Part shown: positions 1-64,000 of the stretch, piece after piece
Layout: the number at the start of each line of letters is the position of its first letter
How positions within the stretch are numbered: position 1 is the stretch's first letter
The notes under the pieces: generated by a model
What the model was told of the DNA's origin: nothing
The model's database searches: none
The model's input: only the letters and a program-made list of their open reading frames with translations
Program-made: the position numbers and the translations under genes
Source of the DNA: Candidatus Zixiibacteriota bacterium
GTDB taxonomy: Bacteria > Zixibacteria > MSB-5A5 > UM-FILTER-46-8
DNA length: 64,000 bases
Assembly (NCBI GenBank): GCA_026983835.1
Contig: JALSTH010000027.1
Span: forward strand, 10,433-74,432
Reading direction: 5' to 3'

Positions 1-1640
1 AGAAGTTAAGGGGGATGTTTGCGATTGCGCTATATGACAAAACCAATAAGAAACTCATTTTAGCAAGGGACAGGATAGGAAAGAAGCCCCTTTATTATTA
101 TCGTGATAGCAAGCGTTTTTATTTCGCATCGGAGATAAAATCCTTGTTCGGTGTCCCGTCTTTTATCAAAGAGGTGGACAATAGATCGATTGCGGATTAT
201 TTGACATACCTTTATATCCCTCCTCCGAAAACGATTTATAAGGGTGTCAAAAAGTTATCTCCCGGCGAAGCACTGATTATTGATGAAAATAATACCGCCT
301 CGATTCGTTATTGGAAATTAAAATTTCGCGGTGAAAATAAAAAGGATTTCCGAGAATTGCAGGAAGAAATTTACGAGAAGCTTTCTGAGGCTGTGCGCAT
401 CCGAATGGTGTCGGATGTCCCGTTGGGGGTGTTTTTATCGGGTGGACTCGACTCCGCAGCGATTACCGGCCTTATGGCTGAGCATAGCTCAAGCCCTGTA
501 AAAGCTTTTACCGTCGGTTTCGCTCGGAGCGATAAGGGATATGATGAGACCGAATATGCAAGGGAGGTTGCGGATAGATTCGATTGCGAATTTCATCACC
601 AAAATCTCAAATATGATGTAGCTTCAATTTTGCCACAGGTGATTTGGCACTTCGATGAACCCTTCGGTAATTCCACCTCCGTTCTCACCTACCTGCTTTC
701 CGAATATACCAGGCAATTTGTTACAGTTGCGCTTTCGGGGACTGGTGGGGATGAGGCTTTTTTGGGCTATCCTCGCTATTGGGGAATGTCGATGGCTGGT
801 ATCTATGGCTTGATTCCCAAACCGCTCCGTTCGGGTTTTATCAATCCGCTTATGCAGACATTGCCGGAATTTACCGGGGGAAATCGTTATTACCATCGCC
901 TTTTCAAGAGGGTAAAGCGTTTTACTTCTTCTTTCGAGAACTCACCCTCGGATCGTTATCTATCTTATCTCGAGTATTTCGATCCAGTTAATAAAACGGC
1001 ATTGCTCAAAAGGGAGTTTTTGGGTGGAATTGAAGATTATAATCCGTTATCGTCGGCATTGAGATATTGGGATACCGAACTGCCCTCAGATTTGCATCGG
1101 GCATACAACATCGATGTGAACAATTTTTTGCCATACAATCAGCTTGAATATATCGATAAAATGAGTATGGCGAAATCGTTGGAGGTCCGTGCTCCGTTTT
1201 GCGACCACGAGTTGATTGAATTTTCCTATGGTATCCCTCCAAATTATAAACTCAAACGAATGGAGGGGAAATATATCCTCAAAAAAGCTATGAAGGGACT
1301 TTTGACGGACGAAATGATTTATAGAAAAAAGGTCGGCTTCGATGCTCCCGTGGGAAGGTGGCTGAAAGGTGGGCTTAAAGATATATTCCTGTTTATGTTT
1401 TCAAATGGTAGATCGAGAGTTTTTAATGGAGATGAAGTGCGAAGGCTTTTTATGATGCATATTAAAGGTCAACGGGATTTATCAGTTCATCTATGGATGA
1501 TTCTCGTTCTGGAGGTGTGGTATCGTATGAATATGGAAAATGATATTGAAGATAAACCGGATTTTAACTTATCGGAATTGCTTGGTTATCGAGAGGGAAA
1601 GGGAATAGGTAATTATGAAACAGGTATTGCAAAATCTTAA
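1..1640 (+). CDS. asnB: Asparagine synthase (glutamine-hydrolysing), 5'-truncated by the window edge
   Basis: The frame is open to the window start (codons K-L-R-G precede the listed Met). GMFAIALYD glutaminase-domain motif and SGGLDSAAI PP-loop of the synthetase domain. Confidence 0.9.
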   Translation, partial: KLRGMFAIALYDKTNKKLILARDRIGKKPLYYYRDSKRFYFASEIKSLFGVPSFIKEVDNRSIADYLTYLYIPPPKTIYKGVKKLSPGEALIIDENNTASIRYWKLKFRGENKKDFRELQEEIYEKLSEAVRIRMVSDVPLGVFLSGGLDSAAITGLMAEHSSSPVKAFTVGFARSDKGYDETEYAREVADRFDCEFHHQNLKYDVASILPQVIWHFDEPFGNSTSVLTYLLSEYTRQFVTVALSGTGGDEAFLGYPRYWGMSMAGIYGLIPKPLRSGFINPLMQTLPEFTGGNRYYHRLFKRVKRFTSSFENSPSDRYLSYLEYFDPVNKTALLKREFLGGIEDYNPLSSALRYWDTELPSDLHRAYNIDVNNFLPYNQLEYIDKMSMAKSLEVRAPFCDHELIEFSYGIPPNYKLKRMEGKYILKKAMKGLLTDEMIYRKKVGFDAPVGRWLKGGLKDIFLFMFSNGRSRVFNGDEVRRLFMMHIKGQRDLSVHLWMILVLEVWYRMNMENDIEDKPDFNLSELLGYREGKGIGNYETGIAKS

Positions 1641-3783
1641 AAGCGGCAGATTAGCAACCGAAGAAGTTCCACCGCCGATATGCAGGAAGGGCGGTTTGTT
1701 GGTTAAGGTTGGATGCTCCCTTATCTCTGCCGGTACCGAAAGATCGAAAGTTGAGGTTGCCAAAGCCGGGTATATCGGCAAAGCCAAAAGAAAGCCCGAA
1801 CAGGTTAGAAAGGTTTTTGATGCCGCCAAACGAGATGGTATTAGGGCGACTTATCAAAAGGTGAAAGATAGGTTGGATCGTTTATCTCCTTTGGGCTATA
1901 GTGTGGCGGGAGAGGTTTTGGAGGTTGGCGCCGATGTGCGGGGGTTCAATGCCGGCGATATGGTTGCCTGCGCAGGTGCTGAATACGCATTCCATTCGGA
2001 ATATATTTTCGTCCCCCAAAATCTCTGCGTGAAAATCCCCGAGGGGTTATCTTTGGAAAAGGCTTCCTTTGCTACTTTGGGGGCAATTGCTATGCAGGGG
2101 TATAGGCAGGCGGATGTTTCACTTGGCAACAGGGTTTTGGTTCTCGGGTTGGGGTTGTTGGGGCAGTTGACGATCGGGTTGGTGAAAGCGGGCGGCGGAA
2201 TAGCATATGGAGTCGATATCGATAAAGATGCCTGCGATAGGGCTTGGGAATCCGGGGCGGATGAGGTTTTTATTCGCTCCGACGATGGAATATATGAGAA
2301 GTTGATGACATTGACGGATAATTTGGGGGTGGACTCGGTTATCGTTACAGCCGCCACATCTTCCAATGATCCAGTTGAGTTCGCCGGTAGGGTCTGCCGT
2401 GATAAGGGGAGGGTAGTTATAGTGGGAGCGGTGCGAACCGATCTGCCTCGTGAGGATTATTATAAAAAGGAATTGGAACTATTGTTTTCCCGTAGCTATG
2501 GTCCGGGTAGATATGATCCTCAATTCGAGGAAAAGGGAATGGCATATCCGATAGGATTTGTTCGTTGGCCCGAAAATCGAAATATGGAAGAGTTTCTGCG
2601 TTTAGTTTCAACGGGTATGATTAAGTTGGATCATCTTATAACACATCGGTTTTCTATCGATGATGCCGCGGATGCTTACCGTGTAGTAGCTGGCGAAACC
2701 GATGAGAAATGCGTGGCGATTACTCTTAACTATAACTCCGCCGGAGACGGCAGAAGATTTATGGTGTTGCGGCATACAGAAGAAACCAAAACGCCCATAA
2801 AGAAGGATAGTGTTCGTATTGGGTTTATCGGCGGAGGGAATTTCGCCCGTTCTATGTTGTTGCCCAATTTGAAATCGGTTGATGGTGTAGTATGCGAAGG
2901 GATAGCTTCCCGTACCGGCGCCAGCGCAAAGGATACCGCCGACAAATTCGGCTTCGCATATTCCACTGCCGACCCGAACGAGATTATCAATAATGAAAAT
3001 ATCGATGTGGTTATGATTGCAACGCGCCACGATTCACATACCGAATTGGTTGCCAAATCCATCGAAGCCGGTAAAACTGTTTTTGTCGAGAAACCTTTGG
3101 CTATCAACTTTGATGAATTGAAGCTTTTAGAAGATATTGTTATGCGCACTAATGCTCGCCTGATGGTGGGATTCAATAGACGCTTCTCCGAAGCAGCCCA
3201 AATAGCCAAACGAATCCTCGATAATTCAAAAGCGCCGATGAATATAATCTATCGTGTAAATGCGGGAATGCTCCCGCGTAATCATTGGGTCCACGATCTC
3301 GATCAGGGGGGAAATAGGATTATCGGCGAGGTTTGTCATTTTGTCGATTTATGTTCATTCTTCGTTGGGTCTCCGGTTAAGGAAGTAAGTGGCTTTGATT
3401 CCGCCGATGCCGGTGTCGATCCGCATTTCTCGGAAAACGCATCCTTTGTATTGAAATTCTCCGATGGGAGTATAGCCTCCGTTATTTATTCTCCCTTCGG
3501 TCCCTCCAATGTGAGCAAGGAGTTTATCGAGATAATGGCTGATGGCAAAGGAGTTATCATAGACGATTTTAAAATGGTCGAAGTTATGGGTAAAGGTAGG
3601 TCGAAAAAGTATCGCATCAAATCAGATTATAAAGGGCATCGGAAGGAAGTGCAATCTTTTCTCTTATCGGTGAAAGATAATGCTCCTATGCCTATTGATA
3701 TTGAGGATATATTTCGGGTGACAAAAGCTTCTTTGACTTTAGCTCTGTTGGGGAGAATATTTTGGGGGGTGCCGATTAAATAA
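1615..3783 (+). CDS. Bi-domain oxidoreductase: N-terminal MDR/zinc-ADH-like half plus C-terminal Gfo/Idh/MocA half
   Basis: Two Rossmann motifs (VLVLGLGLLGQL and IGFIGGGNFARS) and the EKPLA motif typical of Gfo/Idh/MocA. Overlaps asnB by 26 nt. This architecture is typical of polysaccharide biosynthesis loci. Confidence 0.8.
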   Translation: MKQVLQNLKSGRLATEEVPPPICRKGGLLVKVGCSLISAGTERSKVEVAKAGYIGKAKRKPEQVRKVFDAAKRDGIRATYQKVKDRLDRLSPLGYSVAGEVLEVGADVRGFNAGDMVACAGAEYAFHSEYIFVPQNLCVKIPEGLSLEKASFATLGAIAMQGYRQADVSLGNRVLVLGLGLLGQLTIGLVKAGGGIAYGVDIDKDACDRAWESGADEVFIRSDDGIYEKLMTLTDNLGVDSVIVTAATSSNDPVEFAGRVCRDKGRVVIVGAVRTDLPREDYYKKELELLFSRSYGPGRYDPQFEEKGMAYPIGFVRWPENRNMEEFLRLVSTGMIKLDHLITHRFSIDDAADAYRVVAGETDEKCVAITLNYNSAGDGRRFMVLRHTEETKTPIKKDSVRIGFIGGGNFARSMLLPNLKSVDGVVCEGIASRTGASAKDTADKFGFAYSTADPNEIINNENIDVVMIATRHDSHTELVAKSIEAGKTVFVEKPLAINFDELKLLEDIVMRTNARLMVGFNRRFSEAAQIAKRILDNSKAPMNIIYRVNAGMLPRNHWVHDLDQGGNRIIGEVCHFVDLCSFFVGSPVKEVSGFDSADAGVDPHFSENASFVLKFSDGSIASVIYSPFGPSNVSKEFIEIMADGKGVIIDDFKMVEVMGKGRSKKYRIKSDYKGHRKEVQSFLLSVKDNAPMPIDIEDIFRVTKASLTLALLGRIFWGVPIK

Positions 3784-3784
3784 G

Positions 3785-3826
3785 CAAAGAAAAATTGCAG
3801 GCGATGTTTGAGGAATCGCCTGCAAT
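3785..3826 (-). terminator. Rho-independent terminator downstream of cstA; the hairpin could also stop the convergent + gene
   Basis: Perfect 12-bp inverted repeat ATTGCAGGCGAT/ATCGCCTGCAAT (3794-3805 and 3815-3826). On the minus strand it is followed by TTTTTCTTTG. Confidence 0.65.
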
Positions 3827-3881
3827 CATATTGGAAGAGAAATATAAAACAAAAGCTATTAACGGCGAAAGATTGTATTTT

Positions 3882-5558
3882 TTATGTCGTTTCCTTTATT
3901 AATTTAAACTTCTCCGCTTTGATAAATAACAAAACATCTCTCGCCTCAAAAGCAATAAACACAGCCAGAACTATGAGGATGACCGAAAGAATCCCAAGCG
4001 TATAATTACCGGTATCGAAAAATCCGAACATTTGATAAATCAAAGCTGCAACGGTTGTCAAAAGCATAAATATAGCAGGAATAACAGTATAAATTCGCGG
4101 TTTACGGATGCCGACCATATATGATGAAACTACAATCAACGCCAAAGCCGCTACCAATTGATTAGCTGCCCCAAAAACGGGCCAGATGACATTATATGAA
4201 CCGGAGGCGCCCATATAAGCGGCAAATAATATCGTTATAATGGTTGCAATCCAGCGGTTGCCAATCCCTTTGAAACCGGACAATTCGCCGATGAGGAAAC
4301 GCGCAAGTCGTGTAGAAGTATCCAAAGTTGTAATGACAAAAGCGTTTAACATCAACATCCCGATAAAAATCCCGGCTATAAGTGTTATACCCGGAATTGA
4401 GGAAACCATTTTCCCATAACCATTAGCAAATGCGACAATAGGACCACCTCCTTCTCCCATTAGATATTGATACCCGAATTGGGATTGGGCGGCGGATGGA
4501 TCCCAAATCAATGCCGAGGCTGCAATACAAACGACCAAAATCCCAAGCACCGATTCGGTTACCATCCCCCCATATCCTATAAGTCTTCCTTTACTTTCCT
4601 TGTCGAGTTGTTTGGATGTTGTCCCGCCGGCTACAAGGGAATGAAAACCGGACACCGAACTGCAGGCTATCAGCACAAACAACATAGGCCAGAGAGGACC
4701 CTTATCCGAGGTAAATGAAATTACTGCGGGAGCATTAATAGTCGGATGAGCGAGGATTAATCCCAAATAGCCAAGGAATAAACCTATAAACAGCATCCAG
4801 GTAGATAAATAATCCCGCGGCTGCAATAAAAACCATACCGGCAAAACCGAAGCGAATAAGGCATATATCATCAAAACCCAAAACCAAAATGTCATATTTG
4901 TCATCCCCAAAACGGTATCGGGAAGCACAATCGGAACCAAATTTCCCAACCAGAGAAGTATGCCCAAAAGCACCAACGATAATATTGTTCCCACAACAAC
5001 ATTAACGCCCTTACGATAAACCAAATAACCAAAAAACATAGCTATTATTATCAACCCGAAGGTTGGAACGACAATAGACGGTTGCGATATGAATGTTTTT
5101 GCAGTTATTACACCAAAGATTGCTACAACCAACACTAACGCCAACCAAAGGAAAATAGCAAAGATGACTTTTGACTTTTTCCCCAAAGTTAATTGGGCGA
5201 CATCCGCAATTGAATTTCCGCCATTGCGGACAGAGACCATTAGGGCGAGGTAATCATGCACCGCCCCAATAAAAATAGATCCAAGAGCGATCCATATACT
5301 TGCGGCAAGCCACCCGAAATACATAACACCGATAAGGGGTCCCACGATAGGTCCGGCTCCCGCAATGGATGAGAAATGATGCCCGAACAGCAATGATGTT
5401 TTGGCGGGAGAAAAATCGACCCCGTCATAGCGTGTGTGAGCCGGAGTGGGACGATTATCGTCAGGTTCCACCAAGCGCCTTTCAATAAATCTGCCGTAAA
5501 CCTTATATCCGAAAAACAACCAGGCTAAAATAATGACAGCCCATAGTAATGCATTCAT
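3882..5558 (-). CDS. cstA: Carbon starvation protein A (peptide/pyruvate transporter family)
   Basis: 558-aa polytopic membrane protein. The N-terminus (GYKVYGRFIERRL ... FGHHFSSIAGAGPIVGP) is the CstA signature. Confidence 0.9.
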   Translation of the reverse strand: MNALLWAVIILAWLFFGYKVYGRFIERRLVEPDDNRPTPAHTRYDGVDFSPAKTSLLFGHHFSSIAGAGPIVGPLIGVMYFGWLAASIWIALGSIFIGAVHDYLALMVSVRNGGNSIADVAQLTLGKKSKVIFAIFLWLALVLVVAIFGVITAKTFISQPSIVVPTFGLIIIAMFFGYLVYRKGVNVVVGTILSLVLLGILLWLGNLVPIVLPDTVLGMTNMTFWFWVLMIYALFASVLPVWFLLQPRDYLSTWMLFIGLFLGYLGLILAHPTINAPAVISFTSDKGPLWPMLFVLIACSSVSGFHSLVAGGTTSKQLDKESKGRLIGYGGMVTESVLGILVVCIAASALIWDPSAAQSQFGYQYLMGEGGGPIVAFANGYGKMVSSIPGITLIAGIFIGMLMLNAFVITTLDTSTRLARFLIGELSGFKGIGNRWIATIITILFAAYMGASGSYNVIWPVFGAANQLVAALALIVVSSYMVGIRKPRIYTVIPAIFMLLTTVAALIYQMFGFFDTGNYTLGILSVILIVLAVFIAFEARDVLLFIKAEKFKLIKETT

Positions 5559-5663
5559 GGCGTTCTCCTATATTTTTTACCATTATATTCAAACTTCAAA
5601 TTATCGAGCTATTGTTCCCGTACAATGTATAATATTAAGGACAAAAATCGCTTGGTTTGGATT

Positions 5664-6389
5664 TTATGTAGTATAGGGGACAACTTCATCTCCGTATAAA
5701 AGCGGGACCATATCGATATTGCCGATAGAGGAGCAATCGACGACATCCCTTTGGAAACCGAGCAATGAGAGGTGCCTTCCATTTTCGCACATTTCCATCA
5801 TTTGAGGGATACTTTCCCGATACCTTTTAAATAAAGCAACCGAGGCTTCAGCGGCATCATTGGTTGTCGCCGAACGGACATTTTTCATTATGTAATGGAC
5901 GAACATCCCCCCGCAAACGGCATCCTCAAGGCTAAATGTTCCGGATGTCCCGCAGCAAACTATAGAAATATCCCTGCTGATATCGAGGAGATAATCAGCT
6001 GCTCGGGGGAAATTGACGAAGGCGCCCAATGTTGTGGTTTCCCCCGCTTTGCCTAAAATTATCCCTTTTGTCCCGTTGGTGGAAGTGTAAACTATGGATT
6101 TACCGGAGACAGTATCCCGATTGTATTCCCTCGGCGAATTTCCCAAATCAAAACCTTCCAATTTTTCATATCCTCTTTCACCACCCAAAAGAATATTTCC
6201 TTTCGGGTAGCGCCTGGATTCGATTTTTGCTTGGGCTACGCTTTCCACCGGAATAATCCTTTCGGCCCCATTGGCTAACGCGGAAATTAATGTCGTAGTT
6301 GCTCGTAGGACATCAATTATAATTACTCCCCGTCCGCTCAACATTCTTTTTGTTACTTCGCTGGTTGAAAAATAAACCTTAATATCCAT
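5664..6389 (-). CDS. comB: 2-phosphosulfolactate phosphatase family protein (ComB-like)
   Basis: 241 aa. VIIIDVLRATTTLISALANGAERIIPV N-terminal motif characteristic of the ComB family. Confidence 0.75.
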   Translation of the reverse strand: MDIKVYFSTSEVTKRMLSGRGVIIIDVLRATTTLISALANGAERIIPVESVAQAKIESRRYPKGNILLGGERGYEKLEGFDLGNSPREYNRDTVSGKSIVYTSTNGTKGIILGKAGETTTLGAFVNFPRAADYLLDISRDISIVCCGTSGTFSLEDAVCGGMFVHYIMKNVRSATTNDAAEASVALFKRYRESIPQMMEMCENGRHLSLLGFQRDVVDCSSIGNIDMVPLLYGDEVVPYTT

Positions 6390-6499
6390 ATTTTAACCGT
6401 TCAATTAGTCATATTTCCCTTGTAAAATACCCCTGTAGAGTAATCGGCACAGTAAGCGCAGACAATAGGCGAAAGCGCGAATTTTCAATTAAATTTAAA

Positions 6500-8014
6500 T
6501 CAATAAATCCTCAAAGCCGTAATATATGCCTTTGTCAACCCTTTCGGTGTCGCCATCCATAAATAGTCCCCATTGACTGTCAGAGAGTAAACTTGAGAGT
6601 ATGCCAATCCATCGTTTTCAGTAAACAATCTGCTTTCGCCAGTAATCGGGTTTATCCCTACGAGTCCGTTGTCGGTGCCTGCAAATATCTTGTCGCCTAT
6701 GGAAATTATCTGATTTATAATCGCATTACCCAATCCGCTTGGGGAATATTCCCGCCTGATTTCCTTAACCGGATTGAAATAACTTATCGCCCCTTTACGC
6801 CCCAACCATAATCCCTTTGGCGTGGGCAATATCGCCGTTATATCTCCACCCCCTCCAATTGCGGATGGACTGTATGTATGCCAATAATCGCCATTTTCAG
6901 GACGGTAAAACAGTCCCCCGTTGGCGGCAATGTAAACAAAAACAGTATCGATTTCTATATCATATATAAAATTCCCAACGAGCGATTGATCCCTCGGTAA
7001 ACTCGAGGTTTGAAGAGAATCCCCCTTTTTCCCTCCGAATCTAATCAAGTTTACACCGTTATCGGTTCCCACCCAAATGTTTTTTCCATCGGCCTTTACC
7101 GCGGAAATGTAATTGGATAATAATCCATTGAATACCGTAAATGTCTTGAACCTATCCCTCTTCGTATCATACATTATCAAACCGGATGCCGACCCGAACC
7201 AAGCTGTATCACCGTCAATGGTTGCACAATTATATTGGCTACCATCCATACCTGCTTCGTATGGGGCTTCAAAATGTTTCCATTCGTTGGAGCTGAAATC
7301 CATTCGGGATATGCCGCTTCTATTGTCCGCATCTGGATAGCCGCCGCAGAATAAATAATCATCGTTGGAAATCACTACCCTCTGATCCTCGGATAGAGGA
7401 CCGAAAGGCAAAAATTTCAAATCTAAATTTCTTGTGTTAGCCACAGCGGCTCCCAATCCCGCAAAACCGATCCATGCACGATATCTATCATCCGTTATGA
7501 TTTTTGTAATATAAAATTTTCTCCCCTGAGGATCGATGATGTATCCCGGGAAATAGGTGTAGCCAAATTCAGGGAACAGATTGGGGGGATTGAAATTTGT
7601 TGAATTCGGAAGCTCCATTTGGGATGGGAATTGGGTTTCCCTAACGAAATCCTGAAATGTCGGCTCGTAAATACCGACTCCTGAATCGGTATCCAACCAA
7701 AGCTCATTATTGGCAATATCGAATGCAATTCTTTTAATCCTGTTTGAGGGAAATCCATCGGATGTGGTAAGGGGATCTTCCCATCTTTCCGAGAACCTGT
7801 CGAACCGTAATATCCCCGCTTGTTGAGTGGCAAAATAAATATTGTTATTGTCCATCGCTATGGAGGTTATTACTTTGGCTGCCCCTATGCTGACCCAATC
7901 GCCTTCGCTGTATCCCTGTTTGGCTGAATATGTTGTTTCGGAGAATATACTGAAAAGCAACAGACATATCCATATCCCCAATCGAATGAAATTGGCAAGA
8001 GACGATTTTTTCAA
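6500..8014 (-). CDS. Secreted beta-propeller protein with two-component-regulator-propeller (Reg_prop) type repeats
   Basis: N-terminal signal peptide (IWICLLLFSIFSETTYSA). Repeated motifs include NIWVGTDNGVNLI, KIFAGTDNGLVGI, YLWMATPKGLTKA, TAWFGSASGLIMYD and ELWLDTDSGVGIYE. No kinase or other output domain. Confidence 0.7.
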   Translation of the reverse strand: MKKSSLANFIRLGIWICLLLFSIFSETTYSAKQGYSEGDWVSIGAAKVITSIAMDNNNIYFATQQAGILRFDRFSERWEDPLTTSDGFPSNRIKRIAFDIANNELWLDTDSGVGIYEPTFQDFVRETQFPSQMELPNSTNFNPPNLFPEFGYTYFPGYIIDPQGRKFYITKIITDDRYRAWIGFAGLGAAVANTRNLDLKFLPFGPLSEDQRVVISNDDYLFCGGYPDADNRSGISRMDFSSNEWKHFEAPYEAGMDGSQYNCATIDGDTAWFGSASGLIMYDTKRDRFKTFTVFNGLLSNYISAVKADGKNIWVGTDNGVNLIRFGGKKGDSLQTSSLPRDQSLVGNFIYDIEIDTVFVYIAANGGLFYRPENGDYWHTYSPSAIGGGGDITAILPTPKGLWLGRKGAISYFNPVKEIRREYSPSGLGNAIINQIISIGDKIFAGTDNGLVGINPITGESRLFTENDGLAYSQVYSLTVNGDYLWMATPKGLTKAYITALRIY

Positions 8015-8221
8015 TTTAAGCCCTTATTATTATTTTGAATTTCGATATTTCCTTTATCTCCGCGTAAAATCATCTTATCCCGATATTTGTCATCGGAAAA
8101 CCGCTTTTACGGTATATCCCATTTATCGATATCATCATAAACGCAAATATAATCCCAATTTCATACCAATATCAATAGATTTTATTAAATTCCTCTTTTA
8201 CTCCTTTTGGAGAGAATTCAA

Positions 8222-8251
8222 TTGACAAAACTTGATGTGTATCCCTAAAAT
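8222..8251 (+). promoter_or_regulatory. Candidate sigma70-type promoter for the LuxR-family regulator gene
   Basis: TTGACA (8222-8227), 18-nt spacer, TAAAAT (8246-8251). Shares the TTGACAAAA form seen at other promoters in this window. Confidence 0.3.
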
Positions 8252-8371
8252 TTACGATATTCTTAATTTATCAGGAACATTTCTAAATCTTGGTAATAAA
8301 TAGTTGTATTGACTTGTCTTGATTAATTGGCTGGGCAATACAATTTTAATCCTGTCAATTCAGGAGGCTGA

Positions 8372-9025
8372 TTGCCGATAAATATTATCGTTGTTGAAGA
8401 TTATCAAATTATCCTTAAAGGAATTAAGTTGATTTTGGAGCGGTATCCGGATTTTAGGGTAGTTGGAGAGGCTAAAGACGGCGCTGAAGCTGTGGAGTTG
8501 GCTGGAAGGCTCAAACCGGACATTATCTTAATGGATACAAATCTGCCTAAATTGAGCGGTTTTGAAGCCGCTCGGCAGATTAAGAACCAAAATCCAAAAA
8601 CGAAAATATTGATGTTTACAACGCATAATAATGAACGATCTGTCGATGAAGCCCGAAGAATAGGTATTGATGGGTATTTGGCAAAAGATTGCTCTGTGGA
8701 TGAGTTGATTAAGGCTGTACAGATTATTATCGAAGGGACGAAGTATTTTAGGTCCTTGAAAGGTAAAGGAAGTTCTCAACCCCAATTTAGTTTTTCCACC
8801 ACCGATGGTAATACGGCAACCCCGTTTAATACTTTAACCAAGAGGGAACGGGAAGTGCTGAAACTTATTGCCGAAGGTCATACAAATAAGGAAATAGCCC
8901 AAATGCTTTTTTTGAGTGTGAAAACAATAGAGTCCCATCGCACAAATATTATGGAAAAATTAGATGCCCACAAAACCGCGGAATTGGTCAGGTGTGCCAT
9001 CAGAAACGGACTTATTTCCCCTTAA
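8372..9025 (+). CDS. NarL/FixJ (LuxR-type HTH) family response regulator
   Basis: Receiver domain (IIVVEDYQ ... DIILMDTNLPKLSG ... KILMFTTH) plus C-terminal LuxR HTH (LTKREREVLKLIAEGHTNKEIAQMLFLSVKTIESHRTNIMEKL). TTG start preceded by AGGAGG at about 8362. Confidence 0.9.
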   Translation: MPINIIVVEDYQIILKGIKLILERYPDFRVVGEAKDGAEAVELAGRLKPDIILMDTNLPKLSGFEAARQIKNQNPKTKILMFTTHNNERSVDEARRIGIDGYLAKDCSVDELIKAVQIIIEGTKYFRSLKGKGSSQPQFSFSTTDGNTATPFNTLTKREREVLKLIAEGHTNKEIAQMLFLSVKTIESHRTNIMEKLDAHKTAELVRCAIRNGLISP

Positions 9026-9063
9026 ATCTCAAATCTCTTCTGATAAGGTGATAGATAACTGAC

Positions 9064-10587
9064 TTATTTTGCCCAAGTCGGTATAGTGGAGATATTTATA
9101 TGAAAAACCGGAATCCCAATGAAATAAACTGCCAAAAATACTATTGCCACTCCAATTAAATTCAACCATATCCCCGTTTTAACCATCTTCATCATAGGAA
9201 CATATCCCGAGCCGAATATAATTGCATTGGGAGGAGTCGCCACCGGCAGCATAAAGGCGCAGGATGCGGAAATCGTGGCTGGTATCATCAATAGTAACGG
9301 GTTTTCTCCTATTGCCATAGATACCGAAGCCAATATGGGTAATATCATTTGAGTAGTTGCGGTGTTCGAGGTTATTTCGGTTAGGAATGTCATCAAAACT
9401 GAAACTACTATGATAGCGACAATCGGCGAGGTATTGGAAAGCCCGGACAGACTCCCCCCGATATAGGCGGATAAACCTGATGTTTTGAAACCTTCGGCTA
9501 AAGCAAAGCCTCCCCCGAACAACAGCAGAATCCCCCAGGGTAACCGTTTGGCGGTATTCCAATCCAATAGAGGTTGCTTAACCGAATCCCCACTCGGAAT
9601 CAGGAATAACAGCAATGACATTCCGATAGCAACGGTACCGTCATCAACTAATTTATCCAAACCCGCTAAATTAGACCATCCCGGAATTGTAATCCCGCCC
9701 AAATATATATTTTTCCGAAACATCCATAGCAAAGCAGTTAATATAAAAATTACCAAGACCCTTTTTTCCGAAGGACGCATTTTCCCTAAGTTCCGTTTTT
9801 CCTCCGCAATAACTCCCCTCCCCAAGAATCCTTTCTTTCCCAACGGTGTTATTAAAAATGTAATTGAAAACCAGGCTATCCCGATAAATACGATGACCAA
9901 TGGAACGCCAACAAGCATCCACTGAGCGAAAGTAATTTCCGGGGCGTTCGGGAAAGTTTCCGCAAAAATTTTCGAGAAGGATATATTCGGCGGTGTGCCT
10001 ATTAAAGTCCCGATACCGCCGATACTTGCCGAGTAAGCTATAGATAACATCAGCACAAGAGCGAATTTATCCACAAATTGTTTTTTGGCTTTACTTTCTC
10101 TTGCCTGAAGGATAACTGAAATCCCAATCGGAAGCATCATCATAGTGGTTGCGGTGTTTGAGATCCACATAGACAAAACTGCGGTGGCTATCATAAAACC
10201 TAAAACCAAACGGCGCGGATTATCCCCCAAAAGGCTGATTATATTAAGTGCTATCCTTTTGTGAAGGTTATGCTTTTCGATTGCCAAGGCTATCATAAAC
10301 CCGCCCATAAACAAAAAGATGCTGGAGTTGATATAGTGCGGTGCGGTTGCCTTACCGGACATTATGCCCATAATCGGGAACAGGACAAGGGGTAGAAGCG
10401 AGGTCGCCGCTATTGGAATCGCCTCGGTAATCCACCAGATTGCGATTAAAGTGGCAGCCGCCGCAGTTCTGGTTACGGCAGGTTTCCCCGGTTGTAAATC
10501 GAAGAATATCAGAATTATAAAGAACAGCAGGGGACCTAAATATAACCCGATTGTTTTTCTCGAGAGGAAGCTGTAATGCGAATCCAT
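9064..10587 (-). CDS. DASS/SLC13 family divalent-anion:sodium symporter (sulfate or di/tricarboxylate)
   Basis: 507-aa polytopic membrane protein. Duplicated SNTAT(T) hairpin motifs (WISNTATTMMMLPI and EITSNTATTQMILPI) typical of DASS transporters. Confidence 0.85.
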   Translation of the reverse strand: MDSHYSFLSRKTIGLYLGPLLFFIILIFFDLQPGKPAVTRTAAAATLIAIWWITEAIPIAATSLLPLVLFPIMGIMSGKATAPHYINSSIFLFMGGFMIALAIEKHNLHKRIALNIISLLGDNPRRLVLGFMIATAVLSMWISNTATTMMMLPIGISVILQARESKAKKQFVDKFALVLMLSIAYSASIGGIGTLIGTPPNISFSKIFAETFPNAPEITFAQWMLVGVPLVIVFIGIAWFSITFLITPLGKKGFLGRGVIAEEKRNLGKMRPSEKRVLVIFILTALLWMFRKNIYLGGITIPGWSNLAGLDKLVDDGTVAIGMSLLLFLIPSGDSVKQPLLDWNTAKRLPWGILLLFGGGFALAEGFKTSGLSAYIGGSLSGLSNTSPIVAIIVVSVLMTFLTEITSNTATTQMILPILASVSMAIGENPLLLMIPATISASCAFMLPVATPPNAIIFGSGYVPMMKMVKTGIWLNLIGVAIVFLAVYFIGIPVFHINISTIPTWAK

Positions 10588-10732
10588 TTGGAAGCCTGAT
10601 TATAGATCTGAAATTGATAGCCTTTATTTATTAATCATTAATCCTTTAGTTGTTAGTTGTCAAGTTTTAATCGTAGTAAGCTATGAAAAAATAATTTTCG
10701 TAAGTATTATAACCGATTGTCACCCGTTATAT

Positions 10733-10764
10733 AAAAACCCCGCCGTAATCGGGCGGGGTTTTTT
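10733..10764 (-). terminator. Rho-independent (bidirectional-looking) terminator after the lipoprotein gene
   Basis: AAAAACCCCGCC-GTAATCG-GGCGGGGTTTTTT: GC-rich 7-bp stem flanked by an A-run and a T-run, 25 nt downstream of the stop at 10789. Confidence 0.8.
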
Positions 10765-10788
10765 AATCGAATGACTAAACAGCGGTTA

Positions 10789-11577
10789 TCAAGTTCCGTA
10801 ATAAAAATCCCATTCCCAGTAATAGGTGCCATTGGAAGCATAGGCATGATAATGGTCTTCATAAAAGGTGATTGTAAAATCCCAATCGGTGATTTGACCT
10901 GCATAGTTTTCATCCAAGTAGTTGGCTGTCATAGATAAACTTAACACTCCCGCAAATGGATATAACGAACCTATAACCCAGCGGATGCTGTCGAACTGCT
11001 CACTCATATTGACATAATAATTATGATCGTTGACCGCCATTGCCCATTCATAACTCCCATTGCCATTTATTTGTAATGTGTCGGTATTCAATCCGGTGTA
11101 TGTCCAGTCGTTTAAGTAATCCATTGAAGCTGATCCCGAAGTATCCGATGCATACAAATTAAGGTAAAGCCTGAATTCCATTTTATCCGTGGTCGAATCC
11201 GGATTCTCCTGATGAGTTTCGCCCGCGGTGAAACGGATACTATCCGCGGTCGTAGCCGAAAAATTGGCCGAATCACCATTTGCATAAAAATACCACCAAC
11301 CGCTAATATCATCATAACCGTAATAACTCGTGTCGGTAGTTGTGAAACTTGATTCGGGAGGTACGAAGCCACTGATATATGTCATTCCCGAAGCCATATT
11401 ATCGATGGAATACTCGACTTGAGTTACTGCTTCCGTTTGGGCTGCTTGGTATTCGGGGTCATTGGTATTTCCTTCCTGATTCTCCTGTGTCGATTTTTCG
11501 CTGCTGCAACCAACAACAAAACTTAATACCAATAACCCGGCAAATAAAAGTGCTAAGATCTTGAGAGATTTATTCAT
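10789..11577 (-). CDS. Hypothetical lipoprotein
   Basis: Signal peptide with lipobox (LSFVVGCSS). Rich in Y/W/T/D. I recognise no family. Confidence 0.6.
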   Translation of the reverse strand: MNKSLKILALLFAGLLVLSFVVGCSSEKSTQENQEGNTNDPEYQAAQTEAVTQVEYSIDNMASGMTYISGFVPPESSFTTTDTSYYGYDDISGWWYFYANGDSANFSATTADSIRFTAGETHQENPDSTTDKMEFRLYLNLYASDTSGSASMDYLNDWTYTGLNTDTLQINGNGSYEWAMAVNDHNYYVNMSEQFDSIRWVIGSLYPFAGVLSLSMTANYLDENYAGQITDWDFTITFYEDHYHAYASNGTYYWEWDFYYGT

Positions 11578-11782
11578 AATTTCCCCCTGAAATTGTTTTG
11601 AATATTTGTTTTATACAATTTTCCGTTTATAACTATTTATCGGGATTTTTTTATTAGGATTTATCGAGAATATTGAAAGTCGGATTTTGCATAACCGATA
11701 TTATTTTATTGCGAAGTCAACAAAGTATATTAAATTCGATTTATATGCTATTTTAGGGAAACAAACCGTTTCAGGAGATTTT

Positions 11783-12283
11783 ATGTCAACTATAAAAGGA
11801 CGAGTCTTTAAGTATGGTGATGATATTAATACCGATGTAATTTTTCCGGGCAAATATACATACACCGTTACCGACCCAAATCAAATAGCGAAACACGCTT
11901 TGGAGGATTTGGATCCGGAGTTTTCCTCAAAGGTTCAGTTGGGTGATGTCGTTGTTGGCGGAAAAAATTTCGGGTGCGGTTCGTCAAGGGAGCAAGCGGC
12001 ATCCTGTTTGAAGTATGCAGGCGTGGGAGCGATTATAGCCAAGTCGTTTTCCCGTTTATATTTCCGTAATTGTCTGAATTTCGGTTTACCTCCCATTACC
12101 AGTCCCGAGGCGGTCGATGTCCTTGAGGATGGCGATGAGGTCGAAATCGATTTGGAGAATGGGAAGGTCATTACTTCCAAAGGTATTTTTAACATTCCCC
12201 CGTTGCCGGAATCGATTAGGGGGATTATCGATTCGGGAGGTTTGATCCCTTATACCCGAAAGCGCTTGGGTATAGATAAATAA
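11783..12283 (+). CDS. leuD: 3-isopropylmalate/homoaconitate dehydratase small-subunit-like protein (aconitase swivel domain)
   Basis: GKNFGCGSSREQAA motif and about 166 aa from the internal ATG at 11783, which is preceded by AGGAG (11774-11778). Homologues begin near MSTIKGRV. No large-subunit gene is adjacent. Confidence 0.8.
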   Translation: MSTIKGRVFKYGDDINTDVIFPGKYTYTVTDPNQIAKHALEDLDPEFSSKVQLGDVVVGGKNFGCGSSREQAASCLKYAGVGAIIAKSFSRLYFRNCLNFGLPPITSPEAVDVLEDGDEVEIDLENGKVITSKGIFNIPPLPESIRGIIDSGGLIPYTRKRLGIDK

Positions 12284-12287
12284 TCGA

Positions 12288-12776
12288 ATGACGGGTATCA
12301 GGGTCGGAATAATAACAATATCCGATAGAAGTTATCGTAGTAAACGGGAGGACCTCTCCGGTCCTGCGATTAAAGTTTATGTCGAGAATTTTCATCTTGT
12401 CCTCGCTGATTATTTGATTGTTCCCGATGAGGTACCGAAAATAGTTAAGGCTGTTAATTCCCTTTCTAAAATTTCCGATTTAATCCTTACAACCGGAGGT
12501 ACCGGATTATCCCCTCGTGATGTTACCCCCGAGGCAATGGATAAGCTGATCGAAAAGGAACTACCGGGCATTTCGGAAGCGATAAGGGCCGTTTCGTTTC
12601 AAAAAACGCCTATGGGAATATTGAGCAGGGGAAAGGCGGGGGTTTACAATAATACTCTCATTGTAAATCTGCCCGGAAGCCCCAAAGCGGTTAGGGAGAT
12701 ATTGGACAGCATTTTTATAGCTCTTATTCATGGGGTGGAAGTACTCAAGGGAGTGGGCAAACATTTTGGAGGTTGA
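12288..12776 (+). CDS. mogA: Molybdenum cofactor biosynthesis protein MogA/MoaB family (molybdopterin adenylyltransferase)
   Basis: IGIITISDR ... TTGGTGLSPRDVTPEA ... LPGSPKAV motifs. 4 nt after the leuD-like stop. Confidence 0.85.
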   Translation: MTGIRVGIITISDRSYRSKREDLSGPAIKVYVENFHLVLADYLIVPDEVPKIVKAVNSLSKISDLILTTGGTGLSPRDVTPEAMDKLIEKELPGISEAIRAVSFQKTPMGILSRGKAGVYNNTLIVNLPGSPKAVREILDSIFIALIHGVEVLKGVGKHFGG

Positions 12777-12828
12777 TGGAACCAATCCGATGTTAACCGT
12801 ATTATGGGCGATGGATTTGGACGATAAT

Positions 12829-14046
12829 TCAATCGCCTAACAGTATTTTTTTATATGTTTCCCGTGAAGCTTCACGAGTATGATTTTTAAGGATGAATTC
12901 AAAACTGTTTTTGGATATCTCGTTTCTATATTCTTCATTCCTCAAAAGCTCGATAACTCCTTTTGCGAAATCTTCCGCATCATCAGCAATGATTATATTC
13001 TTCCCGTCAGACACATTTATCCCCGAGGCGCCGATTGTTGTCGAAACGACAGGTATCCCTCTTTTCATTGCTTCCAATATCTTGAGCCTTACTCCGCTTC
13101 CCCGCAGAAGCGGAGTGATAAAAACCGCTGCTTGAGAATAAAACGGCTCGGTATCCCGCACATACCCCATTTCCTTGATAGGGTCCTGAAAACCGAATTT
13201 CCATCCTCCGCCGACAATTATAAATTCGATATCCGGAATTTCTCCGCGAACAAGGGGGAAAACTTCGTCGACGAACCATTGTAATCCCCGCCTATTCGGT
13301 TCCCAAACCAAATTGCTGATTAACAGGAGCTTATTGGCTTTGGGATTGAATATGTTTTTTAATTTATTTGATGGTCCCATGGATACGGGAACGGTGATTA
13401 ATTTCTGCGGTTTTGCCCCCATCTTGATAAAAATGCTTTTGTCGAGGTCACTGATGGTAGTGGTTTTGTCTAAGGCTTCAATCATCCCCAATTCCCAATC
13501 TTTGGTGATGTCCTCTTGAAGTTGAGCCAATAACCTTGAGGGCGGCCTTTTATGTTCCTTGAACTGCCTCCATAAGTCGGTTTCGACATTGTGGGTATCA
13601 AGAATGAACTTCGGCGGGCTTTTCCCCAAAGCTTGTTTTATGGGGTGGTAGTAGCCGGTCATCCTTAATTGATCGAAGATAATAAAATCAAAATTCCCCT
13701 GTTTGAGCAAATCGATTAAAAGCTTTTCCATCTTCTTGGAGCGGAATTTCTCCACGACATACGGTATCCGTTTGGTAAAACTGTTGATGAACGCCCCGGC
13801 AAGCTTCAGCGGTTTCCTCGTGATATGGATATTATGCATCACAGGTTCAATTACATCAGCTACCCCGCAAGAATTCTTAAACTCCTCTAATCGGGTGGGG
13901 TCGATTGTCTCCTCAGAAAAAGAGACAGACGAAATTTCCGCTATCCCGCTTAACGCCGCGATATTCTCCGAGGTTCTAATTTTATAACCCGAATCGGGAG
14001 GATATGGCAATTCAATACAGAGATGTAATAATCTTCGGCGTTTCAT
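12829..14046 (-). CDS. Glycosyltransferase family 4 (GT-B fold)
   Basis: C-terminal GT1/GT4 signature (GSGVRLKILEAMKRGIPVVSTTIGASGI). 405 aa. Confidence 0.8.
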   Translation of the reverse strand: MKRRRLLHLCIELPYPPDSGYKIRTSENIAALSGIAEISSVSFSEETIDPTRLEEFKNSCGVADVIEPVMHNIHITRKPLKLAGAFINSFTKRIPYVVEKFRSKKMEKLLIDLLKQGNFDFIIFDQLRMTGYYHPIKQALGKSPPKFILDTHNVETDLWRQFKEHKRPPSRLLAQLQEDITKDWELGMIEALDKTTTISDLDKSIFIKMGAKPQKLITVPVSMGPSNKLKNIFNPKANKLLLISNLVWEPNRRGLQWFVDEVFPLVRGEIPDIEFIIVGGGWKFGFQDPIKEMGYVRDTEPFYSQAAVFITPLLRGSGVRLKILEAMKRGIPVVSTTIGASGINVSDGKNIIIADDAEDFAKGVIELLRNEEYRNEISKNSFEFILKNHTREASRETYKKILLGD

Positions 14047-14128
14047 AACAACCTCAAAGAGATTTAATCGGCAGTATTCTCCTAAAAGGAAAAGGATAAT
14101 ATTCGAGTATAACTAAATCAATATAAAT

Positions 14129-15139
14129 TCAGCGTAGCTTCCCAAGTTCAGTATCATTTGATGTTTTTGGAGCATAAAATTTGCGGATTTCATTCAAAGC
14201 TATACTGATATCTTCAGGCAGGGGGGAGGATATTGTGATTGTTTTTCCCGTTATGGGATGTTCGAATTTCAATTTATAAGCGTGGAGCGCCTGCCTTGAA
14301 AGTATTTTCAAAAGCCTTCTCCATAAATCCAATTCGTCCTTACCGAAACTCTCAGTCGGGATAGACCTCCCTTTATAATCGCTATCTCCCAAAATAGGAT
14401 ATCCGATATGGGAAAAATGAACTCTTATCTGGTGAGTCCTGCCAGTTAGAAGTTGGACCTCGAGGAATGTGTATTTCCCGAACCGCTCCAACACCTTATA
14501 TTTGGTATGAGCTTCCCTTCCCCCCTTATATTTAACCGTCATCTTTTTCCTATCGGCGGGGCTTCTGCCGATAGGAAAGGATAAAAGCCCTTCATTATCC
14601 GGTATATCACCGATAATAATAGCCTTATAAAATCTTTGAGCGGACTTGGATTTAATTTGTTCGGACAAGCCTATATGAGCTTTATCGTTTTTTGCCACCA
14701 ATAGTAATCCGGAGGTATCCTTGTCCAATCGATGCACAATTCCCGGTTTAAGCTCTCCGCCGATGCCGGATAAATCTTTTATGTGATATAACAGAGCGTT
14801 GACCAATGTTCCGCTGTAATTCCCGGTTGCCGGATGAACCACCATGCCCGCATTTTTATCGACCACCAATAAATATGCATCCTCGTATAAAATTTTAATC
14901 GGGATATCATCTGGTGTTATATCGGTTTTAATTGGTTCGGGAACGGATATATCCAATAAGTCCCCTTCTTTCACGCTATAGCCAGCTTTGACAATTCTTC
15001 CGTTGACAAGGATATTGCCGGCTTGGATTAAACTTTTTATCCTGCTGCGTGAAATATCGGAAAACATTTCCGAACATAAAATATCGAGGCGTTTTCCGGA
15101 AGAATCGGCGCCGATTTTGAGATTTGATTTTTGCTTCAT
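14129..15139 (-). CDS. rluD: 23S rRNA pseudouridine synthase, RluA/RluD family
   Basis: N-terminal S4 domain and catalytic HRLDKDTSGLLLVAK motif. 4-nt overlap with lspA. Confidence 0.9.
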   Translation of the reverse strand: MKQKSNLKIGADSSGKRLDILCSEMFSDISRSRIKSLIQAGNILVNGRIVKAGYSVKEGDLLDISVPEPIKTDITPDDIPIKILYEDAYLLVVDKNAGMVVHPATGNYSGTLVNALLYHIKDLSGIGGELKPGIVHRLDKDTSGLLLVAKNDKAHIGLSEQIKSKSAQRFYKAIIIGDIPDNEGLLSFPIGRSPADRKKMTVKYKGGREAHTKYKVLERFGKYTFLEVQLLTGRTHQIRVHFSHIGYPILGDSDYKGRSIPTESFGKDELDLWRRLLKILSRQALHAYKLKFEHPITGKTITISSPLPEDISIALNEIRKFYAPKTSNDTELGKLR

Positions 15140-15771
15140 TGATGAGTTGCAGTAGGTTTGACGATTGTATCGTTATCGTTCGGCTTTTGTCCGTTTATTT
15201 GGTTTTCCATATTGTTCCTGCGGAAAAGAATATAAAATATCGCGCCTATCGTCCCGACTGTTACCGCGCAATCTGCGAAATTAAATACAGGCCATCTATC
15301 GATTTGATAGCCCCCGAAACGGAACCCCAGAAGGGAGAAAGGGTGGATATGTATATTGAAGAAATCGACATCCACAAAATCGATAACCCTCCCATGGAAT
15401 ATCCTATCCAAAATATTCCCGAAAGCTCCCCCGAGTATCAAAGAAAGGTTGAAGCGCAAAAATTTTTCGACCCCGTGGCTCCTTTGGAAATAATAGACGA
15501 TAATCAAGATAGCTACTATGGAAAGGAAGATATATAACGAACCGGCTCGGGATCCCAATCCGAAAGCTCCCTTTGGGTTATAAACAAAAGTCAGCATAAA
15601 AAAATCGCCTAATATCCTGACCGATTCCCCCTCTTGCATAAAAAAATAGACTAACCATTTCGAAAGCTGGTCTATAAAAATAACAAGCAAACCAGTCAAA
15701 AGGTAAATTCGATTGTCAGGTCCGGCTATCCAGACTTGCTTTGTTCTTCCTTCTCTTTGCATTTGATGCAC
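15136..15771 (-). CDS. lspA: Lipoprotein signal peptidase II (start codon uncertain)
   Basis: DQLSKW, NPKGAFG and FNFADCAVTVG motifs. The listed ORF overlaps the dksA-like gene by 46 nt and has a roughly 30-aa polar C-terminal tail. Confidence 0.8.
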   Translation of the reverse strand: MHQMQREGRTKQVWIAGPDNRIYLLTGLLVIFIDQLSKWLVYFFMQEGESVRILGDFFMLTFVYNPKGAFGLGSRAGSLYIFLSIVAILIIVYYFQRSHGVEKFLRFNLSLILGGAFGNILDRIFHGRVIDFVDVDFFNIHIHPFSLLGFRFGGYQIDRWPVFNFADCAVTVGTIGAIFYILFRRNNMENQINGQKPNDNDTIVKPTATHQ

Positions 15772-16106
15772 ATTCTTGCGTGAGGGACCACATTTAATCG
15801 CTCAAGGCTTATCTCTGCTCCACACACCACGCACTTCCCGTAAGTATTGTTTTGAAGTCTCCGAAGCGCTTCATCGATATGATAGAGCAATCTACCCGAT
15901 TTCGAAGCGAAGAGAAATGTCTTTTCGCGCTCCTGAGCATCCGTCCCAATATCCGCCATATGATATGTATGGCTGGAAAGGTTGCCCGAACTATTTTTTA
16001 TGGTGTCCCCTCCCCTTTCGGTAAAAGTACCAATTTCCTCGATTAATTTCTTTCTTTTTTCCAAAAGCAATTTCTCGAATTTTTTCAGATCGCGTTTGTT
16101 CATCAA
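15726..16106 (-). CDS. DksA/TraR family C4-type zinc-finger protein
   Basis: CVVCGAEISLERLNVVPHARMCIKC four-Cys finger preceded by a coiled-coil region. 126 aa. Confidence 0.8.
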   Translation of the reverse strand: MMNKRDLKKFEKLLLEKRKKLIEEIGTFTERGGDTIKNSSGNLSSHTYHMADIGTDAQEREKTFLFASKSGRLLYHIDEALRRLQNNTYGKCVVCGAEISLERLNVVPHARMCIKCKEKEEQSKSG

Positions 16107-16117
16107 TCACCCCTGAA

Positions 16118-19100
16118 CTAACCGCCTATTCTTTGTATGGTGATTTTAGCTTCTTCTCCATTAATATCCCATTTTTTGGAAACGGGTTCTCCGCTTAAAA
16201 GAATATCGCTTCTCTTTTTTCTTTCGTCTCCATCCGAATAAATTACAATATCCTGCGCCAGCGTTTCCTTTGCGATATAATCCTTATAACGCTCAATGGC
16301 AGTTTTCAAAGTATCGTTGCATTTTATATCGATAATTATATTATCGAGAACATCGAAACCTGCGGTTTTGCGCATATTTTGTACTTTATTGACAACTTCC
16401 CGCGAAAATCCCTCTTCCCGGAGATTTTCGGTTATTACAATATTTACCGCCACAGAAACACCGCCTTCGCTGATTACTTCATATTCGGGGGCAAATTCCC
16501 TCAAGAACTCTACATCTTCCGCCGACACTCCAATTTGCTTTCCACCTATGGTCAGATCAATCGAACCATTTTCCTTAAATTCGGAAACCTCTTCTGGGGA
16601 AAGTTCTTTAAGTAGCCGAGCCGCTTCGTTGACATCCTTCCCGAATTTAGGACCTAAACTTCGGAAATTCGGTTTTATTTTATATATCACCAAATCATCG
16701 AGGTTGTCAACAAAATGGATATTTTTAATGTTTAATTCCTCTTTTATATGATCGATTAGAATATCATAATCAGCCGCCCCCGCCCTTCCCGAAACGGATA
16801 TTAGTATCTCGGATAATGGTTGGCGAACCTTGATTTTTGCCTTTTTCCTCGCCGCTAAACCCAAACTGACGATAGTTTGAATATCGTTCATCAGGTTTTC
16901 TAATTTTGCGTCGATATATTTTTCATCGGCTTTGGGAAAATAATCCAAGTGAACGGAGATTAATTCCTTATCCTCCAAGGGTTCGACCAAGTTCAAATAT
17001 AGTTTTTCAGTAATAAACGGCGCTACCGGAGCCGCCAGTTTGCAAACTTCGATGAGAGCATCCCAAAGGTAATAGTAAGCTGTCTTTTTATCCACTGTCA
17101 ATTCGGGTCCCCAATAGCGGCGACGGCAACGACGGATGTACCAATTCGAGAGCTCCTCGATTACAAATTGCTGAATGGAGCGGCAGGCTCGTGTTATTTC
17201 AAAACTCTCGTAAGATTTACCGACATCTCGAATTAAAGTAGTAATTTTGGATTTGAGCCACTTATCTATGGAGGTTGGTTTTAATTCTTCAGGATTTATC
17301 TCCTTCGGATTGAACCCATCTATACGGGCATATAATGCAAAGAAAGAGTAACAGTTTTTCAGAGTCGAGAGGAATTTCTTTGCTACCTCGATTACGCCAT
17401 CCGGATCGAATTTCGTCGGTAGCCAAACCTGCGAGGTGGACATCATATACCATCGAGCCGCATCTGCCCCCATTTTAGTTAGAATATCATTCGCAAAAAC
17501 CACATTCCCCTGTGATTTGCTCATTTTCTGTCCGTTTTTATCGAGGATAAGCTCATTGACCACGATATTTTTATATGCCGGCTCACCAAATAGAAAAGTG
17601 GAAATCGCCAAAAGGGAATAAAACCATCCTCTTGTCTGATCAATACCCTCAGCGATAAAATCAGCGGGAAAACGATTTTTAAATTTTTCCTCATTCTCGA
17701 AGGGATAATGATACTGAGCAAAAGGCATCGAACCCGAATCGAACCAAGCATCGATTACTTCGGGAGTCCTGACCATCTTCCCACCGCATTTCGGGCACTT
17801 GATGTATATCCTATCCACATACGGTTTATGAAGTTCGATATCATCGGGGACATTCTCCCCCAACTCTTTCAACTCCTTTATCCCACTGACTGATTGTTCC
17901 TGTCCGCATTCGCTGCAAATCCATATCGGCAAAGGAGTTCCCCAATACCTGTCGCGCGATAACGCCCAATCGACATTGTTTTCCAACCATTCGCCGAATC
18001 GCCCGTCACGAATCTCCGGAGGTTGCCAATTTATCTTTTTATTATTCGCTATCATCTTGTCTTTATATGCCGTTGTGCGGATAAACCAACTCGCACGGGC
18101 ATAATAAATCAGGGGGGAATGGCATCGCCAACAGAAAGGATAAGTATGGGAATAGTTTTCCGCTTTAAGCAACAAATTCCTCGACCGCAAATCCTCGATG
18201 ATCTCAGGGTCGGCTTCCTTAACGAATTTCCCTTTCCAAGTCTTAACCTCAGAGATGAATTCCCCTTTTTCGTTAACCGCTTGAATTATCGGTAAGTCAT
18301 ATTTGTTGGAGAGAGCATAGTCATCAGCGCCGAATGCCGGGGCGATATGAACTATGCCTGTCCCCTCATCCGTCGTTACGAATTCGGCGGTAGTGACATA
18401 ATGCGATTTCTTTTCAGGTTTTATAAAATCATATAAAGGTTTATAATTTGTACCCGAAAGCTCCCTGCCCGTATATTCGTTTTTGATGTTCAGCTCGTCG
18501 CCGAATAGAAGTTTTGCCCTCGATTTTTCAAGGATTAAATTTTCGTCTCCCTGCCTTATCTCCACATATTTATAATTCGGATGGACCGCCAAAGCAACAT
18601 TTGAGATAAGCGTCCATGGAGTAGTTGTCCAGACTAAAAAATAAACCCCGGGGCGATCGACTATTTCCATTTTAACGAAAATCGAAGGATCTGATACGGT
18701 CTCATACCCTTGAGCCACCTCATGGGAAGATAACGCAGTTCCGCAACGGGGACACCATGGGACTATCTTTCGTCCGCGATATAAATATCCTTCCCGGTGA
18801 AAACGGGAAAGCGCCCACCATACCGATTCGATATAATCGTTGGTATAAGTGATATAGGCATCGTCTAAATCGAGCCAATAGCCGATTCGGCGGGTGAAAT
18901 CATCCCACTCTTTTTTATACTTAAAGACCGATTCACGGCATTTGCGGTTGAAATTCTCGATGCCGTATTCCGCTATTTTCTCCTTTATGGAGAAACCCAA
19001 AGATTTCTCCACTTCAAGCTCAACCGGAAGCCCCTGCGTATCCCAGCCTGCTTTCCGCTCCACGCGAAACCCCTTCATCGTCTTATAGCGACAGATAGTA

Positions 19101-19297
19101 TCCTTGACCGTTCTCGAAATGAGATGCCCTATGTGAGGTAATCCGTTGGCGGTGGGAGGACCTTCATAGAATACGAAATCGGGATGCCCTTCCCGTTGTC
19201 TTAAGGATTCCTCGAATATATTGTTTTTCTCCCAGTATTCGCTGATAAGATTTTCAGCTTCCGGGTAATCGAATTCCGAACTGATTTCTTTGAACAT
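16118..19297 (-). CDS. ileS: Isoleucine--tRNA ligase (long, type 2 form)
   Basis: HIGH (PHIGHL) and KMSKS (KMSKSQGN) class I motifs, CP1 editing domain, 1059 aa. Confidence 0.97.
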   Translation of the reverse strand: MFKEISSEFDYPEAENLISEYWEKNNIFEESLRQREGHPDFVFYEGPPTANGLPHIGHLISRTVKDTICRYKTMKGFRVERKAGWDTQGLPVELEVEKSLGFSIKEKIAEYGIENFNRKCRESVFKYKKEWDDFTRRIGYWLDLDDAYITYTNDYIESVWWALSRFHREGYLYRGRKIVPWCPRCGTALSSHEVAQGYETVSDPSIFVKMEIVDRPGVYFLVWTTTPWTLISNVALAVHPNYKYVEIRQGDENLILEKSRAKLLFGDELNIKNEYTGRELSGTNYKPLYDFIKPEKKSHYVTTAEFVTTDEGTGIVHIAPAFGADDYALSNKYDLPIIQAVNEKGEFISEVKTWKGKFVKEADPEIIEDLRSRNLLLKAENYSHTYPFCWRCHSPLIYYARASWFIRTTAYKDKMIANNKKINWQPPEIRDGRFGEWLENNVDWALSRDRYWGTPLPIWICSECGQEQSVSGIKELKELGENVPDDIELHKPYVDRIYIKCPKCGGKMVRTPEVIDAWFDSGSMPFAQYHYPFENEEKFKNRFPADFIAEGIDQTRGWFYSLLAISTFLFGEPAYKNIVVNELILDKNGQKMSKSQGNVVFANDILTKMGADAARWYMMSTSQVWLPTKFDPDGVIEVAKKFLSTLKNCYSFFALYARIDGFNPKEINPEELKPTSIDKWLKSKITTLIRDVGKSYESFEITRACRSIQQFVIEELSNWYIRRCRRRYWGPELTVDKKTAYYYLWDALIEVCKLAAPVAPFITEKLYLNLVEPLEDKELISVHLDYFPKADEKYIDAKLENLMNDIQTIVSLGLAARKKAKIKVRQPLSEILISVSGRAGAADYDILIDHIKEELNIKNIHFVDNLDDLVIYKIKPNFRSLGPKFGKDVNEAARLLKELSPEEVSEFKENGSIDLTIGGKQIGVSAEDVEFLREFAPEYEVISEGGVSVAVNIVITENLREEGFSREVVNKVQNMRKTAGFDVLDNIIIDIKCNDTLKTAIERYKDYIAKETLAQDIVIYSDGDERKKRSDILLSGEPVSKKWDINGEEAKITIQRIGG

Positions 19298-19317
19298 AGT
19301 ATAAATCGCTGAATCTG

Positions 19318-20145
19318 TTAAATCTCTATTTTCTTTAAGGTCTCAATAATCATTTTCTTTAATTTCGGTTCGGCTTTATTGGCGGCGGCAATTACATCCT
19401 CCAATGAAACCGATTCCATAGCATCGGGTAATCCCATATCGGTGATAATGGAAAAACCCAGTACTTTCAACCCGGAATGCCGGGCTACAATCACTTCCGG
19501 AACAGTTGACATCCCCACCACATCAGCTCCCAAAACCCGCATAGCTCGATATTCCGCCCCGGTCTCGAGATTAGGCCCCAATACCGAAATATAAACTCCT
19601 TTTTGGATGGCGATGCGGTTTTCGATGGCGGTTCGGTAAGCCAAATCGACTAATTCCTTGGTGTAAATATCATACATATCCGGGAAACGGGGTCCCAATC
19701 GGTCATCATTTACCCCAACCAAAGGGTTTTGTCCTTGAAAATTTATATGATCGGTTATTATCATAATATCGCCCCGTTCGTACTGGGGATTCAATCCGCC
19801 GCAAGCATTCGATACAATCAGTATCTTGATGCCAAGCGATTTCATCACCCTAACGGGAAAAGTCACTTGTTGCGGAGTATATCCCTCATACAGGTGGAAA
19901 CGGCCCTGCATCGCGACTACTTTTTTACCGGACAGGGTACCAAAAAGGAGTTTTCCCGAATGACTTTCCACTGTGGAAACGGGAAAGTTGGGAATATCCT
20001 TATAATCCACTTCAGCATCTATTTCAATGGCTTCGGCGGTCGATCCCAACCCCGTGCCGAGGATTATCCCTATATCCGGTTTAATCGAAGTTTGTTTATT
20101 TAGATATTCAGCCGCTTGTTCTACCTTCTTATATATATCTTTCAA
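19318..20145 (-). CDS. punA: Purine nucleoside phosphorylase (PunA / PNP type, inosine-guanosine)
   Basis: Collinear with my recollection of B. subtilis PunA (IGIILGTGLG, VAMQGRFHLYEGY, VTFPVRVMK, MSTVPEVIVA). Confidence 0.9.
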   Translation of the reverse strand: MKDIYKKVEQAAEYLNKQTSIKPDIGIILGTGLGSTAEAIEIDAEVDYKDIPNFPVSTVESHSGKLLFGTLSGKKVVAMQGRFHLYEGYTPQQVTFPVRVMKSLGIKILIVSNACGGLNPQYERGDIMIITDHINFQGQNPLVGVNDDRLGPRFPDMYDIYTKELVDLAYRTAIENRIAIQKGVYISVLGPNLETGAEYRAMRVLGADVVGMSTVPEVIVARHSGLKVLGFSIITDMGLPDAMESVSLEDVIAAANKAEPKLKKMIIETLKKIEI

Positions 20146-20162
20146 AATGCACCTCTTTTAGT

Positions 20163-20723
20163 TTAATCGATTTTGCCTTTTGGTTTCAATTTCTCTTGGA
20201 ATTCATCCGCAATTCTATCCACCTCGCTTTCGGATAAACTACTTTTTGTCCTTTCGGCTGTGGATTGTGAATTATTCGCCGAACCTGTATTCTCAAGCAA
20301 TCGTAAATGCGTTTGCAGGATAGCCTTCATCTCCGAGATGAGTGATGCTTTTTTGAGTTCGAGTTGGTGTATCTCGCTTCTCATACGGACTGTTCTCTCG
20401 GATGCTTCCTTTATAATTTTATCGCCATCGGATTGCGCCCGCTTGACAATCAATTCCGCTTCTTGCTCGGCGTTGCGAACCATTTGCGAGGCGTTTTGTT
20501 TCGCGGTGACCATCGTTTCACTGATTGCGTTTTCCACACTGGTGTAGCTTTCCAATTTCGCCCTTATCTCTCTAATCTCACCTTTGAGGTCGTCATTCTC
20601 CTGAAGCAGCTCTTCCATACGGTCGGCGATTTGATTTATGAATGTTTCCACCTCGAGGGTATCATAACCCCTAAGGGCTTTCTTGAATTCGCGATGACGG
20701 ATATCAATTGGGTTGATATTCAT
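20163..20723 (-). CDS. divIVA: DivIVA domain-containing cell-division protein
   Basis: N-terminal PIDIRHREFKKALRGYDTLEVETF lipid-binding motif followed by coiled coil. Confidence 0.8.
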   Translation of the reverse strand: MNINPIDIRHREFKKALRGYDTLEVETFINQIADRMEELLQENDDLKGEIREIRAKLESYTSVENAISETMVTAKQNASQMVRNAEQEAELIVKRAQSDGDKIIKEASERTVRMRSEIHQLELKKASLISEMKAILQTHLRLLENTGSANNSQSTAERTKSSLSESEVDRIADEFQEKLKPKGKID

Positions 20724-20787
20724 TTGAACCTCAATTCGATTGAATTATTGGGACTTTATTTATTTGCTTTCGCATTGTTTTCCCTCA

Positions 20788-21492
20788 TCAGACCGGGCGA
20801 TGACCGAAAATCGCCGAGCCGATCCTAAGCATATTGGCACCTTCTTGAACTGCTATCTCATAATCGCCGCTCATCCCCATAGAAAGGTATTTCCAATCTA
20901 TATCCCGATGGTCTCTTTTCAGCTCATCGAAAATGAGCTTGGTAAGTTGGAAATCCTTGCGGATTAATTCCTCATCGGCGGTTAAGGGACCGATAGTCAT
21001 CAAACCCATAATCCTTACTCCGGTCAAATCCTTAATAATATCCATAGCCTCATAAATCTCATCGGGCGCAAAACCGGATTTGGTTTCTTCACCGGAGCAG
21101 TTTATCTGCAATAGAATATTCATCGTTTTGTTGAGTTTGATACATTCGTCTGAAATCGCCCGGGCGATTTTTACGCTGTCCACCGATTGGATGATATCGA
21201 ACAGCTGAACTGCTTTTTTGACCTTGTTCGATTGCAGATGTCCTATCAGATGAAATACCCCATTGTATTTGCGCACGGTATCCTGTTTTGTTTCGGCTTC
21301 CTGAACGCGATTTTCGCCGATGTCTTTCAAGCCTGATTGTAATGCCTCGGCGACTATTTCCGGGGGGAAAGTTTTTGTAACCGCCACTATGGTTATACTA
21401 TCCGGATCGACTCCGATTTCACCGCATATTCGGGCGATATTATCCTTGATTTTACTATAATTACTTTGAATTTTATTTATTATCGCTTCCAT
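20788..21492 (-). CDS. yggS: YggS/YlmE family pyridoxal-phosphate homeostasis protein
   Basis: VAVTKTFP (PLP lysine), IGENRVQEA and HLIGHLQSNKVKK motifs. Confidence 0.9.
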   Translation of the reverse strand: MEAIINKIQSNYSKIKDNIARICGEIGVDPDSITIVAVTKTFPPEIVAEALQSGLKDIGENRVQEAETKQDTVRKYNGVFHLIGHLQSNKVKKAVQLFDIIQSVDSVKIARAISDECIKLNKTMNILLQINCSGEETKSGFAPDEIYEAMDIIKDLTGVRIMGLMTIGPLTADEELIRKDFQLTKLIFDELKRDHRDIDWKYLSMGMSGDYEIAVQEGANMLRIGSAIFGHRPV

Positions 21493-21609
21493 AATAATTT
21501 AATAACTTATATTATGCCTTACCCTAAAAGCAAATACAATTTTTCAGCCAGTAATAATGGATATGTTTGTTTAGGAATAGTATCTTAATTAATTCTTGAA
21601 GATGGGTGA

Positions 21610-22677
21610 TTATGATAATCTTATTTCAAAACCGTTAGTTTGTGCCTCCTTTTTGAGAAGCTCCAAAGTATTGCTTTGGCCTTCGCTAAGATTCTTCCGA
21701 TCGAAATTATTTTCCACAGTTAACTTAAGAATAGCTATAGGATTATAATTTTTGTTATTCACTATTACTGTTTCCAAGTTAGTAAATAATATCATCTTAA
21801 TAAGTCCGTCTTTAATATCCTCCAACGAAGGCAATTGGCCTCGGCTATGTTTAGCTTCTATTAAATGAATATCCTTCCCCAATATTTCAATCTCATCGAC
21901 AGTGAAATAATATAAACCGCCTAAATAATTTTTTATCGTTATACTACCTTTGGTTCCGCTTATATTTTCTTTTGGCTGAATCGTATGTTCTTCTCTTTTT
22001 TGAGCCTTTTCCGCCAATTCACGGGAAAGATTCATAAATTCTTCCCGGCTTTTTCGTAAATTAGTTATTCTTTTTTTGGCCGAGTTTACAGAATGCATTT
22101 CCACTGAAGTCCTTTTGCTAATTGCAGAATAATGCTTTATCGCAATACCTCCGATGTCCGCGATATTTTCGATTTGCTCAAGGTTCCAATGTAGAGCGTC
22201 GGATTTATAATTTAGGATATCCTTAATTTTCTCTTTAATGAAATCGATATCGAATTTTTGATGGGTTATTTTATGAGTATAGCGTTTGCTTTTTTCCGCT
22301 CCTATATAGTAGCCGATAATCACATAAACCCCTAAAAGGCTCATTAAGGATATCGTATCCCATTGTAGAAAATCCCTATCTCCATCTTTACCTTCGTCTT
22401 TGAATATTGGAATAATAGTAATCTTTTTCCCGGAAAAGTCTAAGGTATCATAGACCCTTGCGTATGGATAGGATCGTGTCCGTTTTGCGGAAACCCACCA
22501 ACTCAATGCTATTTTATTACTCTTATTGATTTCAAGCAAAAAAGAGGAATCCCTGTTGATAGCGTTTCCCAATTCTCCTATTTTATAACTTCTTAGTTCC
22601 CTGCACAAACAGGGAGTATATTTTATCCCTTTTATCTCAGCGAAAAGACTCATACTTTTTTTTCTCGCGATAGACAA
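21610..22677 (-). CDS. Putative type II (IIS-like) restriction endonuclease with C-terminal PD-(D/E)XK core
   Basis: Overlaps the stop of the adjacent methyltransferase by 41 nt. The C-terminal FTVDEIEILGKDIHLIEAKHS fits D-X13-E-x-K. I recognise nothing in the N-terminal 250 aa. Confidence 0.5.
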   Translation of the reverse strand: MSIARKKSMSLFAEIKGIKYTPCLCRELRSYKIGELGNAINRDSSFLLEINKSNKIALSWWVSAKRTRSYPYARVYDTLDFSGKKITIIPIFKDEGKDGDRDFLQWDTISLMSLLGVYVIIGYYIGAEKSKRYTHKITHQKFDIDFIKEKIKDILNYKSDALHWNLEQIENIADIGGIAIKHYSAISKRTSVEMHSVNSAKKRITNLRKSREEFMNLSRELAEKAQKREEHTIQPKENISGTKGSITIKNYLGGLYYFTVDEIEILGKDIHLIEAKHSRGQLPSLEDIKDGLIKMILFTNLETVIVNNKNYNPIAILKLTVENNFDRKNLSEGQSNTLELLKKEAQTNGFEIRLS

Positions 22678-23488
22678 TCACGAAGCTATCATTATGATTT
22701 AAGAATGTACCCTGTGCATCAAACCCCAATTTTTTCTTAATGATGGGGATGAGTGATTTATTTATTTCTATACCAATGCTGTTTCTTTTCAAGTTTCGTG
22801 CAACTTTCATCGTTGTTCCACTTCCGACAAATGGGTCCAGAACCGTTTCCCCCTTATAAGAGAAAAGTTTTATTATCCTATAGGGAAGCTCATCGGGAAA
22901 GGCGGCTATATTTTTTTCCAGAGGGGAACCGGGCATTACATTGTTCATTTCCCACAAAGTCATATACCATTTTTTATCCAAAAATTCCTTTTTACTTATT
23001 TTCGATGCTTCTCTTATGTTTTGAGAGATAGAACGATAATTAAATTTGCCTTTCTGAAAAATTATTATGCTTTCAAGGAGGTTGTCGGGATAATAATACA
23101 TAGGATAGGGGTTTTGGAGCAAAACGCCGCTTCTCCTACTTATTCGTAGGTACCCATCCGGTTTTTTCCAGACAATCCTGTCCCTATACCGAAAACCGGC
23201 CTTTAAGAATATTCGGGTTGTATCAGCCGTAATAGGATATTTTTCTCCATCCACTAACATATCATCGATATTTAATACAGCTATACGGCCTTTCTGCAAA
23301 ACCCTATAAGTTTCCTCCGCGAACTTCCTGATAATCTCTAAGTAATGTTCGTAATCCTTATATAGATCTTTATAATCAAATGGGGCATTGAAGTAGGGAG
23401 GAGAAGTTATCATCAGATGGATACTTTCGTCTGCGATTTCCCCCATATCGGTACAGTCGCCTATAATAAGTTTATGCCGGGTAGCCAC
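22637..23488 (-). CDS. DNA methyltransferase, beta-class N4-cytosine/N6-adenine (motif IV before motif I)
   Basis: ITSPPYFNAPFDY near the N-terminus and DPFVGSGTTMKVA near the C-terminus. 283 aa. Confidence 0.85.
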   Translation of the reverse strand: MATRHKLIIGDCTDMGEIADESIHLMITSPPYFNAPFDYKDLYKDYEHYLEIIRKFAEETYRVLQKGRIAVLNIDDMLVDGEKYPITADTTRIFLKAGFRYRDRIVWKKPDGYLRISRRSGVLLQNPYPMYYYPDNLLESIIIFQKGKFNYRSISQNIREASKISKKEFLDKKWYMTLWEMNNVMPGSPLEKNIAAFPDELPYRIIKLFSYKGETVLDPFVGSGTTMKVARNLKRNSIGIEINKSLIPIIKKKLGFDAQGTFLNHNDSFVIVYREKKKYESFR

Positions 23489-23523
23489 TATATATAATCT
23501 CTATTAAAATTCTTTAAACCATA

Positions 23524-24951
23524 CTATCGTTTTTTTAGGACCAAAATCCAATCCGTGTTAATTCGTTCTTCTCGCGGTACTTTTATAAAATGTTTGATTA
23601 TTTCCGACGCAAAATAATTCTCGACTTCAAAACCTATTCCAATCGCTATTGACATTATATATCTCCAGCTTTCGAATAGCTCATTACGGATCTTATTATT
23701 ACCGACCACGATGATATAATATCCGTTCTTTTTCAATACCCTATAGATTTCTTTTAAGTTTTTCCTCATATCAAAAAGATATTTATAGGCGATATAAGCT
23801 CTTCTTGGATCTTTTTCATATATTCTTCGGATAACATTATCAGCTTTCCTCACATTTATTTTATGAAGGGTTCTGTAGTCCGTCGCCGACACACTCTCCG
23901 TCCCTATATGTTTTCTTTTCAAAGGGGTTAGTGAGCCATTTTCAAAGCCGAGCCAATAGATTTCCAATTGATGTGTTCTCGGATAATCAACCGCATTGGC
24001 ATAAGGAGGTGAGGTCAAAGCTAAATTGAAATAACCGTCGGGGAAATTGATTGACCTTGCGTCTTGATGGATGGGAAAATCGATAGTGATATCGGTTGGG
24101 CATCTCTTGGAGAATTCTATCATTTTAGGCACATTTGTCAATATGGCTTCCGCAAATTTCGTCAAAGCATCCGCAGGATAAACCCTCTTGTTTAACTTTT
24201 TTCTTATAACCGTTCGCGTACAATTATCATCTGCATTTGATACGGAACGGATTATCGATGAGAAACATATCTTGAAGAAATCTTTTATATCATCCTCAAC
24301 CTTCAAAGCCTCTATGATTTCTTTAATATACGATAATTCGAGGATTATTTCTTTGTTAAACCAATTATCCCTATAGGGGAAATTTGGTATAGCATCCATA
24401 TTCACCAAGGACGGTTTGAAATCCAAAATTGATTGCAATAGCTTGTCGCGGCTGGATTCCAATTCGGATTTATTCAAGGGGGTAGTCTTGACCTTGGATA
24501 GAAAACGAGAGAAGGGATCTACATCTATCCCGACGGAATGCCGATGATTTAACAAAGCTTCGACATTTGTCGTTCCGCTGCCTGAAAAAGGATCAATAAT
24601 TTTATCACCGTTCTTTGAGTATCGTTTTATCAGCCACCTCGGTAATTCCGGGAAAAATTTTGCAGGGTATTTATGAAGTCCATGGGATAGTATAGTCTGA
24701 TCGTAGCTGATAAACAAAAATCGCCGTTGATTTTCTATCGGGAGATCTACAGGTATATCTCCATCGACCCTGATAATCTTCTCCCCGTATTCATTTATTT
24801 GTTCTTTTACATTCGGATACCCTGAAATTTCATAAAACGATTTCTGTGTATAATCCGGCCTTTTTCGGCCATTCTTTTTGCCGACTTTTTCTATGATTTT
24901 ATCCAATGAGATTGGATAAAATAGTTCACTTTTTGTTTGTGCGCGGGTCAT
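23524..24951 (-). CDS. DNA methyltransferase, N4/N6 type with motif I before motif IV (alpha-like order)
   Basis: DPFSGSGTTNVEA (about aa 120) and LTSPPYANAVDY (about aa 310), separated by about 180 aa (putative target recognition domain). 475 aa. Confidence 0.8.
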   Translation of the reverse strand: MTRAQTKSELFYPISLDKIIEKVGKKNGRKRPDYTQKSFYEISGYPNVKEQINEYGEKIIRVDGDIPVDLPIENQRRFLFISYDQTILSHGLHKYPAKFFPELPRWLIKRYSKNGDKIIDPFSGSGTTNVEALLNHRHSVGIDVDPFSRFLSKVKTTPLNKSELESSRDKLLQSILDFKPSLVNMDAIPNFPYRDNWFNKEIILELSYIKEIIEALKVEDDIKDFFKICFSSIIRSVSNADDNCTRTVIRKKLNKRVYPADALTKFAEAILTNVPKMIEFSKRCPTDITIDFPIHQDARSINFPDGYFNLALTSPPYANAVDYPRTHQLEIYWLGFENGSLTPLKRKHIGTESVSATDYRTLHKINVRKADNVIRRIYEKDPRRAYIAYKYLFDMRKNLKEIYRVLKKNGYYIIVVGNNKIRNELFESWRYIMSIAIGIGFEVENYFASEIIKHFIKVPREERINTDWILVLKKR

Positions 24952-25021
24952 ATTATTTTAGCATAAATTTGAATTTATGTATCCTTTTCGCATTGTAGTA
25001 GTTCAATCCCGCCATTTAAAA

Positions 25022-25099
25022 TGGTCGGGGAGAGCAGATTTGAACTGCCGACCTCTTGCACCCCAAGCAAGCGCGCTAACCAGGCTGCGCCACTCCCCG
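25022..25099 (-). tRNA. tRNA-Pro (anticodon GGG)
   Basis: The reverse complement reads CGGGGAG-TG-GCGC-AGCCTGGTTA-GCGC-G-CTTGC-TTGGGGT-GCAAG-AGGTC-GGCAG-TTCAAAT-CTGCT-CTCCCCG-A-CCA. It folds as a cloverleaf with a 7-bp acceptor stem, G37 and an encoded CCA. Confidence 0.85.
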
Positions 25100-25138
25100 A
25101 ACCAATCAATCCCAAATAAAAAAAATCCCCACCTAAAA

Positions 25139-25495
25139 TCAAGGGAAAAGTTTCCGTAATTCGTCCAAATCCCCCCTTATCTCCAATAAAAGCTTAATCA
25201 ATTGCTCTTTCGTGAAGCCAATATCGTCCTCCCCCTTATATCCCCTCTTAAGGGCATTTTTCGCCCCTTCTATCGTATAACCTTCATCGTAAAGTAATTT
25301 CTTTATTGTTTTAACCGTTTGGATATCTTTTTCCTGATATATCCTGTTTCCCGCACGATTTTTTCTTGGATGGAGTTGCGAAAATTCCTTTTCCCAAAAT
25401 CGCAGGACATAAGGCTCCAAATCGGTCATTTTCGCCACTTCACTAATCGAATAATAAAGCTTCTTGTTCTCACCCAAATTCATCTTTACGCCCAT
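25139..25495 (-). CDS. MerR family transcriptional regulator
   Basis: YYSISEVAKMTDLEPYVLRFWEKEF ... RKNRAGNRIYQEKDI winged-HTH signature. 1-nt overlap with the xseA stop. Confidence 0.85.
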   Translation of the reverse strand: MGVKMNLGENKKLYYSISEVAKMTDLEPYVLRFWEKEFSQLHPRKNRAGNRIYQEKDIQTVKTIKKLLYDEGYTIEGAKNALKRGYKGEDDIGFTKEQLIKLLLEIRGDLDELRKLFP

Positions 25496-26697
25496 TAATT
25501 TTCCTTCGTTTCCAAAATCCCCGCTTTCGCTTTCCCTTCCGCAAACATTAAATTTACCGCATCGCCGATATTAACCATAGAAGAGCTTTTGATTATTTCC
25601 CCGTCCTCCTTCGAACAAATACTATATCCGCGACTTAAAGTGTTTTTGGGGGAAACAGCCTTCAATTGCCTATGAAGGCTTTGAACCCTTACCCTTTTGG
25701 CTTCCATCTTATTGGCTATAACTTCAGTCAGCCTTTCGCTTAAGTGATCGAGCCTTATCGATGATTGAGACAACAAATTTATAGGTTTTTGGAACGCCCG
25801 GTGGTCGGCAATAGATTTCAATCTTAATTTTTTGGAATCCAAGATTGACACTAATGATTTGAATAAATCGGTTTGTATTCGGTTCAAGTTCGCCTCTAAT
25901 AGGGATTTATCATAGGATACAAGCTCCGCGGCGGCTGTTGGTGTCGCTGCTCGCGCATCAGCGACAAAATCGCAAATCGTAAAATCGATTTCATGTCCCA
26001 CCGCCGAAATTATAGGTATCTGCGAATTATAGACCGCATAAGCGACAATTTCCTCGTTGAAAGCCCAAAGATCTTCCAGCGACCCTCCACCTCTGGTGAT
26101 AACGATTAAATCAACTTTCTCGTAACTGTTGAAATCTTCAATGGCGGAGGCGAGGTCTTCCGCCGCACCCTCTCCCTGCACACGGGTCGGTCGGATTATA
26201 ATATTTATCCACGGAGCGCGCCGATGCAATGTGCGGATGAAATCACGCACCGCAGCCCCTTCAGCCGAAGTTATCACCCCAACGGAGAGGGGGTATTCCG
26301 GTAGCGGTCTTTTATGCTCCTCCGCAAAAAGTCCTTCCTTGAACAGCTTCTCTTTGAGTTTACGGAACGCTAAATCCAATGCGCCCGCACCTGCGGGGAA
26401 CAGTCGATTGACATCGAGCTGATAAGATCCGTAAGGCTTATAGACCGTTAACTTTCCGGAAGCGATGACACTCATTCCATCCTCAGGGTCGAAATCCAAC
26501 GATGACGCCCTCCAGCGGAAGAATACACACCGCAGTTGGGCTGATTCATCCTTCAATGTAAAATAGCGATGGCCTGATGTCCGATGATGAGTATAGTTGG
26601 ATATTTCACCGATAACATTTACAACCCCGATGGAATCCTCGATTAAATCCTTAACCCTGTCGGTCAGCTCGGAGATTGTAAGAGGCGCTTCACCCAT
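25495..26697 (-). CDS. xseA: Exodeoxyribonuclease VII large subunit
   Basis: N-terminal OB fold (VNVIGEISNYTHHRTSGHRYFTLKD) and catalytic core (ITRGGGSLEDLWAFNEE). 400 aa. Confidence 0.9.
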   Translation of the reverse strand: MGEAPLTISELTDRVKDLIEDSIGVVNVIGEISNYTHHRTSGHRYFTLKDESAQLRCVFFRWRASSLDFDPEDGMSVIASGKLTVYKPYGSYQLDVNRLFPAGAGALDLAFRKLKEKLFKEGLFAEEHKRPLPEYPLSVGVITSAEGAAVRDFIRTLHRRAPWINIIIRPTRVQGEGAAEDLASAIEDFNSYEKVDLIVITRGGGSLEDLWAFNEEIVAYAVYNSQIPIISAVGHEIDFTICDFVADARAATPTAAAELVSYDKSLLEANLNRIQTDLFKSLVSILDSKKLRLKSIADHRAFQKPINLLSQSSIRLDHLSERLTEVIANKMEAKRVRVQSLHRQLKAVSPKNTLSRGYSICSKEDGEIIKSSSMVNIGDAVNLMFAEGKAKAGILETKEN

Positions 26698-27583
26698 TAT
26701 ACCTCCCGCTTAGTTTTTCGGCTGCCGTTACCGTATTTGCCAAAACCATCGCAATAGTCATAGGTCCCACGCCGCCGGGAACCGGGGTAATATAACCCGC
26801 CACCTCGACAGCCGATTTGAAATCGACATCGCCGGCTATCCGATAACCCTTTTTTGAATTGGGATCATCAATTGCCGATGTGCCAGCATCGATAACAACG
26901 GCGCCCTGCTTTATCATCCCGCCGGTAATCGATTCCGGTTTTCCCATTGCACATATTAAAATATCGCCCTGCTTGGTAAAAACGCTGATGTCAGGGGTAG
27001 CTGAATGGCATAGTGTTATGGTGCTGTTTGCTTTTTTATCCTTCAATGAAACCAATACCGAAAACGGCCTTCCTACTAAATCGCCCCGTCCCAATATAAC
27101 CGTATGTTTGCCGACTGGCGGATTTCCGCTTCTATTAAGAAGTTCAAGGATGCCCAACGGCGTTGCAGGGATAAAGTTCGGTTTTCCCAACAATAATCTG
27201 CCAAGGTTCGCCGGATGAAATCCATCCACATCCTTCGCCCAATCAACTGCCATATTGACCTTGAGCTGGTTTATATGCGGCGGCAGCGGAAGTTGGACTA
27301 ATATCCCGTGGATATCATTATCTTTGTTTAAATCATTGATTACGCTTAAAAGCTCTTTCTCGGATATGGAGTTGGGGAGGGTGATTGTTTTGGATGTAAT
27401 TCCTATTTTAGCGCAGGCTTTGGTTTTCATCCGCACATATTGAATCGATGCCGGATTTTCGCCTACCAAAACCGCCGCTAATTGAGGAATAATGTTCCTC
27501 TCTTTCAGCGAACCGATCCGTATTTTTAGTTCGGATTTTACCTCGGATGCTATTTTTTTGCCGTCGATAATTACTGCGCTCAT
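26690..27583 (-). CDS. folD: Bifunctional methylenetetrahydrofolate dehydrogenase / methenyl-THF cyclohydrolase
   Basis: IIDGKKIA start, YVRMKTKA, GILVQLPLP and PVPGGVGPMT motifs. 8-nt overlap with the xseA start. Confidence 0.95.
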   Translation of the reverse strand: MSAVIIDGKKIASEVKSELKIRIGSLKERNIIPQLAAVLVGENPASIQYVRMKTKACAKIGITSKTITLPNSISEKELLSVINDLNKDNDIHGILVQLPLPPHINQLKVNMAVDWAKDVDGFHPANLGRLLLGKPNFIPATPLGILELLNRSGNPPVGKHTVILGRGDLVGRPFSVLVSLKDKKANSTITLCHSATPDISVFTKQGDILICAMGKPESITGGMIKQGAVVIDAGTSAIDDPNSKKGYRIAGDVDFKSAVEVAGYITPVPGGVGPMTIAMVLANTVTAAEKLSGRYNG

Positions 27584-27597
27584 AACTCACCACCGCT

Positions 27598-27626
27598 ATT
27601 ATGGATAATTACACTCCTTTTGTCAA
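27598..27626 (-). promoter_or_regulatory. Candidate sigma70-type promoter for folD-xseA-merR
   Basis: On the minus strand: TTGACA (27626-27621), 17-nt spacer, CATAAT (27603-27598). The -10 ends only about 15 nt upstream of the folD ATG. Confidence 0.4.
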
Positions 27627-27696
27627 CCGATATTAGCGAAATGGGTTATTTTATTTAATTAAACCATCGCTTTAAGATTTTACTACTTGATGTTCA

Positions 27697-29859
27697 CTAT
27701 AACATATCCTGTGGATCAACATTTATGGAAAGCCTGACATTATCGGGGGGTATCGCCGAAGTGGAGAGGGGGTATTTCTTTCTTATTATCTCGTTGAATC
27801 TTATCACCGAGTCCAATTTCAGCAACAATTGATTACGGTATCTTTTCCGCAATTTGAATAGTGGAGCCGGTGCGGGTCCCAAAAGTCGGAATATCTTCCC
27901 GGTATATAATTTCCTTATCGTTTCCAATTTGTATTTTAGGGTTTTGGCGGCTTTTGCGGAAGCTTCTTGATCGGGGGAACTTACGGTAAAGAGGATTAAT
28001 TTTACGAAGGGAGGATAAAGCAGTTTTCGCCTGCTTGTTATTTCTTCCTCATAGAAACCCTCATAATCCTGATTACAGGCATGGCTTATGGAATATTCAT
28101 CGGGAGTGAATGTTTGGATTATAACTTCACCTTTTTCGCTTCTTCTTCCGGCTCTGCCGGCTGCTTGGGTTAATAAGCGGAATGTGTTTTCGCGGGCTCT
28201 GAAATCGGGGAAGGAAAGTCCCAAATCTGTGGAAATAATCCCGGTCAATTTAATGTTCGGGAAATCAAACCCTTTGCCCACCATTTGGGTTCCCATCAGA
28301 ATACCGACCCGTCCTTCATTGACATCATCGATAATTCGCTGAAGATTACCCTTGGGAGCGGTGCTGTCGAGATCCATACGGGCTACATTTACCTCCGGAA
28401 ATATATCATTGAGAATTTTTTCCAAGCGCTGGGTTCCTGTTCCGAACATACTGATAGATTCATTGCCACAACGGGGGCAGGAGTCCGGCGGGGGCTCTTT
28501 TTTTCCACAGTAATGGCAGATAAGTTTGCCGGTTTGTTTATGAAAAGTCAGATTGATATCGCAGTTTGGGCAGCGCCAAATATAACCGCATAGCGGACAG
28601 CGGACATATCTGGCGTATCCTCGTCGGTTCAAAAGCAACAAAACCTGTTTGCCTTCTAAAAGGACATCGTTCATCCGCGATATTAAGGTTGCCGAAAGCG
28701 AAGCCCCAATCATCCGCTCCTGTTTCATATCGAGTATGACGACTTCCGGCATCTCAACCCCCTCGGGCCTTTCCGGCAATTTCAAAAGGCGATATTTTTC
28801 ATTTTTTGCGTTATGAAAACTTTCCAAAGATGGAGTGGCTGAACCCAATATCACCGGTATCGATTCCAAATGCCCCCGCATCACAGCGACATCTCTGGCG
28901 TTATAATAGGGGGGATCGCCTTCCTGTTTATACGATGGGTCCTGTTCCTCATCCACGACTATCAACCCTAAATTTTCCATTGGGACAAATACTGTCGATC
29001 TCGGACCGATTACTACGGAAACAGAACCTTTTCTAACCATATCCCAACGCTTAAACCTTTCGGCGGGGGTTAATCTGCTATGGAGGACAATCACCTTATC
29101 CCCGAACGATTCCTCGAAACGCTTTTCCATAACGGGCGTTATGGAAATCTCGGGGACAAGCATCAAAACCGAGAACCCCCGTCTGATAACCCATTCTGCC
29201 GTTTCCATATAAACCAAGGTTTTTCCGGAGCCGGTAACTCCGTAAAGGAGATAATTGGTATTACCGCCCCTCTCCAACTTGCTGATAATTTCATCGATGG
29301 CTCGTTGTTGGGATAAGTTTGGGGTAAGGATTTGGTTGTAATGCCCGTTGATAATCGGAGTGTCGATAGTTTCTTTAGGTTGAACTTTCCTTAATCGTTT
29401 ATATTTGGTTTTAATGTTGCCCGAAGAGATATCCCCCAGCAGTTTTTCAATATCGGATTTGAATATAAATCTATCAGGTAAATCGGAGGAAGGAATCTGT
29501 TTCATCTTTCCCTTCTCATCGGGGATTTGAATCATCAGCTCCGAAAGAGTGAGCAGCCGCGAGGGGAAAGCAGCCGTAAAACAATCTGGCAACCTGCAGA
29601 TGTAATAATCAGAGACCCATTTTAAAAGGGAAATTAAATTCTCGGAAATGAGGGGGAACGGTTCGAGGAAAGAAATTATTTCCTTTAGACGCTTTAGTTC
29701 CGTCTTTTCCTTAATCTCAATCACAAAACCGACTAAATTCCTCGATCTTACAGGCACCCTCACCCGACTGCCTACGGAAATCCAATTGATATATTCTTTC
29801 GGTATTCGATAGGTAAAAGGACTAACGGGGATTTGAGGGATTACAACTTCGGCATACAT
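27697..29859 (-). CDS. priA: Primosomal protein N' (replication restart helicase)
   Basis: Walker A GVTGSGKT, DEEQD box and the Cys-rich zinc insertion CPLCGYIWRCPNCDINLTFHKQTGKLICHYCG. 720 aa. Confidence 0.93.
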   Translation of the reverse strand: MYAEVVIPQIPVSPFTYRIPKEYINWISVGSRVRVPVRSRNLVGFVIEIKEKTELKRLKEIISFLEPFPLISENLISLLKWVSDYYICRLPDCFTAAFPSRLLTLSELMIQIPDEKGKMKQIPSSDLPDRFIFKSDIEKLLGDISSGNIKTKYKRLRKVQPKETIDTPIINGHYNQILTPNLSQQRAIDEIISKLERGGNTNYLLYGVTGSGKTLVYMETAEWVIRRGFSVLMLVPEISITPVMEKRFEESFGDKVIVLHSRLTPAERFKRWDMVRKGSVSVVIGPRSTVFVPMENLGLIVVDEEQDPSYKQEGDPPYYNARDVAVMRGHLESIPVILGSATPSLESFHNAKNEKYRLLKLPERPEGVEMPEVVILDMKQERMIGASLSATLISRMNDVLLEGKQVLLLLNRRGYARYVRCPLCGYIWRCPNCDINLTFHKQTGKLICHYCGKKEPPPDSCPRCGNESISMFGTGTQRLEKILNDIFPEVNVARMDLDSTAPKGNLQRIIDDVNEGRVGILMGTQMVGKGFDFPNIKLTGIISTDLGLSFPDFRARENTFRLLTQAAGRAGRRSEKGEVIIQTFTPDEYSISHACNQDYEGFYEEEITSRRKLLYPPFVKLILFTVSSPDQEASAKAAKTLKYKLETIRKLYTGKIFRLLGPAPAPLFKLRKRYRNQLLLKLDSVIRFNEIIRKKYPLSTSAIPPDNVRLSINVDPQDML

Positions 29860-29863
29860 AAGG

Positions 29864-29888
29864 AAAAGGCAGCGGAACTTCCGCTGCC
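29864..29888 (-). terminator. Rho-independent terminator after the TPR lipoprotein gene
   Basis: GGCAGCGG-AACTT-CCGCTGCC hairpin (29868-29888), followed on the minus strand by TTTTCCTT. Confidence 0.7.
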
Positions 29889-29911
29889 CTCAAAAATAAT
29901 TTAGTTAATTC

Positions 29912-30940
29912 TTATTTTTCTCCGCGACATTTCTTCCCTTTGGAAATAGCTTCATTGACCATCTTTTTATCGCCCAATTCCACATAAACCGAAGCCATCA
30001 CATCATAAATATCGCAGTTGTTGGGATCTTTCTGTTCAAGCTGTTTTATAATCGGAACAGCCTTTTGGTATTCTTTCAACTTAACAAGGACCAAAATCCG
30101 ATTAAATGCAGCATCGGTGTCATCCGGGTTATATTTCATCGCCTGAGCAAACGACCTTTCCGCATTCGGTAAATCTTTCAATTGTTCGAGATACAAAACT
30201 CCCAAATTAAACCAGAGGTTTGGGTTTTGCGGATCTATTTTGAGTGCCTGTTCATACGCCTCTGCCTCCTTTTTAGAATCCCCCATTTTGTTATAAATCT
30301 GACCTACTCGGATGGGGATATTGGTATTGTTGGGTTCGAGTTTTTCCGCTTCGTCATAAAGTTTCAAGGCTTCGTCATACTTCCCTTGACGGAAACAGAC
30401 GGCGGCAAAATTTTTCAGGATATCATAGTCGCCCTTTTTCATCTCGTAAGCTTTCTTATTGTATTCGTAAGCCTTCTTATCATCATTGAGCTTTACGGCG
30501 ACAAATCCCGCATTTGAGTAGGACTCGTATTTTCCGGGATCAATAATCATACAGGTCTCGAATTTTTCCAAAGCGGCTTTATAATCCTTTTTCTTGGTAT
30601 CCACCAATCCCTTATTAAATACGGATGCCCATTTCTGCTCTCTTATTCCGTTTATTTCTTTTTCGTAAGCAGGATTCAGCTCAAGTGCTTTTGCGAAAGC
30701 TTTATCCATCTCCACAAAGTTATCCAACGCAGCATAGGATTTACCCATATAAAAGTAAGGTTCGGCATTTTGCGGATTTGCTTTCAGCGACTTTTGGAAC
30801 TGTACTATCGCATCTTTGTAGTTCGGAGGGTTTTGCTTCAGGAGAATCTTGCCCTGACGGAGATTCTTGTCGGCACAGGACGATAAAGCAACCATTAGAA
30901 TTGATAGAACAATAACTAAAACAACTGATTTAACCTTCAA
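29912..30940 (-). CDS. Tetratricopeptide-repeat lipoprotein
   Basis: Lipobox MVALSSC. Multiple 34-aa TPR units (AxxxYxxAlxlxPxN pattern). Confidence 0.8.
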   Translation of the reverse strand: MKVKSVVLVIVLSILMVALSSCADKNLRQGKILLKQNPPNYKDAIVQFQKSLKANPQNAEPYFYMGKSYAALDNFVEMDKAFAKALELNPAYEKEINGIREQKWASVFNKGLVDTKKKDYKAALEKFETCMIIDPGKYESYSNAGFVAVKLNDDKKAYEYNKKAYEMKKGDYDILKNFAAVCFRQGKYDEALKLYDEAEKLEPNNTNIPIRVGQIYNKMGDSKKEAEAYEQALKIDPQNPNLWFNLGVLYLEQLKDLPNAERSFAQAMKYNPDDTDAAFNRILVLVKLKEYQKAVPIIKQLEQKDPNNCDIYDVMASVYVELGDKKMVNEAISKGKKCRGEK

Positions 30941-31018
30941 AATTTCCTCCTTTAAGGTAAAAAATGAAAACCTCTTCTGTTCAAATTCGTTGTCCCTTAC
31001 ACGAAACGGATGACCAAT

Positions 31019-32401
31019 CTACCTTTTATATCTAACGGTATAGGTTAAGATTGTTTCGCCATCCGATTTTACGGGAAGCGTAAACTCTATCGTATTGGCA
31101 TCCTTTTTATGATAATCATAATTGGATTTAACAATTTCCCACTCCGAATAGCTCCATAACTTCTCCACCACAACAACCTCCACCTTCTCCTTTTTGTGAT
31201 TGCGGAGCTTTATTTGAAATGTCTCCTCAGAAACTCTCTTGGATATCTCCTTATGATCGATTTTCTTCCGTTCGCCGACGACATCGAAAGCATCCCCCAC
31301 ATATACCCGAACCATCTCATCCTTGGGGGTATGATCTATCTCATCTTCGCCGATAAACTCTAACGATTTATCCGAATCGACCTTGTAAACTCTGACTTTT
31401 CCTTTTGGGAGGGGAATACCCAAGCCCTCTGCCTTACTGTTTTTAAATTCGAGGGTTATTTTGATATTCGCATTTTCCTTCGAGCCCCAATAGCCGCCTC
31501 GACTCTCAAAAGTATAAACTTTTTTTGCGTTTACTTCGGAGGACGGGAATAGTGTTATCTGTTTAATTTCGTTGTTCAAGATATAAGCGCGCCTCTGCAG
31601 GGTATAGAGATGATACTCGAAGAAAGATTTCTCCTCGAATTGGGGTGCTTGGCGTCCCCCGGCACGCATCCCTTCCTTCATTAACATCTTCGGAGCCTTT
31701 TTCGCTTTGATTGTATGGATATCACCCGCTATCAATTTCAGCCTTGCGTTCTTAAAGGAGCCTCCGGAATTGTTCTCTACCGAAACCCAGCCGGACAGAT
31801 TCAATGACTTATCATCTTCGCTTACGACGGCGACATATTCCGAATGCCAATTCATTCCTTTGGTCAAATAGCTTACATCGCAGTTTACGGTTCCTTTGAC
31901 TCCGCTGTCGAATTTCCATACCAAGGTAGGTTTGGTTAAAAGTCCTTCAGGCAATTTCTCAAACTTGAAATCGGTTAGTTCATTGGTGCGGACGACATTT
32001 AATGAGCCATCTTTTGCTTGAACTACGATTGAGTTTCCATCATTGGAAAGTAATGTTCCCTCAAACACCTGACCGTTTTTTCCCATTGCGGTTATTTGAT
32101 GATCGATATATTTATCGAAAATTACCCCCGTGTTTACCAAATCGTACTGGTAATTTTGTTCGATTATCGATATCCTGCTTGAATTCTTGAGCGGTTTGAA
32201 ATGCACTGAGGTGGGATCTATTTGCGAGGGCACATTTGTAAATCTATAATCGAATATCCCCTTCTTGAAATCTATGGGGCGTATCTCCCGTATCAGGGCG
32301 AGATTTTGATTATACACCGTCACCGCCATATCCGGTTGGGTTCCGAATGCCACTCCGTTTATAGCCAAAACGGCGAAGCACGCCAATAATAACTTCTCCA
32401 T
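31019..32401 (-). CDS. DUF4139 (MuiA-like) domain-containing secreted protein
   Basis: Signal peptide. The N-terminal VTVYNQNLALIREIR ... IDPTSVHFK matches my recollection of the DUF4140/DUF4139 pattern. Family assignment is from memory only. Confidence 0.55.
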   Translation of the reverse strand: MEKLLLACFAVLAINGVAFGTQPDMAVTVYNQNLALIREIRPIDFKKGIFDYRFTNVPSQIDPTSVHFKPLKNSSRISIIEQNYQYDLVNTGVIFDKYIDHQITAMGKNGQVFEGTLLSNDGNSIVVQAKDGSLNVVRTNELTDFKFEKLPEGLLTKPTLVWKFDSGVKGTVNCDVSYLTKGMNWHSEYVAVVSEDDKSLNLSGWVSVENNSGGSFKNARLKLIAGDIHTIKAKKAPKMLMKEGMRAGGRQAPQFEEKSFFEYHLYTLQRRAYILNNEIKQITLFPSSEVNAKKVYTFESRGGYWGSKENANIKITLEFKNSKAEGLGIPLPKGKVRVYKVDSDKSLEFIGEDEIDHTPKDEMVRVYVGDAFDVVGERKKIDHKEISKRVSEETFQIKLRNHKKEKVEVVVVEKLWSYSEWEIVKSNYDYHKKDANTIEFTLPVKSDGETILTYTVRYKR

Positions 32402-32425
32402 CTTTTTCCTCTCAATTTTAATCTA

Positions 32426-35095
32426 TCACCAACCTACTATACCTTCGAGATTCTTGCTTAACTTTTCCAACCTTTCGCGATAATCCTTATTTTTCTCCCT
32501 CTCCTTCTCGATAACTTCTTTTGGAGCCTTACTTACGAAATCCTCATTACTGAGTTTTTTGCTCGATTTCTCAAGGAGGATGTTCATACGCTCGAATTCT
32601 TTTTGCAATCGAACCTTTTCCCCTTCGATGTCAATAAGGCCGGCAAGGGGAACATATATCTCCGCACCCTTGATAACCTTCGCGGCGGACCGAAACGGTT
32701 TGGAGACATCACTATCTATCGTCAATTCCTCCACCTTGGCTAAAAGCCTGATATAATCGGAATGCTCGGCTACCCACCGTCTTATCGTATCATTTGATGG
32801 TTTTATGTAAACATCGGCTTTTTTGGCGGGCGGAACATTCATCTCGGAACGGATATTCCTTATCGCACCGATAAGCTCCTGAATAGTCGCCATTTGTTCT
32901 TCCAATTCCGGATAAATCAACGATTCGGGAACATCCAGCCAAGGAGTTAAACTCAAAGTTGGAACCTCCCTTTTGACACCGACTTCCTCGTAAAGTTTCG
33001 ATGCTAGTTCTTCGCTGATAAACGGTATAAAAGGGTGGAGCATTCTGAATGTGCCATCGAGTATATAGTACAATATATGGCGAGCATTATTATCAGTTTC
33101 CCCGGAATTGCCGTTGTATAATCGAGGTTTGACCATTTCCAAATACCAATCGCAGAAATCCCTCCAGAAAAAATCATAAAGGGCTTTGGCGGCGGCGTTG
33201 AATTTAAGGTTTTGGAAACATTCCCCAACGAAAGCGGAAGTCCTTGCGAAACGGGATAATATCCATTTGTCGGAAGTATCCGAAGCAATGGGAACCGAAT
33301 GCGGATTTTCAAGCCTATGTCCCTCAAGGTTCATCAAAACCAAACGGGTGGCATTCCATATCTTATTGGCGAAATTACGCCCTATCTCAAAACTTTTTTT
33401 GGAAATGAAGGGATCCTGTCCTTCGGGAGTCAGCAAGAGCAAAGTAATCCTTAAAGCGTCAGTTCCATATTCGTTGATAATCTCCACGGGATCAATGCCA
33501 TTTCCCAAAGATTTGGACATTTTTACGCCTTTGGAGTCTCGAACCGTGCCGTGTATTACGACCTTATTAAATGGCGCTTCCTTCATAAATTCATAACCCG
33601 CCATAACCATACGAGCCACCCAGAGAAATATTATCTCATTGGCGGTAAATAAGGTGTCTGTGGGATAAAATGCCTTTAGTTCCGGAGTATTATCGGGCCA
33701 ACCGAAAGTGGAGAAGGGCCAGAGCCAAGAGGAAAACCAAGTATCCAACACATCCTCATCCTGATGAATTTCGGTAGCGCCACACCCCGTACATTTATCC
33801 GGTTTTATGCGGGAAACCATTTCTTTACCGCAACTATCACAGTAATAAACCGGAATGCGATGTCCCCACCACAGTTGTCTTGAAATACACCAATCGCGGA
33901 TATTATCCATCCAATGCAGGTATGTTTTGCTCCAGTGGTCCGGGATAAATCGGACGGATCCCTCCTCGACAGCTTCAATCGCCGGCTGTGCCAAAGCGGA
34001 CATCTTGACAAACCACTGCTCCGAAAGATAAGGCTCGATTTCCGTATGACACCGATAACACTCGGCAATCGGCACAGTGTAGTCCTCTATTTTTTCCAAA
34101 AGACCCAATTTCTCAAGTTCGGCAATAACCTTTTTTCGTACCTCGTATCTATCAATTCCCTTATAATCACCCGCATTTTCATTAAAGGTTCCATCTTCAT
34201 TTAGAATATTGATCCTCTCAAGGTTATGCCTTATTCCGATTTCAAAGTCGTTGGCATCGTGAGCCGGCGTTACTTTCAAGGCGCCGGTTCCGAATTTAGT
34301 GTCAACATAATCATCCGCAATAATCGGCAATTCTCGATCCATAATCGGGAGAATTACGGATTTGCCGATTAAATCCTTATAACGCTCGTCATTCGGATTG
34401 ACCGCCACAGCCGTATCCCCAAGCATAGTTTCAGGCCTGGTCGTGGCGATAGTCAGGAATTTATCGGATCCCTTGATTTTGTACTTAATGTACCATAAAT
34501 GCCCGTTTTTATCGTTGCGCTCTAACTCGTCATCGGAAAGTGAAGTACGACAGCGGGGACACCAATTAATGATATATTTACCTCGATATATCAACCCCTT
34601 CTTATATAAATGGATAAAAACCTCCAAAACTGCTTTGGAGAGTTGATCATCCATAGTAAAACGGAGCCTGTCCCAATCGCAGGAGCAACCCATTATCTTA
34701 AGCTGATTGATAATATTATCGCCGTTTTTTTGTTTCCATTCCCATACCCTCTCGAGAAACTTCTCCCTTCCGAGTTTCTTTCGGGATGTCCCCTCCCTGA
34801 TTAGTTGCTTTTCCACGACAACTTGAGTGGCAATACCGGCGTGGTCGATTCCAGGAAGCCATTCTGTCTCATACCCATTCATTCGATAATATCTAACAAG
34901 GACATCTTGCAATGTATTATTGAGGGCATGTCCCAAATGTAGGATATCCGTGACATTTGGGGGAGGAATAACCATTGAGAATACAGGTTTATCGGTATTG
35001 GGGTCGGCTTTGAAAAAGCCTCCTTTTTCCCAAAATTGTCTCCATTTCTCTTCTATTTCCTGTGGTTGAAACCTTTTTGATATTTCTTCTTTCAT
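32426..35095 (-). CDS. valS: Valine--tRNA ligase
   Basis: HIGH-type (LHLGHAL) and KMSKS (KMSKSLGN) motifs and a C-terminal coiled coil. 889 aa. Confidence 0.97.
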   Translation of the reverse strand: MKEEISKRFQPQEIEEKWRQFWEKGGFFKADPNTDKPVFSMVIPPPNVTDILHLGHALNNTLQDVLVRYYRMNGYETEWLPGIDHAGIATQVVVEKQLIREGTSRKKLGREKFLERVWEWKQKNGDNIINQLKIMGCSCDWDRLRFTMDDQLSKAVLEVFIHLYKKGLIYRGKYIINWCPRCRTSLSDDELERNDKNGHLWYIKYKIKGSDKFLTIATTRPETMLGDTAVAVNPNDERYKDLIGKSVILPIMDRELPIIADDYVDTKFGTGALKVTPAHDANDFEIGIRHNLERINILNEDGTFNENAGDYKGIDRYEVRKKVIAELEKLGLLEKIEDYTVPIAECYRCHTEIEPYLSEQWFVKMSALAQPAIEAVEEGSVRFIPDHWSKTYLHWMDNIRDWCISRQLWWGHRIPVYYCDSCGKEMVSRIKPDKCTGCGATEIHQDEDVLDTWFSSWLWPFSTFGWPDNTPELKAFYPTDTLFTANEIIFLWVARMVMAGYEFMKEAPFNKVVIHGTVRDSKGVKMSKSLGNGIDPVEIINEYGTDALRITLLLLTPEGQDPFISKKSFEIGRNFANKIWNATRLVLMNLEGHRLENPHSVPIASDTSDKWILSRFARTSAFVGECFQNLKFNAAAKALYDFFWRDFCDWYLEMVKPRLYNGNSGETDNNARHILYYILDGTFRMLHPFIPFISEELASKLYEEVGVKREVPTLSLTPWLDVPESLIYPELEEQMATIQELIGAIRNIRSEMNVPPAKKADVYIKPSNDTIRRWVAEHSDYIRLLAKVEELTIDSDVSKPFRSAAKVIKGAEIYVPLAGLIDIEGEKVRLQKEFERMNILLEKSSKKLSNEDFVSKAPKEVIEKEREKNKDYRERLEKLSKNLEGIVGW

Positions 35096-35245
35096 AACAC
35101 TAATCGATTCTGGTTCAAATAATGAGTTTTATGATAATATATCGATTAATTAATGTCAAGGTTAATGAATTATTGGGGAGATGATATTCGTAAGGAGGGT
35201 TAATCGGTCTAATTTTGGAAATAAAGGGAAGCGAACTCAAAACGG

Positions 35246-35845
35246 TTATCGTATAAATTCGGCAATGCTAAGTGAAGAGTAATGACGATTGATTCCTATC
35301 ACACCACCCCAAAAGAATTTATCTATATGCTCCGACAACAACCCTCTTATTTTTTTTTCAAAGAGTTGTTTTAGGCTGTTCGGCTGGCTGTCTCCAATTA
35401 TAATGACACCGGTAGAAGAATTCTCCTCTATGTGTGAAGCTAACTTATCGAGGTAATCTAAATATTCTTCTCTGACAATCACTAACTTATAATCGGGCTT
35501 AAAGTCGGGAGCTTTGTCCGGCTTAAGAACAATTGTTTTTAGGTTAAATAAGGTTAATTGAAGGTTTAACATTAAAATTTCAAGCGAATTAAAATAGGTG
35601 GAAAAAATATTCTCGGTTATTTCTTCCAACTTAAAGTGATTTTCATATTCGACGGAAACAGCTTTCCCGCCCTTAATGACAAATAAGAATTCCTTACCCC
35701 TATTATCAACCCCCAAAAGTTTATATTGTTGCTTATCGCCCTCGATAAATAGGGATTTATATCCGTTGCTATTAAGGTGTGCAACTATATTCGTAGCTAT
35801 CCTATTTTCATCGCCGTATAAATTATGCAAGAGAATCCGAATCAT
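35246..35845 (-). CDS. Hypothetical protein; N-terminus resembles a ParA/MinD fold with a destroyed Walker A
   Basis: 199 aa, 96 nt downstream of the ParA-like gene on the same strand. Residues 17-39 (ATNIVAHLNSNGYKSLFIEGDKQ) align without gaps to residues 19-41 of the neighbouring ParA (AVNLSACLSELGRRVLMIDLDPQ). The P-loop position reads YGDENRI. Confidence 0.55.
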   Translation of the reverse strand: MIRILLHNLYGDENRIATNIVAHLNSNGYKSLFIEGDKQQYKLLGVDNRGKEFLFVIKGGKAVSVEYENHFKLEEITENIFSTYFNSLEILMLNLQLTLFNLKTIVLKPDKAPDFKPDYKLVIVREEYLDYLDKLASHIEENSSTGVIIIGDSQPNSLKQLFEKKIRGLLSEHIDKFFWGGVIGINRHYSSLSIAEFIR

Positions 35846-35941
35846 CGGCTCTCTCCGATAAAATTATTTGTTTAAATCGCAGCTTGGAAGAAAACCTAAA
35901 GTAATTATATTTTAGAAAAAAAACATCCAGAGACTTGCTTA

Positions 35942-37012
35942 TCAGCTTATTGTAACTACGGAATTAAACCCGCCCAAATTATCATCCGCTTTGATAGGAT
36001 TATTTGGGTCGGGCAGCCATTTCCCATCGACTACGAATCGGTATTGGTATGTTCCGGGATCAAGGGGTATCATAGTTTCCCAGATATTAGAACCCTTCTT
36101 CTTCATAATTCCCTCGTTCGGAGACCAGTTATTAAAATCGCCCGCTACCAATACAGCGTTGGCTTTAGGGTCTTTATAGCGGAAAACTATTGCCCCATTG
36201 ACCAATTGGGGTTTTAAAAGAACTTTCTTTTCAACTGGGTATGACTGTTCTTCCTGTAATATAATTTCCGTAGCCAAGGCATTGTAATCCTTGTAAGCTA
36301 TGCTGTACCGATTATATTCGGATATCGGCGTTCCGAAACTCGCCGCTTCTTTTAATCTGACAGACATACGGATGGTCGTTGTCAACAGGTTATCACCGAA
36401 ATGCTCCTGAATTTCTTTAAGGATTTCACGCGAAAATCTGTTGCGCCCGTTGTAAATTGTTGCTAACGCCTGCACCCTTATTATATGGCCGGTCTTTTCT
36501 TCCTGAAGGCGGACCGTCTCCAGCAGTTTTCGTAAACCATGTAGGGAGAAGAAACTTGGTTCGACCGGGACGATGACTTCCGAAGAAGCATTTAACGAAT
36601 TAACGGTAAGTAGCCCTAACGATGGAGGGCAATCAATAATTATATAGTCGAAGGGAATTTGCAATTCCATTATCCTGCCGATAAGAATTCTTTCCTTACC
36701 CTTGAAATCGACTAACTCCTTATCCAAAAAATTTAATAATAGATTGGAAGGAGCGATAAACAGATTGTCGGAATATTGGATTAAAATATCGTTCCAATCG
36801 AATGAACCTGCTTTGGAGGGTGAAAAAATATCATAAACCGAGTGCCTAAGTTTTTCGGGTTGGTATGCGAATGATAAAGTGGCATGAGCTTGGGGGTCTA
36901 AATCAATCATCAATACTCTTCTGCCCAATTCGGATAAACAGGCACTAAGATTAACAGCGGTAGTGGTCTTACCGCACCCTCCTTTTTGATTGATAATTGA
37001 AAAAGTACGCAT
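35942..37012 (-). CDS. ParA/Soj-family ATPase fused to a C-terminal CBM48 / AMPK-beta glycogen-binding-like domain
   Basis: Deviant Walker A NQKGGCGKTT, DLDPQ and IIIDCPPSLG motifs. The C-terminal VLVAGDFNNWSPNEGIMKKKGSNIWETMIPLDPGTYQYRFVVDGKWLPDPNNP is the CBM48-type signature. Confidence 0.85.
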   Translation of the reverse strand: MRTFSIINQKGGCGKTTTAVNLSACLSELGRRVLMIDLDPQAHATLSFAYQPEKLRHSVYDIFSPSKAGSFDWNDILIQYSDNLFIAPSNLLLNFLDKELVDFKGKERILIGRIMELQIPFDYIIIDCPPSLGLLTVNSLNASSEVIVPVEPSFFSLHGLRKLLETVRLQEEKTGHIIRVQALATIYNGRNRFSREILKEIQEHFGDNLLTTTIRMSVRLKEAASFGTPISEYNRYSIAYKDYNALATEIILQEEQSYPVEKKVLLKPQLVNGAIVFRYKDPKANAVLVAGDFNNWSPNEGIMKKKGSNIWETMIPLDPGTYQYRFVVDGKWLPDPNNPIKADDNLGGFNSVVTIS

Positions 37013-37507
37013 AAAATCCTCCTGATTTTATTTAACAAGCAGATAATTACTCCACTCGCTTTTCCAAGATCTCCAATGTCCAATTGGAAAGGTTTTATTA
37101 TACCAAGCAAGCCAACTTTGAAATTGTAATTATCCTTCCCTGTTGTTCTACAAACAAAAAACCTACTTTAACAATAGAATATAATTATCCTGTTTGTTCT
37201 GTCAAGTAATAAATTTAAAAATACTCAAATTAAATTATAAGTTAAACTTATAACCTTAACAGGTATAATCGATTTTAGGATGTTAGGTTTTTCGTTAATT
37301 TTCTGTCGATTTTAAAAACTTCTGCCGAATCCCGTTTTGTATATTGAAAAAACTATTATATTACAGTTTTTCTCATAATCTGATTCAATAATAAATTGTG
37401 CGGATTGGATAAAATTTTTTTGATATCTTCCGTTATTTTTATCAACTGTTTTGCGATTTTGCCCTCCACGGATATCCTATGGCATTTTTAAGTATCTCTT
37501 TTTTTAT

Positions 37508-38731
37508 TTATTCGTAGCGGATAATCTCTGCCGGTGGTAAGGAAGAGGCTTTATTGGCAGGGTAAAGCGAAGCCAAATAGGTGATTATAAAAGTGATGAG
37601 CGATATTCCGACAATATCTATAAGGTGAATTTCTACCGGTAGTTTGCTTATGAAATAAATATCAGCGGGCAAAGAAATTATGGAGTATTTGTCCTGAATG
37701 AAACATAATGCGATACCGATGATATTGCCGAGCAATATGCCGATAAGCCCCACAATTATCCCTTTTATGATGAAGATTTTTCTTATTGAGGAACGTTTTG
37801 CCCCCAAAGCTTTCAGAATGCCGATAGCCTTACGCTTTTCGAGAACCACCATAATCAGGTTCGATACGATATTAAATCCCGCTACCGCAATAATCAAAGA
37901 TAACGCCAAAAACATCGCCCATTTCTCTAAAGTCATCCAAGAGAAAAGATTTTTATGGGTATGACTCCAATCGACCGCAAAATATCTATAGCCGAGTCGG
38001 TCGCCGATTTTTCGGGCTATCGATGCCGCTTCGTAAATATTATCGGTTTTTACATCGATAAAGCTGATTTTGTTTCCCATAGAAAAAAGCCATTGTGCTT
38101 CTTGAAGGGATACATACACAAGCGAACCATCATATTCATACATTCCGGTCTCGAAGATTCCTTCAACCGTATATTGACTTGCAAGAGGACGGCTGGTAAG
38201 CGGATCGAAATCAGTTCCTTTTAAGGAGAAAACCGTAATCTTTTCTCCGATCGATACCCCGAGGTTTTCGGCTAAATTTGTACCGATAACAATTCCGGGC
38301 TCGAAATGATTACCGAAAGCGAAATTACCTACTATGATATGCTTGTTTATATCCGATACTTTGGCGTTCTCTTTCGGATCGACGCCGCGTAATACTACCC
38401 CGTCGGAACCGAACCTCGATGAGATCGCTACCTTTCCCTGAACCACCGGCGCTGCCGCCACGACTCCTTTTACGCTTTTAATAGAATTATAAATGGAATC
38501 GTTCGCTGCGAAACTGTTCTCGTCGAAAGCCGCAACCGTTATATGAGAAGTAGTTCCGATAATCTTTTCCCTTATACCGGATTCGAAACCGTTCATTATC
38601 GAGAGGACAATTATCAACGCAGTCACCCCCAAAGCAATTCCGCCGATGGAAATAACGGTAACCACAGATAAAAAGCGGCTGTTCTCTTTGGAGTGCATAT
38701 ATCGTGAAGCTATGAAAAATTCGTAATTCAT
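37508..38731 (-). CDS. LolC/LolE-type lipoprotein-release permease (FtsX fold with MacB-type periplasmic domain)
   Basis: FFIASRYMHSKENSRFLSVVTVISIGGIALGVTALIIVLSIMNGF N-terminus and C-terminal FtsX-like four-helix region. 407 aa. Confidence 0.85.
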   Translation of the reverse strand: MNYEFFIASRYMHSKENSRFLSVVTVISIGGIALGVTALIIVLSIMNGFESGIREKIIGTTSHITVAAFDENSFAANDSIYNSIKSVKGVVAAAPVVQGKVAISSRFGSDGVVLRGVDPKENAKVSDINKHIIVGNFAFGNHFEPGIVIGTNLAENLGVSIGEKITVFSLKGTDFDPLTSRPLASQYTVEGIFETGMYEYDGSLVYVSLQEAQWLFSMGNKISFIDVKTDNIYEAASIARKIGDRLGYRYFAVDWSHTHKNLFSWMTLEKWAMFLALSLIIAVAGFNIVSNLIMVVLEKRKAIGILKALGAKRSSIRKIFIIKGIIVGLIGILLGNIIGIALCFIQDKYSIISLPADIYFISKLPVEIHLIDIVGISLITFIITYLASLYPANKASSLPPAEIIRYE

Positions 38732-39025
38732 CGTATTTCTACTAATGGAATATTATATCAATAGGTGCTATTCCTCGACAATTTACCTTTAGGTTAGGTC
38801 AAAAGCAAATTGAATAAATAAAAAATATGGACGGTTTAATAGGGAGAACAGGAAAAAATAAAGACTAAATCCGCAATGAATTACTTTATCAAAGCTGTAA
38901 AATATGGGGTTAAAAATGCCGATTAATAATTTATATAAAGCCCTTCATCGGTTGGAATTCATAAGGATATGGATTTCTGATAGCGCAGGGATGCTGAATT
39001 GAAATGTTATGACAATAGGGGGGCG

Positions 39026-39052
39026 AAGCGGGATTGGGAAATCCCGCTTTTT
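39026..39052. terminator. Hairpin abutting the stop codon of the SDR gene; the T-run is on the + strand only
   Basis: AAGCGGGAT-TGGGAA-ATCCCGCTT (39026-39049) followed by TTT on the + strand. On the minus strand it follows the stop directly but lacks a U-tract. Confidence 0.4.
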
Positions 39053-39809
39053 ATATCAATGTAAAACCTCCATCGACAACTATAGTCTGCCCCGTTATCC
39101 ATTCGGATTCGGGGGTGCATAAAAAGCCGACTACCCCGGCGATATCTTCGGGTTTACCAAGTCTTTTGGCAGGGGTTCGTTCAAGGACTTCCCTTTTTAT
39201 TTCCTTATAATTCGGAAAACCTTTAAGGGCATCGGTATCGATAAACCCCCCGGAAACAGCATTACAGTTTATCTTTTTGGAGTTATATTCGACGGCTATA
39301 TATTTGACCAAACATTCTATTGACGCTTTACTTACTCCAATTGACGCATAACCCGGGATATATCTATGGGAGCCGATGCTTGAGATGGCTATTATCCTTC
39401 CTCCGTCAGTCATAAGTCCGGCGGCCTTTTGGGCGCCGTATAGCAATGCCTTAGCGTTTACATCCATAGATAGGTCCCATGATTTCTCGTCAATCGCATC
39501 GATATCGGCAACCCGTCCTAAAGCGGCATTGGAGATAAAAATATCCAATCTTCCGAATTTCTCATTTATCGTATCGAACATTTTTGCTATCGACGATACA
39601 TTACCGACATTGCCTCGCAGAAGCAGTCCATCTCCTCCAGCTTTCTTAACTTCTTTTAAGGTTTCTTCCGCCGGACCGCGATTTTTGAAAAAATTGATAC
39701 AGACGAATGCTCCCATCCTCATAAGCTTAAAAACGATAGCTTTTCCGATTCCTCTGCTCCCGCCGGTTATAAAGGCTATTTTTCCCTCAAGGGGTTTACA
39801 TTCCGACAT
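39051..39809 (-). CDS. Short-chain dehydrogenase/reductase, FabL-like (possible enoyl-ACP reductase)
   Basis: TGGSRGIGKA cofactor motif. NVGNVSSIAKMFDTINEKFGRLDIFISNAA resembles my recollection of B. subtilis FabL ([31 protein letters not shown]). Confidence 0.8.
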   Translation of the reverse strand: MSECKPLEGKIAFITGGSRGIGKAIVFKLMRMGAFVCINFFKNRGPAEETLKEVKKAGGDGLLLRGNVGNVSSIAKMFDTINEKFGRLDIFISNAALGRVADIDAIDEKSWDLSMDVNAKALLYGAQKAAGLMTDGGRIIAISSIGSHRYIPGYASIGVSKASIECLVKYIAVEYNSKKINCNAVSGGFIDTDALKGFPNYKEIKREVLERTPAKRLGKPEDIAGVVGFLCTPESEWITGQTIVVDGGFTLI

Positions 39810-40034
39810 TATTCCTCCATGTTTTTGTCCTATTTATAAATTTTGATATATCATAACTAATTATTATACAATAGTATTTTAGATGGGAGGCAATTAATGA
39901 TTATTGCCTATTATAGTCAAGTATTAATTGCGGATTTTTGATCTAGACATATAGTTAACCAGAGATTTGAGACAAGAATTGAAATTGACGAATACTATCG
40001 TATCCACACTCTTCCCCAAAATTCCCCTTATTGC

Positions 40035-40062
40035 TTGACAAAATATATTTTTATATTATATT
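40035..40062 (+). promoter_or_regulatory. Candidate sigma70-type promoter for the FG-GAP/T9SS cargo gene
   Basis: TTGACA (40035-40040), 16-nt spacer, TATATT (40057-40062). About 125 nt upstream of the ATG. Confidence 0.45.
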
Positions 40063-40188
40063 TACAAATAAGGGTAGAAGTGGGACGGGTCCTTAATTTG
40101 GTTTTTATAATATTTTGTGAATTCTATTTATTACTTCTTATATTTTGTTGAAGTCCTTTGTAATTTTTATATTCTTTAAGAGAGTCGT

Positions 40189-41985
40189 ATGAAAAGAATA
40201 CTTTTTATAATCGTATTTTTCCTCTTTCCTTTATTTTCGGTTTATGGTGATCCTATCCCCGTTTATGACAATGAACATATTTTGGCGCAAAATGCTGATG
40301 GAGCCGGAAGGGTTGTAGTAGTCGATTTGGACACCGATGGGGATATGGATTTTTTGGCTGCGCTTAAATATGAGAAGAAAGTGGTGTGGGGCGAGAACGA
40401 TGGTCTTCAAAATTTTATATCTCATATTATCGATAACAACTTTAGAGGAGCGACCAGCGTAAAAGCTGTCGATTTTGATGGGGATGGGGATTTGGATGTT
40501 TTTGGGGCGGCATATACTGCCAATGAAATAGCTTGGTGGGAAAATGACGGTTCTATGAATTTTACTAAGCACATAATTGGGGATAGCTTGCTTCATGCTT
40601 TTGATGTTTGTGTAAAGGATATCGACAGTGATGGAGATTTGGATGTGGTAGGGGCGGCGATAATGTCCGATTTAGTAGCTTGGTGGGAAAATGACGGGAA
40701 TCAAAATTTAACCGAACATATAATTACTAGTAATTTCGGAGGCGCAGGGAATGTGGATGCCGCCGATTTGGATGGCGATGGAGATATAGATATATTGGGA
40801 GCCGCCAAATATGCGGATAAGATGGCTTGGTGGGAGAATGACGGGAATCAGAACTTTATCGAGCATATAATCGATGGGTTTTACGATAATGCCAATTGTA
40901 TCCTTGCGGTGGATTTCGATAACGACGGCGATATGGATGTTATGGGGGCGGCAAAGTATGGGGATGAAATAACTTGGTGGGAGAACGATGGGAATCAAAA
41001 CTTTACCAAGCACACAATAGGCGATAATTTTGATGGTGCTTTTGAAGTTTATCCTGCCGATCTTGACTCTGATGGAGATCTTGATGCCGTGGCAACCGCC
41101 ATTTTTGCGGATGAGATAGCTTGGTGGGAAAACAGCGGGGATAATTTAACCTTTACCAAGCATCTTGTTGTGGAGAATTTCGATGCTGCACGCTCGGTAT
41201 ATCCCGCCGATATTGATGGGGATGGAGATATAGATTTAATGGGCGCCGCCCTCGATGACGATGAAATTGCCTGGTGGGAGAGCGATTTGTTTAATATCTA
41301 CTCGGATATAGATATGGCACCGGAAAGTGATCCTTTGATTGTAACGCCCGGAAATATTTTCAATTACACGGGCTCTTTGACCAATAAATCCGATCGACCG
41401 ATAACTTTCGATATTCTCGTAGGAGTGGAAACTCCTGAGGGTGTTTTTGATTCCTTGAAATTTTATACCGACATCTATCTGGAACCTGATAGTTCCACAA
41501 GCGCTTTTTTAACTCAATATGTTCCTGCTACCGCTCCGATCGGGACCTACGAATACATAGCCTATTCTATTGATTCGGATTTTTCCATTGTTTCTGATTC
41601 CGCTTCTTTTACATTGATACTCGATGCCGGAGATAGCCCACTGGGCGCAAGCCCTTATGGCTGGGATATCGAAGGTAAATGGGGAGCTTCTTATAATAAT
41701 AATGTGAGTGAAAATCAACCCGAAACTCCTGTAATTGTTTCCGCATATCCAAATCCATTCAATGCCAATACGGAATTTTCCTTTGATCTATGGGCTGATA
41801 GTAAGGTTTGCTTGATGATTTATGATCTGCTTGGTCGTAAAGTCGAAACTCTAATAAATGAGCGATTACCTGTCGGAATTCAGAGAATAAATTGGGATGC
41901 CTCTGAATTCCCGAGCGGCATTTATTTATATAAGCTCCAAGTCGATAATAATGTAAATGTTGGGAAGATAAGTTTGGTTAAATAA
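40189..41985 (+). CDS. Secreted seven-repeat FG-GAP/VCBS beta-propeller protein with a T9SS C-terminal sorting domain
   Basis: Signal peptide. Seven DxDGDGDxD ... AWWENDGNQNF units. The C-terminal YPNPFNANTEFSFDL ... IYDLLGRKV ... PSGIYLYKLQV is a type A Por/T9SS sorting signature. Confidence 0.85.
   Translation: MKRILFIIVFFLFPLFSVYGDPIPVYDNEHILAQNADGAGRVVVVDLDTDGDMDFLAALKYEKKVVWGENDGLQNFISHIIDNNFRGATSVKAVDFDGDGDLDVFGAAYTANEIAWWENDGSMNFTKHIIGDSLLHAFDVCVKDIDSDGDLDVVGAAIMSDLVAWWENDGNQNLTEHIITSNFGGAGNVDAADLDGDGDIDILGAAKYADKMAWWENDGNQNFIEHIIDGFYDNANCILAVDFDNDGDMDVMGAAKYGDEITWWENDGNQNFTKHTIGDNFDGAFEVYPADLDSDGDLDAVATAIFADEIAWWENSGDNLTFTKHLVVENFDAARSVYPADIDGDGDIDLMGAALDDDEIAWWESDLFNIYSDIDMAPESDPLIVTPGNIFNYTGSLTNKSDRPITFDILVGVETPEGVFDSLKFYTDIYLEPDSSTSAFLTQYVPATAPIGTYEYIAYSIDSDFSIVSDSASFTLILDAGDSPLGASPYGWDIEGKWGASYNNNVSENQPETPVIVSAYPNPFNANTEFSFDLWADSKVCLMIYDLLGRKVETLINERLPVGIQRINWDASEFPSGIYLYKLQVDNNVNVGKISLVK
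40285..41286 (+). repeat. Seven tandem coding repeats of about 147-150 nt (FG-GAP blades)
   Basis: The unit [V-x-x-x-D-[LFI]-D-x-D-G-D-[LMI]-D-[VFIA]-x-G-A-A ... [IV]-[AT]-W-W-E-N-D-G-x-x-N-[FL]-[TI]-[KE]-H] recurs seven times in the translation. Confidence 0.85.
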
Positions 41986-42013
41986 GTTGAAAGCTTTTAT
42001 CCTAAGGTTGTGT

Positions 42014-42046
42014 AAGCCCCATCTATCGATGGGGCTTGTTTTTTTT
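42014..42046 (+). terminator. Rho-independent terminator after the FG-GAP gene
   Basis: Perfect 10-bp stem AAGCCCCATC/GATGGGGCTT with a TATC loop, then G plus TTTTTTTT. Confidence 0.85.
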
Positions 42047-42049
42047 ATT

Positions 42050-43390
42050 TTATTTCCTACCTACGGTGGCTAAAACATAGTTGTTCCACGGGATATATTT
42101 CTCCGCAGTCAATTGAACCTCGCGGGTAGTCACCGCCCGTAAATTGTCTATGTATTTATCCCAATACCGATAACCAACTCCCAGATACTCAAAAAGAGCC
42201 ATATAGTATGCCTGATTGATACGGGATAAATTGCGGGTCAGCATACTGCCCCAAAGTGAATTGACCGTATTCTCCCGCTCGATATCCGTAATACCTTCGG
42301 TACGGATTTTATTTATCTCACCCTTAATTCCCTTGATAGCTTTGTAGTAGTTCTTATAACCGGTTCCCATACCACAGGTAAAAATACCGAAATTAGGGAA
42401 AAGGGAAATACCGGCTCCGACCGAATATGCCAATCCCTGCTTTTCCCTTAGATTGAGCTTCATTCGAGTTGAGAGTGCCGATGTTGCGATAAGCAAAGCG
42501 GGATAAGAAGGATTGTCGATTCCCGCAGTGATATTGCCCAGATAAATATATACCTGATCCTTTTTCATATATTTATGGCTCTTGGCTATTCCCTTCACTG
42601 GTTCAACTTTCGGGGGAGCAAGGTACTCATATCCGGATTTCGGGAGATCACGGAATATCGTTCTTATTTTGTTAAAGCAAATATCTACCGGGATATTTGT
42701 GGCTACCGCCATTATGAGGTTTTCCGGATCATAAAGTATTTTATGGAATCGGACAAGATCGTCACGAGTAATGGAATTAATAGTTTTCATATCCCCGAGG
42801 ACAGTTTTGGAATATGGGGCATCGCCGAACAGTTCCTTATAATAGATATTCCGCGCGTTTTTATAGGTGGAGCCTGAATTCATACCCAGTAATCCAATTA
42901 TCTCCTGCCTTACCTCTTCGATTTTATCTTTCGGGAATGAAGGTCTTCCTATAATTTCCGCCAATAAATTCAAGGATGGGTCGGCATACTCATCGATGGT
43001 CTCCATTTTTACGAAAGCAAAAGCACGGGAAGTATAGATATCGTCATAAGGGATGTAAGGATTGTCATAAAGTGTCATCTTTATCCCATTATCGTCAAGT
43101 TTTTTGGACAATTGGACGGCATTATTTACATCCGTTCCTTTCAAGAGCATACGATTTACGAATTCGGTTATGCCGGTTTTCCCTTTCGGCTCCAAATACG
43201 CTCTTCCTTTGACCAATATGTTTACCGCAAAAACTTTACTATCCGGATTGCTTTTTATAATGACCGTTAAGCCATTCGTTAATGTTTCCTTTTTATAATG
43301 ATTATTACCGCCGGCGAAGGCGGGTATATAAACGATGGTCATAAGCAGTAAAACTGCTATGAATGGAAATATAAATCTCCGCATTGTCAT
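42050..43390 (-). CDS. M16 family peptidase-like protein (no HxxEH motif; probable non-catalytic partner)
   Basis: Insulinase-fold length and layout, with a signal peptide. It lacks the zinc-binding HxxEH and lies 8 nt downstream of the catalytic M16 gene. Confidence 0.75.
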   Translation of the reverse strand: MTMRRFIFPFIAVLLLMTIVYIPAFAGGNNHYKKETLTNGLTVIIKSNPDSKVFAVNILVKGRAYLEPKGKTGITEFVNRMLLKGTDVNNAVQLSKKLDDNGIKMTLYDNPYIPYDDIYTSRAFAFVKMETIDEYADPSLNLLAEIIGRPSFPKDKIEEVRQEIIGLLGMNSGSTYKNARNIYYKELFGDAPYSKTVLGDMKTINSITRDDLVRFHKILYDPENLIMAVATNIPVDICFNKIRTIFRDLPKSGYEYLAPPKVEPVKGIAKSHKYMKKDQVYIYLGNITAGIDNPSYPALLIATSALSTRMKLNLREKQGLAYSVGAGISLFPNFGIFTCGMGTGYKNYYKAIKGIKGEINKIRTEGITDIERENTVNSLWGSMLTRNLSRINQAYYMALFEYLGVGYRYWDKYIDNLRAVTTREVQLTAEKYIPWNNYVLATVGRK

Positions 43391-43398
43391 CTCCTTTT

Positions 43399-44742
43399 CT
43401 AAGATTTAGAAACCACTGCCGTGGCTACATACTTAATATTGGAAAAATATTTTTGGACAGCTGATTGTAAATCGTCGGGGGTAACTTTGCTGAGGTTATC
43501 GATATAGTTGTTCACGAAATCAAACCCGCCGACTGCCAATAATTCCGCTTTCATTATTCCCCAATAATGCAATCTTTCCTCGAGGAGATACTCGCCAACT
43601 TTTGCTTTGACGATAAACCTATCCAGATCTTCTTTTTCGATACCCTCCTCAATGATGTTTTTGAAAACCTCATTGGTGCGTTTTATGATTTCATCGGTGT
43701 TTTTCGCATCATTGGTCATCACCGAAACAACCAAATTGGTAAACTCCTTTTTTGTGTCCAAGTTTACGGAAAGGGATTGAATTAAGGGCTTATCCCCTTT
43801 GGTCAGAGCTATATATAATGGAGATGCTTCATCGGCATTCAAGTATCTCGCCAACATATCGAAGGCGTAATAGTCCTTTTCCGTATAAAGCGGAGCGGGA
43901 TAAGTAATATTGATAAAATTGGTTTTCGTATCTGTTTTTCGGTAATAAACCGAATCGGAAGCGGGAAATTTATAGGAGAAATGAACTTCCATACCCTTAC
44001 CACCTTTTGGGCGATTCCCGAAATATTTATCGTAGAGAGCTATCATTGAATCTGCATTAAAATCGCCTATCGCTATAGCTAACATATTCTCCGGCGTATA
44101 TTGGGACTTATAATAGTTTATCACCGCTTGACGGCTCACTTTGGCTATCGTTCCCGGACTTCCCAAAACGGTTCTTTGATACGGTGTCCCGGCGTAAACA
44201 ATACTGTCGTTAAACATCTCCACCCGATAACTGATATCATCGTAATCCTTACGAATTTCCTCAGTGACTACTTTCCTTTCCTTTTCGTATTCGTCCTGTG
44301 GAAAAACAGATCCGAAAAGTTGGTCCGATTGGACATCCAAGCCGAAATCGATGTATTCGGAAGGCATCAGTATTAAATAGGTGGTTGCGTCTTTGTTGGT
44401 AAAAGCATTTATATACCCGCCGTGATTCTTCACTCCCTCATTGATATCAATCCTGCTTTTGGTGGCGGTTCCATCGAAATTAAGATGTTCCAAAAAGTGG
44501 GTAAAACCGTTTGTAGAATCACTTTCATATTTACTTCCCGCATTTACCAGTACTATCGAGGTTATCATCTGAGAAGCGTGATTCTCTTTCAAAACGAGTT
44601 TAAACCCATTTGGGAATGTTTTTTCGATGATACCGGTATCATTTACCTCGCCACCACCACAGCCGCCTATCAACGCAACCGTCAGCGTCAATAAGATAAA
44701 AGGGGATATCAGCCTTATCAACCTTCTGATCTTTTTCCGCAT
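43399..44742 (-). CDS. M16 (pitrilysin/insulinase) family zinc peptidase, lipoprotein
   Basis: Inverted zinc motif HFLEH (GFTHFLEHLNFDG). Lipobox ALIGGCGG. Confidence 0.85.
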   Translation of the reverse strand: MRKKIRRLIRLISPFILLTLTVALIGGCGGGEVNDTGIIEKTFPNGFKLVLKENHASQMITSIVLVNAGSKYESDSTNGFTHFLEHLNFDGTATKSRIDINEGVKNHGGYINAFTNKDATTYLILMPSEYIDFGLDVQSDQLFGSVFPQDEYEKERKVVTEEIRKDYDDISYRVEMFNDSIVYAGTPYQRTVLGSPGTIAKVSRQAVINYYKSQYTPENMLAIAIGDFNADSMIALYDKYFGNRPKGGKGMEVHFSYKFPASDSVYYRKTDTKTNFINITYPAPLYTEKDYYAFDMLARYLNADEASPLYIALTKGDKPLIQSLSVNLDTKKEFTNLVVSVMTNDAKNTDEIIKRTNEVFKNIIEEGIEKEDLDRFIVKAKVGEYLLEERLHYWGIMKAELLAVGGFDFVNNYIDNLSKVTPDDLQSAVQKYFSNIKYVATAVVSKS

Positions 44743-44830
44743 AAGAACCTCTTGATTTTTAAATTACTTTATAAAAATACACCTGATCAACATCAGGCTT
44801 TATGATTTGTATGTCAAGTTTTTATTTTTA

Positions 44831-44858
44831 TTGACAAAAGGCAAATTGTAATTATATT
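44831..44858 (+). promoter_or_regulatory. Candidate sigma70-type promoter for secDF
   Basis: TTGACA (44831-44836), 16-nt spacer, TATATT (44853-44858). AGGAG RBS at about 44909. Confidence 0.45.
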
Positions 44859-44920
44859 TGTCGTTTAATCATTTTTGGAAATGTAAATTCTGATATTTTG
44901 ATATTAAGGAGTATAGCTGA

Positions 44921-46582
44921 ATGAGCAAATCGGAGAAATGGAAAGTTGGATTGATATTAATCCTTATTATAGCATCAGTTTATTATTTATATCCTTCCAT
45001 TAAATATCACTCGATGAGCTACGAAGAGAAGATGAAGATGAAGGAGGACAACCCGGCCGAATATGCCATTCTGCAAAAGAAAGCGCTGAAGTTGGGATTG
45101 GATCTACAAGGTGGGATGCATATGGTATTACAGGTTGACAAATCCAAGCTTTCCCCCGATGAGGCGAAGGATGCTCAGGAGCGTGTTTTACAGATAATAA
45201 GGAATCGTATCGATCAGTGGGGTGTGTCGGAGCCATCGATAGTTCCTCAGGGTGAGGATAGGATTGTGGTGGAACTTCCCGGGTTAAGGGAGACCGAAAG
45301 GGCGAAGGAGTTAATCGGGAAAACGGCTGTTTTGGAATTTAAGCTTTTGGAAGACCCCGCCAACCTAAAGAAGGCTTTGGACTCGATAGATTCGGTTCTT
45401 GCCGCCAAAATGAAAAAGGGCAAGGAGGGTGAAAAGGGTGATGGACAAAAAGCATCATCAGGCGAAAAAACTCCCAATGCGGCGGATCTTTTTACGGAAT
45501 CCGGTACGGATACTTCTGCGGCAGCTGCTACTGAGGATAATTATTATCTTGAAAAACCGTTTACTTCTCTATTCGACATTCAGGGTAGCGAAATGACAAT
45601 ATCCGATAATGAATATCCGACAGCCGTCAAATATTTGAAAGATCCGGATGTAAAGAAAGTTGTCCCGAAGGATATGGAGTTTGAGTGGTCCACCCGCACC
45701 AAAAGTATTGGTAGTATGAAATACCATACCCTCTATGCACTTAAAAAACGGGTCGAGATGTCGGGGAAATATTTAACTGATGCTCGGCCTAACTGGGACC
45801 AATTCCGTAAACCGGTTGTAAACTTTACATTGACAAAAGAGGGCGGGAGAATTTTCGCCGGTATTACTGGAGCAAATATCGGTAAACCTTTGGCAATTAC
45901 TCTTGATGGAACTGTGGAATCAGCTCCGCAGATTAAATCCAAAATTAGGGATCGGGGGCAAATAACTATGGGCGGCAGCGCAACTTTTGATGATGCCAAT
46001 GAGTTGGCTATAGTTTTAAGAGCCGGCGCACTTCCCGCTCCGGTTAAAATAGTGGCGAACTCGGTTGTCGGGGCGACACTTGGTCAGGATTCAATAGAAA
46101 AGGGTAAGTTCTCCACGATAGTCGCTTTCATCTTGGTGATGGGGTTAATCTTAATTTATTATCGTGTCTCCGGTATCATAGCCGATCTGGCGTTATTTTT
46201 GAATATCTTTTTCCTCCTTGCCGCTATGGCCGGTCTGCACGCCACCCTGACTATGCCCGGCATAGCAGGCATAATCCTTACTGTGGGTATGTCGATCGAT
46301 GCCAATGTGCTGATATTCGAGAGGATAAGAGAAGAGCTTGCAACCGGTAAGACCGTGCGGGCGGCGATTGATGCGGGATATAATCGAGCATTATTGGCCA
46401 TCATCGATTCCCGCGTCACCACTTTAATTACCGCTTTGTTTTTGTTTTTGCTGGGGACAGGCCCGGTTAAGGGTTTTGCGGTAACTTTGGCTTTGGGTAT
46501 TTTCATAAGTTTATTTACCGCTGTGTTTGTTACTAAAGTAATCTTTGATATGAGAAAAGGATATAAAACTTTAAGCATATAA
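44921..46582 (+). CDS. secD: Protein translocase subunit SecD
   Basis: LGLDLQGGMHMVLQVD, the periplasmic P1 domain and the C-terminal six-TM RND-like bundle. Contains a low-complexity K/G/E/S insertion (about aa 165-205). Confidence 0.93.
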   Translation: MSKSEKWKVGLILILIIASVYYLYPSIKYHSMSYEEKMKMKEDNPAEYAILQKKALKLGLDLQGGMHMVLQVDKSKLSPDEAKDAQERVLQIIRNRIDQWGVSEPSIVPQGEDRIVVELPGLRETERAKELIGKTAVLEFKLLEDPANLKKALDSIDSVLAAKMKKGKEGEKGDGQKASSGEKTPNAADLFTESGTDTSAAAATEDNYYLEKPFTSLFDIQGSEMTISDNEYPTAVKYLKDPDVKKVVPKDMEFEWSTRTKSIGSMKYHTLYALKKRVEMSGKYLTDARPNWDQFRKPVVNFTLTKEGGRIFAGITGANIGKPLAITLDGTVESAPQIKSKIRDRGQITMGGSATFDDANELAIVLRAGALPAPVKIVANSVVGATLGQDSIEKGKFSTIVAFILVMGLILIYYRVSGIIADLALFLNIFFLLAAMAGLHATLTMPGIAGIILTVGMSIDANVLIFERIREELATGKTVRAAIDAGYNRALLAIIDSRVTTLITALFLFLLGTGPVKGFAVTLALGIFISLFTAVFVTKVIFDMRKGYKTLSI

Positions 46583-46611
46583 AGCTTAGGTAATGAGGAT
46601 AAGGAGTTTTA

Positions 46612-47541
46612 ATGCTGCGAATAGTTGGAAAAACGAATATTGATTTTATCGGCAAAAGGAAAATAGCTTTTATTTTCTCCGGAATTTTAATCACACTTGG
46701 AATTATTTCGGCTATTGCCATAATAGTCGGCAAGGCTGATTTGGGAATAGATTTCACCGGTGGAGTGTTGCTTCACGGGAACTTTGAGAAATCCATAAAT
46801 ATAAGCGAACTAAGAAGTGCTCTCAATGAAGCGGGGTTCAAGGGTGCCACCATTACTGAGGTTCAAGGGGAAAATGTCCCCCCCAATTCCGTGATGATAA
46901 GATATAAAACTACTCAAGTCAATTCCGATTCTCTATTCGGCGATAGGATATTAAGCGCCATAAGAAAAAATATACCGGATAATAAATTTGCTTTGGATTC
47001 CATCGATGATATTGGTCCCTCAGTGGGTAAAAACCTTCAGAGTAAAGCGCGATTGGCCATTTTACTCTCCCTTCTTGGAATATTAGCCTATATTTGGATT
47101 CGATTCGATTTCCGCTTTGCCGTGGCGGCTACGGTTGCGACCTTCCACGATGTATTGGCGGTTATGGGGGTATTTTTTATCTTCCATAAGGAGATTACAT
47201 TGTTGGTTGTAACCGCTCTATTGACTTTGGCAGGATATTCGCTAACCGATACCGTCGTTGTTTATGACCGAATAAGGGAAAACCTGAAAATGTTCAGGAA
47301 GCGCTCATCTTTCGGTGACACGATAAATAAAAGTATCAATGAGATGCTTTCACGAACCCTTATGACAAGTATAACCTCTATTTTAGTTGTATTTGTGGTT
47401 TTTGTTTTGGGTGGGGAGGTTGTTCACGATTTTGCTCTTGCTTTGATTTTGGGGATGATAATTGGTACATATAGCTCGGTTTTCGTAGCAAGTCCGATGA
47501 TTTACGAATGGGAAAAGCGTTCCCCGAAAAGAATGAAATAA
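46612..47541 (+). CDS. secF: Protein translocase subunit SecF
   Basis: IDFIGKRKIAFIFS start, LGIDFTGG motif and C-terminal six-TM domain. 29 nt after secD. Confidence 0.93.
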   Translation: MLRIVGKTNIDFIGKRKIAFIFSGILITLGIISAIAIIVGKADLGIDFTGGVLLHGNFEKSINISELRSALNEAGFKGATITEVQGENVPPNSVMIRYKTTQVNSDSLFGDRILSAIRKNIPDNKFALDSIDDIGPSVGKNLQSKARLAILLSLLGILAYIWIRFDFRFAVAATVATFHDVLAVMGVFFIFHKEITLLVVTALLTLAGYSLTDTVVVYDRIRENLKMFRKRSSFGDTINKSINEMLSRTLMTSITSILVVFVVFVLGGEVVHDFALALILGMIIGTYSSVFVASPMIYEWEKRSPKRMK

Positions 47542-47777
47542 TCAACGATTCGCTTTTGTCGGCAAAATACAAATTGAATAATTATCGGTTGGATTTTACC
47601 CGAGTACCCTTAAATCAGATAGATCTTCGGGTGATTTCGCGGATGACTTATTGAGCCGAGATGGGATTTTTCGCCCGCACTATCAGGATTGGAATCCAAC
47701 TGGGATAAGAATTATCATAACTTCTTGATTTAATAATAAAACATTACCTTAATGTCTGGTAATAGGGAGTTGAATTT

Positions 47778-48794
47778 ATGGATTATCAAATGCTTTTTAT
47801 TATAGGAATGCCTCGTTCCGGTACAACAATGTTAGAGCGGATATTGGAATCCCATTCGATGATTATGGGTGGGCCTGAGCCGCATCTTTTAACTCCATTA
47901 GCGCATTTGGGGTATTTCGATAAGGTCGACAAGGCGCCTTATGACCATATTCTTGCGGCTGAATCGCAAAAACTTTTCGTCTCTAATCTCCCGAATAAGG
48001 AGCGTGATTATATTGATGCCTGCCGCGCTTATTGTGATGTCCTTTACGGGCGAATGCTGTCCAAAACGGGGAAAAGCATTTATCTCGACAAAACACCCGC
48101 ATACGGATTAATCCTCCCCTTCTTGGAAAAGATTTATCCCGATGCAAAGTATATAGTTTTATCACGGCATCCGTTGGCGATATTTTCTTCTTTCGCTAAT
48201 TCATTTTTTGATGGGGACTATCAGACGGCTCAGCAGTATAACCCGATTCTAAACCGTTATATCCCGGTGATGACAAAATTCCTCCGTCAGGATAAGGTTC
48301 CTTTTATCCATGTTAAATATGAGGATTTGGTCAAGGATCCCGAAGTATGGGTTGGGAAAATATATGAATATATAGGAATTCCCTTCGAGAAGGAAACAAT
48401 CGACTATGGGAAGAAACAGCCTCAACCGGAAGCGAAAAAGGGATTGGGCGATCCCCTCGGCGTTGACAAGCATTCCAGGCCCACGACGAAGTCGATAAAA
48501 AAATGGGTCAATGAGCTTGCTTCCGATTCGTCGAAATTACAGCTGATGAAGAAGGTAATAAATCAAATTGATCCCGAAGATCTGAAAACTTTCGGCTATC
48601 CGCTCGACACCCTTTGGAAACCTCTTGAGGAGGGGGCGGGCAAAGCCATCGCTCCCAAAAAGAAAGGCTTTTCGGTATATTCTCTCCAGCGTAAAGCAAT
48701 AATAACTCTGCGCTCAAAGGCTCAAAAGGGCGGTATGTTCAGAAAAGTCCTGACAAAAACGAAATTGGCTTGCGATGTTCTTTTGAGGGAATAA
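47778..48794 (+). CDS. Sulfotransferase family protein (PAPS-dependent type)
   Basis: IIGMPRSGTTMLERIL 5'-PSB-like loop and VLSRHP 3'-PB-like motif. 338 aa, cytoplasmic. Confidence 0.75.
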   Translation: MDYQMLFIIGMPRSGTTMLERILESHSMIMGGPEPHLLTPLAHLGYFDKVDKAPYDHILAAESQKLFVSNLPNKERDYIDACRAYCDVLYGRMLSKTGKSIYLDKTPAYGLILPFLEKIYPDAKYIVLSRHPLAIFSSFANSFFDGDYQTAQQYNPILNRYIPVMTKFLRQDKVPFIHVKYEDLVKDPEVWVGKIYEYIGIPFEKETIDYGKKQPQPEAKKGLGDPLGVDKHSRPTTKSIKKWVNELASDSSKLQLMKKVINQIDPEDLKTFGYPLDTLWKPLEEGAGKAIAPKKKGFSVYSLQRKAIITLRSKAQKGGMFRKVLTKTKLACDVLLRE

Positions 48795-48828
48795 TGATTA
48801 AGGTCGATCTGTTTTTACAATTGGTTAT

Positions 48829-48856
48829 CGGCGGTTTATCCGCCGTTTTCTTTTTT
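48829..48856 (+). terminator. Rho-independent terminator after the sulfotransferase gene
   Basis: CGGCGG-TTTAT-CCGCCG followed by TTTTCTTTTTT. Confidence 0.6.
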
Positions 48857-48950
48857 AATAAAAGCAGTTATTCTCCATAAATTATAGGTGAGCTAATGCC
48901 CTTATTAAACTAATGCTAAATATTATCTGGTTAATTCGATGGGTTAATGC

Positions 48951-48979
48951 TTGCGAAAAATGGCTGTCGGGGTTATATT
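48951..48979 (+). promoter_or_regulatory. Candidate promoter for the histidine kinase gene
   Basis: TTGCGA (48951-48956), 17-nt spacer, TATATT (48974-48979). About 45 nt upstream of the ATG. Confidence 0.4.
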
Positions 48980-49025
48980 GTGAAAAGATTTACAAGCAAA
49001 CGGTGTTTAGGCGGATAATCCGATA

Positions 49026-50552
49026 ATGGGTGATTTTGGACCGAAGGAAAATAAGCGATTCAATGATGTTACCGGTTCCGTATTAACGGAAGCACAAATA
49101 AAAGCTACACGGGATGCGTTGATGAAGCGGCGCAGGGTGAGCATCCGCCTGTTGGTGATATTGGGTTTCCTTTTATCGTTTGTAATGACTTGCGGTATAA
49201 CTCTCGGGGCGGTCTCGTTCATTACTCATTTGGTAGGGAAGCAGGAATTTTTGGAAAAGGCTACGAATTTTGAATTTGAAATCCAGCAAGCCCGCCGTTA
49301 CGAGAAAGACTATTTTCTTTATGGCACTAATCTTTATGATGCCTTGGAACATACCCAGAATGCGGAAAATATCCTGAAAAATTTCGGCAGCCAAATGAGC
49401 GATGTCATAGGGAAGCGCTCTTTTAAGGATTTATCGTATAACCTTTCGCGTTATAAGGAATCGCTGGAAAGCATCCGAAAGCTGTCATCGAAAAGCGATT
49501 CGGCATCGATTAAAAGTCGTTTGGCGGAGGAGTCGGAAATCAGGAGTTTTGGATCGGCGATAGTGGCGAATGCATCTAATGTCATCGAACAGGAGCGACT
49601 TCAATTAAAGGCATGGCTTAAGATTTCGATTTTTGTTGCCTTGGCGGCTCTTGTCGTCCTTCTTATATTCGAAGCGTTGATGGCTTCCCTCATATTGCGA
49701 AAAATAATCCTCTCTTTTGGAAGTTTTGAGAAATACACAAAACGGATCGCCGGCGGCGATTTCTCTCCGATTACTCCGGCAAGGAAATACCGCGATGAAT
49801 TTACGAATTTGGCAATGGCGATAAATTCGATGTTGTTGGAGCTGAAAAAACGGGAAGAACAACTACTCCAATCGCGTAAAATGGCTGCTGTCGGTAACCT
49901 CACCGCCGGAATAGCTCACGAACTAAACAATCCTCTGAACAATATCAGCCTTACGGTTGAAGCTCTACTGGATGAGTTCGATGAGTGGAACAGGGATGAA
50001 AAGATAAGAATGCTGAATGATATTTTCACCCAAATCGAAAGGGTAAGCGGAACGGTTGCCAACCTTTTGGATTTCTCAAGGCGCGATGAGACTTCGTTTG
50101 AGGATTTGTCCGTAAATAAGGTTTTGGAAAAGACGCTTAAATTGGTATCGAATGAGATAAATATCAATAAAATAAAATTTGAAAAAAAGTTAGGGGAAAA
50201 CCTTCCGCTTATAAGGGGCAATAGGCATAATCTCCAGCAGGTTTTTTTGAATTTGCTTCTTAATGCCATACAAGCGATGCCCGATGGCGGTGAACTCGCA
50301 GTCGTGAGCTATTCGGATTATGATTGGGTTAAGGTCGATATAACCGATACGGGAATTGGGATACCGCAGGAAAATATCGAGAAACTATTCGAGCCGTTTT
50401 TCACGACAAAAGAAGTTGGAAAAGGAACCGGATTGGGGCTTTCGATCTGCTATGGAATCATAAAGAAGCACAACGGTGAAATCTCGGTAAAAAGTGAAAT
50501 TGGAAAAGGAAGCACATTTACCATAAAACTGCCTAAATTGGAAAAGATTTAG
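49026..50552 (+). CDS. Membrane sensor histidine kinase (extracytoplasmic loop, HAMP, HisKA, HATPase_c)
   Basis: Two TM segments flank a roughly 130-aa loop. H-box AGIAHELNNPLNNI, N-box NLLLNAIQAM, G-boxes DTGIGI and GTGLGLSI. Confidence 0.9.
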   Translation: MGDFGPKENKRFNDVTGSVLTEAQIKATRDALMKRRRVSIRLLVILGFLLSFVMTCGITLGAVSFITHLVGKQEFLEKATNFEFEIQQARRYEKDYFLYGTNLYDALEHTQNAENILKNFGSQMSDVIGKRSFKDLSYNLSRYKESLESIRKLSSKSDSASIKSRLAEESEIRSFGSAIVANASNVIEQERLQLKAWLKISIFVALAALVVLLIFEALMASLILRKIILSFGSFEKYTKRIAGGDFSPITPARKYRDEFTNLAMAINSMLLELKKREEQLLQSRKMAAVGNLTAGIAHELNNPLNNISLTVEALLDEFDEWNRDEKIRMLNDIFTQIERVSGTVANLLDFSRRDETSFEDLSVNKVLEKTLKLVSNEININKIKFEKKLGENLPLIRGNRHNLQQVFLNLLLNAIQAMPDGGELAVVSYSDYDWVKVDITDTGIGIPQENIEKLFEPFFTTKEVGKGTGLGLSICYGIIKKHNGEISVKSEIGKGSTFTIKLPKLEKI

Positions 50553-50703
50553 ATTGCGCAGGAGTCTTGATTTATATTGATATGTTGAATAGTTGTAAAT
50601 ATGTGTCTTTTGATTTGTAATCCGATTTGGGCTCGGAAAAGTTCTATAACAACAGTAGTGATTAAACCATAGGCTATTGATCGAATAACAAAAGAAGGAT
50701 AAA

Positions 50704-51636
50704 ATGAATCCATACATATTCATCCCTATTGCAGGTGTTAGTGTCCCGATTGTTTTGATTCTTGGGATGGGGCTTTTAGTTGGATTTTTATCGGGATTGT
50801 TTGGGGTCGGGGGTGGGTTTTTATTGACCCCTCTGTTAATAATGATAGGGATACCGCCGACTGTGGCGGCGGCTTCCGATTCAAACCAAATAGTTGCCGC
50901 TTCGACTTCGGGAACATTTGCGCATTGGAAATTGGGCAATGTCGATTTCAAAATGGGGTTGTTGCTTTTGGTCGGTGGTGTTGTCGGGGGGACATTTGGG
51001 GTACAATTAATAAAACTACTTCGCGCCACAGGTAATGCGGATTTCGTCATTAAGATTACTTATGTAATAATGCTTGGTGTAATCGGTTCGTATATGTTTC
51101 AGGAAAGCCTGCGGAACCTAAAGCACCGAGCCGTTTCTTATGCTCCCCGCGAGGCGATGGAGGCCGAATCCTTATTCGCCCGTATCAATAATCATCTCCC
51201 GCTGAAAATGGAATTTGAGAAATCAGGCGTTACCTTATCTCCCCTTATGCCTTTAATGCTCGGCATATTAGTGGGGGTGCTTTCGGCGTTGATGGGAGTT
51301 GGCGGTGGATTTATTATGGTCCCCGTGATGGTTTATATGCTCCGAATGCCTATGCATGTAGTTGTTGGCACAAGCCTTTTCCAAATCCTTTTTACCTGTA
51401 TCAATGTCACATTTATGCAATCGTATTACAATCATACCGTTGATTTGACTTTGGCTTTGATCCTCCTAGTCGGTTCCACGATAGGTGCTCAAATCGGGGC
51501 TAAAATCAGTTATAGGCTTAAGGCGGATCAACTTAAAATTATATTGGCATCGATTGTCCTGATAGTTATGATAAAAATGGCTTCGGAGCTTTTAATGCAC
51601 CCAAGCCTTATGCTGACACTTAAGAGCGGACATTAA
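50704..51636 (+). CDS. TauE/SafE (TSUP) family anion permease
   Basis: Duplicated 4-TM halves, each starting GxxSGLFGVGGGF / SALMGVGGGF. 310 aa. Confidence 0.85.
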   Translation: MNPYIFIPIAGVSVPIVLILGMGLLVGFLSGLFGVGGGFLLTPLLIMIGIPPTVAAASDSNQIVAASTSGTFAHWKLGNVDFKMGLLLLVGGVVGGTFGVQLIKLLRATGNADFVIKITYVIMLGVIGSYMFQESLRNLKHRAVSYAPREAMEAESLFARINNHLPLKMEFEKSGVTLSPLMPLMLGILVGVLSALMGVGGGFIMVPVMVYMLRMPMHVVVGTSLFQILFTCINVTFMQSYYNHTVDLTLALILLVGSTIGAQIGAKISYRLKADQLKIILASIVLIVMIKMASELLMHPSLMLTLKSGH

Positions 51637-52421
51637 TGATGAGATTACGCGTACCGATATTCCTTTTTACATCGTTGGTGACATTGTGGCTCCTCTGTTT
51701 TCCTATCGCAGTTGCCGAACCGATTTCGTTCGCCGTGGATGTCCGGCCATCGATTGTGAAGATCGACGCCTTTTTTAAGGGAGCGGATATTTTTGTTTCG
51801 GCGGATATTCCCAACTGTGATGGAGCAGTTGTCAAAATGGAAGGCAGGCCGACAGAGATATCCTTTAGCAAAAAGGGGAAAGTAGCATTCATTTGGATGA
51901 GTGTAGCGGAACTCAGCGTAAGGAATATTCCCGAAATTTATTTGATGGCGGTATCTGACGAGATTTCCAATTTCTGCTCCGATGAGAAATGCGCGGAGTT
52001 GAGAATAGGATATACGGCGTTGAAAAAGAATGCTGTTTTTGAAAGTGTTAAACCGCTTGATGGGACAGAGTTCGATGAATTCCTTAAATTTAAAAAGGAG
52101 AAAGGCGCATATAGAATAGACAGAGAAGCTTCAATTTCTCTATCTCCGTTGGGAAAAGCCAAGTTGAGTTCCATCCTGCATTTACCCCCGACCGTGTCCC
52201 CCGGTAATTATGATATTGAGGTTTATTGTTTTCAAAGTGATACCCTTATTGGGACAGGAAAATCGAAGATTACGATTGAAATGGTCGGCCTGCCGAAATT
52301 AATGACGGATTTGGCGTTTCAGCAGCCGGCGTTGCATGGTATTGTTGCTGTTATCATAGCTATGATAATAGGTATAATAATGGGATTTATTTTCAGTTCG
52401 AGAAGCGGCGGAGCACATTAA
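51636..52421 (+). CDS. Bitopic membrane/periplasmic protein, TIGR02186 (Alph_Pro_TM)-like
   Basis: Signal peptide, a roughly 200-aa exported domain and a single C-terminal TM (LHGIVAVIIAMIIGIIMGFIF). The start overlaps the TauE stop (TAATG). Family assignment is from memory of architecture and neighbourhood. Confidence 0.5.
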   Translation: MMRLRVPIFLFTSLVTLWLLCFPIAVAEPISFAVDVRPSIVKIDAFFKGADIFVSADIPNCDGAVVKMEGRPTEISFSKKGKVAFIWMSVAELSVRNIPEIYLMAVSDEISNFCSDEKCAELRIGYTALKKNAVFESVKPLDGTEFDEFLKFKKEKGAYRIDREASISLSPLGKAKLSSILHLPPTVSPGNYDIEVYCFQSDTLIGTGKSKITIEMVGLPKLMTDLAFQQPALHGIVAVIIAMIIGIIMGFIFSSRSGGAH

Positions 52422-52450
52422 CAAAACGGAGTTTAAGCGGTATAACTGTT

Positions 52451-52837
52451 ATGGATAGAAAAATCGAATTATTGGTTTTGGATGACGAAGAGATAGTCTG
52501 CGCTCGTTTGAAACCGATCTTGGAAAAAGCCGGTTATTCTGTGGAAACTTTCACCAAGAGCCTTGACGCTCAGAAGAGATTGGAGGAAAAAAGGTTCGAT
52601 ATTGTGGTTACGGATTTGAAGATGGCTGATATCGATGGGTTGGAGCTTTTTCGTTTCGCAAAGGATAGGTGGCCCGAAACGGAAGTAATTCTTATTTCCG
52701 GATTTGCCACAGTCGATATTACCAGAAAAGCCCTTCAATCCGGTGTTAGGGACATAATTCCCAAACCGTTTAAAATCGCCCAATTAAGGGAGCTTTTGGA
52801 CAAGATATCCACAGAGATAAAAGATCGTTCCAAATAA
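52451..52837 (+). CDS. Single-domain (CheY-like) response regulator
   Basis: LVLDDEE, DIVVTDLKMADIDG (phospho-acceptor Asp), ILISGF and PKPF motifs. 128 aa, no output domain. Confidence 0.9.
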   Translation: MDRKIELLVLDDEEIVCARLKPILEKAGYSVETFTKSLDAQKRLEEKRFDIVVTDLKMADIDGLELFRFAKDRWPETEVILISGFATVDITRKALQSGVRDIIPKPFKIAQLRELLDKISTEIKDRSK

Positions 52838-52872
52838 ATTTTAGCTCTCATTAAACTGTAAAGGAGCTTTTT

Positions 52873-53691
52873 ATGGCTATAATAACTATTTCCAGGGGTA
52901 CACTTAGCGGCGGCAAAATGTTAGCGAAAATGCTTTGTGAAAGGTTGGGATATGAATGTGTCAGCAGGGAGATAATAATAAAAGCCGCCGATGATTATGC
53001 GGTTCCGGAGGGAAAACTTTTTGAAGCCATCCAAAAGAACCCAAACATATTCCAGAAATTAACTTTTGAGAGAGAGCGCTATTTGGCTTATATACAGGCA
53101 AGTTTATGTGAATACGCCGTGAAGGACAACATCGTTTATCATGGACACGCCGGTCATTTTCTCCTCAGAGGGGTTGCCCATGTTTTAAGGATCAGGATAG
53201 TTGCCGACTTATCTTACCGCATCAAGGTGGCGATGGAACAATTGAATATGACCGAGAAAGAAGCTGAAAAGTATTTGGAAAAGGTGGATAGTGAGAGGAT
53301 TAAGTGGACTAAATTTCTATACGGCAAAGATTGGAGATCGCCGGACCTCTACGATCTCGTTTTCAACCTCGAACGGCTTGATTTGGAATGCGTTTGCGAC
53401 ATCGTCCAATGCGCGGTTAGCCTTCCCCAATTTAAGGCTACGCCGGAGTCAAAGAAAGCTATGTATGATTTGTTGATTAAAAGCAGAGTCCGAGCGGCGT
53501 TGGCACGGATATCGAAAATAAGGCTTGAGAAATTGGAAATTGAGGCTGATGATGGTAAGGTTGTTATTTCGGGAAGGACGAAATCCGAAGAGATATCCAA
53601 AGAAGTATCGGATATAATCTCGAAGATCCCGGGAGTAGTCAGCGTGGAAAATAAAGTTGAACTTGATTATCGGAATTTTCAAATAGAATGA
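52873..53691 (+). CDS. Cytidylate-kinase-like P-loop protein with a C-terminal BON domain
   Basis: N-terminal ITISRGTLSGGKMLAKML (Cytidylate_kin2-like). The C-terminal VVISGRTKSEEISKEVSDIISKIPGVVSVENKVEL fits the BON pattern. Confidence 0.65.
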   Translation: MAIITISRGTLSGGKMLAKMLCERLGYECVSREIIIKAADDYAVPEGKLFEAIQKNPNIFQKLTFERERYLAYIQASLCEYAVKDNIVYHGHAGHFLLRGVAHVLRIRIVADLSYRIKVAMEQLNMTEKEAEKYLEKVDSERIKWTKFLYGKDWRSPDLYDLVFNLERLDLECVCDIVQCAVSLPQFKATPESKKAMYDLLIKSRVRAALARISKIRLEKLEIEADDGKVVISGRTKSEEISKEVSDIISKIPGVVSVENKVELDYRNFQIE

Positions 53692-53723
53692 TAAGCCGAA
53701 TCCTATTTTGAAACAGTGCGAAA

Positions 53724-56279
53724 ATGTTTAATTTTCTCAAACGGAACCGCAGAGTAGAGCTGAATGATTTCAGGTTGATATTTGACAGGTTTCAGCAGAT
53801 ATTGGCGGGGAACAATGTAATTTTGGATTTAATCTCCCAGTTGGAGGATAAATTAAGCGGCGAATATATTTTCGATATCAATTACTTAAAGCAAACTACA
53901 AATGGACTCTTCGAGGAGATTGAGAGGATTGTATCAAACCTGAACTTAATCGCCGACAATAAATACAACGCATTATACACCCGTCAAGAACTGATAAGGA
54001 CGGAATTGGAAAACATATTAAACGGTAAGATAGGTTCTGAGGAGGATAGATTTGTCATTCCCTATGATGAAATAGATGCTGATTTAACCGAAATAGTGGG
54101 CGGGAAAAATGCCAACTTGGGGGAAGTCAGGAATCACCTTAAATTGCCTACGCCCGATGGTTTCGTCATAACGACATACGCTTACTACAGGTTTTTGGAA
54201 TACAATTCGCTGGTTCCACAAATCAGGAAGGTTTATGAGATATATGAAAATGGCAAAAAAGGGACCGCAAAACGATATAATAAGGCTATCGATGATATTT
54301 TTAAAAATGCGAAAATTCCTCCCGATCTGTTAAAGGCGATTTCAAAAGAGTTGAATAAATTCATAAAAAGGCGGAGGATAAAATCGGGGTTAGCCATAAG
54401 ATCCAGTGCGTACGGGGAGGATGAGGCTGGCCGAAGTTTTGCCGGGCAATTCGATACTTTTCTCAACTGTCGGCGCGAATCGGTATTACGGAGATATACG
54501 CAGGTTTTAGCCAGCCGTTTCAAATATCGGGCTGCCGTTTATAGTAAAACTATGATGGATTCCGAAATGGAATTGCCGATGGCTGTCGCTGTTCAGGAAA
54601 TGATAAAATCGAAATCCTCAGGTATAGTGCATACAATGGATCCATCAGGGGAATGTCTGGAGTGCCTTGCGATATCCTCCAATTTCGGTTTGGGCATTAA
54701 CATAGTTTCGGGAAAGGTTGACGCCGATTGCTTTAAGGTTTCCAAGCTTGGCCCAACAAATATAAAGGGAAAACGAATTTGTAAGAAGGAATTAAAGACG
54801 GTTGCCTATTTGGACGAGGGGGTTGAGGATGTTCCCTTGGAGGACAAGCTGAGAGACAAACCAAGCTTGGAAGACACGGAAGTGATAAAATTAGCGCAAA
54901 TATCCTTATTGTTGGAGAGATATTTCAATAAGCCTTTGGATATTGAATGGTGTACCGATGATAAGGGGGAGATATATATCCTCCAATGCCGTCCGGTGAA
55001 ACCTCCGGAAAAACCAAGCGCCCATCTGTCCAATTTGCGGGATGTTTTAGCTAAAAAAGAAATAATTATGAACGGTAAGGGGCACATAGCCCAAAGAGGG
55101 ATAGCTATTGGTAAAGTGTACAAAGTCGAAGAAGGTGATGACCCGGAAGATTTCCCTGTCGGGGCGATAGCCGTCGCAAAACATACGAGTCCCAGATTGA
55201 CCTCCATAATACGCCGAGCTTCCGGCATTCTCACCGATGTGGGGAGTTCGACCGGCCATATGGCAACTGTCGCCCGGGAATTCGGAGTGCCGATGATAGT
55301 GGATATGCATAATGCCACGGAGATATTGAAGGATGGGATGGAGATAACCGTTGATGCTGAGGAAAATGTAGTTTACAGGGGGATTGTCAAAGAACTCGTG
55401 GAATATGATATAGAAGCGGGGGATGTCTTTAGGGACCTAAAGGAATACGGAATATTAAGGCAGCTTTTGAGGCGAATCTCTCCTCTTTATTTAATCGATC
55501 CCAAAAGCCCCGACTTCAGAGCGGAGAATTGTCGCACATATCATGATTTAATCCGCTTTTGCCATGAGAAGGCGGTATATGAACTTATCAATCTTAATAT
55601 CTCATCAAGGCGTTTCAAGGGGATTAGAGCTAAAAATCTTGATATAGCTTTGCCCTTGGGTTTATCGATAATCGACATAGGCGGCGGATTATCCCGTGAT
55701 ATAAAACAGGATAAAATAACTTCGGTGGAGGATATTAATTCATTACCGATGAGGGCGATAATGAATGGTTTGACTTCCCCCGGAGTTTGGAGTACGGAAC
55801 CTATGCATCTCGGTTTTGGAGATTTTATTTCCAGTTTGACCCGCTATTCAATGACCGATAGAGCGGCTGAATATCAAGGGCAGAATTTAGCGGTTATTTC
55901 CGATAAGTATGTTAATTTGAGTTTAAGATTAGGCTATCATTTCAATGTTATAGATTCTTATGTTTCCGAGAGCATAAACGATAATTATATTTATTTCCGC
56001 TTTGTCGGCGGTGTAACCGAAACCGAAAGGCGTCATCTGAGGGCACTGCTGTTGAGTAAGATCTTGGAGAATCTTCATTTTAAGGTAGATGTCAGCGGGG
56101 ATTTGGTTGTAGGGAGACTAAAGAAAAGGGAGTTAAGCGATATTCTGGATATACTGAAGTATTTGGGGAAGCTTATCGGGTTCAGCCGTCAATTGGATAC
56201 TCAAATGCAAAATATGGATTCGGTACAGAGATATTTCGATCTATTCTTTTCCGATAATAATAACGATACTTCAAAATAA
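53724..56279 (+). CDS. PEP-utilising-enzyme family protein (PPDK_N ATP-grasp plus swivel phospho-His domain) with a non-canonical C-terminal domain
   Basis: GGKNANLGEVRN nucleotide-binding motif and GSSTGHMATVAREFGVPMIVD phospho-histidine swivel motif. The last roughly 300 aa do not show the PEP/pyruvate TIM-barrel motifs I know. Confidence 0.8.
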   Translation: MFNFLKRNRRVELNDFRLIFDRFQQILAGNNVILDLISQLEDKLSGEYIFDINYLKQTTNGLFEEIERIVSNLNLIADNKYNALYTRQELIRTELENILNGKIGSEEDRFVIPYDEIDADLTEIVGGKNANLGEVRNHLKLPTPDGFVITTYAYYRFLEYNSLVPQIRKVYEIYENGKKGTAKRYNKAIDDIFKNAKIPPDLLKAISKELNKFIKRRRIKSGLAIRSSAYGEDEAGRSFAGQFDTFLNCRRESVLRRYTQVLASRFKYRAAVYSKTMMDSEMELPMAVAVQEMIKSKSSGIVHTMDPSGECLECLAISSNFGLGINIVSGKVDADCFKVSKLGPTNIKGKRICKKELKTVAYLDEGVEDVPLEDKLRDKPSLEDTEVIKLAQISLLLERYFNKPLDIEWCTDDKGEIYILQCRPVKPPEKPSAHLSNLRDVLAKKEIIMNGKGHIAQRGIAIGKVYKVEEGDDPEDFPVGAIAVAKHTSPRLTSIIRRASGILTDVGSSTGHMATVAREFGVPMIVDMHNATEILKDGMEITVDAEENVVYRGIVKELVEYDIEAGDVFRDLKEYGILRQLLRRISPLYLIDPKSPDFRAENCRTYHDLIRFCHEKAVYELINLNISSRRFKGIRAKNLDIALPLGLSIIDIGGGLSRDIKQDKITSVEDINSLPMRAIMNGLTSPGVWSTEPMHLGFGDFISSLTRYSMTDRAAEYQGQNLAVISDKYVNLSLRLGYHFNVIDSYVSESINDNYIYFRFVGGVTETERRHLRALLLSKILENLHFKVDVSGDLVVGRLKKRELSDILDILKYLGKLIGFSRQLDTQMQNMDSVQRYFDLFFSDNNNDTSK

Positions 56280-56283
56280 AAAA

Positions 56284-56335
56284 CTCCCCCGAAAGCATCG
56301 ATTGGATTTCGATTTTTCAGGGGAGCTGTATTTTC
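56284..56335 (+). terminator. Possible terminator hairpin between the convergent PEP-enzyme and aminopeptidase genes
   Basis: CTCCCCCGAAA ... TTTCAGGGGAG (one mismatch) encloses an inner ATCGA/TCGAT stem and is followed by CTGTATTTTCTC. Confidence 0.4.
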
Positions 56336-56346
56336 TCAAGGGGATC

Positions 56347-57450
56347 CTATATCAGGAACTTCCCATTACGGTAAAACAGTTTTCCATCGGCGTAAATCTT
56401 TCCGCCCTTACGAAGATCACACACCATATCCCAATGGAGGGCGGAGATATTCTTTGAGCCCGTTTCGGGATAGGCTGCTCCCAATGCCATATGGCAGGTA
56501 CCGCCGATTTTTTCATCGAATAATATATTTTTAGTGAATTTCTTAATCCCGTAGTTTGTCCCGATAGCAAGCTCTCCCACATAGCGAGCACCTTTATCCA
56601 TATTAATCATCGAATTGAGAAATTCCAATCCCCGAGCGGCTTTCGCTTTTACCAATTTCCCCTTTTCGAATTCCAAATAGACATCTTCGACCTCCCTGCC
56701 ACGATAAACGGCTGGGTAGGAGAAACGGATATGGCCCTCCGCCGAATCTTCCACAGGACCGGTGAAGACTTCGCCGTCGGGGAAATTGTTTTTCCCATCG
56801 CAATTAATCCATTTTCTCCCAGCCACATCGAATTTTATATCCGTATCCTTTGCTACGATATGAATTTCCTTTTTCCTGTTGAGGAAGCGTACTATTTTTG
56901 CCTGCCATTTCGAGAGCTTCCTCCATTCGGCGACAGGATCCTTTTTATCGAGAAAGCAACCTTTGTAAACAAAATCTTCATACTCCGAAAGGGACATATT
57001 TGCATCTTGGGCGGAGGCGTGATTTGGGAACATAGTTCCCACCCATCTTAATTTTCCTTCGGCGGCTCTTCGTAAAAAGGTTTCCTGAATTTTGCTTTGT
57101 GCCTTTTGTTGAAGCGCCTGCCGTTTTGGGTCGATATTGGAAAGTTCTTTCGTGTTGGATGGAGCCATAATCCCCACAACACAATCCACATTTTTTATCT
57201 CATACTTTGTTAAAGGCGAGACGAATTTCAATTGAAATTCCTTAGCCTCTTTCAGAAAAGCCTCCCGCAAGCCATCGAATAATACCTTTACATATGGATG
57301 AGCACCCTTTCTCAATGCCTCCTTATATACTTCGACTATCAACGGTTTGGCCAACTCAGTTCCGTTTACGAGAAAAAGATCACCCTTTTTCGTATCGCAA
57401 CAGTAATTAACCAAAACTTTCGCCATCTTTACTACTCCGGGATCCGTCAT
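56347..57450 (-). CDS. M29 family aminopeptidase (AmpS/PepS type)
   Basis: 367 aa. The N-terminal KVLVNYCCDTKKGD ... and C-terminal HMALGAAY / HWDMV motifs fit the thermophilic metalloprotease M29 family. Confidence 0.85.
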   Translation of the reverse strand: MTDPGVVKMAKVLVNYCCDTKKGDLFLVNGTELAKPLIVEVYKEALRKGAHPYVKVLFDGLREAFLKEAKEFQLKFVSPLTKYEIKNVDCVVGIMAPSNTKELSNIDPKRQALQQKAQSKIQETFLRRAAEGKLRWVGTMFPNHASAQDANMSLSEYEDFVYKGCFLDKKDPVAEWRKLSKWQAKIVRFLNRKKEIHIVAKDTDIKFDVAGRKWINCDGKNNFPDGEVFTGPVEDSAEGHIRFSYPAVYRGREVEDVYLEFEKGKLVKAKAARGLEFLNSMINMDKGARYVGELAIGTNYGIKKFTKNILFDEKIGGTCHMALGAAYPETGSKNISALHWDMVCDLRKGGKIYADGKLFYRNGKFLI

Positions 57451-58187
57451 AAATCCTCCAATTCTATTTTGATTATCTTTGTTTTTATTTCCGAATCATC
57501 ATCAATTCTGTAAATAAATTCTTTGCGGGAACAAGCTAAACTGCGGCCGTTTGCCTTTCTGCCGAACAGCTCTCCCACCGAACAGCATTTGAGCACAGTT
57601 GCTCCCGAGACTTCGGCTCCCTTGAGGTAAATATTTTTGTCTCGCTCCAATTTCTTTTCGGGGGTATCATCCCGGTTTGGTTGGGAGAAGGTCGGTGCAA
57701 AAATCAATTGCGCTTTGAGTCTCCTCATTTCTATGAAGCTTGACTGCTGTAAGGCGTCGGCGCAGATAATTACACCACAATTTATACCGAAAAGATTAAA
57801 GACCATAAATCCGTCGCCGGGCGTTAATACATCCCGCTCCCTACCAAATAGATTTATCTTGCGATATTTTCCGATGACGGAACCGTCCCTCAATATATGA
57901 CAGGTGTTGAAGAATCTGCCGTTGTCCGCTTCGATAAGTGTTCCCCCGATGAGGTATCCGGGTAGCTTTTTTGATATAACAGTCATCTCTTCCATTGCTG
58001 ATTTATACCCCTTCGCGGCAGTGATAAAATCTATCGCTCCCTTTCGTATCCAGAAATACTCCGGAAAAACGGTAAAATGGGGTTTATACTCGATAATATT
58101 TCGTAAATCGGCAAATGGAACTCCCGTCCCCAATCGACCCTGATATAAAACTATTTTAATTTTATGGTCCTTATCTCTGTAAGGCAT
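57447..58187 (-). CDS. Carbon-nitrogen hydrolase (nitrilase superfamily) protein
   Basis: Glu-Lys-Cys triad context: VFPEYFW, KYRKINLFG, NCGVIICADAL. 4-nt overlap with the M29 gene. Confidence 0.85.
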   Translation of the reverse strand: MPYRDKDHKIKIVLYQGRLGTGVPFADLRNIIEYKPHFTVFPEYFWIRKGAIDFITAAKGYKSAMEEMTVISKKLPGYLIGGTLIEADNGRFFNTCHILRDGSVIGKYRKINLFGRERDVLTPGDGFMVFNLFGINCGVIICADALQQSSFIEMRRLKAQLIFAPTFSQPNRDDTPEKKLERDKNIYLKGAEVSGATVLKCCSVGELFGRKANGRSLACSRKEFIYRIDDDSEIKTKIIKIELEDL

Positions 58188-58252
58188 TTATTTTTTAAGC
58201 TGTAATTATGTTTTACCAAAAGAATATCTTTTAGGTAATAATAAAAAAATGC

Positions 58253-58280
58253 TTGACAAAAAGGAAACAATTATTATAAA
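58253..58280 (+). promoter_or_regulatory. Strong sigma70-type promoter driving a non-coding transcript
   Basis: TTGACA (58253-58258), 16-nt spacer, TATAAA (58275-58280). No ORF with an RBS follows for about 280 nt. Confidence 0.5.
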
Positions 58281-58287
58281 TATAAAT

Positions 58288-58490
58288 AGTGGTATTAAGA
58301 TATTTTTTACCGATAAAAATTTGGGAAATTAAATAGTTAACCGACGAATGAAAATCTTGAGGAACAAATACCCGGCGCATTAAAACGGTATCGGTCGGTG
58401 CTCGTTTTATGTAGCTATCCTTCGTTCACCGCCATTGCGGTGATGAAGGTGTTTTGGTTTGTTTCCTGAAGGTTGTCTGTCGGTTTTTTT
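58288..58490 (+). ncRNA. Structured RNA candidate of unknown class (about 200 nt; long imperfect closing helix enclosing two hairpins)
   Basis: AACCGAC (58339-45) pairs with GTCGGTT (58479-85). CTTGAGGAACAAA pairs imperfectly with TTTGTTTCCTGAAG. Inner hairpins are CATTAAAACG/CGTTTTATG and CCTTC-GT-TCACCGC-CATT-GCGGTGA-T-GAAGG. Ends in the T-run 58484-58490. Ends are estimated. Confidence 0.35.
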
Positions 58491-58511
58491 ATTTAGTTAA
58501 AAAAGAACCCT

Positions 58512-58540
58512 AAAACCCGCCTTCAGGCGGGTTTTTTTTC
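58512..58540 (+). terminator. Rho-independent terminator (second, back-up terminator of the RNA unit)
   Basis: AAAACCCGCC-TTCA-GGCGGGTTTTTTTT. Confidence 0.8.
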
Positions 58541-58761
58541 ACTTTAACCAAAGGGGTTTAATCAAATGGAATCATTACTGTATGAATCAAAATCGTTCCG
58601 CAGGTCTAATGGTGTGCTTAATTCCATAGTCATCGTGGAAAAGCCCCCTACTTGAAACGGTAAGTCTGTCAATTAAATTGAATGGATTTGCCGTCTATTT
58701 GGTTGAATTAATTTGATATTGTTTCAATGGCACAGATTAAGACAAAACAAGGATTGCATAA

Positions 58762-60558
58762 ATGGATTCCATATATTACGAAGAAGAAAAGACGGCAAAA
58801 ATATCTTTTCGCGAATTAACGCATCAGTTAATTGCGCTTTTGAAACCGTATGGGATGCGGATACTGTTGGGATTTATCCTGCTGGTTTTGGCTTCGGCTG
58901 CTACTATCGTCGGCCCGGTTTTAATAAAGCGCGCCGTCGATGTAAATATAGCCGACCGAGATTATCACGGCTTGATTATAACAGTCCTTTTATATTTGGG
59001 GGTTCAGTTTGCTTTTCTCATCCTAAATTTTTTCCAGCGGATTAATTTGGAATGGATAGGGCAACAGGCTATGGGGGTATTGAGGAAGCGACTATTCGAT
59101 CATATCGTCGGGATGTCGATGAAGTTTTTCGATGATAATCCAGTTGGGAGGCTCCTGTCCCGGGTTGAATCGGATACGGAATCGCTTCGGATGCTTTTTA
59201 CCAATACCATAGTCACTCTCTCCGGCGACTTGCTGATGAGTGTCGGGATGATTGCGGTAATGGCATATACGGATTGGCGTTTGACTTTGATATTATTGTC
59301 GCTTGCTCCGTTCGTGTTGGGGCTGACTTATTTCTATCAGAAAAAGACTACGCCGTTGTTTTTGACTGTCCGCAAGAGGATGGCGGACATATCGGCTTTC
59401 TTGACGGAATACATTCAAGGGATGTCGATCGTGCAGATATTTAACAGAGGGGAACAGGTCCGACGGAAAGCATACGAGATCAACTCCCGTAAATTCAAGA
59501 TCGAGACCAAAGCGGAGATTCTCGTCGTATTGTTTTTCAACACCCTGTTTCTTTTCGAGACCGTGGCGATATCCTTAATTCTATTAGCAGGCGGCGGATT
59601 GACATTGAAAGGCGCACTGACCATCGGTACCTTGATAATGTTTATTCAGTACATTCGTAAATTTTTCGAGCCGATTTTCCACCTCTCCGAACAAATGCAT
59701 ATCATCCAGAAGGCGATGGCCGGCTCTGCCAGGATATTCTCGTTGCTGTCCCATAAGCAAAAAATTAAGGATGCCGAGAACCCGAAACGGACGGGAAAAT
59801 TTAAGGAAGCCGTAGTTTTCGAAAATGTTTGGTTCGCATACAGGGATGAGGATTGGGTGCTGAAAGATATAAGCTTTGAGCTTCCGAAAGGGAAGCGGTA
59901 TGCTTTGGTTGGAGTAACCGGCGGCGGTAAAACTTCGATAATAAATGTATTGCTTCGATTCTATCCCTTCCAGAAGGGAAAGGTATTGGTCGATGGAATT
60001 GATATCCGCGATATGGAATTGACGGACCTGCGGGGTTATTTTGGTCTTGTTCTGCAGGATATACAGCTGTTCACGGGGAACATAATGGATAACCTCCGCC
60101 TTTCGGATAGCAGTATCCCTGAAGATAAGGTGAAAAGGGCAGCGTCGATAATATCGGCGGACAATTTCGTATCCCGTCTAAAAAAAGGGTATGGGGCGGA
60201 GTTGTCGGAACGCGGCGGAAACCTCTCTACCGGCGAAAGGCAGTTGTTATCCTTTGCCCGGGCTATGGTTTTCGATCCGGAGATATTGATTTTGGATGAG
60301 GCAACCTCTTCAATAGATCCTCATACCGAGAGGAATATTCAGGGTGCTTTACGGAAACTTCAGGAAGGAAGGACCTCGCTTACTATCGCACACCGATTGC
60401 AGACCGTTTTGGATTCGGATTGTATCTTGGTTCTCCGCGAGGGAGAAATAATCGAGAGGGGAACACATCCGCAATTATTAAAAGCCGGCGGGTATTATGC
60501 AGACCTCTTCAAACTACAATTTGAGCTTGAAGATAGAAAGGCGGTAGGTTATGCGTAG
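58762..60558 (+). CDS. ABC exporter, fused permease/ATPase (type I exporter half-transporter)
   Basis: Six-TM N-terminal domain. Walker A GVTGGGKTS, signature LSTGERQ, Walker B ILILDEATS. Confidence 0.92.
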   Translation: MDSIYYEEEKTAKISFRELTHQLIALLKPYGMRILLGFILLVLASAATIVGPVLIKRAVDVNIADRDYHGLIITVLLYLGVQFAFLILNFFQRINLEWIGQQAMGVLRKRLFDHIVGMSMKFFDDNPVGRLLSRVESDTESLRMLFTNTIVTLSGDLLMSVGMIAVMAYTDWRLTLILLSLAPFVLGLTYFYQKKTTPLFLTVRKRMADISAFLTEYIQGMSIVQIFNRGEQVRRKAYEINSRKFKIETKAEILVVLFFNTLFLFETVAISLILLAGGGLTLKGALTIGTLIMFIQYIRKFFEPIFHLSEQMHIIQKAMAGSARIFSLLSHKQKIKDAENPKRTGKFKEAVVFENVWFAYRDEDWVLKDISFELPKGKRYALVGVTGGGKTSIINVLLRFYPFQKGKVLVDGIDIRDMELTDLRGYFGLVLQDIQLFTGNIMDNLRLSDSSIPEDKVKRAASIISADNFVSRLKKGYGAELSERGGNLSTGERQLLSFARAMVFDPEILILDEATSSIDPHTERNIQGALRKLQEGRTSLTIAHRLQTVLDSDCILVLREGEIIERGTHPQLLKAGGYYADLFKLQFELEDRKAVGYA

Positions 60559-62296
60559 ATTGGCAAAGTGGTTATGGAGGTTTTGGAAACTACATCCTCT
60601 GCAATTAGCGATTATACTTATATTTTCGATACTGAACGCCGCTATCGGAATAGCGTATCCATACATTTTGAAATACATATTCGATGGATTAGAGGCGGAA
60701 TTCAGTAATGAGAACCTGACGAGGTTAGCCCTGCTTTTTCTTGGAGTGGGAGTAGCCGCTTATTTCGTCTATATCATCTTGCAGGGGACACGGGCGTATA
60801 TGAACATCCGCCTGGAATTCCATTTCCGTCAATGGATATTTGAACATCTTACAAAGCTTTCTCCCTCGTTTTTCAATAAGTTTACCACCGGCGATTTGGT
60901 TACGAGGCTGACGGATGATATTACCGAAAAGTTATCTTGGTTTTCCTGCTCGGGGATTTTTCGGACTTATGAGGCTTTATTGACGGTTATATTTTGCATC
61001 GGGGCGATGTTGACCTTGAATGTAAAGTTGACCTTATACGCTGTGGGACCCCTGCCTTTCATTGTTTTCGTATTTATTAAAACCGCCACCGTTTTACATA
61101 AGAGGTTCGACAGGGTTCAGAGGGCGATATCTCATATAAATAATGTGATGGAATCCTGTTTCTCCGGGATTAAGGTAATTAAAGCGTATAACCGCGAAAA
61201 AGCGCAAAAAGAAGTTTTCAGCAAGGCGGTGGAGGATAGGAAAAAGGCGGAGGTAAAGGCCGCCGTCAGCTATAGTATTATCGATTCGCTTTGGAGCCAT
61301 ATATGGCAGTTGGGAATTGTAGTTATCCTTCTGGTCGGCGGCAAAATGGTTATCAACGGCAACCTTACCATTGGGGATTTCGTTGCTTTTGATACTTATA
61401 TGCTGATGCTTATTTATCCTATGTTCGACATCGGGCAATTCGTTGTCTCCGGAAGGCGGGGGGTCGTTAGTTATGAGAGGCTTCGCGAGCTTGAAGAAAT
61501 TTCCCCCGATATAGAGGAACCGAAAAATCCTATTTCCATCGGGGATAGAGGATTGGAGATAGAATTCAGGAATGTCGGTTTCAGTTTTGATGGTGACAGG
61601 AAGGCGCTTAAGAGCATAAATTTCAAAATCCGTTCAGGCGAGACAGTTGCTCTTGTAGGCTCCATCGGTTCCGGAAAATCGACTATCTTGGCGTTGCTGA
61701 CGCGGTTATTTGACCCCACCGAGGGGGAAATACTTGTAAACGGTCATAGCCTTAAAAATCTTTCCCTTGAGGAATGGCGGAAACTCATCGGTTATATACC
61801 ACAGGAGCCGATGCTGTTCTCCGATACGATTGAGAGTAATGTGGTTTTCCATCGTAGCTCAATTACCGAAGAAATGGTGCACAGTTCGATAAAATCAGCT
61901 CAGATGGCTGACGAGGTCAGCGGATTACATAACGGGAGCAAGACTTTCATCGGCACGCGCGGGGTTAATTTATCCGGAGGTCAAAAGCAAAGGTTATCGT
62001 TGGCAAGAGCTTTAGCCGGCAGGCCTAAACTGTTGCTTTTGGATGATTGTACAGCTTCTTTGGATGCTGAAACGGAAATAGCGCTTTGGAAACGTTTGAA
62101 GGAGATTATGCCAGAGACATCCTCGTTGTTGGTATCTCATCGCACGCAAACGATTAAAAATGCGGATTTCATTTTGGTGTTGGATAACGGGGAAATAATC
62201 GAAAGGGGAAGCCATAAAGAGTTGATTGATTTGGGCGGTGTTTATAAGAAGCTTTATGAAAAACAGCTTTTGGTTGAAGCGGTGGGGTTGTCATAA
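60551..62296 (+). CDS. ABC exporter, fused permease/ATPase (heterodimer partner)
   Basis: Walker A GSIGSGKST, signature LSGGQKQ, Walker B LLLLDDCTAS. 8-nt overlap with the preceding half-transporter. Confidence 0.92.
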   Translation: MRRLAKWLWRFWKLHPLQLAIILIFSILNAAIGIAYPYILKYIFDGLEAEFSNENLTRLALLFLGVGVAAYFVYIILQGTRAYMNIRLEFHFRQWIFEHLTKLSPSFFNKFTTGDLVTRLTDDITEKLSWFSCSGIFRTYEALLTVIFCIGAMLTLNVKLTLYAVGPLPFIVFVFIKTATVLHKRFDRVQRAISHINNVMESCFSGIKVIKAYNREKAQKEVFSKAVEDRKKAEVKAAVSYSIIDSLWSHIWQLGIVVILLVGGKMVINGNLTIGDFVAFDTYMLMLIYPMFDIGQFVVSGRRGVVSYERLRELEEISPDIEEPKNPISIGDRGLEIEFRNVGFSFDGDRKALKSINFKIRSGETVALVGSIGSGKSTILALLTRLFDPTEGEILVNGHSLKNLSLEEWRKLIGYIPQEPMLFSDTIESNVVFHRSSITEEMVHSSIKSAQMADEVSGLHNGSKTFIGTRGVNLSGGQKQRLSLARALAGRPKLLLLDDCTASLDAETEIALWKRLKEIMPETSSLLVSHRTQTIKNADFILVLDNGEIIERGSHKELIDLGGVYKKLYEKQLLVEAVGLS

Positions 62297-62322
62297 ACTT
62301 AAATGTATTTTCAAAAATCAAG

Positions 62323-62350
62323 GCGGAGCTGCCGTAGCTTCGCTTTTTTT
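62323..62350 (+). terminator. Rho-independent terminator after the ABC exporter operon
   Basis: GCGGAGCT-GCCGT-AGCTTCGC (one G-U pair) followed by TTTTTTTATTTTT. Confidence 0.7.
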
Positions 62351-62496
62351 ATTTTTCGGTATCTCGATCTTATTTTGTTTTTGGGTTTTCAAACATTGGA
62401 GATTTTATAAAAGAGATAAGCTTAACTAATAGTTAAATGAGCGGGAGAATTACCGATAATATTATAAAAATCACTACCCTAAAATATGGATACATT

Positions 62497-63243
62497 ATGA
62501 GGGATGCAATTATCATCATATCAAAATATACGCTTGCGGTTTTTACTTTTTTAGCCATTATGATGAACCTTGCCGCCGCAGGCGGGAAGGCTGGGAATTT
62601 GGAGATTAATTCCAATCCCAAGGGGGTTGAAGTCGTTTTGTCCGGTGAAGTTGAGGTTTCCGCAGTGGCGCCCTGCAGGATTGTTCAAAATCTAACCGGC
62701 GATTTTAAGGTAACGGCATTCAAACCCGGTTATGAGGATTGGAAATCCGAATTTTTCATTCCCCCGGGCGGAAACTACAGTTTGAATATCAAGCTTAGCC
62801 GCAAGACGAAATTCAAGGCGGCGTTCCGTTCGATCTTAATGCCGGGTTGGGGGCAATTCTATTCCGGACGAAAATTCGAAGGGGTTATGCTTGGGTTGGC
62901 CTCATTGTCATCGGCAGGCGCAACTTTGATCATAAATAAATATTATAACGATAAATATGATGAATATCGAAGCGCCCGAACTGATTATAACTGCGCATCA
63001 TCCGCCGACGAAGCGGAATTGCTTTATAAGGTTTACAGCGATAAGCACAGGGATGTTTACAACGCAGAGACCTTATTACGAACTGCCGCCGGGGTTACGA
63101 TCGGCTTATGGGTTTACAATATTCTTGATTCGATATTGTTTTTCCCGGATTACAGGGCTGGAACTATAGCTGGGTTTGAGCCATCGATACAATCGGCGGT
63201 GATAGATGGAAATCCGGGTATAATATTGACTGCGAAATTTTAG
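62497..63243 (+). CDS. PEGA-domain protein with a C-terminal PGWGQ-motif membrane region
   Basis: Signal/TM at the N-terminus from the internal ATG at 62497. PEGA-like GNLEINSNPKGVEVVLSG ... KPGYEDW, then LMPGWGQFYSGRKFEG resembling DUF5683-type motifs. Confidence 0.65.
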   Translation: MRDAIIIISKYTLAVFTFLAIMMNLAAAGGKAGNLEINSNPKGVEVVLSGEVEVSAVAPCRIVQNLTGDFKVTAFKPGYEDWKSEFFIPPGGNYSLNIKLSRKTKFKAAFRSILMPGWGQFYSGRKFEGVMLGLASLSSAGATLIINKYYNDKYDEYRSARTDYNCASSADEAELLYKVYSDKHRDVYNAETLLRTAAGVTIGLWVYNILDSILFFPDYRAGTIAGFEPSIQSAVIDGNPGIILTAKF

Positions 63244-63261
63244 GGGAGGTATTTGAGATAG

Positions 63262-64000
63262 ATGAATATTCAAATCCATTCCAAGTCAGCATTGGCTAAA
63301 ATATCAATCGTGATAGTTTCGATATTTCTAATGATTTTATCTGTTTCCTGTGATAGAAGTATCCGGTCCCCGATAGCTCCTGCAAGGAATATGGATATTC
63401 CCCCGACTCCGTTTGGGCTGAATGCCTTCGTCGGCGATGGAATCATAACGCTCAACTGGAGCATCGAGAATGATTCATCGATTGCGATTTATAATATTTA
63501 CCGCTCGGATTCAATTACCGGACAATTCAGATTAATTGATTCGACTGAAACAAAAGCATACCTTGATACTGGATTAGTAAATGGGGTTGCTTATTTTTAT
63601 CGGGTTTCTTCCCTAAATGAAAAACGCTTTGAAAGCTATCCTTCTATATCTGTCAATGCTATTCCGCAGGTTTACGGGATAATCATTGATAACAATAGAA
63701 AGGCTACCAATTCCCTCGAAGTGAATATCAGAATCATAGCCCCGGAGGATGTCAGATATATGAGATTAGCCGATGATTCAACTTTTGAAAATTCGGTTTG
63801 GGAATATTTCGATTCGACCCGCGTGTGGTATTTAAGCCCTCCGGATGGTGAGAAAAGGGTTTATGCCGAATTTCGTGATAATGATGATAACTTGACAGCG
63901 GGGTATTATTTCGATTCGATAACCCTCGATAGAATAGCGGTTATCGATTCCGTAACGGAAAACAGTTACGGATCGGTGAAAACGGCGGGGGATACCATTA
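63262..64000 (+). CDS. Lipoprotein with a fibronectin type III-like domain, 3'-truncated by the window edge
   Basis: Not in the supplied ORF track. My own translation from the ATG at 63262 is open to the window end. Lipobox ILSVSC. FN3-like PTPFGLNAFVGDGIITLNWS ... YNIYRS ... DTGLVNGVAYFYRVSS. Confidence 0.65.
   Translation, partial: MNIQIHSKSALAKISIVIVSIFLMILSVSCDRSIRSPIAPARNMDIPPTPFGLNAFVGDGIITLNWSIENDSSIAIYNIYRSDSITGQFRLIDSTETKAYLDTGLVNGVAYFYRVSSLNEKRFESYPSISVNAIPQVYGIIIDNNRKATNSLEVNIRIIAPEDVRYMRLADDSTFENSVWEYFDSTRVWYLSPPDGEKRVYAEFRDNDDNLTAGYYFDSITLDRIAVIDSVTENSYGSVKTAGDTI

Follow-up and report, generated by a model that had tools for sequence, protein, structure and literature searches.

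A chromosomal gene pair encoding a ParA-type ATPase with a CBM48 module and a divergent partner in Zixibacteria: a candidate system for alpha-glucan positioning

We have analysed a 64-kb window (the whole stretch of DNA under study, to which all coordinates refer) from a Zixibacteria genome, in which two neighbouring minus-strand genes encode a ParA-CBM48 fusion protein and a smaller protein, ORF199 (Table 1). Both open reading frames are as the first-pass annotation had described them, with 356 and 199 residues and 96 nt between them. The sigma-70-like promoter candidate lies about 165 nt upstream of the fusion ATG and is a candidate for the two-gene unit as a whole, while the promoter-like site behind ORF199 is the likely downstream boundary of this unit. 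A terminator scan detected no minus-strand terminator in the intergenic spacer. Translation of the spacer in three frames showed stop codons and, in none of the frames, a remnant of the N-terminal peptide that marks the partner family described below.

The surroundings include valS (assigned by sequence), priA, xseA, secD and genes for a LolE-like permease and an SDR protein, and a Pfam scan of the immediate neighbours returned housekeeping genes. A ParB-like N-terminal peptide was found in no real open reading frame of the window, in line with the earlier statement that no parB gene adjoins the fusion. The N-terminal tag of the partner family is likewise found nowhere in the window (best E 0.45), nor are other ParA/MinD genes, GH57, GH77, PGM or DUF4912 encoded elsewhere in it. 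Rfam and tRNA scans of the window revealed tRNA-Pro alone, with no match in the 495-nt region upstream of the fusion.

Table 1 Features of the ParA-CBM48 locus, in coordinates of the 64-kb window
Feature	Coordinates	Strand	Basis or remark
ParA-CBM48 fusion gene, 356 aa	35942..37012	minus	ORF read from sequence
Soj-type ParA ATPase domain, residues 1-256	36245..37012	minus	Pfam, PDB phmmer, AF2, Foldseek
Flexible linker, about residues 257-268	36209..36244	minus	pLDDT <50 at residues 257-262
CBM48/AMPK-beta-type module, residues 269-356, with stop codon	35942..36208	minus	Pfam, PDB phmmer, AF2
ORF199, 199 aa	35246..35845	minus	ORF read from sequence; downstream of fusion
Intergenic spacer between fusion and ORF199, 96 nt	35846..35941	minus	GGAG ribosome-binding site before ORF199
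Shine-Dalgarno sequence AGGAGG	37018..37023	minus	read from sequence, 5 nt before fusion ATG (37012..37010)
Sigma-70-like promoter candidate, TTGACA-16-TATATT	37178..37205	minus	consensus scan, 11/12 matches, pattern match alone
Promoter-like site TTGACA-17-TATCAT, between ORF199 and valS	35131..35159	minus	11/12 matches, pattern match alone

Residues 1-174 of the fusion match Pfam AAA_31 (1.1e-49, 169 bits), and the motifs NQKGGCGKTT, DLDPQ and IIIDCPPSLG are all present. The residues of the deviant Walker A KGGCGKT (K10, K15, T16), together with D37, D39 and the Walker B residue D127, are invariant in 24/24 diverse members of the fusion family, and D39 aligns to the D41 position of H. pylori Soj. 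PDB entries for Soj/ParA were matched at E ~1e-38 (phmmer). The AlphaFold2 (AF2) model, with a mean pLDDT of 85.7, has a ParA fold at residues 1-256, which Foldseek aligned to B. subtilis Soj (E 2e-26, TMt 0.93, 39% identity) and to the Soj proteins of H. pylori and T. thermophilus (TMt 0.87-0.91); the NCBIfam ParA_partition model gave 108 bits against a cut-off of 180. We predict that the gene encodes an active Soj-type ParA ATPase in which all catalytic residues are conserved. A defence-system reading of the fusion was rejected because PADLOC gave only weak matches, at the level of the P-loop.

In fold and catalytic motifs this domain is like the ATPases of ParABS systems (T. thermophilus Soj, 1wcv; H. 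pylori Soj with DNA and Spo0J peptide, 8jmj), and it is likewise basic at two positions of direct DNA contact. K199 and K230 of H. pylori Soj contact DNA directly (PMC11229316); they align to R195 and R219 of the fusion, which are basic in 20/24 and 23/24 family members, respectively. R190, a further basic residue at a DNA-contact position, is conserved in 23/24 members, and the counterparts of K227 and K247 of H. pylori Soj are M216 and Y236, neither of them conserved. With this pattern, binding of the fusion ATPase to the nucleoid is plausible. The linker that follows the domain comprises about 12-25 residues in the window fusion and is of low confidence in the AF2 model; in 23/24 family members the spacer between ATPase and CBM is 23-30 residues long and not conserved in sequence.

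The C-terminal module matches two Pfam families above their cut-offs: AMPK1_CBM (PF16561) at residues 275-355 (1.4e-15, 57.7 bits, cut-off 26.8) and CBM_48 (PF02922; 1.7e-8, 35.1 bits, cut-off 22.4). In the PDB it was aligned residue by residue by phmmer to the CBMs of AMPK beta1/beta2 (1z0m/1z0n, 2f15; E 3e-11). Residues 269-355 are all-beta in the AF2 model, with a block pLDDT of about 75-91. No CBM structures were listed in the whole-chain Foldseek search, because the ATPase domain dominates it, and the module thus has no Foldseek match of its own. The carbohydrate contacts of AMPK beta1, which we take to be W100, K126, W133, L146 and N150, align to W296, R325, W332, L346 and N350 of the fusion; the equivalent positions hold W in 24/24, R/K in 24/24, W in 24/24, a hydrophobic residue in 22/24 and N/D in 24/24 family members. 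The alignment with AMPK beta has W, K/R, W, L and N at the cyclodextrin contacts. The proposed fusion of ParA and CBM48 is thus well founded, with Pfam scores, PDB match and AF2 model in accord and both catalytic and sugar-contact positions intact. The module is predicted to have an intact alpha-glucan binding site of the AMPK-beta type and may bind glycogen; it differs from the AMPK modules in being bacterial and in sitting on a P-loop ATPase instead of a kinase scaffold.

The fusion had been described as an orphan; together with its partner it belongs to a module that extends over hundreds of genomes. It was detected in at least 573 genome stretches, mostly from uncultivated genomes, which represent over ten phyla (Myxococcota, Desulfobacterota, Omnitrophota, Planctomycetota, Acidobacteriota, Gemmatimonadota, Rokubacteria, Eisenbacteria and others), and 120/120 among the matches listed were approximately full-length fusions. 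Plasmid or phage origin was considered and rejected on the best-ranked plasmid and phage matches, which end at residue 254-274 and include no fusion. Coverage of at least 80% of the fusion is reached by no phage record and, among at least 5000 plasmid records, by 24. The CBM alone matches 4 plasmid records, in none of them inside a ParA gene. ParA-CBM48 and its partner constitute a widespread two-gene chromosomal module that has not been studied previously.

The most informative feature of this module, overlooked in the first-pass annotation, is the N-terminal peptide of the partner family. The conserved sequence K-LGRGL-x-D-[VI]-S-H-[LF]-F-L-S starts the next gene in 45-49 of the 80 fusion loci (45/80 if counted at a score of at least 10 bits and 0-300 nt downstream of the fusion). 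Its first half, K-LGRGL, resembles the ParA-binding N-terminus of ParB, with Leu and Arg conserved: in the N10 peptide of H. pylori ParB (MAKNKVLGRG), L7 and R9 are conserved and R9 is required for ParA binding (PMC11229316). The tag then runs on into its most conserved part, [DE][VI]SH[LF]FLS, which is without a counterpart in ParB; a search of the PDB with the tag peptide alone gave no match, because the peptide is too short. With its N-terminus, ParB also stimulates the ATPase activity of ParA, and the presence of the tag on partners in other genomes suggests a similar stimulation of the fusion ATPase, to which the tag may bind. The position of F52 in H. pylori Soj, which contacts Arg9 of ParB, is aromatic in only 3/24 fusion proteins, hence the mode of docking between tag and ParA may differ from that in H. 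pylori.

Usually, the tag precedes a MinD/ParA-like domain, and 34/38 partners lack the P-loop. A general partner profile aligned with the whole ParA fold (89.8% probability, 224 columns), and a word-indexed search with the profile of the partner alignment retrieved at least 22 proteins. Some partners match Pfam CbiA/ParA and are automatically annotated as 'FlhG', but partners differ from MinD, FlhG and FleN in the frequent loss of the P-loop, in the ParB-like tag and in the lack of a flagellar or division context. The genes downstream of the fusion in the 80 loci are not ParB, and in this the module departs from ParABS: instead of a ParB (HTH/CTPase) gene, a MinD-like pseudo-ATPase or another domain adjoins the fusion, and the ATPase carries the additional CBM48.

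ORF199 lacks this tag. It has no Pfam, NCBIfam or PADLOC match, and a word-indexed homology search retrieved only ORF199 itself. An exhaustive HMMER search among 1.84 billion representatives identified 4 relatives at 24-34% identity (32%, E 5e-28, for the partner in L004), and all five members of the family agree at 16 positions. Three of the relatives (P0122, P0123 and P0125) carry the tag; P0124 is untagged and, like ORF199, still sits behind a fusion. The family was located directly downstream of the fusion, on the same strand, in 4/4 cases examined (the window, L004, L087 and L086), in agreement with the earlier proposal that the downstream gene is a partner. Co-conservation of the two genes is nevertheless incomplete, as two of the closest Zixibacteria relatives, L001 and L005, have no partner adjoining the fusion. 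Zixibacteria thus show three states, tagged partner, untagged partner and no partner, with the fusion 67-74% identical throughout; the loci without a partner and the missing tag of ORF199 imply that the partner may be dispensable or replaced in this lineage.

The first-pass annotation regarded ORF199 as a ParA-like protein with a dead Walker A. Direct comparison with ParA gives nothing significant: BLASTP detected no match between ORF199 and the fusion, and comparison of the profiles gave a probability of 0.5%. The support is transitive. Against the MinD-like partners, the ORF199-family profile reached 90% probability in hhalign (E 1.5e-6), with a co-linear alignment of 55 columns by default and 205 with mact 0.05, and 94% (E 1.8e-8) in global mode, the longer alignments spanning 205-214 columns; we consider this match moderate evidence, because the profile contains only 5 sequences (Neff 2.5). 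YGDENRI occupies the P-loop position, as had been proposed earlier, there is no G-x4-GK[ST] motif in ORF199, and residues 119-183 make up a beta-alpha-beta-alpha-beta segment. Judged by synteny, tagged relatives and the co-linear profile match, ORF199 belongs to the partner family as a highly divergent member from the Zixibacteria lineage that has lost the tag, and by transitive profiles it is a probable MinD/ParA-like pseudo-ATPase.

Two other arguments for this relationship fared less well. The 9/23 identities between residues 17-39 of ORF199 and 19-41 of the ParA were counted correctly and without gaps, but 27/200 shuffles reach 9 identities somewhere, and the match alone is not beyond chance; with shuffles limited to both N-termini, 1/2000 reached this number, and the four relatives of ORF199 keep 3-6 of the 23 aligned residues. 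The supposed echo of Walker B, VIIIGDSQPNSL, matches a later ParA strand (residues 179-184). VIIIGD was ruled out as the Walker B of ORF199 by the register of the profile alignments, in which EILMLNLQ takes the position of the Walker-B strand. The AF2 model of ORF199, built on the 5-sequence alignment, is poor (pLDDT 53) and found no Foldseek match at E<=0.001 (highest TM-score to FlhG, TMq 0.32), so it cannot confirm the fold.

Links to alpha-glucan metabolism were found in fusion loci of two phyla. In Omnitrophota, GH57 (2e-61) stands next to the fusion in 10 loci, and no other Pfam family occurs as often among the 145 genes nearest to fusions. GH77 abuts the fusion in L075, and PGM/PMM adjoins it in 8 Myxococcota loci. 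The second tagged protein of L018 combines DUF4912 with a glucodextranase B domain. GH57 lies within 5 kb in 30/79 DUF4912 loci; the tag is present on 7 DUF4912 proteins, and a fusion lies within 5 kb of 10. In L094, the gene for a tagged DUF4912 protein lies apart from the fusion. Fusions of most phyla have no glycogen gene nearby. The linkage is phylogenetically narrow, with GH57/GH77 and tagged DUF4912 restricted to Omnitrophota and PGM to Myxococcota, and could reflect inherited synteny within these two groups. The alpha-glucan role envisaged earlier draws some support from these neighbourhoods, but from few phyla and from none of the genes in the window.

ParA/MinD ATPases are the general solution of bacteria for placing chromosomes, plasmids, carboxysomes, chemoreceptor arrays, flagella and the divisome. 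From the domains, conserved residues, synteny, tag and profile links we infer that the module may place alpha-glucans in a similar manner: an active ParA-CBM48 on the nucleoid, served by tagged partners, is our best explanation, and we give it an even chance of being correct. Like Soj, the fusion ATPase would form dimers with ATP and attach to the nucleoid without sequence preference, and the ATP-bound dimers would hold glycogen particles or glycogen-bound enzymes through CBM48. Tag-bearing partners or clients, such as the MinD-like pseudo-ATPases and DUF4912 proteins, would trigger ATP hydrolysis and release. Repeated cycles would spread stored alpha-glucan, or the enzymes that act on it, along the nucleoid and share it out to both daughter cells, much as McdAB does for carboxysomes. 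ORF199, lacking the activating peptide, may act differently, e.g., by forming a heterodimer with the ParA domain, or may be a decaying accessory; activation of ParA in this organism would then have to come from a tagged client encoded elsewhere. At the level of sequence, the fusion, its partner and the conserved residues favour the self-contained cargo-positioning system that had been suggested for this locus, with the positioning of glycogen granules its conjectural part.

The proposed system shares with McdA/McdB a ParA-type ATPase for a non-DNA cytoplasmic cargo and, in the adjacent gene, a small partner that evolves fast, and McdA is a structural neighbour of the fusion (6non/6nop, Foldseek E ~1e-16 to 1e-17). 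However, McdB both binds the cargo and activates McdA, whereas here the presumed cargo-binding domain resides on the ATPase itself, the partner is a ParA/MinD-like pseudo-enzyme, and the cargo would be alpha-glucan, not a protein shell. This arrangement is at odds with the diffusion ratchet in its classical form, where the activator sits on the cargo. A broader version, which we hold only tentatively, is that the tag, in part a ParB mimic, is portable and recruits several clients to one nucleoid-bound, glycogen-binding ATPase, making ParA-CBM48 the hub of a widespread, hitherto unrecognised system for glycogen-granule positioning; clients would then include MinD-like pseudo-ATPases, GH57-associated DUF4912 proteins, and HTH/RodZ_C and AAA_22 proteins.

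An unlikely alternative is that the fusion acts as a sensor or regulator, in which CBM48 reports on glycogen stores as in AMPK, and glycogen binding sequesters or releases the Soj-like ATPase; carbon storage would thereby be coupled to Soj-type outputs, e.g., chromosome segregation, replication initiation or the choice of division site. The CBM is of the AMPK-beta subtype by its two Pfam scores, the ATPase is closest to chromosomal Soj, Soj proteins do have regulatory roles, and the window offers housekeeping genes with no cargo genes near. Nevertheless, a system of cargo or clients, and not a pure sensor, is suggested by the dedicated family of tagged partners and by the tagged DUF4912 clients near GH57 genes, and the genes around the fusion include no recurrent ParB, DnaA or division gene.

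Similarly improbable is a scaffold in the manner of BcsQ, serving machinery for glucan processing or polysaccharide export: enzymes or a polysaccharide apparatus of the envelope would be placed by the ATPase, while a nascent glucan chain, not granules, would be held by the CBM. BcsQ, which localises cellulose synthase, is likewise a ParA/MinD-family ATPase that serves a polysaccharide system and has a small partner, BcsR, and it matched the fusion weakly in Pfam (CBP_BcsQ, 3.2e-14), in NCBIfam (BcsQ, 1.2e-20) and in structure (6ybb). In Omnitrophota loci an Alginate_exp outer-membrane protein and a small membrane protein adjoin GH57 and the fusion, and the tagged clients are associated with enzymes, as in the case of DUF4912 with a glucodextranase B domain. 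The BcsQ scores, however, are far below those for Soj/ParA, the 74 bits in NCBIfam miss the BcsQ cut-off of 158, no bcs genes accompany the fusion, which unlike BcsQ possesses CBM48, and the DNA-contact positions of Soj are kept. The Alginate_exp neighbour is confined to one phylum, and no synthase or export genes recur across phyla.

We also think it quite unlikely that the pairing in this genome is vestigial, with ORF199 decaying or repurposed and the fusion working alone, with the chromosomal ParB or with another tagged protein. The missing tag, a family of merely 4 detectable relatives of low identity, the varying partner states beside a well-conserved fusion in Zixibacteria and the distant location of one tagged DUF4912 gene would all fit such a state. 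On the other hand, ORF199 is an intact frame of 199 codons, preceded by a good ribosome-binding site and by no terminator, its family preserves 16 invariant positions, and a second untagged member, P0124, has also kept its place behind the fusion.

Finally, E-set and CBM48-like folds are reused for protein contacts, as at the interface of the AMPK beta CBM with the kinase, and the C-terminal module might be such an interaction domain (e.g., for docking the partner) that binds no carbohydrate, which would agree with the lack of glycogen genes near the fusion in most phyla, but conservation of the five sugar-contact positions across phyla, including both stacking tryptophans in 24/24 members, is hard to explain without a carbohydrate ligand and makes this very improbable.

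Literature searches for ParA in combination with CBM48, glycogen binding, glycogen granules or McdB, and for DUF4912, found nothing relevant, and to our knowledge and in the searchable literature no ParA/MinD positioning system has been assigned to glycogen. If the preferred reading, nucleoid-bound ParA-CBM48 positioning alpha-glucans, is true, glycogen would be a new class of cargo for ParA/MinD systems, handled by an unusual design in which the motor itself binds the cargo, its partner is a pseudo-ATPase paralogue, and different clients share a ParB-like tag. It would also provide a first functional handle on DUF4912, and would show to what extent the logic of the diffusion ratchet still applies if cargo binding is a property of the ATPase. 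Many of the phyla in which the module is common are known from little else than metagenomes, and it could throw light on the way in which their members handle carbon stores; should the more tentative hub reading be correct, many uncultivated phyla would keep glycogen as a store that is organised in space and partitioned actively.

The 356-aa protein, referred to together with its homologues as the fusion, carries an AAA_31 domain at residues 1-174 (Pfam, 1.1e-49) and, at about residues 274-355, a module matched by both AMPK1_CBM (1.4e-15, 57.7 bits against a cut-off of 26.8 bits) and CBM_48 (1.7e-8). In PDB sequence searches the N-terminal domain matched structures of Soj/ParA (E about 1e-38), and the C-terminus matched the CBM of AMPK beta1/beta2 (E 3e-11). 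An AlphaFold2 model built from 24 family members (mean pLDDT 85.7) comprises a ParA fold (1-256), a low-confidence linker (~257-268) and an all-beta module (269-355); in Foldseek the ATPase domain matched Soj of B. subtilis (TMt 0.93, 39% identity), H. pylori and T. thermophilus. The linker is unconserved, with 23-30 residues in 23 of the 24 members. Residue conservation, counted over 24 diverse family members, is given in the table; the H. pylori Soj (HpSoj) lysines K199 and K230, used there as reference, contact DNA directly (PMC11229316). Taken together, domain matches and residue conservation indicate an active ParA, likely DNA-binding, with a tethered and likely carbohydrate-binding module.

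Genes and sites of the two-gene unit (window positions) and key residues of the fusion (protein positions, conservation over 24 family members)
Feature	Position	Strand	Remark
Promoter candidate	37205..37178	-	sigma-70-like, near-consensus TTGACA-16-TATATT (pattern match)
Fusion ORF, 356 aa	35942..37012	-
ORF199, 199 aa	35246..35845	-	96 nt 3' of fusion, head-to-tail
Catalytic residues	K10, K15, T16, D37, D39, D127		invariant, 24/24
DNA-contact position	R195		HpSoj K199 equivalent by alignment; basic 20/24
DNA-contact position	R219		HpSoj K230 equivalent by alignment; basic 23/24
Arginine near DNA-contact positions	R190		R 23/24; presumed equivalent of B. subtilis Soj R189
Sugar-contact residue	W296		AMPK beta W100 equivalent; W 24/24
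Sugar-contact residue	R325		AMPK beta K126 equivalent; R/K 24/24
Sugar-contact residue	W332		AMPK beta W133 equivalent; W 24/24
Sugar-contact residue	L346		AMPK beta L146 equivalent; hydrophobic 22/24
Sugar-contact residue	N350		AMPK beta N150 equivalent; N/D 24/24

Both reading frames of the first-pass annotation, and their spacing, were recovered. Given the promoter candidate, the ribosome-binding sites (AGGAGG before the fusion, GGAG before ORF199) and a terminator scan of the spacer that found no minus-strand terminator, the pair looks like a bicistronic unit. A second promoter-like site lies between ORF199 and valS (pattern match). The neighbours are ordinary chromosomal genes (valS, priA, xseA, secD and genes for a LolE/FtsX-type permease, an SDR and M16 peptidases). 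At 495 nt, the AT-rich intergenic stretch 5' of the fusion (37013-37507) is unusually long; it contains the promoter candidate and yielded neither an Rfam match nor a notable ORF. The 598-aa product of 40189-41985 (+) combines FG-GAP repeats, matched in six stretches, with a T9SS sorting domain (Por_Secre_tail) at its C-terminus, as would fit an organism of the FCB group.

The nearest homologues of the fusion among the matches listed are from Zixibacteria metagenome-assembled genomes (67-74% identity), and all 120 matches listed are about full-length fusions carrying PF16561. When one genome per species was scanned, at least 573 stretches encoding the fusion were confirmed; the best 80 of these, MAGs without exception, belong to Myxococcota, Desulfobacterota, Omnitrophota, Planctomycetota, Acidobacteriota, Gemmatimonadota, Rokubacteria, Eisenbacteria, Krumholzibacteriota, Margulisiibacteriota, spirochaetes and others. 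Among plasmid and phage records, the top-ranked matches covered the ATPase domain alone; the CBM alone matched four plasmid records, none of them inside a ParA gene. Database names for the domain combination are generic (‘AAA family ATPase’, ‘Soj’, ‘chromosome partitioning protein’), and a literature search with most subscription journals outside its scope found no paper on a ParA-CBM48 fusion, the partner family described below or a ParA-type glycogen system.

In many loci the reading frame just 3' of the fusion, encoding what we call the partner, carries the N-terminal peptide K-LGRGL-x-D-[VI]-S-H-[LF]-F-L-S (hereafter the tag), with the variant LPRDLxDVLHYFLPE in Myxococcota. Of 80 genome loci (the best 80 of at least 573), 45 carried the tag with a score of 10 bits or more, and in about four others it was just under this threshold or recognised by eye only. 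The first half of the tag resembles the ParB N-terminus: H. pylori ParB begins MAKNKVLGRG, Leu7 and Arg9 are conserved among ParBs, and Arg9 is needed for ParA binding (PMC11229316). The second half is family-specific, and it is here that conservation is highest. Most partners continue after the tag into a MinD/ParA-like body; a profile of 21 partners aligned with the fusion ATPase domain over 224 columns (hhalign, 89.8% probability, E 1.8e-6), Pfam CbiA was matched by 5/34 partners and ParA or AAA_31 by some, and in databases the partners are named ‘hypothetical protein’ or, by automatic annotation, ‘FlhG’. The P-loop is absent in 34 of 38 partners, and an intact KGxxGKT occurs in one locus only (L046).

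The same tag precedes unrelated bodies, namely an AAA_22 ATPase (L069:5536-6462), HTH_17 with RodZ_C (L062:1614-2969) and, by eye, an HTH-like protein (L072:7077-7523), which suggests that it is a portable module. Planctomycetota carry it on long proteins without a Pfam match. One Omnitrophota locus holds two tagged proteins in an operon-like run (L018:7128-11608) of fusion, MinD-like tagged partner, a 231-aa unknown, Cu-oxidase_4 (YfiH-type) and a tagged DUF4912 protein with a glucodextranase B domain (Glucodextran_B). Partners of 210-233 aa in Rokubacteria/Gemmatimonadales (L019:7088-7789, L023:7079-7711, L037:7180-7857) join the tag to a different body without a Pfam match, whose ‘CGEIDLL...DR..QLT(I/V)IDF’ resembles by eye a PD-(D/E)xK nuclease-like motif. 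At 13 Omnitrophota loci (including L042, L051, L056:7698-8108, L068:7160-7564, L070, L073, L074 and L082) the fusion is followed, instead of by a tagged partner, by a small lysine-rich protein of ~130-150 aa with a conserved terminal ‘..GxITHYFPHVxAAVIKL..’ domain and no Pfam match; tagged Omnitrophota DUF4912 proteins likewise begin with a lysine-rich stretch.

ORF199 had no match in Pfam, NCBIfam or PADLOC and matched itself alone in a word-indexed homology search, while exhaustive HMMER against 1.84 billion representatives retrieved four relatives (24-34% identity). Three of the four could be placed genomically, all directly 3' of a ParA-CBM48 gene on Zixibacteria-type contigs (L004, L087, L086). 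In three of four, an extra 35-40 N-terminal residues contain ‘KKLGRGLxDVS’, and ORF199 and the relative P0124 start immediately past this segment. In the 96-nt spacer the ORF199 frame is interrupted by stop codons, and no frame encodes a tag-like peptide; nor was a tag found encoded anywhere in the 64-kb window. Among Zixibacteria the partner is labile: it bears the tag in L004, L087 and the relative P0125 and lacks it in the window and L086, and L001 and L005 have no partner. The fusion itself stays conserved. Downstream of the fusion in L005 come Mrr_cat, N6_N4_Mtase, Macro-domain and DarT genes (L005:7905-9009, L005:10571-11814); their Pfam labels suggest an island combining restriction-modification with a DarT/Macro toxin-antitoxin system.

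ORF199 had been read as a ParA-like protein lacking the Walker A motif. By direct comparison this is not demonstrable: BLASTP found no match to the fusion, the two family profiles aligned at 0.5% probability, and the AF2 model was poor (pLDDT 53) with no significant Foldseek match. The proposed identity of 9 in 23 residues was counted correctly, but 27 of 200 shuffles reach 9 somewhere and the relatives keep 3-6. Through the MinD-like partners, however, ORF199 is probably ParA-like in a transitive sense: its family matched them at 90% probability (E 1.5e-6, profile alignment) and, under relaxed/global settings, was co-linear with them over 205-214 columns (94%, E 1.8e-8). Tag falls on tag, beta1 on beta1 and YGDENRI at the P-loop position, so the N-terminal register first proposed was right. 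The helix after YGDENRI aligns on the ‘NLA..LA..G’ helix of the partners, EILMLNLQ on their Walker-B strand, and the C-terminal beta-alpha-beta-alpha-beta segment on ‘VG.VVN...AE..F’. VIIIGD, suggested earlier as the Walker B echo, was rejected, being placed on ParA strand 179-184.

Gene neighbourhoods point to alpha-glucan metabolism, in certain phyla only. In 10 Omnitrophota loci a GH57 gene (PF03065, 2e-61) is found shortly 5' of the fusion, and GH57, with 8 members, is the commonest Pfam family in a census of the 145 closest neighbouring ORFs. PGM/PMM genes recur in Myxococcota (8 loci), and in L075 the fusion directly adjoins a gene for a GH77 4-alpha-glucanotransferase. A GH57 homologue occurs within 5 kb in 30 of 79 DUF4912 loci, and ten DUF4912 genes have a fusion within 5 kb. 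Seven DUF4912 proteins, from Omnitrophota or Planctomycetia, bear the tag; those of Bacillota, Eisenbacteria and other phyla are without it. Untagged ones from Eisenbacteria and related genomes (L123, L124, L126, L127, L130-L132, L135-L137) start with ‘K(T/S)VxELRxLAKxxGLxGxSxLRKxELVxLL’, by eye a Rho-N/SAP-type helix-extended-helix-like segment, with GH57 within 5 kb at most such loci. At 16 Omnitrophota loci (L059:912-1487, L068:5414-5977 and 14 more) the gene directly 5' of the fusion encodes a conserved ~190-aa protein that lacks a Pfam match and is predicted to contain a membrane segment; genes for GH57 and an outer-membrane protein of the Alginate_exp type come before it. In Omnitrophota this ~190-aa protein may be an additional component. 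The 64-kb window itself contains no alpha-glucan gene.

The likeliest of the proposed mechanisms is a ParA/MinD-type positioning cycle. That the CBM is a glycogen sensor regulating a Soj-like output appears unlikely, and a scaffold role like that of BcsQ, serving glucan or polysaccharide machinery, equally so. Given a labile partner beside a conserved fusion, ORF199 may act without the tag, e.g., as a heterodimer partner, or be decaying. We regard a vestigial ORF199 as quite improbable. In this genome a tagged client encoded at another place may supply the activation; L094, with a tagged DUF4912 protein encoded away from the fusion, shows that this is possible. The strictly conserved sugar-contact residues argue against a CBM48-fold domain that serves protein contacts only, a reading that is very improbable. 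The positioning cycle proposed here would work similarly to McdAB and ParABS, yet belongs to neither, as it has no ParB, bears the cargo-binding domain on the motor and has a pseudo-ATPase paralogue as partner. ATP-bound ParA-CBM48 dimers would coat the nucleoid, with the CBM48 on its flexible tether holding glycogen particles or glycogen-bound enzymes; the ParB-like peptide of tagged proteins would engage the ATPase, leading to hydrolysis and release, and through repeated cycles the cargo would become distributed across the nucleoid and among daughter cells.
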